Positions 1 to 64,000 of a stretch of DNA of 64,000 bases are shown here, in pieces. Each line of letters starts with the position of its first letter. The stretch's first letter is position 1. The position numbers and the translations under genes are program-made. The notes below the pieces were generated by a model. It worked only from the letters and a program-made list of their open reading frames with translations. It ran no database searches and was not told the origin of the DNA. The DNA is from Auanema rhodensis (Eukaryota; Animalia; Nematoda). The stretch spans positions 5,704,001 through 5,768,000 of the forward strand of contig OZ059895.1 of NCBI GenBank assembly GCA_964057225.1, read 5' to 3'.

Positions 1-237
1 TTTTTCATTTTAAATTAAAACCGAAAATAATATAGAAAGTGTTGACGCTGGCGCACCTTTTTTGCCCAAATGCGATTTTGCAGATTTTCAACAATTTAAA
101 AACATTTTTTCATTGAAAATCATCCTTAATTTCCCCACAATGTGTCATTTTTCAAAAATGACCAAAATTTGTCTGGCGCACCACTTACCCATTTGGCCCA
201 CTTTCAATTTTACTTGTATTTATTGTTTTTATTGCTA

Positions 238-895
238 TTAAATGACGAATCTGAGATTCGATAAAAATCTTGAACCTCTGACAAACATTGATCTCATTTC
301 TTTGGTAGACACATTAAAGATCAAGAATTTTAGTATTACATAGAAAATAATAAATACAATTATACAAAAAACGGAGTGAAGATAGAATATTGATTGCCAT
401 CCATATGATGATTCACATAATTCTCCGGAAATAGGCATTGAAAAAATTGCACTGATTTGAGCGAAAGTAGTTAAAACTGCAATAAAGAGGCCATTTTGAG
501 CCAATGTAGCCCAAGAAGATGTTACACTTCCAACTGTTGGCATACAAGCTGAGAATGAAATTCCCTATAATGATGGAATATTAGCTGATGTCTTACATCA
601 TCTAATGCACATGCCTGTACGAAACGAAGAAGTAAAAATAAGTTGAGATCCTTACTAGCTACAAGAGGAATAAGGCCTGTAGCAACTGCTGTTAATAATC
701 CAGCTAACGTAAACATCTGAAAAAAAATGAGAGTTCAATGTTTTTTTCACTTAATAAATGAAAAAATTCATTTAGATATTTCATACTTTTCGACTTCCCA
801 CAGTAGTTATAAGATGTGAAAATGGAACTACTGATACAAGAGCTCCAATAGCTACAGCAGAGAATAATAATGTTCTTTGATTTTTGGAATATCCT
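238..895 (-). CDS. Partial MFS transporter (nematode SLC17/ACS-like family); may be truncated or a pseudogene
   Basis: Exons at ~787-895, ~615-717 and 238-564 join to give YSKNQRTLLFSAVAIGALVSVVPF...LRFVQ|GISFSACMPTVGSVTSSWA...SGELCESSYGWQSIFY, which are typical SLC17-like motifs. No upstream exon or C-terminal half was found in the window. Confidence 0.65.
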
Positions 896-1077
896 TACTT
901 ATATTACAATTTGATAAAAAATGAAGGTTATCTTTATTTATTTGTGTCATTTTGCATCACAAATTATTATTTTTTGAATATAATTGAACATATTTTATCA
1001 GTTAATTGTGGATATAATCTTTGATTTACGTCTTTTATTATACAATATATATTGTTTATACATCCATTCATACATTC

Positions 1078-1109
<32 letters not shown>

Positions 1110-2606
1110 CTAAAAATCTATGATATCTGGATGATTTCAGTATACTTATATATCAATATATACATATAGTAGATATATGGAGATATATATACATATGAAT
1201 GAACATTATAATTAAGTATAAAAAGAATAGAGAAATTGCTCATTCGAATCAGAATTTAAACAGGATTGTATAATCTATAAATGCTTCATAACCCAATAAA
1301 ATTTTGAATTTATATTATTTTATTTAAAAATGTAATATGTGAGTTATCATGTTTCTAATTAGAAGATATAGATTTTTTTCTTTTAAATAATATTTATAAC
1401 AATTAGTTAATATATATCATATATTATCATATATATATATATATAAGTATATATAAAGTATATTCTTTTCATTTTATTTTTTTTTATTTTTTATGGAAAT
1501 AAAATTTAAAAAAAGAGACTTTTGGATTTGCTTTATAACTATTTGCAGTCCAGAAATCTACTTCTTCATGTAAAATCTGATAAATGTTTAATTGATTCTG
1601 TTCTGATTTTCGAAAGATAAAGCTAATATACCTGAATTTCTAAGTAGGAACTTGGAGCACAAACAAAAACGGATAACGAGCATGAAATAAGAAATTCTAA
1701 AAGAAAAGTTTTCATAAACTTTCTTACCTGTTTCACACTTCATAGCTTACTTGGCAAAGTGCCAATTTTGATATTATCATTATGCAACCGATCTAGTCTT
1801 CTTATAAGTCTCAATTTCAAATACAATATGAGATTTGACGCAGATTCTAAAAAAAGTTTTTTTTCCGCTTTTTTAACTTTTTCATTAATAATCACGTGCT
1901 ATTATTATATTCCAAATTGTTTTTAGCCAAAGATATGCTTCAATGCTTTCAAATACTCGTTTAATTATCAGTTGAATAAGGATTTGTCTGTTTTCGGAGG
2001 AAGATATTTTAAGAAATGTACAAAAAATGAACAAAAAGTTTGATTCCAATAAACTTGAAAGACAAAAATATATAAATTATATATTTTAGTTTTATTTAGA
2101 TGACAAAATAAAGACAAAAATACACAAAACTTAAATCTTATAAATTGTTTTTTTTAATTAAAATTATAAATATATGACTAATCTATTATTATTCGTTTAT
2201 ATCAATTATTCTTCAATTTAAACATTTTCTTTAAAATTGTTACAATGATCTTAACCCTAATAATCATATCTTAATTATGATATATGTATATATTTTACTA
2301 AATATGTTTTCTAGAATATGTGAAATTACACGCTTACCTATTTGAAAATAACATCCCTTCATAACTTTACTCAAATCATTCTTCTTTTTTTTTTATAAAT
2401 TTAGAACACAAAATCCCGAGACGAAATTGTGATGATGTTAAACACTATCATTTCCATTCCAATCAGCCATATTATCATCAGAACCGAGAATCGTCAAGAG
2501 ATTATATATTCTGAAATTTTGAGATTATCTTCCATTACTATTCTTTTCAGCATAATTTCTCTCCCTACTTTGCTTTTCCAATCTCTCTTTCTCTGTTTTC
2601 TTTCTT

Positions 2607-2646
<40 letters not shown>

Positions 2647-3772
2647 TATTTTATGCTTTCTCACTACTGTCATTGACACCTCCCTATCCACCTTTCTTGT
2701 TATATCTATTGATAAAACTACGATTCTTCTTATTCAATATTATTTTTTACGTAATAATATCACAGAATAATGATTTTGAAATGACTTAATTAATGATTTT
2801 TTGAACTTAATTTCATGTTCATTTGATTTCTATGATCATATTGAATATATTTTAAACTATTTTCCCTTTTTCAACTGTTCTCTTTACATAGAGTGGAAAA
2901 TGCTGGCAAGCTGTGCCTGCTATGCTTTTCACCAAATTATTATTTTCTTTTCTTTTCTTTTCCAAAAGCTCATTTCCCTTTTTTGGCTAAAATTCTTTAT
3001 CTCTAGGGAACCCAATATGTTATAATAAAGCTGATAATTAATGAGAATCTCTATGCTCTCCAAGCACCTGCTTATTATCTATTGACTTGTTTTCAAGGAA
3101 GCATTATCCAGCTTGAACTGAAAATCGGCCAATATCTTTCTATAACTATTAATTTATCTTATAATTATTCTAACCAATTTTATATATTTCAAAAATATCT
3201 TTTTAATTTCAATCCAATGTTCCATGTCTTTTTCAAACAAATACTGTATGAGATGTACTGCTACTCCCATGGTTACGTTCAATTACGTTTCCCGCATATT
3301 CGGTCAATTCAACTTCAGCATATTTTTAGTATATTTACTTCAAGAATTTGCAATTCTTTTCAATGTATTCTTTAAAAAATTTAAAATAATTCTTGTTAAG
3401 AATATAATTTTTGATTTAAGTTTCAATTAAAGTTTAGTAATAAAACAAGTTGTTTCTTTTTTTTGACATAACAAACATTTCTGGATTATCTATGTAATTT
3501 TGAAATGTATTAATTTTCATTATATTCAACATTTTTCTTTAAATTTTCATTAGCTTTTTGGTTTTTGCTTGTGAAGCTTTGAAATTACCCATGCGTAACC
3601 TGAATGCTTGGTGATTCCAGGCGTAATCACACTGTGATTCGTATGCTAGCATATCACTCAAATCTCTTTTAAGATTTTTCCTTTATTCGTTGTATTCCAA
3701 ACGATATATATTACTAACTTAAAGCTTATTCTGCTATTACTATCAATCCTAAGCTTATATGTATGTTTTAGA

Positions 3773-5843
3773 ATGTCTGTAATGAGTAATATAAGGGAAA
3801 GTAATTACTCTCCAACTTCTTCATCAGCATCAGCTTTATATAAGATTTTAGCTTTGAATCAGGTACATTAGTTATTTCTAACTTGAACCTCATTATTGGA
3901 TATTCAAGCTTACGGGTAAAGACCTTACTATGAAAAAAATGGAATTGGATGATGAGGTTTACGAGCCATCAACATCATCAGTTACGTCTGATGACGCTGT
4001 TGAAGCAAAGATTACGGAAAACTTAGAAGATACTAACCCATTGTCGTTAATTGCTGAAAATCCAAAACAACGATCTAGAAGACGATTGAAGAAAGTAGAT
4101 GATAATAATACCTCATTGCCTAAATATGATGAATCATCTCCTGTTAAAAACAGACGTGATGAATATAATGATTTTTTTAAGGTCGGTATAAGCCATTAAT
4201 TTTCTGTATCAATGAATATCATTTGATTTTTAGCCTGTTGTTAATGTTCTGCATGTACCATTGAATTCTTCACCAACCATGGGTAATTCAGCTGGATTAT
4301 GTTTGAAAGAAATAGAAGAATATCAACAAACATTACCTGATGACGTGAGTTCTAATTTACAATAATAGAAGAAAGCATTTTCAACAAAAAAAAAATTTAT
4401 TTGGAAATGTATGTATGCGGCATACGGTTGTTTTCATCTCTCTCTCTCTTTTTCTATTTCTATCTTGATATCTATCTCTCTGTCTCCATTTTTTCATTTC
4501 TTTTCTGAAACAGCAATACATTTGTAATTAATAATTTTTGATATCGAAATATGAAAAAGTAAGAGTTTATCTAATTAACCTTTCCTAAGAATACCATTAA
4601 TATAAAGGAAATGATGGAGAAAAATTAATGAACAATTCCATTAATACTTAAATACTACTCGTTGCCATGACAAATCTCTCGCAACAATTACTCAAGAAAG
4701 AGAAAATACAAATGACATCAATTTTCAATTTAGGTACTTTTCAAACGACCGCATACTCCTGAACCAGAAGAGAAGCCACTTAAATCAACTGAAGAATCAT
4801 CTGTATCTAATGGCGCTGCAGCTTCAACTAATATTTTTCCATTCCTTACTCCTAACTTTTTTCCAAATATATTATCCAACTTGTTTCCAAATGCATCTAC
4901 TACAACATGGCCGTTTCGCCCTATTCCAAATATCACGGAAGATGAATTGTCGTCTAAACCGTTAGCAAATGCTTTATCAATGAGAGAACAGTCAAATATG
5001 ATTCTCAATGCAAACTCCCTAATGTCAACCCCATCTAACAAACTTAAAGCTTTATCGGGTGATTCTAGCACCTCTATAGCATCTGCTTCTTCGACAACTC
5101 ATACTTCTTCTGATAACCAGCAAACGACCGCAACATCTCAGCCAGTAATCACAAGTAGATCTTCTCTAGAAGTCCCGCCACTCCAATTACCATCTGTAGA
5201 TGTTCCAAATGTGCCTAACTCAAACTTCGGTGTTTCTCCATCACTGCCATTATTCTCAAATACCCAAAACTTCAATCTATTGTCTCCAGTTTACCAACAG
5301 CATTTAAATAGCCTCCAGTCCCAGGGTAGTGTTCCTTTATTTACACCCTCAGCATCAGAAATACAAAATTCATCTCAACAATTACTTAATTCCAATCTCT
5401 TCTCACAAATATCATCAACCCATCCATTTTTAACGGCCAACTCATCTCTTACAAATAGTTTAGATTCTGAACGAAAGTCGGGTAAGTTATCACCCACACT
5501 TCGAGCTCAAACAGCCGCTTTCTTCCAAAAACAATTACTAGAAAGGAACAAATCATACGACGAAGCATCTGAAAGATATCAGCTGCTACTTCGCATGAAA
5601 CAAGCAAATAATGAAAAAATCCTGGTAATAAATTTCCATAAAAAAAGAAAAAATTATTTTTTACAGACTTGTTCATACTGCCTGTTATTTTTTCGAGAAG
5701 AAGCTATGTATAAAATGCATGCAGCTTTGCATCACCCCCTCAACGTGTGGATGTGCTCCCTATGTGGAATGGAATGCAATAACCGTCTGTTCTTCAATGT
5801 ACATATCATAGCAGCACGGCATGAACAAGCAGTACCAAAATGA
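3773..5843 (+). CDS. Ser/Pro/Gln-rich protein with a C-terminal Ikaros/hunchback-type C2H2 zinc-finger pair
   Basis: Five exons (~3773-3862, 3909-4181, 4234-4344, 4734-5624, 5668-5843) splice in frame. The last exon is TCSYCLLFFREEAMYKMHAALHHPLNVWMCSLCGMECNNRLFFNVHIIAARHE. TTTTAG acceptor just before the ATG; AATAAA at 5912. Confidence 0.8.
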
Positions 5844-6079
5844 CAACTCATGAATGCAGCAATATTACTGAACAATTTCTTGTTTATTTTTAAACTTATT
5901 TATCAGACATGAATAAATTATGAATCGAAAAATTTGAAACAAAGAAAAAAATTAGAGAAAACGTAAAATTACACAACTATTTTTATTTACACGGTGAAAT
6001 TGGTCATTTGATGTTATTAGCCTGAGGTGCTTTGTCATTTATAGATTAAAACAGCTTCTAAATGCTTATTCAGTAAGTA

Positions 6080-9000
6080 ATGACTCTTGGCTATGAATTT
6101 CGACCCACTTTAGTATTTAATAAAGATATTCTGAATCGAATATCAGCTTTTTTTGAAGACCCGAATGACTCAGCAGGTTAGCATATAACTCTTTCTTTCC
6201 TTAATCAACAGTTCAGAATGTAAACGTTCAAGAGCAAATAGCTCTGGAAGTGAAAATAATCTACTAGATGCTGATGAATCTGCAGGAGTTGATGAATGGC
6301 AATCTATGGAGAATAATGAGGTTTTAGAAGATATTACAAATTTTCGCTCATGCGAAATATATTCTCAGAACAGTGAACAAAACGAAAATTCCTTTTCTAC
6401 GGCATGGTTATCCGGGTGTTTAATTTGCTCATTTGGCTCATTAGACTATTTTGTAATTGTGGGAAACAAACGATATGCTGTCCTAACAAGAAGACCTACT
6501 GAAGATTGCACTGTCGAACTTCTGTGCATGAAAACTGTTGAGCATTTAATCGATAAAGAAGAGGTTGGCATTGGTATTGTAAAATAATATCTATTGTTTC
6601 CGTAAATTATAGGATTTTATCAGCTGCTGTGAAGTTTTTGGATTAGGAAGTTCACGCAAATCAGAAACAATGGATTGTATGACTATTGCATTGGGATTAT
6701 CTGATGGTCGTGTAGAGTTCTATACAGAAAAAGGAACTCTTCTTTTTCATGAGAATTTCTCGTATTCAAAACCCATAATAACAATCTCATTTGACCAATA
6801 TACGGTAATACTCTAGAGAAGTTTTCATTTTCGGAAAAAACTTACAGGGAGGACAACAATTAACCGTTGCTTCGAGTGAGGAAGTCTTTTTCATATCTTC
6901 AGAATCTCTTTTATCTGTATTATCACAATCCAAAACTGCGGTAGTTATTTTGGAGTTAGTGAAACGATAATGATCAGACATTTTATATAGATTGCTCGCG
7001 GAGAGAAAACATCTGATGAACTTTCTGATATGTTACAACTAGAGTGCGAACGAATTGATGTTGAAGGCAGGTACGCATATGGAATAGCTTAAGTTTTTTC
7101 TCAAGGGAGATTTGAATTTTAGATCGAATTTACATAGAGTTATATTTACGGGACCGTATAAGACAACTGCATTAGAACGATATATCTCAGCTTCAATGGA
7201 TGGGAAAGATGTACAGTTTGCTTATTCATATTCAAAGATTAATGTTTATTTGTAGTCTCGGCTGGAGAGTTTAATATCTCCGAACTATATTACGATTTTT
7301 GCGACTTCTGATGACTCTTTGGGAGATTTCGTCTGGTATCCTGAGGGTTCAAATGTTAATATATGGACCGATGCAGTGTCTAAAATTGCTTCTTCGGTAT
7401 AATTTTATTCGTTTTATGATTTTGATATGTTTATATTTTGAACTGCTTCAGGTTTTACCACATTTTGGATTCCGGAAGTTCTTAGGAATATCGTCTGGAA
7501 GCAATAAGAAAGATGTTCTATCAGTTTCAAAAGGAACAGCACCTATTCGATCATCTTTTGAAGATGATAGGTTTTTCAATAAGCTATCTCGTGCTCCCCT
7601 AGGCCGTGGGCTGATTGCTGGGGCGGATAATGTTGCTCGTGTAGTTTTGATCGACGTAAATTTCGAAGCATAATTCTTTCAGTGGTACAGTACTGCTTAT
7701 TTAAGGTGAAAAGAAGAATTATATCCCGTATTTGGAAAGGTTATCGTGATGCCTCTGTAGCATGGTTAACAGTTAGTAGAGATAACAAACGAGTTGTTTT
7801 TTTGGTAATTTATGCCCCACGGCTTTCATTATTAGAAGTGTGGCTCCCGGTTTGTTTTTCTGATTGAGGTAAAAAAACAATTATCATCTTTTTAGTATGG
7901 AGATAGAATTGCTGCTCAAAGAGTTGACCCTAAAGGCTATTTGATCGAAGACACAGGGTGTATGGTACTAAGTAGTAATCAAAAAGATGCTAAGGAAGAG
8001 TCGAAGGTTTTTTTTTTAGATTCAAAGGTTTGTTCGTAAATTAAAAGTTTGTGTATAGCCTTTTGATTTAGGGAGTCTTAAGTGAAATATACATACCCTT
8101 CCATTGTGCATTAAAGAAATATCAAACTGGGCAAGCTCACGATCAAATTGTTTTAGAAAGTGTATGAATTATATCTTTTGATCAGATTTTTATATTATCT
8201 TTTGTAGCTTGTGTCCGGAAGTAATACTAGTGGATATGATCATATACTCAAGGCTTTTGATAGTTTAAATACTGATGAAGCAAAACACAATGCTTTGTCA
8301 TCTATACTTCAATCTACTACTGATATTAATGAATTTGAAAAAGTTATAGGTGAAATTAAAAAGGTATACTTATTATGGTCTTCATTTTTAAAAAATGTTT
8401 TTAGAAACAATTATCTGATGATTTTCGGAAGCGTATCGATCATGTAGATGGCATGTTCGGTATACTTAAAGATTTGCTTCAGCTTTACCGTAGCGGTAAT
8501 AAATCAGAAACAGCGTTTGATTTTCCGTTGCATCCGGAATCAGAAGCAATTTTCAAAAAACATCTAGAATTAGGAGATGAAGGGTTTTTCTAAGACTTGT
8601 TGATGGCAAACTGAATTTAAAATTTCAGAAGTTTATCTGAAAAGTTTGATATTCAAACCTTCTTCTCTCTATTCAGCTGGAATTCAACCGACACTGAACT
8701 TATATTGAAAAAGTTTGTAATTCATATTGATAACTTATTTAATTTTTTTTAGAGACCTCACTACTGAAAATATACTTCCTTTCGCTCAGTTACTCTTTTT
8801 GCCATATTTGAAAGGAGGAAAAGATGTTTCACTATTATTTGATCAATTCATTCCAAAACTGAATTTTCCAATTGTTAGTTTTATTACTTTTTTATTTTTA
8901 CTTTTATTTTAATTTTAGAAGACATATGCACATATGCTTTTGAGTTTTGTTTTACACTCAACCTTTCCTTTCGAAAAATGCTTTGGTAATTTTATTGTTC

Positions 9001-11182
9001 TACTTTCGGAATTTTTAAAAGAAATTCCGGACGATATTAGTATTTGGGAAAAAATGGGATTAGAAAGGTAAATGTTCTTTCAGTTTCCTTTATTTGTTTT
9101 GGAATTTCACTTTTTTAGTTCAAATATCAATCGTTGCATTATGATATATGTTGCTTTATTCATTATACGAAATGGTTCCAAAATTCTTGAACGGAGGCAA
9201 AATGTTTCCACTGGTTTGTCAATAGTATTTTGAAATAGTTTTTTTCATTTTTTAAGGTGAAGCTTCTTTGGAATGGGACACAGTGGATCCATTAATAGAA
9301 CTGGCTGATTCTACATTATCTGCTATGCATATTTGTTGGATCTTGTCACATTTGAACAGTGAATGTTCTTATCGCAAAATGCTGCAAAAGGGTCCAGGGT
9401 TCATTCGAGAGCAGGTAACTTTTGATTTGTGAAATGATTTTTATTTTATCAGTGTTCAGATAGCTTCATGGATTGTCGAGAAAGATGTTACTGTTGATTG
9501 CTTAGACGAAGTCCTGAATGAATCCGAGGATATTACTGAACTAATAAAGTTGTTACCATTAACAACTTCTAAAGATCTTCTTCATGCTGATATCGCTTGG
9601 GAATTGGCAAGTTTTTGGTTCAAGAAACGTGGTGAAAGAATGGAAAGTTTGGAAGTAAAGTGATAGTTCTTATTGGTCAATACAAACTGTGTTCAGAACT
9701 CGATTAGTTTCATATCTGTAATTGAAAATACAAAGCTTAAGCTTGGTTTGAGTAAGCTCGTATGGGATAAATTTCTAGCAGAGCCATTGAAGATTCTGTC
9801 AAGAGAAATTGAGCAAAATGGAAGAACACCAACCGATAGAGAGTCTCGCAACGTTCTTCAAATTCCTGAAAACTGCTTGGTAGTAGATTTGTTTTGTGGC
9901 TTCAATAACGAATGACGATTTCCAGCCAGCATTGATTGATATTACGATATCCTTGCTCGACATTATGCGGGAGAGTGCCAGACATGGAACCAACTTTGAC
10001 GAAGTTCCTGTTGATCATACCTTACAGGTGAAACTATCCCATTTTTCTGTATTAGTTTTCTTTTTTTCTTTTTTTTCAGTTGGCTTGCGCGCATCCTCCT
10101 GATTTTTGTAAAGATAAAACAGTTACATCTGTTGATTCTCTTGTTCATATCGCTTTCAAACAAAATATGATTAATTATCATTTAGTTCTTCATAATTTGC
10201 AAATATATCATGTTTATCAATTGCTGGTAATTTCAGTTATCGTTTACAAATTCTATCATCGTTTTTCAGTTTTTGAGCAATATCAATATCAAGCCAAAAA
10301 GAATATTATTCTGTGAGAATGGAGTTAGAGCTTTCGACCATCCATTGGATTCACATCCATTGGTACCTGAGGCTGTTGATGACATCTATATGAAAAATCG
10401 TCATGATTTTTTAACAAAGGTTTTTATCATATTTAATCTTCATTATTTTCCCTTTTATGAAAGAACAGAACAATGTTATGATGAAGTTATTAGGGAGACA
10501 ATCAACCCATTGATAGTGTCCCCTTTGAAAAATGAAAATTGTCACGTGAGCGGCACGCGACTACCATTTTGCTGTTCTTTCCTATATTCATTATCAATCG
10601 ATAAAGCACGAAACCAAATTAATATTAAGAAAGATAAACATTTAAAATATTTTTAGATAGCTGAAGATGGGACTGATGTTGAGCGCAGACTTGCTCGTGA
10701 TTTAGCTTCAGAATGGGGGTTAAATGATGATTCTATTGCTTTAATGGTATTATTAGAGATTGTACACATTATTTAAACATAACTTTAGCAACTATTGCAC
10801 TACTTGAGAATTGGTAATGATGAGGAAGCTAAGTTGGAATTGGGAGCCGTGCGTTCTGAGCATTTAGGTCTTAGAATTGCCAGAATCTTTGCTGCTAGAG
10901 TAATCCAACTAGCTGCTGAAGAAAATAAAACCTTGCCAGGTTCCATAAGCAGGTTTATAGTCTTCTGCTAAATCCATATATATATATACGCTGTTTTATA
11001 GATTCTTACGGGAATTAGCTGATGATGAAGTTGTCAACTGGGAAGGATCATGGAAAAATGCTGTAAAATCGCTGGCCGATCTGGTATCTTTCATGAACAT
11101 GGAACCAAAGGATGTACCAAACTTTATAAAAATTGGTACCATCACCAGACAATATTGGGGTATTAAATGCTATAATGCATAA
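6080..11182 (+). CDS. rbg-2: Rab3 GTPase-activating protein non-catalytic subunit (RAB3GAP2)
   Basis: About 25 exons; hallmark motifs ADNVARVVLID, RIWKGYRDASVAW, FLVIYAPRLSLLEVW and late HADIAWE. All introns checked are GT-AG. Confidence 0.9.
10460..10580. ncRNA. Candidate structured RNA element in the long rbg-2 intron (unclassified)
   Basis: A 9-bp closing stem AAAGAACAG/CTGTTCTTT encloses two GC-rich hairpins (10493-10523, 10541-10561). It lies in the only long intron of the gene (237 nt). Confidence 0.35.
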
Positions 11183-11568
11183 GCATCTTGTCAACTCTTT
11201 TATTAACCTGTGATTACTAATCTTGTCATAGATTCTGTATAATACGAAAAAATTTATTAATATGTCTATTACATGTATAAATTTTGCAATCCGTATTTTT
11301 GGCAATCACTGCACGAAACAAAAATAAAAAAAAATTACAAAAGTATATATATATACATATATAAATTATGAACGTTCTCAGGGATAACTAGCCAAACTAT
11401 CAAATTTGGTCCGAATATCGGTCTGACCATTTCCTTCATTGAATAACTAAAGGGAGGTTCGGGGACTTATTAAAGGAATGTTTTTAGAAAAAACAAAATC
11501 GGAAACAATCACCGTTTTTCAAGTAATACAAACAAAATATAATTAATAATGGTAATCCATGTGACAAG

Positions 11569-13189
11569 TTATTGTTCAACAATTGTATCGGAATTATCCA
11601 AAAAGGCACCTACTGCACCTAGATATCCCTCATGTTTCATGAATAAGGCTTCAGCTTTTCCCTTAAACATACAAAATAATGAAAATAACATATAAATGTA
11701 TAAACAAAAATATTACATACCTGACTCCAGAAATTGATTGCATAGGTTAAAGTTCTCATAGTTATAGGATGTTTTCGAATGAAGAAACCTCCGAAGTATA
11801 TCCTTTTCATCTTATAATGCTGGCCATAAAGCATTGCCATCTAAAAGAGAAATTAATGTTACGTAGGACTTAGCCAGTTATTCATGAAAACTTTGATAAA
11901 TTGCTGATTACGTACCTGACCAATGTTATTGCTAATCATGAGCAACAAACTCTTTGCTAAATCTTCAGGATTTTGATCGCTCAAACCTTCACTTCTGTTA
12001 CATTTACCAAATGATCCGGCAATCAAATCGCCACGCAAGTTCAAGTTTTCATATCCACCTCCATATATATCACATACCTTAAAATAAACAGTCAAAATTT
12101 GGTATTAAAGGATAAACGCTAACGAGTGTGTCACATTTTCTATGGTCGCCCTTTTCGGCAAGAAGTAAAAGCTCATCAAAAGCTAAAAGTTGGCAAATAA
12201 AACAATAAAGTATGTTAAAAGCCCACTTTTAACTTTAGTTAACAATTTTCCAAGACCTATGAAAGAGCCACCTCCCATAGACGATCCTCCTACACGTTGG
12301 AAAGAAGTTGGAGAATCGACCTAATTGGATTTCGAATATATGATAATGAAAGTCAAGAATACCTTCAAAATAGATATACCAGTGCCGATATTAACCAATA
12401 AAAATGGATAAATAGCCTCCTTATTAACTGGTTTATATTGATACCTAAAAAAATTTCATGAAAACTCATTTTAAAAAAAATAAAAACTTCTCAATTCCTA
12501 TAGCTTCATGATGATAAGTAAACGATTCATCTTCGTTATTTTGTAAAAGAAAATCACATCCAAGAATGAGAGCTTGCATCTCGTCAGTTCTCTCAACACT
12601 TAAAAAAGATGATTTTAAGTTAATAATCTCTTAAATATTTATAATACTAACCAAACATTCAATTTTTCTTTCAAAACTTCACCATGTTTGAAGGAGCCAC
12701 CACCAGTACAGTAAATTACGTCGTCCTGAGTGCGATCCTTCCAATTCTGATGAGACCAAAGTTGTTTTTGATAAGAAAGTTTCATTTACCTCACAAACAA
12801 ATTCCAAACATTCTTCAATCGACATGAACTTTTTAAAATTAAGAAGAACTTCGTGAGATTCAGATCCATCTTCACACTCACAAACAGTGGTATAAACTAA
12901 CTTAACCAAAGTTCCTCCTACAACATCATAATATCAGAATTTCGATTAATTTCTAATCAAACCAATATCACAAGCAAAACGACTTTTTTTCAACAAGTGT
13001 TTGAACCGAGGTTCATTTGGCAGGACGATGTAGGGAGTTTTCGGTTTTTCTTTCAAAATTGGTTGCTTATTAACACCATCTCCCTGTCCTGCTTCGTCTA
13101 CCCTTCTGAATAAACAAAATTCAGGGGTAACTAGACATCAGGAAAAAGATTGCAAACCTGAGGTGCGAAGCAAGTAGGAGCTCATCCAT
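11569..13189 (-). CDS. pnk-1: Type II pantothenate kinase
   Basis: Spliced product contains DIGGTLVKLVY, FLLVNIGTGISILK, GGSSMGGGSF, DIYGG, IAGSFGK, MISNNIGQ, RIYFGGFFIR and HEGYLGAVGAF. No C-terminal DUF89 domain, so pnk-1 rather than pnk-4. Additional 5' exons are possible. Confidence 0.9.
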
Positions 13190-14268
13190 GATGCGACGAT
13201 TCTGCAATTATGAAAGTTGCCAAAAAGACCCCAAGTAAGGAAGAAATGAATCGATATTTAATCAGACCTTAATATTTCTTCTCAATCGTCTTGAGACAAT
13301 GCGATCACTTGGATGGGAACGAAATATCGCCATCGCTCTCCTAAGAAATCGGACCGTTTAAGACGGATATGATAGAGACAAAGAAGACATCACGATAATT
13401 TGAGTATAAAGAAAAACAATTTCATTTAACTCTGAAGCAAAATGAAAATAACGCCCCGAAAAAAAATAAAACCGGATAACAATTCTGTAGGGTAAACAGC
13501 AAAATGCAATGAACTTTAAAAAATTGAAAAGAGAAATTGATGGAAACAAGAACGGAATTTGACATCAAGAACCAAGAAAATAAATACATTAACATTATTT
13601 CAAGCATAGTTCCGATTCCAGGACGCAACTTCCTAAGGAGGTTGGTAAATTTTTCTAATCAGAACTTAGCCAGAAGATATCTTAGCAAAATGATGAAATG
13701 ATGAATGAATGATAAAGAAAAGAGAAAAGAGGAAGAACATAACAAAAGGATATGCAGGATTAAGGGATACAAATGAGAACTAAATAAAATAATAAAATAA
13801 CGGCAAGCTCTCGCAAAATGAAGTAAAATAAAAATCTAACCCAATGAGCACTATCGTAAAGCTAGGAAAAAAGCAGAGAACAAAATGTACATGAACAAGT
13901 ACTCAAGAAAGAAAATAGGTAAACAAGTAGCAACTACTTTCTAGTAAAGAATAGATTACAGTACCTTATTCACAAGTCAAAAGAAGATATATGAGCCAAG
14001 TATCAAATTCCTAAACAGAGTAAAAAGAAGAGAAAGTCGTCAGAGGTCGTCTGCATTCTAACAAGGTAAGACTCTAATAAGGAGATTCCAAAGTCAATTT
14101 TGCTTTTTAACGGAAATAACTATCACATATGCACTGAAGATGGGGAGGAAACGTGGGGTGACTATGGTGGGGTGGAAACAACAGAAATGACATTGCCAGA
14201 TAAGGAATACAATAGATCACCGATACAGACAAAATGAAAATATGACGAGAAAACTCCGCGTAAAAAAA

Positions 14269-16063
14269 TCAGAGATCGCGTTCCTTCTTCACACACGGCT
14301 CCTTCATCACTGGAGGTGACACAGGTGAAGAGTTACCAGAAAAGCCTGATGATCGATTCGGAGTCGGTGGTCGGTTATTGCGGTTGATGTAAAAAGCTCG
14401 ATCAGTAGGAGCCCACCGTTCTTCATTTGTGCCCAGAACCCTCTTTCCTGAAAGAAAAACAATGAGAATATTTAAAGGAGAAAAAGAAAAACAATAAAAT
14501 TATAATTTATCTGCAAAACAAAGAGCGTATGTTCTACCCTTGATAATCAAGAACAATTATACAACCTTCTTCACTTTCTCCCACTCCTCCATTTCAAAGG
14601 AGGAAAACAAAGCTCAGATGGAAAGCATTCCCAAAATTCAATAATACTTACTTGGAGCCATAAACGCGGGTGGAGCGTTGACAAAGTTCTGAGATGGAGG
14701 CGGACCACACATACTTGGAGAACCAGGGAACGGTCCTACAAAAAATGGTGGCGGTGGTAGCATTGGAGTGAACGGTGGTGGTACAGGCCTTCCCTGAGTT
14801 CTGGAACAAATAGAGTTTGCCAGAAAAAAAAGAAGAACGTCTTACGTCATCGGCGGTGAGATCCTCACTGGCAACATGCTTGACGTGCGGATGAAAGTAG
14901 GTGGTGGTGGAGGGTACAAGAAAGAGCAATCAGGGCCCATCCGCTGTAAAAAAACTATTTACAAAAAACTAATGATGAAAAAAATGTACTTTTGGAATAG
15001 CTGGAGGTGGCCGGGATACATCAGGAATCAATGGCGGAAGTCCAGGGCCAACCAGAGGCCCTAACGGAGGTGGGCGAGCAGTATCAGGTGGTGGAACAGC
15101 ATAAGGATGCATAAGCCCTCGGGGAGAGGAGTTACCCAACATGGAAGGTGAGGGAAGACTATATATATAACAATATAATTTTCAAAGAAAACTACTAATT
15201 CTTACTTTTCTTTCTCTTCGTTCTCATCTTCTTCGCCCAAGCTTTCCAGTTTAGCTGTCATCTCAGCAACAATTTGCCGGGTGTGCTCATTGAGTTGATC
15301 TTGATTTACATTTGAAATAACCTTTGCCGTTGCTTCTTTCTCCAATTTATGCATTTGTTTCATTGATCTGAAAACCCAATTATCAGAAATCTGCATGTCA
15401 AACCAACAAACTTACTCTAACAACTTGACACGACTATTGATCAAACGCTCGTGTTCCTGAACTAATCGGGCTGTTGTACTAACCAAATCTACTAATTGAC
15501 AATCAGGAACAGTTTGCATCTGCAAATCTCATAGTTTAAAAAATATTAATGTTTTCATACCAAAGAAACATCTGAAGATAAAATATCGTCCGAGAATGAT
15601 TTTAAGATGTGAGGAGAAACATTATTTTCATCGTTAGCAAACATATCTTCCAATTTACACGTTGATGGACTAAAATTCCATTGAGATGGTGCATCAAGCA
15701 TACTCCGGGATAATTGTTCCTCCGGTTCATCAACAGAATCACACCAAGCGGAGAATATCTCCTTCGCTCTAATAAAGAAATTGAAAAATTACATGAAAAA
15801 AAAGAAAAAACAAAACATACCTGCTAAATTCTCCATCTTGCACATCCGTTTTCATTTCTGATTCCTCTTTGTCATCCAAAGATTCATCAGTCAACTCACC
15901 AGACTCACTCCTAGATAGCGAATACATTCGAAAAAATAAAAAAAATAAAAGCGAACCCGTCATTCGATGAAGATGGAGTTTTTACTTTAACAGTACAATT
16001 GACTGTATCAAATGGATCATCCAAATCCAAATAGGATGATGAAGGAGTGACGTCTTCTTCCAT
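14269..16063 (-). CDS. Uncharacterised protein: acidic N-terminus, predicted coiled coil, proline-rich C-terminal half
   Basis: About 9 exons with GT-AG introns from MEEDVTPSSSY to KEPCVKKERDL*, including multiple PPPP tracts. TTTCAG acceptor ~11 nt before the ATG. Confidence 0.7.
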
Positions 16064-17344
16064 CCCGTCAACGGCTGAAACAATAAACGTTTTCAAAACA
16101 AGATTTCGAAATACTGTGAATGATAATTCGATCGATGCTTATCAAAGTTACAATATTACTTATTTGTGAGAAAATTCAGAGAAGTTCTTTTTGGCAAGAT
16201 TACAGAATGCAAAACGTTCTATGGCGTCCGCTTGTCAATTCTCAACGTCTGTCCATTGTTGAGAAACGGAGAAAAGCGCTCTCTAGCAACCCCTGCACAG
16301 CTGTTGTTAAACACCGTACAAACACCCTCGAAAGTACTTGCTAGTAATCACTTCCGCTACTTACGTCTTCTTTTTTGACTGTGATCTATATACAAAATAT
16401 ATCACATTAATCATTTATACTACATATGAAAAGTGAAACTTTCAAATCCGGATGTGGAGTAATGATAAGAATTTGGTGTCTTTTTCTATTTTAATCATGC
16501 GTTTGTTATACAAAACGAGATAAAAAAGAACAATCACGTTCAAACAATGAACGCCATATTCTTATACTACACAAATAATCAAAGGAAAGTAATTACACCA
16601 ATAGAGCTGGGAGAAAAAGTGTTCAAAGGCCAAAATGTTGAGATTAAAGCAGCCCCAAATATCGATGCGATCAGAAGTTAGTACGATATCAAAGCTAAAA
16701 TTTAAAAATAGCTGCAATCTTTATAATAATGAAATGAAACGTATATATAGTTTGAGCATGAACGAAAACATTTACAACGATATTACGCGGGCTTTCTGTA
16801 AATGCTACCTAATAAGGTCAACATCATTCAGAGTTAAGGCCAAAGGTGGTTTCTGCAGGGTTCATCTGTTGAACTTACAACTCTTAGATCTATCTTCAAA
16901 TGCCCCCAATCAATCCAAGGAAAAAAAGTTGTTTATGTTAGTACCGTTGGGAAAAACTGCGAAAAGAAGTTTACCTTGTGGAAGCAGACTATTTTTGTAT
17001 TTTCGGAATTCCCGCAGGTATTAAGATGCCGTGAATATGTTAATTGAAATATTCTACCTGATTATATCAGCTGATTGTTATCAGCTTATTTGCTTTTAAG
17101 GGACAGACAGTCCAAGTAAGGAAAGGTGGGAGCACCGTCTTTAAAGCTGTCGCTGGAAGACCTTATTTCCCATTCAAAGGCGACTCGAATTTTCTTTGGC
17201 AAAATAAATTTGTTTTATTAATATTATTTAATATTCAAAAAAAAAATTCTCATCAAATCACAATTCTTAATAAAGCTTTCTCAGGACAACAGTAACTCTT
17301 ATTTTGTTTATTATTATCTTAAACTCTACTGACGACTTTCTCGA

Positions 17345-20257
17345 ATGAGTCAACCTATTCCTCCACACATCAACTCTGCTACACCATGGGACCTGTCTCA
17401 AATCAATAGTATCGTATGTAAAAAATTTTATTTCTAAAAATTTGAATATTTGAGCACATAAAAGTAGCTTGATCAGTTATAGATTCCTAATCCAACTGTA
17501 GCCTCAAGGTTGAGACCAGTACAGTCAGCAAACGCGCTTCCTATTGTGTTGAGGTAAGACAACAAAAACGAGAAATATTTTACAAAATACATCGGAAATC
17601 ATATTTTTATTGAGAAACAAAGAGATAAAATTTAGCAGAGAAAGTGATGAAAATCAAAACTTGAATGATTTTGAGAAAAACAACCGTTCTCACTACTCAA
17701 ATCACACAAAATAAAATGATCATCAGTGACAAAAAGTACAGGAGTACGTGATGTTGAAATAGCATCTTGTTGATGTTTTCAATTTTTTTTCGATTTTCAA
17801 ACAGATGTATTGAAAAAAACTGTAAATATGAATAGGTAATAATATCAGAAAACAAATGATAAAATATTGAAAAAACGTATTATATTTCAAGAATTTTTTA
17901 TTCCTTTGCATTCAAAGAAAAAGAAAATAAAACACGCCATACAAGCGGGACAAATTTGAGAAAATCATCTTCATTCGGGAAAGTTTTCAAAAAAAATTTA
18001 TTTTATCAAAAAAAATTTCAGTTTTTTCTTTTCAGCTCGTATCAATCGAAACCATCGCCGATTCCAACTAACTACCAGCTGGTTCATCCAGCTTATTTGT
18101 CCAGCAATTGCAATCCAACAACAGCCCCAAAAATTGATGACCAAGCGGATTTAATGACTCAAACAATTCACAATTCAACACTTTCGGTATAGCTTATGCA
18201 CGAAAAAGGGAAATCCAACTAAAAATTTCCTGCAGGATTCTTTGTCTCAAGTGGCTTCTTTTCATTCATATCCGTATCAGGGAGTTTCGAATCAAACTTC
18301 CTTGACATCGCTTCCGTTCATATTTCAATCAGATCAACTTTTACTCACACAATTCCAGCTTCAACATCAACTTCCTCTTCTTTTAGCTCCACCTGATCAG
18401 TTACGAACTCTGAACCTTTCAAACAATTCAACGCTTTCTGCTGAGAATACTAACGGTAAACATCGCATGTATTATAGTTTTCAGAGTATTTGAAGTTTCA
18501 TACAAAATAAAAAAAAATTACATCAAATTATATAATATACGTTCTTATAGTTAAAAGTATTTTTACTAGATACTGATGATTATTTGGTATGACTTGATGT
18601 TGTCATCACTTTAACCATAAAAAAATCTCTAAGAAATAAAAAAAAATTTTTTTTTTCAGTTCAAACAAGTTTCTCTAATATATTCCCAACATCAACATCT
18701 AATAACTATGTGGCTCAAATATCTACCTTGGCAAATCAGCCTATCATGCCATGCGATGTTCCGACAACGTTAAATCATGTTAAGTCATGTGAATCTATTC
18801 CCTCTTCGGAAAAAAATAGATTGTTATCAAATAATATTTTATCATCTATATCATCTTCCGTGAGTTTCCTTTTTAAACTCGAAGAAAAATTAGTTTGGGA
18901 AAAAAATCTATTATATCGAGTTGAATTGATGAATTTCATAGAATATATAATCGTCATAAAATTTGAACTTAGTTTCTATTTCTGAAAAATCTAATGAAAG
19001 AAGTTTCGTTTTAAGAATTGTAATACGTTCTTTTAAAATTTCAAAAAAAAAAGAGTTCTTCGTTTTCAATTGAATGTTTGTAGGAATTTGACTAGACTAC
19101 CTTAAAAAATGAAAAGAATGTTTCTAAGAGAGAGAATAATAACATTTTTACAGAATGTTGAAGTTGGAAGTTCTGAACAAAATGTTCAAAATGAAAAAGC
19201 TCCTCAAGTTATTGAGAATGTACCGAATGAAGATGTGGTAGGTTCATAACCTATAAGTGATTTGAAATAAGTTATAAACTTATTAAATTCAGGCATTCAG
19301 AATTAATCGAGCTAACTCACCCTCTAGTTTAGATCATCCTATTTCTAATTGCTCTGAATTAAATGAAATATCAAATCAGTAATTAAAAATAAAAAAAATG
19401 CTTCTATAAGGATAAAATTATCTTACAGAAATGAAGAACAATCTTATGAAAAACCTTTTGTGATGGGTGAGATATCAACTGAAACGTATTACCCAACTCA
19501 TTTTTTGAGAGGTTCTATGATCTGTTTGGCCAATGGGACACTTCGTAAAGTGATTTGTTTTGAATGTTTTTTGTAAGCAATTTGTTTTTCAGGTAGAAGA
19601 TCTGAGTACGGATGATTTCCTTTCAGCAGCAAGTAAAACATCAGAATTCTCAATTGAACCATCTACTTACCTTGGCTGCACTAAATCTAATAACCATGCT
19701 CAAATATTTTTTTCAGCAGAGAACTCGGAACGAGAAGTAATTTTTATACTAAAATGATTCTAAAAAATTCAAATTTTTAGTATTCTATCGATGTTCAGCT
19801 AGAATATCCTTTATTTGTATTAGGAAAAGGTTGGTGTTCAATTGAACCTGAACGAACATTAGAAACATACGGATTAGAAGCAAAGCTTGTTAAGGTGCTT
19901 TTTAAAAATTTTGTGTGAAACATATGAACGTGTGTTATATCCTATTCAGGCTGGAGATATTTGTATAACTATGAAGCAAAGACATCTAGAACTAGATATC
20001 TTAGAAAATGTGGTACCTATTACCCAAGCTCATGATATTAATCAAAGAGAAATACAATTAGCTACCTGGAGAGATGAACTTGAAGAGAACATGGTATATC
20101 TTGCCTCTTAATTCCACCCCTCCCCCCCAAACCCTAACATTTTTAGACTGAAACTCATATGGAATGTATGAAACATGGCCGAGCTTCAGCACCACCGCGA
20201 TTGGAAAAAATATGTACCGGACCGCTGAGTTATAGATATGAAATGTATGAAATATGA
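17345..20257 (+). CDS. Ataxin-1-like AXH-domain protein
   Basis: YYPTHFLRGSMICLANGTLRK|VEDLSTDDFLSAA...EYPLFVLGKGWCSIEPERTLETYGL...AGDICI matches the AXH domain. Q/P/S-rich N-terminus; AATAAA at 20322. Confidence 0.85.
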
Positions 20258-20327
20258 GAAAAATATTTTGAAAATTTGTCCACGAACGTTTCTTCATCAT
20301 CTTAATGTCATTTTCTTATTCAATAAA

Positions 20328-20699
20328 CGAAAATGAATCACAAATTTAAAGGAAAAAAATTGAAAACACTGTGGATTTCAATCTTTCATATACAAAAGTG
20401 ATGAAAATTCTCAAATATTTTTGATAAAACTTGATAAACCACATACACCTACGGTTTGAGTCAACGTTGGTGATTAAACTACTTGGTATTTATAGCTTGC
20501 TTATTTGTAGAAAAAAATTAAAATAGTTTATTTGCTCATTATTTAATTATTAAATTAATTATTATTTTTGTAATATTTTAAAATAATTAAAAATATAAGA
20601 AAAGCAACTTTTCTATATTGATTCAAAAATTCATGCCAATCAACCGATCTCACGTAGTTTCTAATTAGAAATTAAAATTTCGAATACAAGCTGTTAGCG
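20328..20699. repeat. 372-bp direct repeat, copy 1
   Basis: Identical by eye to 23537-23908 (CGAAAATGAATCAC...GCTGTTAGCG). Confidence 0.95.
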
Positions 20700-23536
20700 C
20701 CAAAAACACTTTCTAGCTATTTCATAGCTATTTTATTGAAAGAAACTCGAATTCGCAATTATATTGTTATAATTAAACATTTTCTATTTGAATATATTGT
20801 ATAGTTTTCTTAAACTTCTTGTACTTTTCGAATAACATCGCTTCAAAAAAATGTAATATTGTACTGTAATATTCATGGCTGTTCATATGACAAAAAGTTG
20901 TATTGTGTCAATGTATCGAAACCAGGAAGTATATGAGTATACATGTTGATCATTCTTAAATTTTTGTAGAAGCATATTGCTAGTGTCAGATTTTCTTGTA
21001 AATTTGCTTGTTCATCTAGCAAAACAGATTCATTATGCATAGTGGACGTCATGGTGTATTTGAACAAGCCTTATCCGATTAGCTGAAATAGGCTTGGCAG
21101 GATTTGAAGAAAGATATGGAGGCTAGAGGTTGCAGAGATGTAGCCAGCGCTGATTCATTTCCAATGAGCTTGTTTTAATGTCGATGGCTTCATCCATTTG
21201 GCCATATAACAAATCAGTAGAAATGTATATCTGTTCTTACTCTCCATGCTTTTAGTACTCTTTCTTTGAGTCTTTGTCTTTCAAACCTTCTAACAAGCTG
21301 TGCAGTAGAATAAGAACGGCGAATAAGATGAGGCACATCGTAATCATTTCAGGAAGTACGTCTCGTAAGGATTTATGATGCACCAGTTTCACATTTCAAA
21401 GCTTTTAGCTCTTTAATCAGAGCATCTGTTCCATCAACAGTCGTGGTCGGACCACCCGTTCTTCGCCTCTTTTAACGACCTTGCTGCATGTGGTCCTGGT
21501 ATGTCTTATAGTTTGTACTATTGTTAGTTTGGACCCGTAAAAACATATAACCTGAGCGTTCCAACAGACACATTGTCTAAATCCCCAAGTACTTGTCGCT
21601 ATTATCTTTGTGGAACACCGCGGGGTAGTGTTATTGAGACTACTTGTTCATTGGGTACTACCCAAGGATTTAAATTAGCTCTGTATTCAGAAGCTTCAAT
21701 TGAAACCTCGGGGGATCGCACCCAAGACGAGAGGAACTGGATGTCTACAACGCCTCAGTGGGGTATTCTAATAAGGGCAGATTAGTCTCTTCTAAAAGGG
21801 TAATTAGCTATGAGAATACAAGATTTTCTTCTCTCGTAAGTGAAAGAATGTATGAGATCGAGAGAGAGGGGAATGAAGAGCCGAGCGGGAAACTGCGGGG
21901 TCGTCATCATCATCAGATGCGGTCAATGAGTGAGAAGAAGGAACTCGGAAAGTATTGAAGAACACACGATAGTCGTCCTTGTCAATCTATTCTTTTCCTT
22001 CTATCATCAAACGAAGCCGCATGTATAGATGGAGATAATGACAAAAGCGTCGTGTAGTCAGTCACCTTTTTCACTCTTCTATACGGCCTGATGATGATGA
22101 TGACAATATGACGAGGCTAGTTGATGATCATGATTAGGACGGATCATCCTCATTCTCATCATCGTAAACGTCATCGTTGTCATCATCATCGTTACCGATG
22201 TTGCCATCAAACTAGAGGTCAGCAAACTGCGCTGTCAAATCTGATAACCATCAGAGTAATATCCTTATTTGACTATATGTGTGGTTTCCGGTATATACGA
22301 ACTCATTATCTTCCTCCTATATTATCATACCCCTAGTCAACATTAACGTTCGTCTGTTTGTTTCATAAGCCGTTCAACGACGCAACACACCAGATAGGAC
22401 TTTGTATTTCCCACATCTGCTGACTAAGCCTTCACCTTATATGTCTATTGTGCATACCACAACAGGGTTCTTTCTATTACTTCTAGGTCAGTGTCTATTT
22501 TGAAACAGAAATACAAGATGTGGGATACAGCGGCTTCATTCATACCACTTTTATTCAGTTTTGCCCATCATTGAGGAGCAAAAAAAGAGGGGAGGGAGAA
22601 TGAGAGGACGATGAATAGTTTAGGAAATACGTTGAAATATCTGTCAAGCTATTTCGTTCATTTTGCGTGCTAGAGAGCGCAATGTCTGCAAACCTTTTAA
22701 GACAGAACGAGGAAAAAAACGAATCAAAAAAGCCATTTGACCTAGAGAGAGAGAAATATTTAGAGAAAGAGAGGGAGGGATAGAAAGACAGAAGCATGAA
22801 AAAGTTGTCCTTCTATTTCATTCCAATGACTAGTATTCCTATCTAGTAATACTTCCAATTAATTATTTCCATTGAACTATCCTTCCACAGTGGTATTATA
22901 CGTCTATTTGTTGTCTGATATATTATTTTGGCAAGCTTATATCATATGGTTGCTCTATTCTAATACACTCTCAGTGTCCTCCAACCCTTCTTCTTCATGT
23001 ATGTACCCTATTGTCCTCGAGTGCACTTGCATATATCACCGTCATCTTACTCTTCTTATCTTCTTTTCTCCATATTTGTCTTCAGACCTCTCGTTACGTT
23101 TTCTTAATTACTAAAAAGTATCAATTTGACTTTCCAACCCTTCAGAATTTTGAAATTTTTTATTATTCTTGTTTTGATATTTCTTCACCTTTGATCTACT
23201 GACGCTCAAACAACATTGCCTAAGTTTCAATGTTCGGTTTGCTTTTATTCCAATCCAGGCTTAAGCTCTTAGCAGCAAAAACCAAATCCTTTAGTCCTGA
23301 AATTTGGCTCACACAAAGTTTGCAGATTGTGTTGTGGCTATTCCAACACTTCTACTAACTCCACGTTGTACAGCCAATAATTTCATCCGATTGTTACGAA
23401 AATAGTAACAATTACCATTAGTCATACGCACAATCTAGATGTCTCCACAAAGTTTTTAAAATATGTTTTCAAATGCTAAAAAAGCTAAGATAAATGGAAC
23501 TTCGTTTCAATTTTTTCAGGAAAAAACATTAAAATG

Positions 23537-23908
23537 CGAAAATGAATCACAAATTTAAAGGAAAAAAATTGAAAACACTGTGGATTTCAATCTTTCATAT
23601 ACAAAAGTGATGAAAATTCTCAAATATTTTTGATAAAACTTGATAAACCACATACACCTACGGTTTGAGTCAACGTTGGTGATTAAACTACTTGGTATTT
23701 ATAGCTTGCTTATTTGTAGAAAAAAATTAAAATAGTTTATTTGCTCATTATTTAATTATTAAATTAATTATTATTTTTGTAATATTTTAAAATAATTAAA
23801 AATATAAGAAAAGCAACTTTTCTATATTGATTCAAAAATTCATGCCAATCAACCGATCTCACGTAGTTTCTAATTAGAAATTAAAATTTCGAATACAAGC
23901 TGTTAGCG
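23537..23908. repeat. 372-bp direct repeat, copy 2
   Basis: Identical by eye to 20328-20699. Confidence 0.95.
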
Positions 23909-26900
23909 ACAAAATAGGATATTCATTAATTTTTGATTAAATAGCACGAAACAGCTTTGATTGCTTCTTTTATATCCCTTCCTGGACTGTTAATGAGAAC
24001 TATTTAATAGATTTTGAATTTCGCGCTCATACTGAAAGTGCAATACCAAATTTGGGATAAGTAGATTTCGTCATTAAAACGATTTATGATAATTTCATGA
24101 AGATATATTTAATAACTTTTTGTCCTTTTTTCATAATTCTGTAATTTGATATTTGAAGTCTGCTAATGATTTATTGCGTAACAATGGCTATGCGATTGAA
24201 TCTCAACAACGAATGGCGTCTGCTGATGTAGCTTGCTTCGCTCCTTCGAAATTCTTTCGATTAGATCATATTATTATAAACTTTTGTTACAATCTTAAAA
24301 GTGTATATATATATATATATATGTGTGTATCTTATATTTCTTCCACTTCACATCTTTTTTAAGCAAGTCTTTGTTATGCTGTTCTCATGTTTGTGGAGGT
24401 GTTTGTGTCGAAAGCGATAGGAAAGCGTTCTTTACTAATATGCTATGATTAGACATTAAAGTAAAGGAATGGAGGTGGCGTGAGAAACGTGTGGGACGGG
24501 AACATTGGTACATATGAGTCAGCTCCCTGATTAACAATTGACTTTATATACCAGTTGGCTCCCTTTTTTATTAGGATTAGCTTTGCTCTACACATCACCT
24601 TCCACCCGTCTGTCATGTGTGTATGGAAACACAGTGTAGCGGTAAATTTTCTTTCTTTTGGTTTCAAACCTATTGTTCATTGAGTGTGGTCTTAAGTTGG
24701 AAGAAATCACACATTATTATTTCATTGGAAGTATGCACTTGTTGGCCTATTAGTCATCCTAAGGTATCTGAAGTTTGTCGTTGTCTTTATTCTGTGAACA
24801 CTCTTTTCATTTCAATACCTTCTTTCGCTGTTCTTCGTACACGAGGACTTCGTTGACAACGACGACGATGACTACAACATTAGCTAGCTGTTTTCAACAC
24901 CTCGTATATTTCTCAACTCTCACAGCAATTTCAAAAGCGGCTAATTGAATGTCTTGTCCCGAAATATCAATGTGAAATTGTTTCGTCGTGCATCTCACTG
25001 TTCACTTCTTATGTCATCTCAAAATATTCCAACTTCATCGTCAAATTCAACGAAAAATAAGACACAGACACAGAAGTCATTCTTTCGAAATCGACTTTTG
25101 TCCTCACTCCTCGGAATGATGTAAGTGGCCAAAGTTCATGTACTGTTGGCGGTGTGCCAGCCTCTTTCTCTCTCTTAGTTGTTTTCTCCTTCCGGTCAAA
25201 GTTCTCGAGCAAGGAGGTCCTGAACTTTACAAACATTTCTCTTCATCGCTACTGATGATTCATATATGCGACTACAGGGGCTGATCTTCCTAATGTACTC
25301 AGCTATTTTTCTTTTTGTTATCAATCTAGAACGAATGAGTCACTCAAACATCCAAATTATCGGTATATTCATCGGTTTTTTCAACACTTTTTTGCGATAT
25401 GACTGGGATTCATTGAAAGAAGAGGAGATTTCACGAACATATATAATCCGAAAATACTCTATCCCTCAGCCTCGATATTTTGCAGTCATTTTCAGGATAA
25501 ATCTTTAGGTTATTCATCTTACAGCATTCATTCTCAAATTTTCTATAACTAATCTCTTTCATTCATGACAAAGTCTACATAGACACACAATTTGATATAT
25601 TATGTTCTTTGAGTAGGTACAAACATATGAACACTCTCCTTTTTGCTTTGGCTTGTCATTCTTCTCTCTCTGTTTGACGTTTCCGGTCCGGAACTCTGTT
25701 ATTCTTTTATACATAGACTATATTTTAAAATACCGTGCAATCCCGCCTTTTTTGTTTCCTTTTTTGACCTCCGCCCGCCTAGTTAAGGTTCATATATTTA
25801 TAATATATAACTTCTGGTTTTATATGTTATTACCTAATAGGGAAATGAAGACCCTAGAAGGATATAGTTACAGCCCAGGTGTCGTTCTCATTGTTATATT
25901 AGGTACTTAGATCATTTCATTGTTCATTATTAAATGTATATAACACTTTAATTATTCGTTATTTAATCATATTATGTAGTGTTGTAACCTAAGGTCTGAA
26001 ATCTCCTTTCCCATAAATAATCGTTCCTTTGCTGAATGAGCGGGAATTGTTGTCATTCATCAAGGACACCTCCACCTGTCGTTCTGTTTATGCTTTAATT
26101 TCTTGGTTTCCTCATGTTCTTTTCAATTTTTCATTTCCTTAACTACCATACGTGACCCAACGTCAAATTTTTGATCTTTATATTCCATTTGATGTTGTAT
26201 ATTGTTTTGTATCTTTGCTTTAATTCTTTTTGTTTTCTCTATTTTAGGATATAATCCTACTTTCATCCGTTTTCCTTCCTGTCGCTCTTTTCAAGACGCT
26301 GCACTTTTTCTTTTACTGTTTTTCTGAACGTTCAAAGTATTCATATATGTCAGCTCTTCTGCCTTCATTTTATGAGCTTTTTTTGCCAGAGTTTTAGAAT
26401 TTTACTTTAGCTTACATTTAGAGCAATCTATTGATTTTCTCAATTTTTTTAGCTTTTGGTTTTATAATGCTTCTTTTGTCGCTTTCTATCGTTTTTCCAT
26501 GACTTGCAATTGTTTTTTCGGCAAGCAAACTGTCATTTTGCAACTTGTCTGCTTTTAGCCCAATCTATTCTAAATCTGATAAGCTTTAGCAAAGTATTGC
26601 TGGACCTCTATGCTCCTCATCGCCCTTGAAATCTACGTTTCCCCTTGAAATTTGGCAGCATGTTACTATAGTGGATGTTTCTGGAAACAAGAAACTAGTA
26701 CCTGAAGGCAAGCTAGCAGTGATTATTAATCATATGTGGCAACTTTCGCTTCCCTTTTCTCCTAACGTACTTTACTGGTATTTCTATGTAATAACACCTA
26801 TTATTATCTCTTCGGAAGATATAATATACGTTGACACCCTAATGCCCCACGCTCCATTGACTAATTTCGGTTGATCCGACACCCTCTTCAGGACACATGG

Positions 26901-28196
26901 ACCCGGCCGCACTGCCTTTCCGCCACGGGGGACGGAGGCGATAGCGACATCGAATTTAACTCTGCTCCAAGTTTCGTTCTAATGATTATCGTTGACAACA
27001 GTCTTTTCTTTCAAGATGATACCTGTCGTTCCAAATCTACACCTGTGACAAAGATATACCGTAATCAGCGTATTATCATCTATAATCTATACACGGCCGT
27101 CTATTAATGTGCCTTCGGCTGCGGGGGGTAGTTGGTTAGTCGTCGTACTTTCTGCGTTCCTTTGCGAAATTCTGGGCCAGTGTTCCAGCCGACCTTCTTG
27201 TATTAATTCTGAGCTTTCTTTATAATCACGTCTTCCGTAGTTTCTTTAGTTATCGTATGGCCATATGTGTCATTTCATCTACCGTCTGTCGTTTTTACTA
27301 CATCTTCTGTTGCCGAAAATCGTTGCTGTGCCGCATTTCTCAATTGTTCCTCTCTTTGATTGGCACGCCGATCTGCCTTTTGTTTTGCATTTTCAGATCT
27401 TCTTACATTCCGAGCATATTTATTCAATTATATCTCGAAACTTATCATCATACTTCTCGTTTTTTTCTAATTTCATAAGAAGAGGCAAGTAGGCGTGGTT
27501 TTTATTTGGAAGGCGGAGCTGTAGGGCGGAGCTTGAGAGATGATCGAGGGTTAGTGTGAGCGTTTGCTGTGCTGGACGCTGGGAGGGCATTCATTACTAC
27601 CACCATATTCTTTTTTCATCCATCTCTACAATTTCTGTACTGCCTTCGTTACCCTGCCATTTCTCATTGTTCGACCACCTCGTTGATCCCTCACTTAGTG
27701 TGTCCGTCCCCAGATGTTCTCTTAGCCCCTGACTGGCCATTGCATTGTCCATTTCGTTTCATTCCGTCCTGCCCCTGGTTGTCCCTTAGGCCGATGTCGA
27801 CGATTATCTGAATAACTGTCCTTCCGTCAGAGGCTCGTACGCTGTGTAGTATTATTGTATGACCACAACCGCTCAATGATACTTCAGTTTTTCTAGTTTT
27901 TTCTTTTTTCCTAATGAATTATTCTATGTAATGGATATGAGTTTCTAGTTCTTATTAGTTTTCTTTTTTTTAATTTTTTCTACTATTAACTTAAATTTAT
28001 TACCTATTCATTCTATCAGTTACTACTTTTTCTCATTTGCATCTCTTTATCTTTTATATACACTTCTGCTCTTTTGTTACCTCCTAACAGAACAAAAATT
28101 TAAAATTGAGTGACCTATGTGACCTACCTAGTGGACGCGCGCGTACCTGGAGCTAAAAAAGTTTAAAAAAACCCGTCGTCCCACCGCAAAGATTAT

Positions 28197-28513
28197 GGTC
28201 CTAGACTCTAGACGAGGTCGTTTTCACATACTGGGCAATGTTCTTTCCCTCTAATATACAGGCAACGCTCGGTCCCTCCTATTGACTGACCCGAGTATGT
28301 CTGTTTTTCTCTCCCTTGCCCCTTCTGTCTCTGTGGCCCCATCTACCACATCCGCCTGTGCTCTCTTTTAGATGCACAGTCTCTTCTACTAGATCGTGAC
28401 CCTAGATGATTCGAGTAGCGAGGTCGTTTCGACACACTGCCCTCCTCCCTTACCCCTTCCTCCATACCCACAACACTCAGTTCCCGTCTTCTATTGACTG
28501 ACCCCTTATGGCT
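28197..28513. promoter_or_regulatory. Diverged duplicated ~105-115 bp element upstream of chdp-1 (copies at 28197-28302 and 28398-28513)
   Basis: Both copies share the ordered blocks CCTAGA, CGAGGTCGTTT, CAYACTG, CAACRCTCRGT, CTATTGACTGACCC and TATGKCT. Confidence 0.6.
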
Positions 28514-28798
28514 CAATGTCTAAATACTTCGATCAGCGTCTAACTATTTTTCTGTATTTAAATTCCATATTTGGCTGTTTTCCAGCTGTATTCGTTTGTT
28601 ATTCTGCAATTGTGCTTTTGTTTATTCTTTTTTTCTTCCGCTGTGTTTCATTTTTCATAATTCAACATGTTTTCTGCATCAATTATAATCTTTGTTGACT
28701 GCTAACTTTTTTTCTCACAAGTTTTGCGTTTTTCAATTATTTTTTGATTTTTCATCCTTTCCTTTTTAGTGCCTAAGGCCAAGCTTCTATTGCAAAGT

Positions 28799-30887
28799 AT
28801 GTCTGACCAGAAGCCAGAAACCGAGACTGTTGAGGAGAAAGCTCCAGAGCTCCCAACTTCTGAGCCTCCAAAGGAGGATACTAAAACTGAAGTATTTTTA
28901 TCTTAATTTTTCTATTACTTATTTCTTTTACTAGGAAGCCTCTGCTGCTCCTGCTCCAGCTGCTGAAACAGAAGCTGCTGCTGGAGATGCCGCTGCTGCT
29001 CCTGCTGAGGAGAGCAAAGAAGAGAAGAAGCCTTCTCGCCTGAAGAAGCGTTTGACGCTTAAATGGGGCAAGAACCGTGATCAAGCTGAACCTGTTAAGG
29101 AGCCTGAGCAACCAGCTGATCCTAGAGAGAACGCTATCGCTTGGGTCAATCAGCAGATCCCAGCCGCTGCCCATAAGGTAAGCCTCCCTCGCGGTCAATG
29201 CTCTTACCGAACATAATTATATCCAGGTCAACCATCTCGTACTCCAATGGGTTCAACAATTGGCTGTTCCTGAAGAATCTGAACGTCAACCAATTCCAGG
29301 CAAGGACGGTCAGGTCACTCGTAATCAATTTCTCACTTTCTTACGTGATGGAGACATTTTAACAAAGTTGGCTAACAAGCTTCAGGTAAACCTTCTTCAG
29401 TTCTTTTACACGAAACATCAGAGGACTCCGTTTGTAATTATGGGATGATACGTTGCGGCATTCAGTCTCTAAACTTGTTTGGCCAGCTGGTCCATTGTTT
29501 GGAGATTGTGCCTCTTCTCGTTCACTTACTTTGCAACTATCCCTCTGCTGCTTCTGTATCCTCTTTATCTATCCAATCTAATCTCTTTATATGTACATAT
29601 ATCTATCTATCTATTTCAGCCTGGAGCTATCGAGGTTGCCACCCCAGAAGAGGGAGCTGATTTGGTTAAGCAAAAGGAAGTTCAGACCAAGAATATTGAA
29701 GCCTTCTCCAGCTGGGCTAAGACAAATCTTGGCATTGACGAATCCAAGGTCAGTACATTTGTAATAATTATGGGAATTAAAGCCCGGTAGGACGAGATAC
29801 CGTGTCGGGGTCGCGAGTCTATTGCTCTACTAGCACCCTAGAACAATACCCACTAGCATGTTCTTTAATGCTCTGCTCACATATCCCTCAAATATTCCGC
29901 TTTCGCTCTCGTTTCTTCGTCATCACTGGGTACGTGATCCTATTGGTTCCCTGGTCAGAATAGAATTAGTAACTGACGTCTGGCTGTCTTTAACTACCAT
30001 TTGTTTTTTAATTTACTCTACTCGCGAATCCTGAAACGTAAAGACAAAGAGGGCTAGAACTAACCAATAATAATAATACATCTTTCAAATGATCTTCGGA
30101 CGAGAAGTAGACGTTAATAGGCTGAAACTTCTATTTTGAAACTACACGGTGGTCAAGTTTGTACGAAAGCTGTTTGACTAGTCAGGCTTGGTTGTCTTGT
30201 GAATGCAAGCGGGCGGAATATGAATCATCCTATTCTCGGTCTAAATATTAAGATACAATATTGCGAAATGAGTCTCTTTTGCATCATTTATTTCACATGG
30301 GGAATATTACTAGAAGTTTTGATGATGTTGATGGTGAATCACTATCGGTTTTCGTTGGGAAATATTTGGGGCACGTGTCGTGATAATGAATTGCGCGAAT
30401 CTTATGTCATTTATGCCAAACATCCCTATGTTTAGTGATAAACTTATTTATTGTTTTTAGGTTCTCACTGCTGCCGATTTACTCGAAAAGGGCAAGGCCG
30501 GATATCCAGCTGTGTTCGACACTCTCTGGAATCTTGGAGTCAAGAGTCAAGAGAAGTTCGAACAAGCCGGACTTGATGTAGATGGAGTTGTTGCTGCTGC
30601 CGGCGCTGTAGTTCGCACCAATATTATTGGAATGATTCTTTCCTTCTTCCGACGATCACGTCGTCCTTCTGTAGAGAAGAAGGAAGAAGATAAGGCTGAC
30701 GAACAAGCAGCAGGTGACGCCGCTCCAAATGCTCCTGAAGGAGAACAAGTTGAAGAAGTATGCCAAAAGGTAAGACAGTTTAATTTTTATAATAATCTAC
30801 TGCGGGACATGTTTCAAGCTCATTATAAATACTTCATTTTAGGTTGATAACACAGCAAACGCAGCCCCAGCCGTAGCAGCTAACTGA
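28799..30887 (+). CDS. chdp-1: Calponin-homology domain protein
   Basis: Six exons. CH domain FLTFLRDGDILTKLANKLQPGAI...NIEAFSSWAK...AADLLEKGKAGYPAVFDTLW, followed by an amphipathic helix NIIGMILSFFRR; acidic Ala/Pro-rich termini. Confidence 0.85.
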
Positions 30888-31752
30888 GTCATTTGATGCT
30901 GATCTTAGAGGCATCTCCTTGCCGGTTTTCTTTTCTGTGCATTCTTCTTCATCTAATGTTGTAACCTGTTTTTCTTCGTTGGTGAGTTCATGCTTCATCC
31001 TTTTCTACCTTGTTCCCGTCCCATTCATACCGTTTTGACCTTTTGCCTGTTTTTTCAATAGCCTGGTTAATGTGCCAGTGTTGACAGCTGAGGTTATAAA
31101 ATTGACGATCTAAATGGCTGAGAAGGTCTGTGTTCGTGAGTGTTAGGATGTGAGATGATCCAGCTAGCCTTGTGAAGGCAATCTTGCCTCGTTAATGGAA
31201 TGATCATGCGCCCTCTAAAGTCCTCTTAACCCATGGTGGTCTTCGTTCTCTACAATTTCATGATGCGTGATTTGCTTTTTCGTTCCCTCATCCAAAAATT
31301 GGATCTTGTAAGGGATCGCCAGATCCTTCAAACCTCCAGTTCAGTTAAAATACAACAGCAGTAAAGCAGTTTACAAGATTAATTCATTAAAAAGAACCAG
31401 CGCTTTATATCTAATCTGTCCTCTCAATCATGTTTAATATGAATTTCAATCTTTTACTTTCGTAGTTCTATAGTTAGAAGCCCTATGTGAGAATGGAGGT
31501 CGTATTAGAGTCTGTTTGGTGCAGATGGACAACGTGCTTTTTCTTTTTCTCAGATAGAAGAGATTGAAAAGATGACGATGATGAAGATGCATCGGATCGG
31601 CTACCCTCTCTTTCTCTTTATATCTGTATTGTCAAGTCCATATCTTGTACGTTTTGTCTCTTCTCATCCTCTTCTTAGTCTTCTATCTATATCCTCGTAG
31701 CGACAGAGCGACTGGCTTGACTGACTGACCACACGACTGGTGTTTATCGTTT

Positions 31753-32082
31753 ATGCAAATGAGTCCTGGAAGTAAGATAGTACGCTATAATAAGAGGGCT
31801 CAGGCGAGCCGGGAATCGTTTTGTACGCACACAAGGTCGGCGTCCATCTGCCCAGATGGTTATCTCTCTTGCCACAGTCCGACTCGCTCGTTCAGAGAGC
31901 AATGTGCGGCAGGAGGGAGTGAGAGGAGAATCGGTCATCTTGCTAGGCGATATGCCAACCAATCGCTGGGCTGAGCAGCTTAAGCTTCAGAATTTTCTGA
32001 CCCGATGATCCGACTTAATCTGGGGGTTCTTCTCGATTGAGAAGAAGGTCCGTTAGCTATCTATGAGCTCAGTCTATAAAAA
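31753..32082 (+). promoter_or_regulatory. Putative Pol II promoter with no downstream protein-coding gene
   Basis: Octamer ATGCAAAT at 31753, CCAAT at 31959 and TATAAAAA at 32075, within a GC-enriched island. Confidence 0.35.
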
Positions 32083-34982
32083 GTCCATTCGGTTGACCTT
32101 TTACGGGTCTCGGTTCTCATGAAAGACATGCGGTGTTTGTTATACACAGATAGATAGATAGAAAGATAGAAAAGAGATTAGTAGGACCGAGGTTACAGAT
32201 TGGTTGTGAAATATGATCCTCCACGGCCTAGTATCGATAATCTACTCATCTTTGGCCAGCCGCCCATTAATTTTCCGGTTCTGATCCCTTCTGCGGTTAG
32301 AAGAAAATTGGCCGGAAACGGTGCCGGCTGCTCAAAAAAAGTTGTCTAATTAACGCCGGAGCGGAGCATCCTTTTAGCAGCCGGCTTTATTGTATAGACC
32401 TCTGTGCGACACCTCTTGTAAGGAATAGAGAACCATGTAAAAAATGCTTTTGTGCTCTCGACCTGATGTATAATAACGGTATGAATGGGGACTTGAGAGG
32501 TTTTTTGTGTGCCTATTATCTCCTTCCCTGTTTTAAGTGCGTTTTTTTTCAGATTCGTCTCAAGTTCTCTAGATGCTTGTGATGTCTCATTGCCGAGCTT
32601 GTACTTTGCAATGTAATACACAACAACAACTACTACCACGACTACTCTTACGACATACTAATTATCTTATATGGTGGTTTAACCCCCTCTATTTCTTTTT
32701 TGTTAAAAACGTTTTATAAGATATACTCATATCTGCTTGTAGAGCAGCTCCTAGTGTGGTTGTCTATTGGCTGGCTCACACAAGAACCAATCACTGATAA
32801 CTTGGCTTTGTGCTATTTAATCATAATACATTTTGACTGCTTTCTCCTATCCCATAGATTATTTCTATTTCGAAATATATCGTTTGGATTTCAAAATATT
32901 CCGAACTTCACATTTTCTTGAAGTTAGATATTCTTCATCTTTGTTCTAATCTCTGTCCTTAGGGCAAGATTGAGCAGTTTAATTATTAATTCTATATAAA
33001 AATAAAAAACGAAAATGCTTTGTCCGCTTCAACCATTGTAATCTAAATTGTTTAAGTTAATAAATCAATTATCTTGTTTGTTTTTGCTCTTTATATAGTT
33101 CTCAAATCTTGATGTCCTGCTTGCTATTGGTTCTTTCCACCCTTTTTGTTTGGCAAATTGAGTCTCAAGCAGTTCTGATTCGCTTGAATGTCATCAAACA
33201 GAAAATGGATATTTCCTTTGGCATACCGTGAGTTCGGCTCTTTCCTTTTACGGTTCGCTCCCTTTTTAGTTTAAACCAATTTGCATATAGTTGAAGTGTT
33301 CTCTCGCAGCTTGTCATGCTTTACGGACACGGTTTGACAGAATGATTCTCAGTATCTCATCTGGTTGAATCTAATGAAGCGCTCAGTCAACGTCTGTTAT
33401 ATAATGAAAATGGCATCCTTTTATGTTATTTGAAACAGAAGAGAGGAAAGCTAGGGTGATGTAAATGGAGAAAGCTCTAGCTGAGTCACTTCCTATTGCG
33501 AAACATCCGAAATCATTGTCAGCATCTTCCGATGTCATTTAGGTTTCCGGAGGGTTGTCCTCTTTTTGTTGTCTATCTTTATCTGTGGGAGATTTCTTGA
33601 GCCATGCATGCACTAGCTACTAGGACTCAAGGGTGTTTCCAAAAAAACCCAAATAAATGAGAAAAGAAAACGGAAAACCAAAAAAGGAAGACATTTGCTA
33701 GCTTTCTGGTCGCATATCCTGCACTCTGCTAGTCTCTAGAGTGACAAAGTATCCTCTCAGATGGATATTTCGCTAGCTGATCGTTTCATCAGTTCATTTC
33801 CCTACCCGCCCTCCATTTCAACAGAGAGAACGTTCGTTTTAAACTCTCTGCACTCTTTTTCCTCTCAGCACATCAGAGGCAAATGCACGTGAAAAACGGT
33901 AAATTGTCATATCCGGGTGGGCTGTTCGGCTGTTGTGTATAGAGACAGGATGATGAGTTGATGATGTTGTTGTGTATGTGTATGTGTGCTGTAAAAATGC
34001 TTTGAGAGGTGACAACGAGGTCGTTGGGATAGTGTTGTCTGACCAGAATATAGCAGGGAGGGCTATTGGTGAGAAGGGGCTAGGATAACAGCAGCATCAT
34101 TAACAACAGCAGGATACTCGGCTATTAAGGAAATTCATGCCAGATATTCAAAAGCTTATTGGAACAGTTGGCTTGTATTTGGCATTTTCTATTAGAACTA
34201 CACAGTCATATGCGCTAATCCAATGCAACAAACCTTCTTGTGTTCGCATAAACAATATAATATCTAAACAGTTAAGTAAGACGTCGACGACGAACATATT
34301 GAGCATCATTGAGATCTACAATAGTATATGTGTTATAGTGCATCATCATCATCTTCATCAACATCATCGTCCTCATCAACATCATCATCTCCTTCAACCA
34401 TAGGCTTCAACTTGACCTTTCAGCATCGCTCTACTCTTCTCTTTTTCTCTTTTCTCTATTGTATTTCTTTATATAATATATAAAATAAGTATTACATATA
34501 GTTTATGTTACAAGAATCACAGTTCAACATATGAGTCGAATAAAGCTGTGAATATATATAAGAAATCAAAGACTTTCTTATTCTACAACGCTTATATATG
34601 TTTTTAAATAGCCTAAACATAGAAGGGAATGGGAGATTGAACATATGTAACTATCAAGACACACAACTACTTCTAATGCTTTTGCCCTTTTATTTGGTTA
34701 AATTCGTTATTTAGTCATCAATCTTCAACATTCTTATAATAAACAATCAACAATTTCCTCTATTATTTGTCATTAACTATATTGATTAGTTAGTTCTTGA
34801 ATTTCTTATTCAGTTTCTTGCTCATCAGATTATTGGAGAAGTAAATTTTCAATTTCAATGCCCAAATGCTTCGAACACCGTCTGTTCATCATCATCATCA
34901 TCAGAGTCATCATAATCATCATCATTGCCGTCGGCATTTGTGGATCTTTCTTCGTATCTCTCACTCTTTCCTTTCTTCTCCT

Positions 34983-34986
<4 letters not shown>

Positions 34987-35019
<33 letters not shown>
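34987..35019. repeat. (CT)n microsatellite
   Basis: Seen directly in the sequence. Confidence 0.95.
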
Positions 35020-35022
<3 letters not shown>

Positions 35023-38000
35023 TTCTTTCTCTGAAATAATGTGAGGTCATTTGGCCATATGTGTAGAATACATGTAGCCCGTTTAGACTGAGCTCATTAT
35101 TCGAGGGTTATGCATTGGCTAAGTAGAAGCTTTAACACGACGGCTGACCACATGTAGTAGTTAGATGGTTGTAGACCATTCTATTAATGAGACCACAATA
35201 AGTTCAGAAGACTAAGGAAAAGTTTAAACTTATTACAACTAAATATGCTTGCAGGTTTAAGGCTTGATTCATATTCTACTGTATCAACATTCTTATTATT
35301 CGGTTAATCCCATATAAAAAGTCGAATAGCTTGCTCAAAAACATTAAAAATGAAAAATGCAGTAAGAAAGAGAAGAAGAAACAGAATAATAAGAAGAAAC
35401 AGAAGAGGAAACGATAGAAAGATGAAGGGAAGGGGGGGATGGATGACTGGTAGAAGAAGGACAATTGTACGCACCCTCTCGTTCTGATATAGTCAGACAC
35501 ATGAACATATATTGTTTTGCATTCATTATAAGCTGCACATAGCCAGAACGTAAATGAATCCGGTTCGCAAACGCAAATGAATAGATAGATATGGGGGAGC
35601 CATCTGCCCACACTGTTTCAAGACCAGCTTTTTTGCAATGAGATTGCCGAATAAGCGTAAGAAATCTGAATTGAAATTATGTTGAAAAATATTGTAAATA
35701 GTATATTTCTATTTAAATATATTATAAATATATTACTATATATCATATAGTATACACATATATGTATTTACTTGTATACAAAAATCAGATTATTGTCTCT
35801 TCATGCCTTAGAAAATAATCAAATTTTGTACATTGGAGCTATCAAGATGGCTACTATAATACATAGTAAGGATTATTACATAATCATAACCTATATTACG
35901 GTTGTTGAGGTCAAATATCAAGAATTCAATTAGGTATTGGCTGTGCCTTCGAGACTTACCAATCTATCTTGGTCATATAAATCTCTTAGAAGACATAGAA
36001 GTATGATGTTTCTAATTCTTATATAATGACTGATCTTATTGTAAATAACTCTTCTTAGTCAAATGTTCTTTACTTTTCCATTTTCAATATATACATAAAT
36101 CGTTTTGATGTCATCAAAGCCAATAGACTGAGGGCAGCATGCGTTCGTCATGTTTTTTTTTCCATTTCTGGACCAGTTCTTCCTTGTTTATGGATGAATC
36201 AAGTGCACATGTTGGTGCTAGTGGTGCTGATGATACTGAGAAGACGAGCATATCTTTCCATCATATAATGTGCCAATACAAAAAGCTATATAGCCAATTA
36301 TCAAAACAAAAGAATGAGTAAAGACGATGGCTGGCATCTCGCCATTCGATTACCGATCAGCTTAGTCGTTTTGCCTTATTTCTGAAGATCTATAGCGTAG
36401 CATGGCAATGGTTAAACTTATATTAGGAGAGGATATGAAGCATAATACTATTATGGTCATTCAGTTTATGTCGGGAGAGTAAGAAGGCTAACAGGCTGAC
36501 TGGCTAGCTAGCTATGTTTGTATGTGCGGGAACAGAGAGCAGCTTTTTGATGGATATTTTAGCAGCCATTACCATTTTAATTACAGATGACTCGCACGCT
36601 ATTTCGAGACACAGACGCCTGTGTATGCCCTCATCCCGTCTCTCATTCAGCTTTCAAAAAAGAAAACGAAGCAACAGCAGAAGACAAAAACCTCTTTATC
36701 CGTTTTCCCTCTTCGAATCGTTCCAATGCTTCTTGTGCTCTCTGCGGGTTTTTTTCCTTTTCATGTCTCACTGCCAGCTCTTTCAAAGCAGCAACGTCAC
36801 AAATAATTATTCTGAGAGGACATATTGAAGCTGCAGCGTTGTACCAAGGGAGAATCCACAAAAAGCCTATCACTCCATGTGGTCAGAAAAACTAATATAA
36901 AAAAGCTGGTTCTTTCAAAAGATTAGTGTGCAGCATTATGCTTATACGATCATTAATATACATAAATATTGTCTGTCTTTCTGTCTGTCTATTTCAATGA
37001 TTTCATCTAATGACAGAAGCTCTTTGTTTTCAATAAAACGTACCAAAATGTATTATATAAATCAAGATACGACAACATGATATATACATATATATTCAAT
37101 GAATTTTTATGCGTAAGAAGAAAACAAATATTTTTTGATAGTTATGGTTATTTTGTTTTGAAAGATGACGGAAGGGCATAAGACGAAAATACAAAAAAAA
37201 CGTCAGCCTTAATCGAAAGAAGCATGCTTAGAGTACATACAGAAAATTTCCGTTATTTCTTGAATGTGTGAACGTTAGACAATTGGTATTTTTCACATTT
37301 ATAGTAAAAGAAAATTATATAAAAGGAAAAACAATTGAAAGTCTCTTTCTCATGCTTTTCCTAACCCTTGACGTTGATGTTCTACTTGCACATTTGTACT
37401 TGAAGATTGTTCCACATAGCTAATGATGAAGCTAAGACAACAATGTACTTCCCATGGGAATGATGGGAGATTAAAAAAATAAAAAAAAATTGACAAAAAG
37501 GACTTAAGGAGACATTTGTTTCAAAAAGATAAAGTGAACATTCTATGATCTTTGGCAGAGAAATGCAAATTTGTAAAAATACCTGAAGAGAAACATACTT
37601 AATATGTAAAAAATCTCAGAGAATTGCAGTTATATCAATATATAATGCTTAAGTTTTATGAATCTGATCAGCTAGTTACTCACTATGGATTAGTAAGCTT
37701 CAAATCTAGATTGACGGCCATCATATGCCAGTTGTCATCAGAATGTTGATCGCACTGAGGATTGTCCACGAATTCATAACCAAATGAGCATCAATATTTC
37801 AAAAAACCGAGAAAAAAAAAAGAAGAAAAAAACTACTTATTCGTATTCATATATTAATTTGATTGCAAAGAGGAATTAGATAGGTGATGGCTGACCTATA
37901 GAATGTCGAAACTAGTCAATTCCAATGATTCAATCTAGATCGAGCAGGTGTTATAGTCAGTCACTTTCCTCAATTTTACTCTCATATAGATATCTAAACT

Positions 38001-40378
38001 AATTGAGGGTTGTTATAACTTTATGAATCTCATAATACATTTTCAAAATATTTCTGAAAATTCAAATAAAAGTTGTATTGTACGTAATTACGTACAATAA
38101 ATATGCTAAAGTCTTTTTTCTATTTCTTTTTTTAAAGAATAAACTATAAACTGGGACTTGTATATTGATAAGTGTAGTTCACAATCTCATCGTTTCCTGT
38201 GAAATAATGAATATGATATTTGCATTTGTATATATTATATTCTTTATGTATTAGTTTGCATAAAGTATATATATTTTGTTTTTTTGTGTGAATTCAGTAT
38301 TTTTCGTCAGCGTTGTATTCTTACATATTCGACTCTGTATCATCGTCTTTTTCTTTCACGTTTTCAATCCGTCAAATTGCGATTCAATATCAGTAATGGT
38401 ATTCATAACATTGACGCATTGTAAACGAAGACTGTATCGTCGTCAGATGTTCGTTTTGTTTCTTTGTGAAACATAGTACGACGTGAACAGTAGAATGATG
38501 ATGAAAATACTATAATAACACATATTTTAGAAGTGTAATCGAGCTCAATATATAGAATGAACATTGCGAAAGTGCGTGCAAAATTAAGAACGTAGTGAGA
38601 GCGAAAGCTAACAAAATGAATATTAAATGAGCATTTTTCCTTTATTGGAAATGTACTAGACATTTTTATAGTTCAATTCGCTTTTTTTTGTTTTCTAAAA
38701 GAAGAATTCTGTTGGAAAAAATGAAACGAAACGTTCATGGCTATACCAATTTTATTGATTTGGGAGAGAACTTATTTTTAATTAATTTCAAGTTTTTAAT
38801 CGTTCAGGAACAAAACCAAATGTCAGCTCAAAATATTTTGAGGAAAATATGGATACACTAGATTACGACGATGAAGAAACTGTAAAATATTTTGTTGATT
38901 TCTCTTTCCTCACGGGGGTATAAACAAGTGCAGTTTGAAAAAGCTTAAGCTGAAAATGAAGTGTCGAATGGTTTATGTTGGTCATCTGGCTGACATACGT
39001 ATACAAACATCTTCTGTTTTTCTCACAGTAGCCCTTCAATCTTAGCCGGATATAGGAAATCTTGACGCACTGTAATAGATTTCTGGCCTCGCACAGAACC
39101 TTTTTAAGCATTTGCTCTTTTGTTTAAAACCAGATGTTCATTTTCTAACTTCCGGAATTACATATGTATATTGTTTTGACGGTTTATCCTATTATTTTCT
39201 TGTTGTTCGACAAAGGGAAACGAGTTGAAGCAAGATATGATGAGGAACACCCGACATCATCAATACATTAGAATGATCAGTGAAAAGCCGGATGGAGCTG
39301 ATTATTGAAATATGAGAAGATGTTAAAGGATCGAATCTCCATAATTTGTTCATCAGAATTACTACCCCCACTGTTTATTGTATGCTTATAAAAGGCTTTG
39401 ATCTTTTCATTGCTTGCTTAATTGTAATTGGCATTCAGGTAAACAGGCAAAAACCTGCCAAAATGGTCAAGAGCATATTGGGTGCGAACACACCATTTAC
39501 TTGAGGCTGTTTATGTACAACAGAAAAGAACGGCACAGAAAAGACAATTAGAGGGCAGATGTTTCCAATACTAAGCGCTCGTTAATTGTGTATTTCTGGT
39601 GTGGTTATTCAGCCAAACGTTAGCTGTGCCAGCACTTACATACATTGAAGACAATTTCCTTTTTTTAGGCCATTTAATCAGTAAAGTCATGGCCAATTTT
39701 AGACAGCATTAGAATGCTGTTCGCGTCGTCGGGACCATCTCTCATTCATTTCTGCAACTTATAACTCTTTCAAATTTCATGCCATATGCCTAATGTTACT
39801 TCATTTCATTCAAAAATGTGACTTTATTTCTCCAGAATTATAGTCTGTACATCAGTGAACAGACAATAGAATGCTATTGGAAGGAAAACATGCCAACCAG
39901 TTGGATGGTGAACGTTTCAAAAAGAAATAAAAAATTTTTTTATTATTCATCAATAAATGAAATGACATATGATGAAAGTGAGTCTTGGGCCTATAATTAT
40001 GTAGGAAAATTATAATGGAAATATGAAAGATCTCTTTCATAAAAACATATTTGAAATCATTCAATAGTTGTTGTGACATATGAAATATACAATATTTTAA
40101 TAATAAACTTATGGCTAAGATTTGTATTTTTGTTTTTATAAATTTTGAAATAACTATATACATGGATTGTGAATAAAAATAATTAATTTTGTTATTTATA
40201 AGATGAATGCATGAATATGGTGAATATGGTGAAGATGAAATGATCTGTTATGAATAATCTTAAACTTCAATCATATAGTATTTGAAATTATATGAATAAT
40301 CTAATTTATTATTTTAATAAAGTCATCAAATAAAATATTTTAAAATCAATAAGATTTAACAGATATCAGTATACTTGC

Positions 40379-41280
40379 TTAAACTGTTAATTCTTCTCTT
40401 GGAATAGGTAATGTTCGAAAAGGGTTATAAGGGTTATAAAGGTTTGTATTACGATCAGGTTGAATCAAAGTTTGTAATATCGGCTTAATGGATTTTAATC
40501 CTAAAAATCCTTCAGCCAATTCCTTTTTGATTTCTAATGTTTCTGCTTCCGTTAATTGAGATTCAGCAGTATTTGAATTGATGGATTGCTGATTATTATT
40601 TGGAAATGTTTCAAAATCCAGTGGTTTTAGGCTTACTGCTACAATATTTTCCGTCGATGAAATTATAAGATTTTGATTACTGCTTTCAGTAGATGGAGGT
40701 AAAACATCTTCTGATTTGCCTGTAAACTTATATCTATCTGCTCCAGAATAATGAATGAATATGGCATGCTTATCAGTATTGTCACGTGTTTGTTCAACTG
40801 GATTTGTCTGATTCAGCTCAACTCCAGATTCAGTATTGTCAGTTTTAGTATTTTTTCTTCGTTTAAAAACAAATTTTGAATCCGGCCAAAAACCACTGGA
40901 TTGTGGTGGGGTATTTGATTCTTCGTTAACAGTATCAGATTGTTGGTTTGGGTTAACGGCGGGGGGAACTATATTATCTGGTGATGATACATCTACAGAA
41001 ACAAAACCATTGCTTTGTTCACCACCAAGGTTCTGGCCTAAATCAGAAGTAGCATGATAAAGTATTAGCTTTAAATGAATGTAAACATAAATATAATATT
41101 GCAAATGCAATAATCACCTTGTTCAGAATTTCTTTGCTCATTTGCAGCACTAGGATTCCAGAATAAAGCGCTATTTGGAATAATTTGGTGACGTCCTAGT
41201 TTTTTGAAGTTTTGACATCTAACGCTTTGCGGCACATCAAGTATCAGAAGGATGAGAATATAATATGGAATTGATTGCAT
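40379..41280 (-). CDS. Secreted low-complexity (N/Q/S/T-rich) orphan protein, two exons
   Basis: Signal-peptide-like start MQSIPYYILILLILDVPQSVRC. A phase-1 intron (~41039-41117) joins EQG to the long 40379 ORF. Confidence 0.7.
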
Positions 41281-42245
41281 GAAAAGCTTTGAACTGTTTG
41301 AGATGTAGTTGAATCAGCAAAGTAAGGTGGTATACTAGGCTGGTAGACAAATTGTATTAATGTACGAAACAAGAGAGGGCTCAGTTCGCAACCAATATGC
41401 GACAGACATAACTCAGAACGGAGAGGATCCGGTCAAAGCTGACAAAATTACGATTCTTTTCGTAATATTTATTTTATTATTTGTATGTTCAGCAGCTATA
41501 TAGCAAATCTATCCAAAACACAACCATCGTCAAACAATTCATCTCGTTCATTTATTTAGAAACACTGTATCTAAATAATTGAAAATAAAACTTATTTTCC
41601 AATTTACTCTCAGGGATAAGATATATGGACGTTACAGCATTGTCTTTCACATTAGTTTTGATTATGTGTGCTGGGTTTTTTGGTTTTTTGAAAATAAAAA
41701 AACAGATTATTCCTTTTACGATATCTGCTAAATATTTCTCTTCTCTTATGATTTATAGTTAGCAACTCTAATTTATAATTATATTTTAAGAAATATCTGC
41801 ATATGATTGAGAAAATCTTAAGTTTTCTTCTTATTAACTTATAAAAACAAATACTAGATGGAAATACATTCTTTTTGATTATAATCATCAAAAGTACAAT
41901 TGTATTTCATACTAACCTTGTTCCATGTAGTAAGAATATTTGTATACTCTCTCTATAAGATATTATCAAAGAAAAGACCAATTGAATGAATTTTTAGCCT
42001 AAAAGTTCAGTAATAACAAAACTTTTTTTTTCTTATATCCACTGAGTGAATGAAATGAGTATGAAATCATTACTATAGAACAAACATTCAATATATCTTT
42101 AAAGTCAAATTTTCGCCTGGAATTGTTACAGTAATCTTCAATGGAATATAAGAGAATGGGTTCCAAAAATTTAATAATTGAGTGACAATTGTTATATGTC
42201 CTATACATAGAATATAGGTTATAGTATAGTTATAGTATATACATA

Positions 42246-44280
42246 CTATTTAGGATTTTGACAGTTAGCAGAAGCTGGAAGCTCTTTACTTCTTTCAGCT
42301 TTTGCTTGTCTTGCAGCATAACGTTTCATTGTATTATCATAATGATCCATGTAGTCAGTGAATCGTCCTTTACGTGATACAATGCCATCCTACAATAAAG
42401 AAATGTGAATGAGAAATATCACATTCTTACGTACATGAGCGAAAACTTCTAATATACAGACATGAAGAAATATATATTGTAATGGAGATTGTATAGCATG
42501 AAAACGTTGTGTTCGGAGCTCACGTAGTACATCAATCTACAAAATATATAAATGATATACAACAAAAAAAAGAAATTAATATATATATATATAACAAATA
42601 CCATAGAAGCGTGTTCATCTCTCCGAATTTTCTGAGAAGCATAATCCATTCCTAATATAGACACATGAAATGAAATAAAACGTTTTCGATTTACCAACAA
42701 ATGTTGCTGTTCGACCAATTCCTGCGGAACAATGTACAGTAATTGGTCTATTTCCAGCCTAATATAATATATTCAAAATCTTTTATATACTTAGCTATAA
42801 CCATTCTCCTGGCCATTAAGTATAAGCCTACGGTGGCTCCTGGCGTTTCGGGAGCGACATGGTCTGGCCAGTTTGAATGAATAAGATGATGCACAGGCCA
42901 AGATTGACCGCTGAAAATCACAAAAGATTTATAAATTACATCTTTGAATTGCAAACTGTAATGCGTTACACACTTCAAGTCACATTCCAATATCTGATGT
43001 CGAATACCATCGAATGGATCTGACTTTATTTCTTTGATTGATACACGATATTGGCCGTATTCTTCAACCTTTCCTTTAACTTTTGGAAAATATCTTGCAC
43101 ATTTCTCAAGACTAGCTGCAGCATTAATCAGGTACTTTCAAATTTACTGATATAATAAAACCTTCAACTAAACTACACAACATAATCACAACGGAACTTT
43201 TTTCTGTATATATCATGTGCCAAAAATCTTCCAAAGTTTCGGGTAATGGTCCCTATAATACGTAACTAAAATTGAAACATAAATTCAGTTGCTATAATAT
43301 TTAAAAAAATAAGAAATATTATCTGTTGAAGGAACCTGAGTGCAAATATATTTGTGTCCATCCGGCATTGTCATCCAGCTGGCATGAATATAATCATCTT
43401 CCGGTGGACGATTTTTCAAAACTACTCTAGTTGCATCCATACAAAGAATATCGTTATATCTATAGCCCATTATAAGTATAAGTGATTATATAAACTAATA
43501 AAAAGGTTACTATTACCTATTTTTTGCTTCATTCTTACTATAAACAAGAGTTGAATACTCGGTTGGCTTTACGCGTTTGTGCGTTGAAAATTCTACCGAG
43601 AGAGCTTTTACAGTCTGTAAAGGTATACATACTTGTATACATCTTACTTCACATAAACAATTTTCGATTTATACACATATGAAATCAAAGATGAGTGAAA
43701 CACGACATGAAATTCTGATGCAACAGGTGATTAAATATGAAGAAGTCAAACACAGTTAGCACTGATTGATGACAAAATTGTCATCGCAAGCAATAGCATG
43801 AGTTTAATAATTAAATAAAAAATGGAGGGAGTTTTCAACCAAATTATATGTAGTACCTTAGTATTCATAATATGCATTGACCAACGATAAGCTGGTGAAT
43901 CCTTGCAAGCTGCCATATTAGATTCTAAAGCCTGCGACAAAACTGCCAACAATGTATAAAATTAGGAAGCAAAAAATACTTTTGGTAAATGTGGTTTAGA
44001 GGCATTGTGGGTAATATCTTCAACTTCTTCATCCCGATCTCTCAGAAAAGCCTGAATATTACCAGAAATTCAGTTGAAACATAAATTTCTTGGAAAAAAT
44101 AATTATGACGTATATGGTAATGAGAATTAAACATTCACTCAAAATGCGTACTCTTTTGATAAAATTTTTTTTCTTTGTTTTCTTATCATCTTTTTTATCC
44201 TTTTTCTGAAACTAAATAAGATATTGTCTCGTTATTCTTATTATATCTTTGTTATCTAATTATAGTACCTGGTCATTCAT
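42246..44280 (-). CDS. Non-receptor protein tyrosine phosphatase (nematode-expanded, possibly sperm-type)
   Basis: Motifs NRYNDILC, DYIHASW, YICTQGP, WPDH, VHCSAGIGRT and IQSPLQY; Lys-rich N-terminus. Confidence 0.9.
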
Positions 44281-45112
44281 ATTCAATCTGAAACCCGACC
44301 GATTTAATCAGAATGCTCGGTCAAAATAATCAATTACGCACGTGAACGATTCACGTAAATATCACGTGTCACTTGTTCTAAAAGGCTCGCTGTTTAACGG
44401 ATCTCTATCTTTAGTTAAAACGGTTCAAGTTCATAAATTTCTTTTCAGAAGCTTTATAAATGCAAAAAAAACCAGTTGATTGCATTAGGAAAATTCCATC
44501 TTTATCTATGAATTTTGTGACCAAAATGACGCCGCTGATTTACTGCAATTCCTTGTTTAACATGTACAATATCATTGCAAAGTCATTAAAATCATATCAG
44601 CTGAATGCAAAATGTTCTACAAATGTCTCTATAATGAAATGTTTTCTGCAAAATCACAAGAAAATTAAATGGTTTATATGCTTAATGTAAAGCATTTTAT
44701 CTATTTTTCAGCTCAAGTACTTCTTCTTTATCTTTTGTAGTATTTCTAGCTTTTTTCATAAGCTTGTACTTCGATTGGATAAGGAGAAATACAAAGTAGG
44801 TAAGATGTAATGACGACAGCCCTGTTTTGATCGATACATCAGTTTAGCATGTTGTAATATCACTTCCGTCATTTTTCCTTTCTATTCCATCTGTATTGTC
44901 TTCTCTAATTCCCATTCATTTTTTCTTCATCAAAACGTTTTTTCAATGCTTCTGCATTATTAACCGTTTGCACATACAATCATCACCTTATTATAAACAC
45001 TAGTCAGCTTAGCCTTATCATTTTCACTGTTTATTTGTTTTGAAAGTATTTTCTATGCGAAATAATATAAAACCCAAGTTTGGAAGTTGATACAAAGACT
45101 ACACTAGTATCA

Positions 45113-45114
<2 letters not shown>

Positions 45115-45149
<35 letters not shown>
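45115..45149. repeat. (TA)n microsatellite
   Basis: Seen directly in the sequence. Confidence 0.95.
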
Positions 45150-45152
<3 letters not shown>

Positions 45153-45823
45153 GTACTATCAAAGAGAGGGAAAGAGATAGAGAGAAAAGGGAAAAAATGG
45201 ATGACCAAATGCTTTTCAGCATAAGTTGACGACGTGCCGATAGGCGTGAAGATGAACAGGTTTCATCATCGTTAGTCGACGTCTTTCAATATTGTCTTCA
45301 GTGGTTCATCCTTAAATTAATATTATTTTTCTTCTTGACAAATGCTAGTCTCTGCTATTTTATTGAATTTAGTTTCATTCGCGTTGTTGCTGTCCGTCAT
45401 CGTCTGGATATGCTTTTCCGTTCCCAAGCCTTGATTAATTTCCTTCAGATTGCATAGCTAGCGTATTGATTGTCTTAGTCAATTCTTTGTAATTATCAGA
45501 AGCTTTTTCAAAATTATCTTCTCTTGATTATAATCTTAAGGTGCAAGAGATTGTCTGATATCTCAATTCATCTGTTGACTTGTTTCTATCTTAATATAAC
45601 TGAAAATATGTAGTTTCTTAAATGTTGTAGTCAAACGAGTGAAATAAGATAAGACACAGAAAGATATTCATTGATTTTTATCTTTAATATCCAGAAGGTA
45701 CTCATGTACTTTGAGCTGTTAACTCACATATTCATGCTTTGTTTTAAGCTACAACTTGAATTTTTTAAAATAGATTCCCGAGTGTTATTAACTTCTTTAT
45801 GTTTTTAAACTAATTTCAATTTA

Positions 45824-45829
<6 letters not shown>

Positions 45830-45875
<46 letters not shown>
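45830..45875. repeat. (TA)n microsatellite
   Basis: Seen directly in the sequence. Confidence 0.95.
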
Positions 45876-45879
<4 letters not shown>

Positions 45880-46632
45880 AGTGAAATATGATATCATAAT
45901 GAAATGCGTTATCATAGATTATGTATATATCCTGTAATTCCTATGATAAAAAAGTTTCTTTATTGACTATATTTAATAATTTCTCTGAAATATTTTGTTT
46001 TAAACTTATATATATATATAATTTATAATATATTTATCGTTTAAACATTTATTCTTTTCTCTTTTTATTATCCATTCAATTCTTTAATAACAGTTGTATT
46101 CATCTGTCTGTATGATAACATATCTTGATTCAACATTCATTATGTTTCAAGTACTTTTTCCATAGAAATCTGCGTTATTTAAAAAAAAAAATCTTTCGCT
46201 CTTCTCAATGCTTGCTGCAAGTGCTGCTGCTTGCTGCTTCAGGCTATAGAGATGAGAGAAGCGGCTGAGTGGATGGGTGGCAGAGATCGATATTTCCCGG
46301 CGAAGCTCCTTGTGATAGAGCATAGCTGGCCGCTTGTGGTCAATATGCTGCATATTTGAGTTCTTACTTTGATTGTAATCGCGTTTTTAGCAAACTAAGA
46401 AAGGAACAATCTGTATTCATAATGAATACAAACAACATATGGTCCTACTATTCAACTAGAAAACTTATGTTTTCTTTTAAAAAAATTGTTCTTTCTGCTC
46501 GTATATGCATAACCATTAGAATAAATATATTTATAATAATTTATATTTGTGTATAGTTATGATAGTTTTTCTTTTTTCTAACATTCACTAGCATTTCAAT
46601 GTTGAATTCGCTAATTTAATGATTACTACATG

Positions 46633-46636
46633 TCTC

Positions 46637-46688
<52 letters not shown>
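46633..46688. repeat. (CT)n microsatellite
   Basis: Seen directly in the sequence. Confidence 0.95.
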
Positions 46689-46690
<2 letters not shown>

Positions 46691-46995
46691 GCCTATGCAA
46701 GCTTTTACTTTAGTTGAGTATTGATTCTCGTTTTCCTTGCTTAACCATTTGTTCAATACATCTTAGTTTAGATAATATAATGTTTAATCATGCTATTCAT
46801 AAATATATTTATATTATATATGAATATACATATATCTTTTCTTTTTTTTATTATTATCTTTTAAATAGATGTATTAATAGAAAAGTTATTATTATAACTT
46901 ACTTTCTTATAGATATTTATATATTATTTGTATTTGGTTCATCACAAGCAAAAGAAAAATTAAAATTTGTATCGTAAATTAAAAGGATATTCAAG

Positions 46996-49374
46996 ATGTT
47001 GGGCATGCTGGAACTTGCTTGTTCCTACAGGTTCATTTGTGTTTTTTTTAGTTTTAAGCATATATTATTGAATGTTTAGGTCATGGAGAGACAATGATAA
47101 GGAAAAACAATCCATCAGAAAAGATATGCAGAAGATAGCTGGAGGAACTAATCTAGATAACAATGAGTCAATTTCAGTTAGTTTTATAAAGCTTTTAACC
47201 AAATTTTAATTATATGTTGTTTAAGCTTGAATCTATTATGGCTGAATTTAAACTATCGAATAATACTCTGAGGAGAATGATGTCCCATATGAGTGACAAC
47301 ATGGATCGTGGACTTGAGAAAGGTCTCAAAGGATCAACCATTGCCATGCTACCATCCTTTGTGCCCGAGCTTCCAGATGGAACAGGTTTTTGTCAATACA
47401 ATTGTATGAGACAATGCTTTTATTTGAAGAACGTGGAAAGTTTGTGGCTATGGATCTCGGTGGCACGAATCTTCGTGTCATGCTCATGGAAATAGAACCA
47501 GGTGAAGCGATGAGAACGAAACAATTCAATACAAGAATGCCAAATGCAGCTATGCATGGTACTGGAAATAAGGTTCATTGATTATAAAATATAATATATT
47601 TAATTTAAATTTTAGCTATTTGATTATATTGCTAAAGCCTTAGCTGATTTTCTTATTGAAAAAGAATTACAAGATGAAAATTTACCTGTTGGCTTTACCT
47701 TCTCTTATCCCTGTAATCAAACAGGTTTACGAAGTGCTACTCTCTTGAGGTAATTTTGTTTAATTTCTTTTATATTTTATTCGCATAGTTAATTAACTAA
47801 ATATATATATAGTTAAAATATTAAAATATTAAAAATTATTATTACTATTTTAAGATGGACTAAAGGTGTTACTGCAACTGGATGTGTAGGAAAAGATGTT
47901 GTTAAACTTCTCGAAGATGCCATAGCTAGAGATGGGGTATTATCAATATTTAATATAGTAAATATAATAATTATTTATGTTTAAGCGTGTTAAAGTTAAT
48001 ATTGTTGCTCTGATTAATGATACAGTAGGAACAATGGTAGCTGCTGCTTATGAAGCTAATGGAAAATGCGATATTGGTGTTATTATTGGTACATTTTATA
48101 TTATAATTTTCTTAAATATTGTATAATCTGTTTAGGAACTGGTACAAATGCTTCATATTTGGAAAAAACGAAGAATATTGTTGAAGGTCTGAAAAATGCG
48201 ACAGAAGACTATGATCATGAATCGGTATATTATCTTTAACAATATTCATATAGTGTATATAATTTAGATGATTATTGATACCGAATGGGGAGGTTTTGGA
48301 GATCGTGGTGAAGCTGAATATATTTTTACTCAATATGATAAGATAATTGATGCTCGATCTGATCATCCTGGAGTTAATTCGTATGTTCAATCAGATTCAG
48401 TTTAGACAAATATGTAATTAATTGTTTAGATTGGATAAACTTGTCGCCGGCATGTGCATGGGAGAGCTTGTTCGTCTTGTACTAGTTAAACTATGCGATA
48501 ATAAGGTATAGTTTTGTTTTCAAAATCAAATTATCCTGTTTTTATAATATTTCAGGTGCTGTTTAATGGAAAGGGTTCCAAAGTTTTACGAACAATTGGC
48601 AGTTTTCCAACAAAATACATCTCTGAAATCTTGCAGTTAGTCAAAAACCTGCTTTTTCCTATTATGAATTTTATATTTATTCAGTGATGATTGTGGTTCT
48701 TACTCCAATACCAGACAAATTATGGATGAATTGGGCATCGATAGCTTCACTTTCTCAGATATGCTATTGTTCCGTGAAGTATGTATGGTTGTATCACGTA
48801 GATCAGCAAATCTTGCTGCAGCTTGTAAGCCTTTTCAGCATATTTTCAAACAAAAAAAAACTTTTTTTTAGCTATTGCATGTGTTCTTAATAGAGTCAAT
48901 AGGCCTAAAATGACAGTAGCTATTGACGGAAGTACGTATAAATATCATCCATTCTTTGATCATTGGGTAACAGAAAAAATCAAAGAACTCATTAACCCAG
49001 GATTGGAGGTATACAGCAGATAAACATGTGTATATATACAGATAATTATAATTTCAGTTTAAAGTTATTCAAACTGGAGATGGTAGTGGACGAGGAGCTG
49101 CATTAATCGCTGCAATTGTCTCTCGTGTGAAGCTAGCGGAAGAAAAGAGAAAACGTGATGAAGAACATAAACTTTTAAGAGAGAAACAGTTAGAAGAAGA
49201 ACGAAAACAACGAGAAAAGGAGGTTTGTATCCATCTATAACACATAATTCATATAATTATATACAGGAATTGGAAAAAGAAATGAATTTACAAGAAGAAA
49301 TGTCAAGGAAACGAGCAGAACAGTATAACTATGCTGATGAACGAGTACGAGAAGAAGCTAAAAATCGAACATGA
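46996..49374 (+). CDS. hxk-2: Hexokinase with a charged C-terminal extension (probably the hxk-2 orthologue)
   Basis: Motifs MLPSFV, MDLGGTNLRV, LPVGFTFSYP, INDTVGT, GTGTNA, DTEWGGFG, DGSTYKYHP and DGSGRGAAL. The paralogue assignment is from memory and is less certain than the family call. Confidence 0.9.
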
Positions 49375-49952
49375 GCTCCATATTATAGATTATAGAAGAA
49401 ATTTATTAGGGGTTAGTAGTATATTATAGTATATATTATGTTTGTCTGTTTGTTTTTTTGCAAATTATGTCTTGCCTGATCTAATAACCATGCATTTTTC
49501 TTCTGGTATCTCCTGTTAAAAATGAGCTCATGAGGATCAGCCTTTCTTTTTAAAATTAAAAAAAAACAATATTGTCATGCCATCTATTTCTGTAAAAAAA
49601 GGAGTACAATCAGAATCAAAACACAAATCTGTATTGTCTGTGTTTTTATTATAATAATAATGTGATATAGAATTCATATAATTAGCTATACACTTGCCAA
49701 TTATGAGATAGAGACTTAATAAAGTTTTATCGATTACACAATTATAATTATATTCTAATAATTTAAAAGAAATTTAGAAAATCGTACTGTCTTGATCTGA
49801 TGATTTTTTAATCACCCAGAAGACCATGATTTAAATATCTTCAATGAAATATGAGTTTGGAAGTGTTTTGTGCTTCAAACTCAACCGAAATACGGAAAAA
49901 AGAATATACATTTTCCAAATAATCATCTATCTGCCTACCTTAAAGAATTTAA

Positions 49953-50027
49953 AACCATCGATGAAGACAGAAAGATGACGAGTCATAACACTAGTTGATG
50001 ATACCGAGGCATTTGTCTGAGTTGGTT
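49953..50027 (+). ncRNA. U15/SNORD15-like C/D box snoRNA, copy 1
   Basis: Terminal stem AACCA/TGGTT; C box TCGATGA; D' guide AGATGACGAG followed by CATA; C' box TTGATGA; D guide CGAGGCATTTG followed by CTGA. Both guides are complementary to LSU rRNA CAAAUGCCUCGUCAUCU. Confidence 0.9.
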
Positions 50028-50319
50028 CTCTTTCCTCAACCTAACCAAGTTTTTGCTTATAAGCTCTCCTATTTGGATTTTAATGATTTTGCTTAGAAAC
50101 TTTATTCGAATGATTTGAATGGTTTTGCTTAGAAGCTCTGTTCGTTTGGCTTGAATCACGTTAAAAATATTTCTAGAAAAGCTCGAAAGACCGAAGTTCG
50201 GATCCCTTCAATGAAATATGAGTTTGGAAGTGTTTTGTGCTTCAAACTCAACCGAAATACGGAAAAAAGAATATACATTTTCCAAATAATCATCTATCTG
50301 CCTACCTTAAAGAATTTAA

Positions 50320-50394
50320 AACCATCGATGAAGACAGAAAGATGACGAGTCATAACACTAGTTGATGATACCGAGGCATTTGTCTGAGTTGGTT
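50320..50394 (+). ncRNA. U15/SNORD15-like C/D box snoRNA, copy 2
   Basis: Identical to copy 1. Confidence 0.9.
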
Positions 50395-50686
50395 CTCTTT
50401 CCTCAACCTAACCAAGTTTTTGCTTATAAGCTCTCCTATTTGGATTTTAATGATTTTGCTTAGAAACTTTATTCGAATGATTTGAATGGTTTTGCTTAGA
50501 AGCTCTGTTCGTTTGGCTTGAATCACGTTAAAAATATTTCTAGAAAAGCTCGAAAGACCGAAGTTCGGATCCCTTCAATGAAATATGAGTTTGGAAGTGT
50601 TTTGTGCTTCAAACTCAACCGAAATACGGAAAAAAGAATATACATTTTCCAAATAATCATCTATCTGCCTACCTTAAAGAATTTAA

Positions 50687-50761
50687 AACCATCGATGAAG
50701 ACAGAAAGATGACGAGTCATAACACTAGTTGATGATACCGAGGCATTTGTCTGAGTTGGTT
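50687..50761 (+). ncRNA. U15/SNORD15-like C/D box snoRNA, copy 3
   Basis: Identical to copy 1. Confidence 0.9.
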
Positions 50762-51052
50762 CTCTTTCCTCAACCTAACCAAGTTTTTGCTTATAAGCTC
50801 TCCTATTTGGATTTTAATGATTTTGCTTAGAAACTTTATTCGAATGATTTGAATGGTTTTGCTTAGAAGCTCTGTTCGTTTGGCTTGAATCACGTTAAAA
50901 ACATTTCTAGAAAAGCTCGGAAGACCGAGGTTCGGATCCCTTCAATGAAATATGAGTTTGGAAGTGTTTTGTGCTTCAACTCAACCGAAATACGGAAAAA
51001 AGAATATACATTTTCCAAATAATCATCTATCTGCCTACCTTAAAGAATTTAA

Positions 51053-51127
51053 AACCATCGATGAAGACAGAAAGATGACGAGTCATAACACTAGTTGATG
51101 ATACCGAGGCATTTGTCTGAGTTGGTT
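51053..51127 (+). ncRNA. U15/SNORD15-like C/D box snoRNA, copy 4
   Basis: Identical to copy 1. Confidence 0.9.
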
Positions 51128-51418
51128 CTCTTTCCTCAACCTAACCAAGTTTTTGCTTATAAGCTCTCCTATTTGGATTTTAATGATTTTGCTTAGAAAC
51201 TTTATTCGAATGATTTGAATGGTTTTGCTTAGAAGCTCTGTTCGTTTGGCTTGAATCACGTTAAAAACATTTCTAGAAAAGCTCGGAAGACCGAGGTTCG
51301 GATCCCTTCAATGAAATATGAGTTTGGAAGTGTTTTGTGCTTCAACTCAACCGAAATACGGAAAAAAGAATATACATTTTCCAAATAATCATCTATCTGC
51401 CTACCTTAAAGAATTTAA

Positions 51419-51493
51419 AACCATCGATGAAGACAGAAAGATGACGAGTCATAACACTAGTTGATGATACCGAGGCATTTGTCTGAGTTGGTT
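51419..51493 (+). ncRNA. U15/SNORD15-like C/D box snoRNA, copy 5
   Basis: Identical to copy 1. Confidence 0.9.
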
Positions 51494-51648
51494 CTCTTTC
51501 CTCAACCTAAACAAGTTTTTGCTTATAAGATCTGCTATTTTAATGAAAAATTTCGAGAGACTCCTTCTTAGCGAATTTTTCTAAAATCGGATAGAAGAAA
51601 TAGAAACTTAGTTTTCGTTGAATGAAAATTCTTCGGCCCATACTCTTG

Positions 51649-51810
51649 TAAGGGACGCGCGAACGCGTCCCCAAACGCAAAAATTTAGCTGTTGGCGAAT
51701 CTCAACTCGAGATTGCCATACAGGTCAGCCCAATCTAAAGTGCAATGATCAGGCCTCTTCGTAGGGAGTCCGCCTTGTTGATCGCGGACAACCCCCAGCC
51801 AGGTAAGTTT
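51649..51810 (-). ncRNA. U1 spliceosomal snRNA
   Basis: Minus strand begins AAACTTACCTGGCTGGGGG. It has stem-loop I loop GATCAACAAG, U1A site ATTGCAC, Sm site AATTTTTG and the 3' GC-rich stem-loop GGGACGCGTTCGCGCGTCCC. Confidence 0.97.
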
Positions 51811-51843
51811 AATGGTAGACTCACTGCTTGGGCATACTAATTT

Positions 51844-51872
51844 CATTGCCGTATCTGTTATGGGTGCGGCAA
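51844..51872 (-). promoter_or_regulatory. Putative snRNA proximal sequence element (PSE)
   Basis: GCCGCACCC...ACGGCAATG at about -62 to -35 from the U1 start; position and loose sequence resemble the nematode snRNA PSE. Confidence 0.55.
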
Positions 51873-52037
51873 CAGAAAATTTCTAAATAAATTTTATTTT
51901 TTTCTTCTTTCTCTCTTTGAAACTTAAACATAACTTTCATTTAACTTTCATAACTTTTATTTAGTATTTAAAACACTTTACATTTTATCACAGTTTTTAT
52001 AAGATATTAAAAATATATTAAAATGGTATCAGTTAGT

Positions 52038-54475
52038 CTATTCAAATTGAATTTCTATTATGAGCTGGTCTGCTGTTATATCTCTGCTGCAACGGAAGAG
52101 CTGAGCATGTTGAAAAGCACAGTTTCCGGAACCACCCGTTAAAGTAGCCTAAAGATTTTGAATTAAAATTTTGATAAAATTCCTTCGATTACAGTAATTT
52201 TCAATAAGGAAGAAGGTAGCTCGTTGATTACCAGTTCACCAGAACTTGGGAATGGTAAACAAACCTAAAACTATATATATTGAATACAAACTTGTACAAG
52301 CCCTACATCTTCAGCACAAGTTAAAATGTGAATTTCCCCATTTTCAAATGTTTGTGTTCCAAGAATCTTCAGTTTAGCTGATTTGCCTTTAACTCCAGTA
52401 AGGTCAATAGCCCAAGTAACCGAAAAATAATAAATTGAAAAAGAAAAATCAAAAATGAAAATACTTCTCCTTCTTCTTTACCCTCTTTTCTGCACAAATA
52501 TGTAACATTCCAATCTGACTCAACTTTTCTAGTTATATTTTTCGATTTATAAACATATGAAGACCAGCCCTTTATTTTATCTTCTCCACGAGTATAAACA
52601 TCATTGTTACAATCATATGATATTCTATAAGAGTTTCTTCAAGTAACATATGAAGTCATTCATTTACCTCATTGTTCCGGCTGATAACTCTTTATCATTT
52701 GGTCTGAGAACAATTTGTTGCCGTTTCTTGGGACTAGCCCCAACTTCTCCACGTTGAATACGCCAAGACTCAGAACCTAAAACTATTGTATTTATCAAGA
52801 CAAGACGATTTTATAAATTAACCTGATGTACGACCACCGTATTGTTCATCACATTTCTTTTTTCCCACTACCAAGAATTCGACTAATTCTCGAATTCTTC
52901 TTCTGGTCAGTTCTTCAGCTCTTGTTTTATCGATATCTTTTCTCATACGCTGATTCAACTTCTTAAAATTGATAGAGTTAAGCTACAATTGATTCAATAA
53001 AATTATTAAAGCTTACGCTCATAAAATTGGCGAAAACCTCCTCTCTGACTGCCTTTCGTTTTTTTAGAGTCTCCAGATTATTTTCAACATATCTCCAAGT
53101 GACGTCATGAATATGATCAATTCCAATAGCAACTACATAACTTAGTTTCTTTTTCCAACCCTAAAGCATAAAAACGAAATAAACCTGAAAATAGTTAAAA
53201 AATAATAACAATTTCATAGAGTAAAGGAGAGTCGATGCTATTTTCACTAGGATCACAGTGAACCCATCTATCCAACTCAGGAATCCAAAGTTCAACCCAA
53301 ACATGATCCAAGACATCATAAACAAGTCTATAAGTTTTAAAATAAAGAAAAAAAAGATACAATTATAAAAACCTAAAATCAAAATCAAGCGCTGAAGCCA
53401 TTAAAGCAAAACAATAAGACCATTCTCCACATCGTCCAACCCTACGAAGATAATAATACTGAAGTTACAAATGAAAAAAAAACCTTGTCTCCAAAAGATA
53501 TGAGGGATTTGTCAAACGAGGAAAGCGGACTTCATTACCGCATTCGCAGAGCACAATTTCCACTTTCTTAGCACTGCGTTTTGATTCCTCAGCATTCGGT
53601 GACCCTAAAAAGAAAAATATATCGCTAAAATACTTTTTTTTTTAATTTACCATATAAAATATCTTTTTCATCAGCTTTTTTAGTACAAATCGGACAAATT
53701 GGAGTATCTAGCCACTTGAAAAAATCGTTTTTGAACCATTCAAGTAAAGCTTAAATATAAAAATGAATGAATTCTACGTCAAAAAGTATAAAAATTGGAA
53801 AAAACTTCATCTTTAGAACTTACCTTTAGCAAGGAGAAAATTATTAACAGCTCCATTAGCATCAACTGCTTCTTCTCGAAGCTTTTCAGCAGGCATTAAG
53901 CTTAAAGCCAATGTTTTATTAACAATGTCCTTATAATAAGTCGCCTTAAAAAGTATAATCGTATAATCCTAACACAGCAATTTTTACTCTAGTGGTGTAC
54001 ATAACGAAAGATTCCAAAAACTTCCGTTCAATCAGAGTTGCTGCATTTGGATTAGCTGCAGAATCCTTATGATGTCTTAAAAAGCACATTATGATATATC
54101 TGCAGAACAATTTACTTTTGTATAACGTTCTCCAAGCGATTAGGATCAGCACCCGAGATTCGCTCCACCTCTCTTCCATTCTTTAAAATTAAAAATGTTG
54201 GCATAGCATTAATTCCATACGTACTAGCTATGTCTGCAGTGAAAATACAAAATATATAAGTACTACAACAAGAAAATCTCACCTCTAGCTATATCTACAT
54301 TAACTTTACAAAATATTGCATTTTTATACTTTTGATCTAACACATTAAAAAGCGGAGCAATATATTTACAGGGGCCACACCAATCAGCATAAAAATCAAC
54401 AACGGCTATTTTATCACCATTTACAGACAAAAGAACTTCATTAAAAGCTGATAAATCTCGTAGCTCCCTAACCAT
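52038..54475 (-). CDS. png-1: Peptide:N-glycanase with N-terminal thioredoxin domain
   Basis: WCGPC thioredoxin domain, then a transglutaminase-like core (WFK..FFKW, GRCGEW, DHVWVE, WVHCDP, DVTWRY) and a C-terminal PAW-like region. This is the nematode PNG-1 architecture. Confidence 0.93.
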
Positions 54476-54806
54476 CTGGAATAAATGAATGTTATTAGTA
54501 AATAAAAGCTGAATATATAATATTAGTGTTAAAAATTATATGATGAATACTGACGTCACTCTCTCGAATATGATTTAATTGGTCCTTGCACGAAAATATT
54601 TTGGAAGTTGCGGTAAAATATAATGTTTGAACAATCATGAAATTTAGCTTCAAACTTTAATGTTGAATAATACGAATTTACAATTTTACCTTTTTTAATA
54701 CTAATTAAATATGCATTAAATATGCAAAAGCTCTAAAAATATCTGATCTTTTTTTTATTTATTACTATTAAGCCTATTTTCTATTGACAAATATATATGC
54801 TATATT
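54476..54806. promoter_or_regulatory. Compact bidirectional promoter region for png-1 and pole-1
   Basis: The divergent ATGs are separated by only 331 bp; CRE palindrome TGACGTCA at 54551. Confidence 0.6.
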
Positions 54807-57800
54807 ATGGCTGACGACAAGGACGATTTGTTAGCTCAAGCAGTTGAAAAGTATAGTTTCTAAAAGCGAAATGAGATTAAAATATGTTTTTCTTTATTGT
54901 AGCGATGCTAACTATGAAGAAAGGGTAAAGCGAATCAAAACACAGGATATTACTGATTCAAAATATGGATTTAACAGATATACTTCTCCTGTTGAAAAGA
55001 ATGCTTGGCTTGTAAACATTCAACCTGTAAGTCTTTGAACATGAAGTAATCAAATATTTGTTTCACATATAGTCCGAGATAGTTGATGATCAAACGAAAG
55101 TGATTGTTTCTGCTGTGGATTTTTATTTTATTGAGGATAGTGGAAATAGATTTAAGGTAAGATTACTGTACAAGTAATCATGAATTCTGAATATTATAGA
55201 TTTCTTATCCTTTCCGGCCATATTTTTATCTCTCGACAGTCGATGAGTCCGAATATCAAGTGGCATCGTACATTACTAAAAAATATAATAGCTTTATTAT
55301 AGTTGAACATGTTGAAAAAGAAGACCTAGATTTGGTATAGTTTACCTTTTAATTTCATATCGAAAAATATTTTTCAGAAAAATCATTTGTCAGGTTTAAA
55401 GAAAATGTACATTAAATTATCATTTCCTTCTTTAAATGAGCTAAATCGTGTTCGAAAGGACTTGATGCCTATAATTAGGAAAAACAAAGACAGAATCAAA
55501 AAAGAATCTCAATATGTTAGTTTCTTGGCAAGGTTATTAATCTAAGTCAACTATATTCTAATAAATGTTTTTAGAAATATGGGTGGACAAAACTATAATC
55601 TTCAAGAGAATGATATATTGTCTGATATCATTGATATACGGTTAGTAAAGCATAACATTGTTTGTGGCATATTCTTAGTTTAGTGAGTATGATCTTCCAT
55701 TTCATATGAGAGTTGCCATTGACAAAAAAATTTTTGTTGGAAAATGGTATGCCGTTAAAGGATTAACTGCTCAGAGAGTCCCATCTATAGAATGGTTTGA
55801 ATAACACTCATTGCTTGTTATTTGCTTTCCTTTTAGTCATCCTACTCTGATTGATCCTGTAGATCCAGTAGTTTTGGCTTTTGATATCGAGACTACAAAA
55901 TTGCCTTTGAAATTCCCCGATGCACAAACTGATGAGATCATGATGATCTCATATATGGTTGATGGAAAAGGTTTTCTAATTATCAACAGAGAAATAGTTT
56001 CTTCGGATATTGAAAACTTCGAGTATACCCCCAAAGAAGAGTACAAAGGAGAATTCACTGTTTGGAATGAAGCTGATGAGACCGAAACAATTCGAAGGTA
56101 TTTCTTAGTTATAATATTTTATTCAATTTGTAATTTTCAGATTTTTTGATCATATTTTAGAAATCCAACCTAATGTAATTGTAACATATAACGGAGATTT
56201 TTTCGATTGGTATATCTTTATTTAAATTTTCTTGTATAAAAGCTATTTTCTTGAGGCCTTTTGTGGAAACTAGAGCTAAAATTAGAGGTATTAACATGGA
56301 GGAAGAAATTGGATTTGCGAAAGATAATCAAGACGAATTTAAATGCAGGAACTGTATACACATGGACGCTTTCCGGTTAAAATTTAATATAGAATTTAAA
56401 ACAATAATTATTATTATTTTAGTTGGGTAAAGCGTGATTCTTATTTACCAGTTGGTAGTCAAAACTTAAAAGCTGTTGCTAAAGCTAAATTGAGATATGA
56501 TCCTGTTGAAGTTGATCCGGAAGAAATGTGTAGGATGGCCAGGGAAGATCCTCAGGTACTAATATAACTTTATTTTTTTCAAATTCTCTTTCGAAATTAT
56601 AGAATTTATCTAATTATTCTGTTTCTGATGCTGTTGCTACATATTATCTGTATATGAAATATGTTCATCCATTCGTGTTTGCTTTATGCACTATTATCCC
56701 ACTTGGTCCAGATGATGTGAGAATTTTCTTAGACACTTTATCAGCCATTGTTTTAGGTGTTACGTAAAGGTTCTGGTACTCTTTGCGAAGCTTTGCTAAT
56801 GGTGGAAGCATTTCATAATAATATTGTATTTCCCAACAAATACACTGGAAATGAAGAAGTACAAATGACTCGAGATGGGCACAGGTCTTTCTGATTTTCT
56901 ATCCACACTCACCAACATTTTTAGAATAGAAAGTGAAACATATGTTGGTGGACATGTAGAAGCTTTAGAAGCAGGAGTTTTTCGTGCAGATATTCCCTGC
57001 CGGTGAGTTCTTTTCGGGAATGTATAATGTGATATTATAAAGTTCAGGTTCCGTTTAGTACCATCTGCATTAGAAAATTTACGCGATGAAGTTCTAGTAA
57101 CTATCGAGAAGGAATTAATTCGTGAATTTGGTATTCCTCTTGAGAATGTTGTTGATTTTGAAGAAAGAGTAAGAAAAATAAATCAGATCAACGTTCATAT
57201 ATTATAATATAGTGTGCCGAAATTCAAGAAATGTTCAATGATATGATAAAAATTCCATCTCGTTTGGAGAATCCCAGAATTTACCATTTGGATGTCGGAG
57301 CTATGTATCCTAACATCATTCTTACAAATCGCCTCCAAGTTCGTTCACAAAAAACATAGAATATTATACTTTTTATGCAGCCTTGTGCTATGGTGGATGA
57401 AGAAACTTGTATGGCATGCGTGTACAACAAACCAAATGCCAAGTGTAAGCGAAACATGTCTTGGGAATGGCGTGGAGAATTAAGTTTGTTGAAATTTATT
57501 ATATTCTTCTAATCAAATCAAAAAATTTAGCACCTGCAACAAGAGGAGAATATCAGCAAATTATGCAACAGCTTGAAGGTGAAACCTTTGGAAAACCACC
57601 AAAAGCTTATCATCAATTACCAAGAGAAGAGAGAATGGCTATTGAAAAGAAGCGTGTTCAGGGTTTAAATTTCTATCTTCTTTGTTTTTGATTCTGAGTT
57701 GTTTTTCAGATTACAGTAGAAGAGTTTATGGTAAAAATCATTTGACTCGTCTGGAAGTGCGAAAGACAACAATTTGCCAACGAGAAAATGCTTTCTATGT

Positions 57801-60800
57801 TGACACTGTTCGCAATTTCCGTGACAGACGGTAAACGACCTTTTCTTCAATTTATTTTCAATGTTCCACTTCTTAGCTATGATTACAAAGAACTTTTGAA
57901 AAAAGCTAAGAATGCTCTGGATGTAATTCCTAAAGATGATGTTGGTGGTATTAAAGCTGCTCAAGGTCGTGTTGTGTTATATGAGTCACTTCAATTAGCT
58001 CACAAGTGTATTCTTAATTCCTTCTATGGTTATGTAATGAGAAAAGGAAGTAGATGGTAATTTGTATCTACAGTTTCTAGTGTATGAAAGAAACTTAGGT
58101 TTTCCATGGAAATGGCTGGTATTGTATGTCACACGGGAGCGAACATTATTACTGAAGCTCGGAAACTCGTTGAGCAAATTGGAAAACCTTTGGAGTTGGA
58201 TACAGACGGTATTGCAATATATCAATATATTTATGAAGTATACCTAATTCGTATAATTCTTAAGGTATCTGGTGTTTGCTACCTGGGTCGTTTCCTGAAA
58301 ATGTAACATTCCAGTTACAGAATCACAAGAAGAAATCTGTTAGTTTAAAAGTTTAAGCTTTCTCGGTTATTCGATTTCAAATGTTTAGATTACGGTATCA
58401 TATCCAGCTGCTATGTTAAATGCATTGGTTAATCTTGCTTTCACTAATGATCAGTATCATAATTTGCAACCGGATGGAAGTTACTCTGTTTCATCTGAAA
58501 ACTCAATTTTCTTTGAAGTCGACGGCCCTTATCAATGTATGGTTCTGCCAGCATCAAAAGAAGAAGGAAAAAAATTGAAAAAACGGTAACCGTAGGGTTG
58601 AAGATTATTTTAATAATGTTATTAATAGTTATGCTGTTTTCAACTTTGATGGCAGCTTAGCTGAGTTAAAAGGTTTTGAAGTCAAACGTCGTGGAGAATT
58701 AAATATTATCAAGCATTTTCAATCCTCAGTATTCAAAGCTTTCTTACGTGGAGGATCGTTAGCAGAGGTACGTATTAAACTGAAGAAGAAGTTTAATAAA
58801 CGTTGATATAGTGCTACGAGAGTGTTGCTCGAGAGGCTGATTATTGGCTTGATGTTCTCTTCTCTAGAGGAGTAGATCTTCATGAAAATGAATTGTTTGA
58901 TTTGATTTCTGAGAACAGAAGTATGTCCCGTAAATTGGAAGAGTATGGAGGACAAAAGAGTACCAGTATCAGAACGGCAAAGCGTCTGGCTGAATTTTTA
59001 GGAGAAGATATGGTCAAGGTACTCCAGCAAGATAAGACCAAATCAACAGAAATATAATGTATTTGTAGGACGCTGGTTTAGCATGTCGATTTGTTATTTC
59101 TCGCCATCCAATAGGCTCACCTGTAACTGATAGAGCTGTTCCTGTGGCTATTTTCCAAGCGGATCCTAAAACAACGGCTCATTACTTAAGATCTTGGACG
59201 AAGCAGTCTAACATCACTCCTGATAACATAAATCTTCGTGATGTAATTTTTTTAAAATTCCGTTTTTATTGTTTGTTTGTTTTCAGCTTCTTGATTGGGA
59301 TTATTATGTAGAACGTTTGGGAAGTTGTGTTCAAAAGATCATCACTATTCCAGCAGCATTACAAGGTATTTCTAATCCAGTACCGAGAATTGCTCATCCT
59401 GAATGGTTAGACAATAAAATTAAGAATAGGTTTGCTCATTAATTGTATAATTCTAATTTTTCTTGTTGTTTCAGATTTGATTCAATACGCCAACCTAGAA
59501 TAACTGATCTTTTTGCAAAAGTTGCAAAACCAGCTGTAAACGAATTGAATGACCATGGAAAAAGAACACTAACCAATGATGATTCTATATTAGGTGCTGA
59601 GAGTAACAAGGAGAATGAACCCAAACGTTCCAAAAAAATTGACTCCAAGGTCCAAACTACTTTGAATTCTTTGTATATTTATATATATATATATCTAAAA
59701 ATTTTTAGGAAACCGACGCAGTTTTGGAGAAAAAAACCATAGCGGAACATGGAGTAAACGAATGGCTTTCTTTCTTGAAGGCAAAATGGAAAATACAGAG
59801 AAAAATGAGATCTCAAAGAGCAGCAGAACTAGGTTTTTTTAAATCAAATTGAACTCAATTATTTTTGCAAATCTTTATAGGCAGCTCTGCTGCTGATCGA
59901 ATGCTAACGAGCAATCGCGAACGCGTTAAAGAAAGAACTTGGCAGGTTAGTAATTCATACCAAACAAGCTTAATTTCATTTTCGTTCTAGATTTTATCGA
60001 TTGAGGAAAATACAAGAAGTCCTGGTTATTTTAACATCTGGGTTGCAGTAGAGGGTCAGATGAACAAATATTCTTTAAAGGTAGATCGAAGTATCTTTGT
60101 CAACGCTAAGGTTCGCTTATATTGTCTTGTAACTTTTATAACTAATTCTATATTTAGAAACCACGAGCAGGTAAAGAAACTGTGCGTAAAACACTTCCAC
60201 ATCGGAAGGAAGTTCATTACCTCTATGAATATAAGACCGAAGAAGCTGATTTCCGAAAACAGTTGGATCAAGCCAATGCTGAGCTTTGTTGTGCTGAAAT
60301 AGAAGGAATTTATGAGTCTCAAACACCATTGTTATTCCGAGCTCTTACTACATTAGGATGTATTTGCCGTCCTACTATGCCTCCTGTATCTGGCACATAT
60401 TCACTAGACAGCTTGAAAATGATATCATTAGCAACATCTTCAACCACTTATTTGCAAGATGGGCATATCAGATCGATTTTCCTGTATAAGTTTTCTCAAG
60501 TTAGCCTAAGATATTTTAACTCCTTTTTCTAAATTATTATTTTTGTAAGGATTCCCGACAAGTTTGGTGCCTCGTTGATGCTTTGACTGGTGAAGGGGCA
60601 TTTTTCATTGTTACTAAAGGAGAGTTAGCAGTACCAAATATAGATAAAATTTATTCAAAGATGTACGAGGAAAAAAGGTATTTTTTAAAGTTTCAAAATT
60701 GATATTTAATCTCAATTCTATAGATCTGAGTTGAGCTATATTCGAACATCCGAAATAAAATCGGAAATACGTTTCACAGCTAGAATATATGGTAGTCATA

Positions 60801-63239
60801 AAGATTGTGAAAAAGATATTGGCCGTGCTCTACGTACATATCGAGAAGCAACTACTAAACCCACACTTCTTGTAATGATTGTAGATGAGGAACCTCATCT
60901 AATTGTATGAATATATTCTTGTGATTTAGGCTCTATTTTTTTCGTTTCAGACTAATCGAATTCCCAACTTCTCACTATTTCCTCATGTGAAACTTCACAT
61001 TTCTGAACCATCAAATCTATTAAATCAATTGGATTGGCAAAAGACTATGAGTTACCGTGTGATTAAGCATTACTTCCATTCTTTCTTCTATCTTGATGTA
61101 AGATCTGCTTCTCTTTTTCTCACTTTAATGAAATTTACAGGATTATGCTCTTTGGAGTAGACACTTGCATATACCGATTGGTAATGTTCCAATAGATCCT
61201 GCTATGATGGGTATAGATCTGTTCTTTGCACGTCAGTTGATTTATGCTGGACACGTACTTTGGGCCTCTCCATCCAGCCGACCAGATCTAGGTGGAAAAG
61301 TAAGCTTATAGCTTTTTTCATATACTGAGATTTTCTTGATTAGGAATTGGATGATTTGCGTCTAGCTATTGACTGGAAGCCACTAGATCGTGATCATTCT
61401 GTGTTGTTGGAAAAGCCATGTTTTATGGGTAAGGCTTGTGTGGAGTTAGAAATAGGAGCTGTAGCTGTCACTTCTCTTGTACAACGTGGAAGATTATTAG
61501 AAGCTGAAGGAGCTGATGACAATGTAACTTTTGATACCACTGCCGTAGTACCTGTTGATGCTGCTCTTGGATTGAAGTATGAAACTTGCTGGTGTTTAAT
61601 TATATATTCATAATACATAGGAATGCTCTATCATCCTATGATGAAGGAGCTGCAGTTGATGGAGCTATAAAGATTTTGAAACAACTTCTAGCTGACTGCG
61701 TACGCCAAATCACTCATGGTGCTAGTAAACAAGCTGATGAAATGGCTATATCATTAAACAGGTTTCCAAATATCATGCTGCTTTACTTTTGTAATCTTAA
61801 TTATTACAGATGGCTTCATACTCAGTCAAATATTTTGTATGATCCAGCTATCACTAGAAGTATTTCAGTGCTTGAAAAGAAACTTGTACTCCTGCTAGCA
61901 GCTGAAATTGAAAGATTGGGTGGAAAGGTACAAATGTTAAACATCTGCAACTATTATTCAAATTTAGGTGATTCATGCAACACCAACAAAAATAATTCTT
62001 TGTACTGGCCGTGATAAATGTGAAGCAGCTAACGATTTTGCTGAAATGCTTATTCGTTCTTTGGGTAATAATCCATTATTTGCTGCTCTCTCTTTAAAAG
62101 TTGTCAATTGTTGGGATGCTCTTCTGTGGAAAGACTGTTATAACTATACTGGTATTAAATTAAATAGTTATTCATGAAACTAAAGTTCGATTATAGGTAT
62201 TGGAGAAAAACGTGTAGTTGAAATGGAGCAAGATGAGGACGGTAATTCGTTGGAACTTACTACTACTCAACCTATTACTCACGTATTTCTTCATTCATTG
62301 TTGAAATATTTCTATTCATATTTCAGACTCGTTGGAGAATTGCTGATAATTTACCAAAGGAAGCTGGAGTCCAAGAAGAATTCGCAAAAATTGTTTCTGG
62401 TTTTGTACTGTTGTTCGCTCAAAAACAAAAAGAAATGGTTTTAATTTTGTATAATAATTCTCTGAATTCAATTTTTTATCAGGATTTTGATGAGGAAGCT
62501 GGTTGCTTATTCCGTTCAGATTTAATTGGAAAACATATCGGACATCGATTATTACGGGTGATTAACAATCTTACTACTCAAAGTGAAGATGGTATTGCTG
62601 CTGCTACAGCTCTTGTTGATCGGGTACGGGTATTTCTATAATTTATTCAGGCATATCAAATAATTTCCCAGGTTTGTCAAGCTTTAAGTTGCGATCAAGG
62701 TTGTGACGACGCTGTTGACGCTTTGAAAGAGGGCTGCAAAAGACTATTAGAAGGTCAAGATGCTCCTGCTCAACCACCAAAAATTTTCATTGCTAACCTG
62801 TTCTGCACGAATTGTGGGCAGTCAAGTGACATTGATATTGGTGACAACCTGGCTTGGACGTGCTCAGGATGTGAAAAGGTCTTTTTTATTTTCCATATTC
62901 TTTTAACATTATAATGTGTTTAGTCTCTGAATGTAAATACTGTTGATGATGCCGTGGCTGAACGACTGAATCAAATGCTGACAGCATATCTATTGCAAGA
63001 TCATTCATGTGGCAAATGCAAAAGCGTAAGTTATTATTGAATTTCGGTATTAATTATTTATGTCTCAGATTCGCCGTGATTACCTTTCGAAGCTTTGTGA
63101 TTGCTGCGGACCTTATTCGAATTCAATAAGTTCTGATGATCTCCTGTCCAATGCACTTGCTGTGTCAGAAATAGCGGAGTTGAAAGGCTTAACTAACTCT
63201 AATGAATTAGCTCAATGGATCTCATATTCCTTCCAATAA
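54807..63239 (+). CDS. pole-1: DNA polymerase epsilon catalytic subunit
   Basis: About 46 exons. Exo[75 protein letters not shown], and C-terminal CysA/CysB clusters. Confidence 0.97.
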
Positions 63240-63428
63240 TCTCTAGTCATTAGTTCAAAAATGTTTTTACATATATTTCGTACGGTGATATAATTTTATA
63301 CTAATTGATTAGATAACTCACCATTTGTGAATGCGTTTGTCTTTTTTCTTAATTGTATATCAATTTCATGATAAATTGAATATTTATCAAAATCAGTTTT
63401 TTTATTATTTGAATATTCTTCAGCGGTT

Positions 63429-64000
63429 ATGCTAGACTCTTATTTAAACTTCCAATCAACCCCTTGGACAAGGTAAAAGTTGAACAGTTAAGTGTTTATG
63501 GCTAAGTTTTCTAGGGAATTCATGTATCGTACCGTTTCCTTGTCTCTTGGAATTCCCGGGCTTGGCATCAATGGTTTCATTATTTATCGTCTTTTACGAA
63601 AAAATTGTCCGCTTAAAAAGCCGTTCAAATACGTATTGTGCAGAAACGTGGTTTGCAACTTACAAGAAGATGCGTTATAATTGTTCTTACTTAAGTATTT
63701 TAATCTCATGTTCGCCTTTGTTTTGACCATTTTATTCCAACCTCTTCCATTTGCTGACAAACTTTCTTTAGCATGCTTAGGTTTGGCATCAGTGATTCCG
63801 TATGAGATCGTCACACCTTTACTAGTATGTGTATATAAATAAAGAAATAATAACATTATTAAACTACAGTGTTCTTTGACACTGTACTATCTAGCTCAAA
63901 TTATTGCTAGTATCGATCTATGTGCTATGTTCAGGTAGATGTACTTATATTTAGATAATTAATGGTTGATTCCTTCAGATACTATGCAATTCGTGGATAC
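63429..64000 (+). CDS. Serpentine 7TM chemoreceptor (srh/sri/str-like), 5' portion, truncated by the window end
   Basis: Spliced hydrophobic helices SLSLGIPGLGINGFIIYRLL, YFNLMFAFVLTILFQPLP, LACLGL and LCAMFR|YYAI; acceptor just before the ATG. Confidence 0.6.

What the first reader, a model, noticed from the sequence alone, without database searches (positions are those of the whole stretch)
49839..51529. Apparent satellite is a tandem array of five identical U15/SNORD15-like snoRNA genes
Seen in sequence: each 367/366-bp unit contains ACCATCGATGAAGACAGAAAGATGACGAGTCATAACACTAGTTGATGATACCGAGGCATTTGTCTGAGTTGGT, with C, D', C' and D boxes and a terminal stem. Established: vertebrate SNORD15 begins UCGAUGAAGA..GAUGACGAGU and ends GAGGCAUUUGUCUGA. 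By the +5 rule the two guides point to the LSU rRNA positions equivalent to yeast Am2281 and Gm2288, within CAAAUGCCUCGUCAUC. Inference: a snoRNA that is intronic in vertebrates is here intergenic and recently amplified five-fold. It is either a set of independent transcription units or a polycistron, and repeat masking would hide it from annotation.
Basis: partly seen in the sequence, partly recalled or inferred. Interest (0 to 1): 0.85.

Follow-up and report, generated by a model that had tools for sequence, protein, structure and literature searches.

The report
Tandem worm U15 snoRNA genes
The 367-base 'satellite' is five head-to-tail copies of the roundworm version of a known ribosomal-RNA methylation guide (U15), each with its own promoter-like box; the array is ordinary for this genome, but the RNA seems to carry an extra front end that can grip the ribosomal RNA right beside its target.

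Summary
Observation confirmed: 4.6 units of 367/366 bp (49839-51540) hold five identical box C/D cores. Their guides pair with eukaryotic LSU rRNA at yeast-equivalent Am2281 and Gm2288, the U15/snoR75 target pair. No Rfam family reaches its gathering score. The best hit is C. elegans ceN23-1 (full length, 32.9 of 40 bits), not SNORD15 (22 of 75). ceN23-1 is a TMG-capped, C/D-protein-dependent RNA. Each unit has a PSE-like box in register with that of the adjacent U1 gene, which favours five independent Pol II genes over a polycistron. The genome is an Auanema nematode. The syntenic site in Auanema sp. JU1783 lacks both array and U1, so this is probably a recent ~2.25-kb insertion. Added here: a predicted 20-nt 5' leader whose CUACCUUAA pairs with LSU 2268-2276, one base from the D-guide duplex. 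It is shared with ceN23-1 and absent from 77 non-nematode relatives: a probable accessory guide in an unusual place. The D' box is degenerate (CAUA). The scan has noted other snoRNA arrays and one other capped, rRNA-pairing leader elsewhere in this genome, but not this RNA.

The parts
49839..51540 (+). Tandem array, 367/366-bp unit, 4.6 copies
49874..49895 (+). PSE/UM1-like promoter element, copy 1; repeated in every unit (ends 50262, 50629, 50995, 51361)
   Evidence: 12/22 identity to the U1 upstream element in exact register, reached by 0.14% of background positions; function inferred
49934..50026 (+). Predicted capped snoRNA, copy 1 (leader + core); start inferred, about +/-1 nt; 3' end not mapped
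   Evidence: full-length alignment to Rfam ceN23-1; PSE spacing
49935..49943 (+). Leader element CUACCUUAA, complementary to LSU 2268-2276 (yeast numbering): candidate accessory guide
   Evidence: 9-bp match, chance 0.3-0.4%; shared with the ceN23-1 5' end; predicted unpaired
49954..50026 (+). Box C/D core, copy 1: C 49958-64, D' guide 49973-82 (Gm2288-equivalent), D' 49984-87, C' 49995-50001, D guide 50005-15 (Am2281-equivalent), D 50017-20
50301..50393 (+). Predicted snoRNA, copy 2 (identical)
50668..50760 (+). Predicted snoRNA, copy 3 (identical)
51034..51126 (+). Predicted snoRNA, copy 4 (identical)
51400..51492 (+). Predicted snoRNA, copy 5 (identical); its unit is cut off at about 51540
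50051..50205 (+). Spacer of unit 1: three degenerate 36-bp subrepeats and a B-box-like 11-mer at 50195-50205; no structure above shuffles
51650..51810 (-). U1 snRNA gene, convergent with the array, part of the same insertion
   Evidence: Rfam RF00003 113.9 bits; absent from L076
51849..51870 (-). PSE-like element of the U1 gene (-60 to -39)
49740..51985 (.). Approximate extent of DNA absent from the syntenic site of Auanema sp. JU1783 (between hexokinase and peptide:N-glycanase 3' ends)

Best explanation
Five complete, probably independently transcribed genes for the nematode orthologue of U15/snoR75 (C. elegans ceN23-1). Shown: array, boxes, guide complementarity, promoter-like element, empty site in a congener. 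Inferred: each PSE recruits Pol II as at the neighbouring U1 gene; transcription starts near 49934; the roughly 93-nt RNA is TMG-capped, binds the C/D core proteins and guides 2'-O-methylation of the LSU A equivalent to yeast A2281 (D guide, likely) and the G equivalent to G2288 (D' guide, less sure because D' is CAUA). The two guides overlap on the rRNA (2285-2288), so they would act in turn. The capped leader most likely docks on LSU 2268-2276 and extends the D-guide duplex across one unpaired base, as an accessory guide (about 55%). The gene arrived at this site together with a U1 gene after the split from JU1783 and was amplified by unequal exchange; amplification is more likely neutral repeat turnover (about 65%) than selection for dosage.
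For: Array and identical cores. Guides 11 and 10 bp on Rfam-confirmed eukaryotic LSU. Same two-guide layout in 77 distinct relatives from other eukaryotes. Full-length ceN23-1 alignment, E 5.5e-5. CeN23-1 is TMG-capped (PMC2200864) and depends on C/D proteins (PMC2442092). PSE-driven capped snoRNAs are known in C. elegans (PMC2527325). PSE register puts the start at the base where ceN23-1's 5' end aligns. Leader match chance 0.3-0.4%, duplex -11.2 kcal/mol. Accessory pairing raises methylation by snR75 4-5 fold and matters for snR13 at 2280/2281 (PMC3116282, PMC5389607). Empty syntenic site. Two spacer types in an AABB pattern.
Against: No family reaches its Rfam gathering score. The PSE call rests on one U1 gene and 12/22 identity. 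D' = CAUA occurs in none of the 77 relatives, though CGUA and CUUA do, and the DdR15 and ceN23-1 consensuses show CAUA and CCUA. Leader conservation rests on one outside source (Rfam consensus of Caenorhabditis), with no compensatory change possible because the rRNA site is invariant. The target was read from non-nematode LSU; Auanema's own 26S was not available.
Confidence: 0.8

Rival explanations
1. The leader match is not used for rRNA pairing; the conserved CCUACCUUA serves transcription start, cap hypermethylation or protein binding, or is a U1-like 5' end captured with the promoter.
For: It lies at the predicted start site; it resembles the U1 5' end (6 of 7 with CUUACCU); only one outside lineage was seen.
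Against: Conservation with ceN23-1 is confined to the rRNA-complementary block, and the linker differs; the target abuts the D-guide target; the U1 likeness is 3 nt out of register with the PSE; the worm RNA lacks the internal UCCAUU accessory element that 46 of 77 relatives carry, which fits a replacement.
Confidence: 0.4
2. One polycistronic precursor (or read-through from hexokinase) is processed to five 73-nt uncapped cores.
For: Head-to-tail, same strand as hexokinase; terminal stem present; plant relatives occur in such clusters.
Against: Every unit has its own PSE-like element; the orthologue is capped; the hexokinase poly(A) signal at about 49719 is conserved in JU1783.
Confidence: 0.08
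3. The copy number is inflated by the assembly; there are fewer real copies.
For: Copies 1 and 2 are identical over 367 bp; no read check was possible.
Against: Units fall into two spacer types with linked differences, so at least three genes are needed; the published A. rhodense assembly uses PacBio HiFi with contig N50 16 Mb (10.64898/2026.08.27.747507), if this window comes from it (inferred).
Confidence: 0.05
4. Pol III transcription from a decayed tRNA-like (UM2) leader in the spacer.
For: B-box-like GGTTCGGATCC at the end of each spacer; UM2 snoRNAs are common in nematodes.
Against: It lies about 100 nt above the leader with two T4 runs in between (49866, 49911); copy 1 lacks it; no tRNA found; two copies carry a mismatch in it; the orthologue is capped.
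Confidence: 0.04
5. The array is a silent, transposed duplicate; the working gene sits elsewhere in the genome.
For: The locus is young, so an older parent locus must have existed; sequence identity among young copies does not show selection.
Against: All boxes, guides, leader and promoter-like element are intact; all seven differences between copies fall outside the RNA, though 93 of 367 bases with seven changes is weak evidence.
Confidence: 0.12

Closest known systems
C. elegans CeN23-1 (Rfam RF01623, filed as 'sRNA')
   Same: Full-length alignment including the CCUACCUUA 5' end, CGAUGA-type C box, both guides, CNUA-type D' box. TMG-capped and C/D-protein dependent in C. elegans.
   Different: 32.9 bits against a cut-off of 40; shorter middle, longer leader linker; five tandem copies here. 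No paper that I could search names it as the U15 orthologue or mentions its leader.
Vertebrate U15/SNORD15 (RF00067), plant snoR75 (RF02539), Dictyostelium DdR15 (RF01565)
   Same: Same guide sequences and LSU targets; SNOR75 28.6 bits over the whole model. Two or three local copies are common among relatives: 15 of 120 loci.
   Different: Core 73 nt against 146 for SNORD15; not intronic; no internal UCCAUU element; copies here are identical while relatives' copies differ; 5' leader present.
Extra base-pairing (accessory guide) elements of yeast snR13/snR75 and human U15 (PMC3116282, PMC5389607)
   Same: A short conserved block complementary to rRNA next to the methylation target, at the same helix 69-71 region.
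   Different: Described elements lie inside the C-D core (between D' and C', in the second guide, or in a spacer). Here the block lies upstream of the terminal stem, in a leader that only a capped, self-transcribed snoRNA keeps. From memory, unverified: snR13's own accessory guide reads the same rRNA bases.
Tandem small-RNA gene arrays of Auanema rhodense (U2, 5S, tRNA; 10.64898/2026.08.27.747507)
   Same: Small RNA gene as the unit of a 167-504 bp tandem repeat.
   Different: This array is tiny (1.7 kb) and lies in gene-dense DNA, so it is probably kept in the soma (inferred); the preprint mentions no snoRNA.

Membership tests
Box C/D snoRNA | C box (RUGAUGA) near the 5' end and D box (CUGA) near the 3' end able to form a kink-turn | tested here: met
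   UCGAUGA 49958-64 keeps GAUGA; CUGA 50017-20; same variant in the ceN23-1 consensus
Box C/D snoRNA | Terminal stem | tested here: met
   ACCA/UGGU plus a C-G pair
Box C/D snoRNA | Internal C'/D' motif | tested here: inconclusive
   C' UUGAUGA good; D' CAUA degenerate, not seen in 77 relatives; divergent C'/D' motifs can be active
Box C/D snoRNA | Guide of 10 nt or more ending beside D or D' | tested here: met
   11 bp and 10 bp on eukaryotic LSU
Box C/D snoRNA | Expressed, fibrillarin-bound, directs methylation | not testable with these tools
U15/snoR75 target family | D guide for the A2281-equivalent and D' guide for the G2288-equivalent in one RNA | tested here: met
   numbering anchored on snR75 = 2288 and snR13 = 2280/2281, sequence context from my knowledge
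Rfam SNORD15 (RF00067) | Score at or above gathering (75 bits) over the 146-nt model | tested here: not met
   22 bits, model 116-141 only
Rfam SNORD15 (RF00067) | Intronic, processed from a host pre-mRNA | tested here: not met
   lies between two convergent gene ends
Rfam ceN23-1 (RF01623) | Score at or above gathering (40 bits) | tested here: not met
   32.9 bits, E 5.5e-5, model 1-100 of 100; works like it, formal membership not reached
Rfam ceN23-1 (RF01623) | 5' leader CCUACCUUA ahead of the terminal stem | tested here: met
Nematode PSE/UM1 Pol II small-RNA gene | Two-part PSE at the snRNA distance from the start | tested here: met
   in register with U1, background 0.0009-0.004; one reference gene only
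Nematode PSE/UM1 Pol II small-RNA gene | TMG cap on the transcript | not testable with these tools
   shown only for C. elegans CeN23-1
Nematode UM2 (tRNA-like, Pol III) snoRNA gene | A and B boxes directly upstream with no oligo-T before the snoRNA | tested here: not met
Accessory-guide snoRNA | Conserved block complementary to rRNA adjacent to the target | tested here: met
   conservation seen against one outside lineage
Accessory-guide snoRNA | Mutating the block lowers methylation | not testable with these tools
   needs a bench test

The most novel reading that the evidence does not exclude
Nematodes moved the accessory guide of U15 out of the C/D core into a capped 5' leader, and capped leaders that clamp the rRNA beside the target are a recurring design of their self-transcribed snoRNAs (an unchecked note of this scan, s1-401435, describes a second case on 18S). 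This would give a function to the 5' extensions of several long-unclassified TMG-capped C. elegans RNAs, and the leader-plus-guide duplex would border the NSUN-5 m5C site.
Probability: 0.4. Interest if true: 0.55.

Novelty: new variant of a known kind. Interest (0 to 1): 0.36.

Why it matters
The array itself matters little: it is one more small-RNA gene that repeat masking and Rfam cut-offs hide. Two things are of use. It links the orphan C. elegans RNA CeN23-1 to U15 and to two conserved methylations near helices 69-71 of the large subunit. And it predicts an accessory guide outside the C/D core, which can be tested with one small edit in C. elegans and a methylation read-out. It also adds a dated case of small-RNA gene movement and amplification between Auanema species.

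Tried and rejected
Rfam at gathering: only U1 in the window. Protein-coding or tRNA reading of the unit: no ORF of 90 aa or more, no tRNA. Second structured RNA in the spacer: folding no better than shuffles. Terminal inverted repeats or a clear target-site duplication around the insertion: none convincing. More nematode orthologues: nematode-tuned pattern found nothing in metagenomes or viral contigs; the broad pattern gave 120 loci, none with the leader. Hexokinase neighbourhoods of Diploscapter, Mesorhabditis and Cylicocyclus hold no U15 or U1 but are not syntenic, so they say little about polarity. Papers on C. elegans U15, on its 26S 2'-O-methyl map and on 5' accessory guides: none found; Deng 2006 and Zemann 2006 were not held. 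Among the rRNA-bearing contigs, those from human-gut-associated assemblies were not read, in case they were human; none was taken for human.

Full report
Observation. The array is real in the sequence: 49839-51540, period 367, 4.6 copies, 99% matches. Five cores start at 49954, 50321, 50688, 51054 and 51420. The 93 bases from 49934 to 50026 are identical in all copies. The units differ outside them: a 1-bp deletion in copies 4 and 5, three substitutions in the spacers of copies 3 and 4, and three in the cut-off fifth unit. Read from spacer to next gene, the order is A, A, B, B. That is what duplication, divergence and unequal exchange leave, and it needs at least three real genes. No other copy lies in the window.

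Identity. Only U1 (51650-51810, minus strand) reaches an Rfam gathering score. With E-values, the unit hits ceN23-1 over the whole model (32.9 bits, cut-off 40, E 5.5e-5), plant SNOR75 (28.6 of 50) and the last 26 bases of SNORD15 (22 of 75). I fetched eukaryotic LSU rRNA from contaminant contigs (Rfam LSU_rRNA_eukarya); the target region was the same in ten of twelve and differed only outside the three pairing sites in two. The D guide forms 11 pairs with 2278-2288 and the D' guide 10 pairs with 2285-2294 in yeast numbering; the fifth base rule gives A2281 and G2288. In yeast these belong to snR13 and snR75 (PMC5389607, PMC3116282); placing the numbers on the sequence rests on my own knowledge. 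A broad pattern found 77 distinct two-guide relatives in other eukaryotes. So this works like U15/snoR75, and its nearest described relative is CeN23-1, which in C. elegans is TMG-capped (PMC2200864) and falls on depletion of C/D proteins (PMC2442092). It is not a formal member of RF00067. The D' box is CAUA, seen in none of the 77 but matched by the DdR15 and ceN23-1 consensuses, so the G2288 methylation is less certain than the A2281 one.

Organism and age. A hexokinase exon upstream is 92% identical to Auanema sp. JU1783. In JU1783 the same three genes stand in the same order (hexokinase, peptide:N-glycanase, polymerase epsilon), but the gap between the first two is short and holds neither the snoRNA nor U1. 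About 2.25 kb (49740-51985) is specific to this genome. Insertion is the simpler reading; outgroups were not syntenic.

Transcription. The 22 bases at -60 to -39 of the U1 gene match the unit at 12 positions, including ATACGG, when the start is set at 49934; 0.14% of background positions do as well, and neighbouring registers mostly score 3-6, with 11 at a two-base shift. The same base is where the 5' end of ceN23-1 aligns, an independent anchor. PSE/UM1-driven capped snoRNAs are known in C. elegans (11 loci; PMC2527325). The shared pattern occurs six times in the window, five units and U1, but it was drawn from these sequences, so only the register test counts. A B-box-like 11-mer ends each spacer, yet it is about 100 bases away, separated by two T4 runs and absent before copy 1; I reject Pol III. 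Five Pol II genes is the best reading. It is inferred, not shown.

The leader. The predicted RNA has 20 bases ahead of the terminal stem, predicted unpaired. Bases 49935-43 pair perfectly with LSU 2268-2276, leaving only C2277 between this duplex and the D-guide duplex. A 9-base match from such a leader to the 96-base rRNA neighbourhood arises in 0.39% of shuffles and 0.33% of genomic 20-mers; the duplex is -11.2 kcal/mol. The ceN23-1 consensus keeps CCUACCUUA at its 5' end while the linker differs. None of the 77 relatives has CTACCTT upstream, while 46 carry an internal UCCAUU block complementary to about 2311-2319 that the worm RNA lacks. Extra pairing beside a target is a known aid to methylation, 4-5 fold for snR75 and needed for snR13 at 2281, but the described blocks lie inside the core. 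The rRNA strand leaves the D-guide duplex at the D-box end, where the leader attaches through a 10-base linker, so simultaneous pairing looks feasible (inference). I put the accessory-guide role at about 55%.

Why five copies. Local duplicates of this family are common: 15 of 120 loci hold two or three, all diverged. The A. rhodense preprint reports tandem U2, 5S and tRNA arrays (10.64898/2026.08.27.747507), and unchecked notes of this scan list arrays of U3, CeN53-like, H/ACA and U1 genes. The array therefore looks like ordinary small-RNA gene turnover in a repeat-prone genome. Nothing here shows selection for dosage.

Limits. Auanema's own 26S was not available. No contig was taken for human; human-gut-associated rRNA contigs were left unread.

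Verdict. The array is a known kind of gene in a layout common in this genome. The part worth following is the conserved rRNA-pairing 5' leader and the link between CeN23-1 and U15. New variant of a known kind; interest 0.36.

Noticed in passing
window 51650-51870 (-): Intact U1 snRNA gene with PSE-like element, 110 bp from the array's end and also absent from the JU1783 syntenic site; the two Pol II small-RNA genes seem to have arrived together or at the same hotspot.
   Followed up: partly
window 49980-49987 and 49989-49997: Two further rRNA complementarities inside the core: GAGUCAUA, overlapping D', matches helix 69 (2258-2265; same letters in the DdR15 consensus), and CACUAGUUG matches 2294-2302 with two G-U pairs; the ceN23-1 consensus has CACUAA just ahead of its D' guide instead.
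   Followed up: partly
L078, L080, L085, L100 (metagenome contigs of 19-20% GC): U15-like relatives with ATAGTTA or ATAGTTACT about 12-19 nt upstream of the C box, complementary to helix 69 (2252-2260): possibly an independent upstream accessory block, or chance in AT-rich DNA or a splice-site look-alike.
   Followed up: no
window 50195-50205 and equivalents: B-box-like 11-mer preceded in copies 3-4 by a perfect 5-bp hairpin (CTCGG/CCGAG) that is broken in copies 1-2; perhaps a decayed tRNA-derived or mobile-element piece.
   Followed up: partly
window 49760-49801: Weak Rfam match to plant snoR10 (21.8 bits, E 2.1) ending in CTGA just upstream of the array, inside the inserted DNA; probably chance.
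   Followed up: no
L001-L075: At least 75 contigs in bacterial and archaeal reference genomes carry eukaryotic 28S rRNA sequence, i.e. contamination; several Streptomyces-group assemblies share a contig of the same length (7682 bp).
   Followed up: no
window 49935-49943: From memory, the rRNA bases that the leader reads are also the insertion site of R2 retrotransposons; no link to this locus was seen.
   Followed up: no
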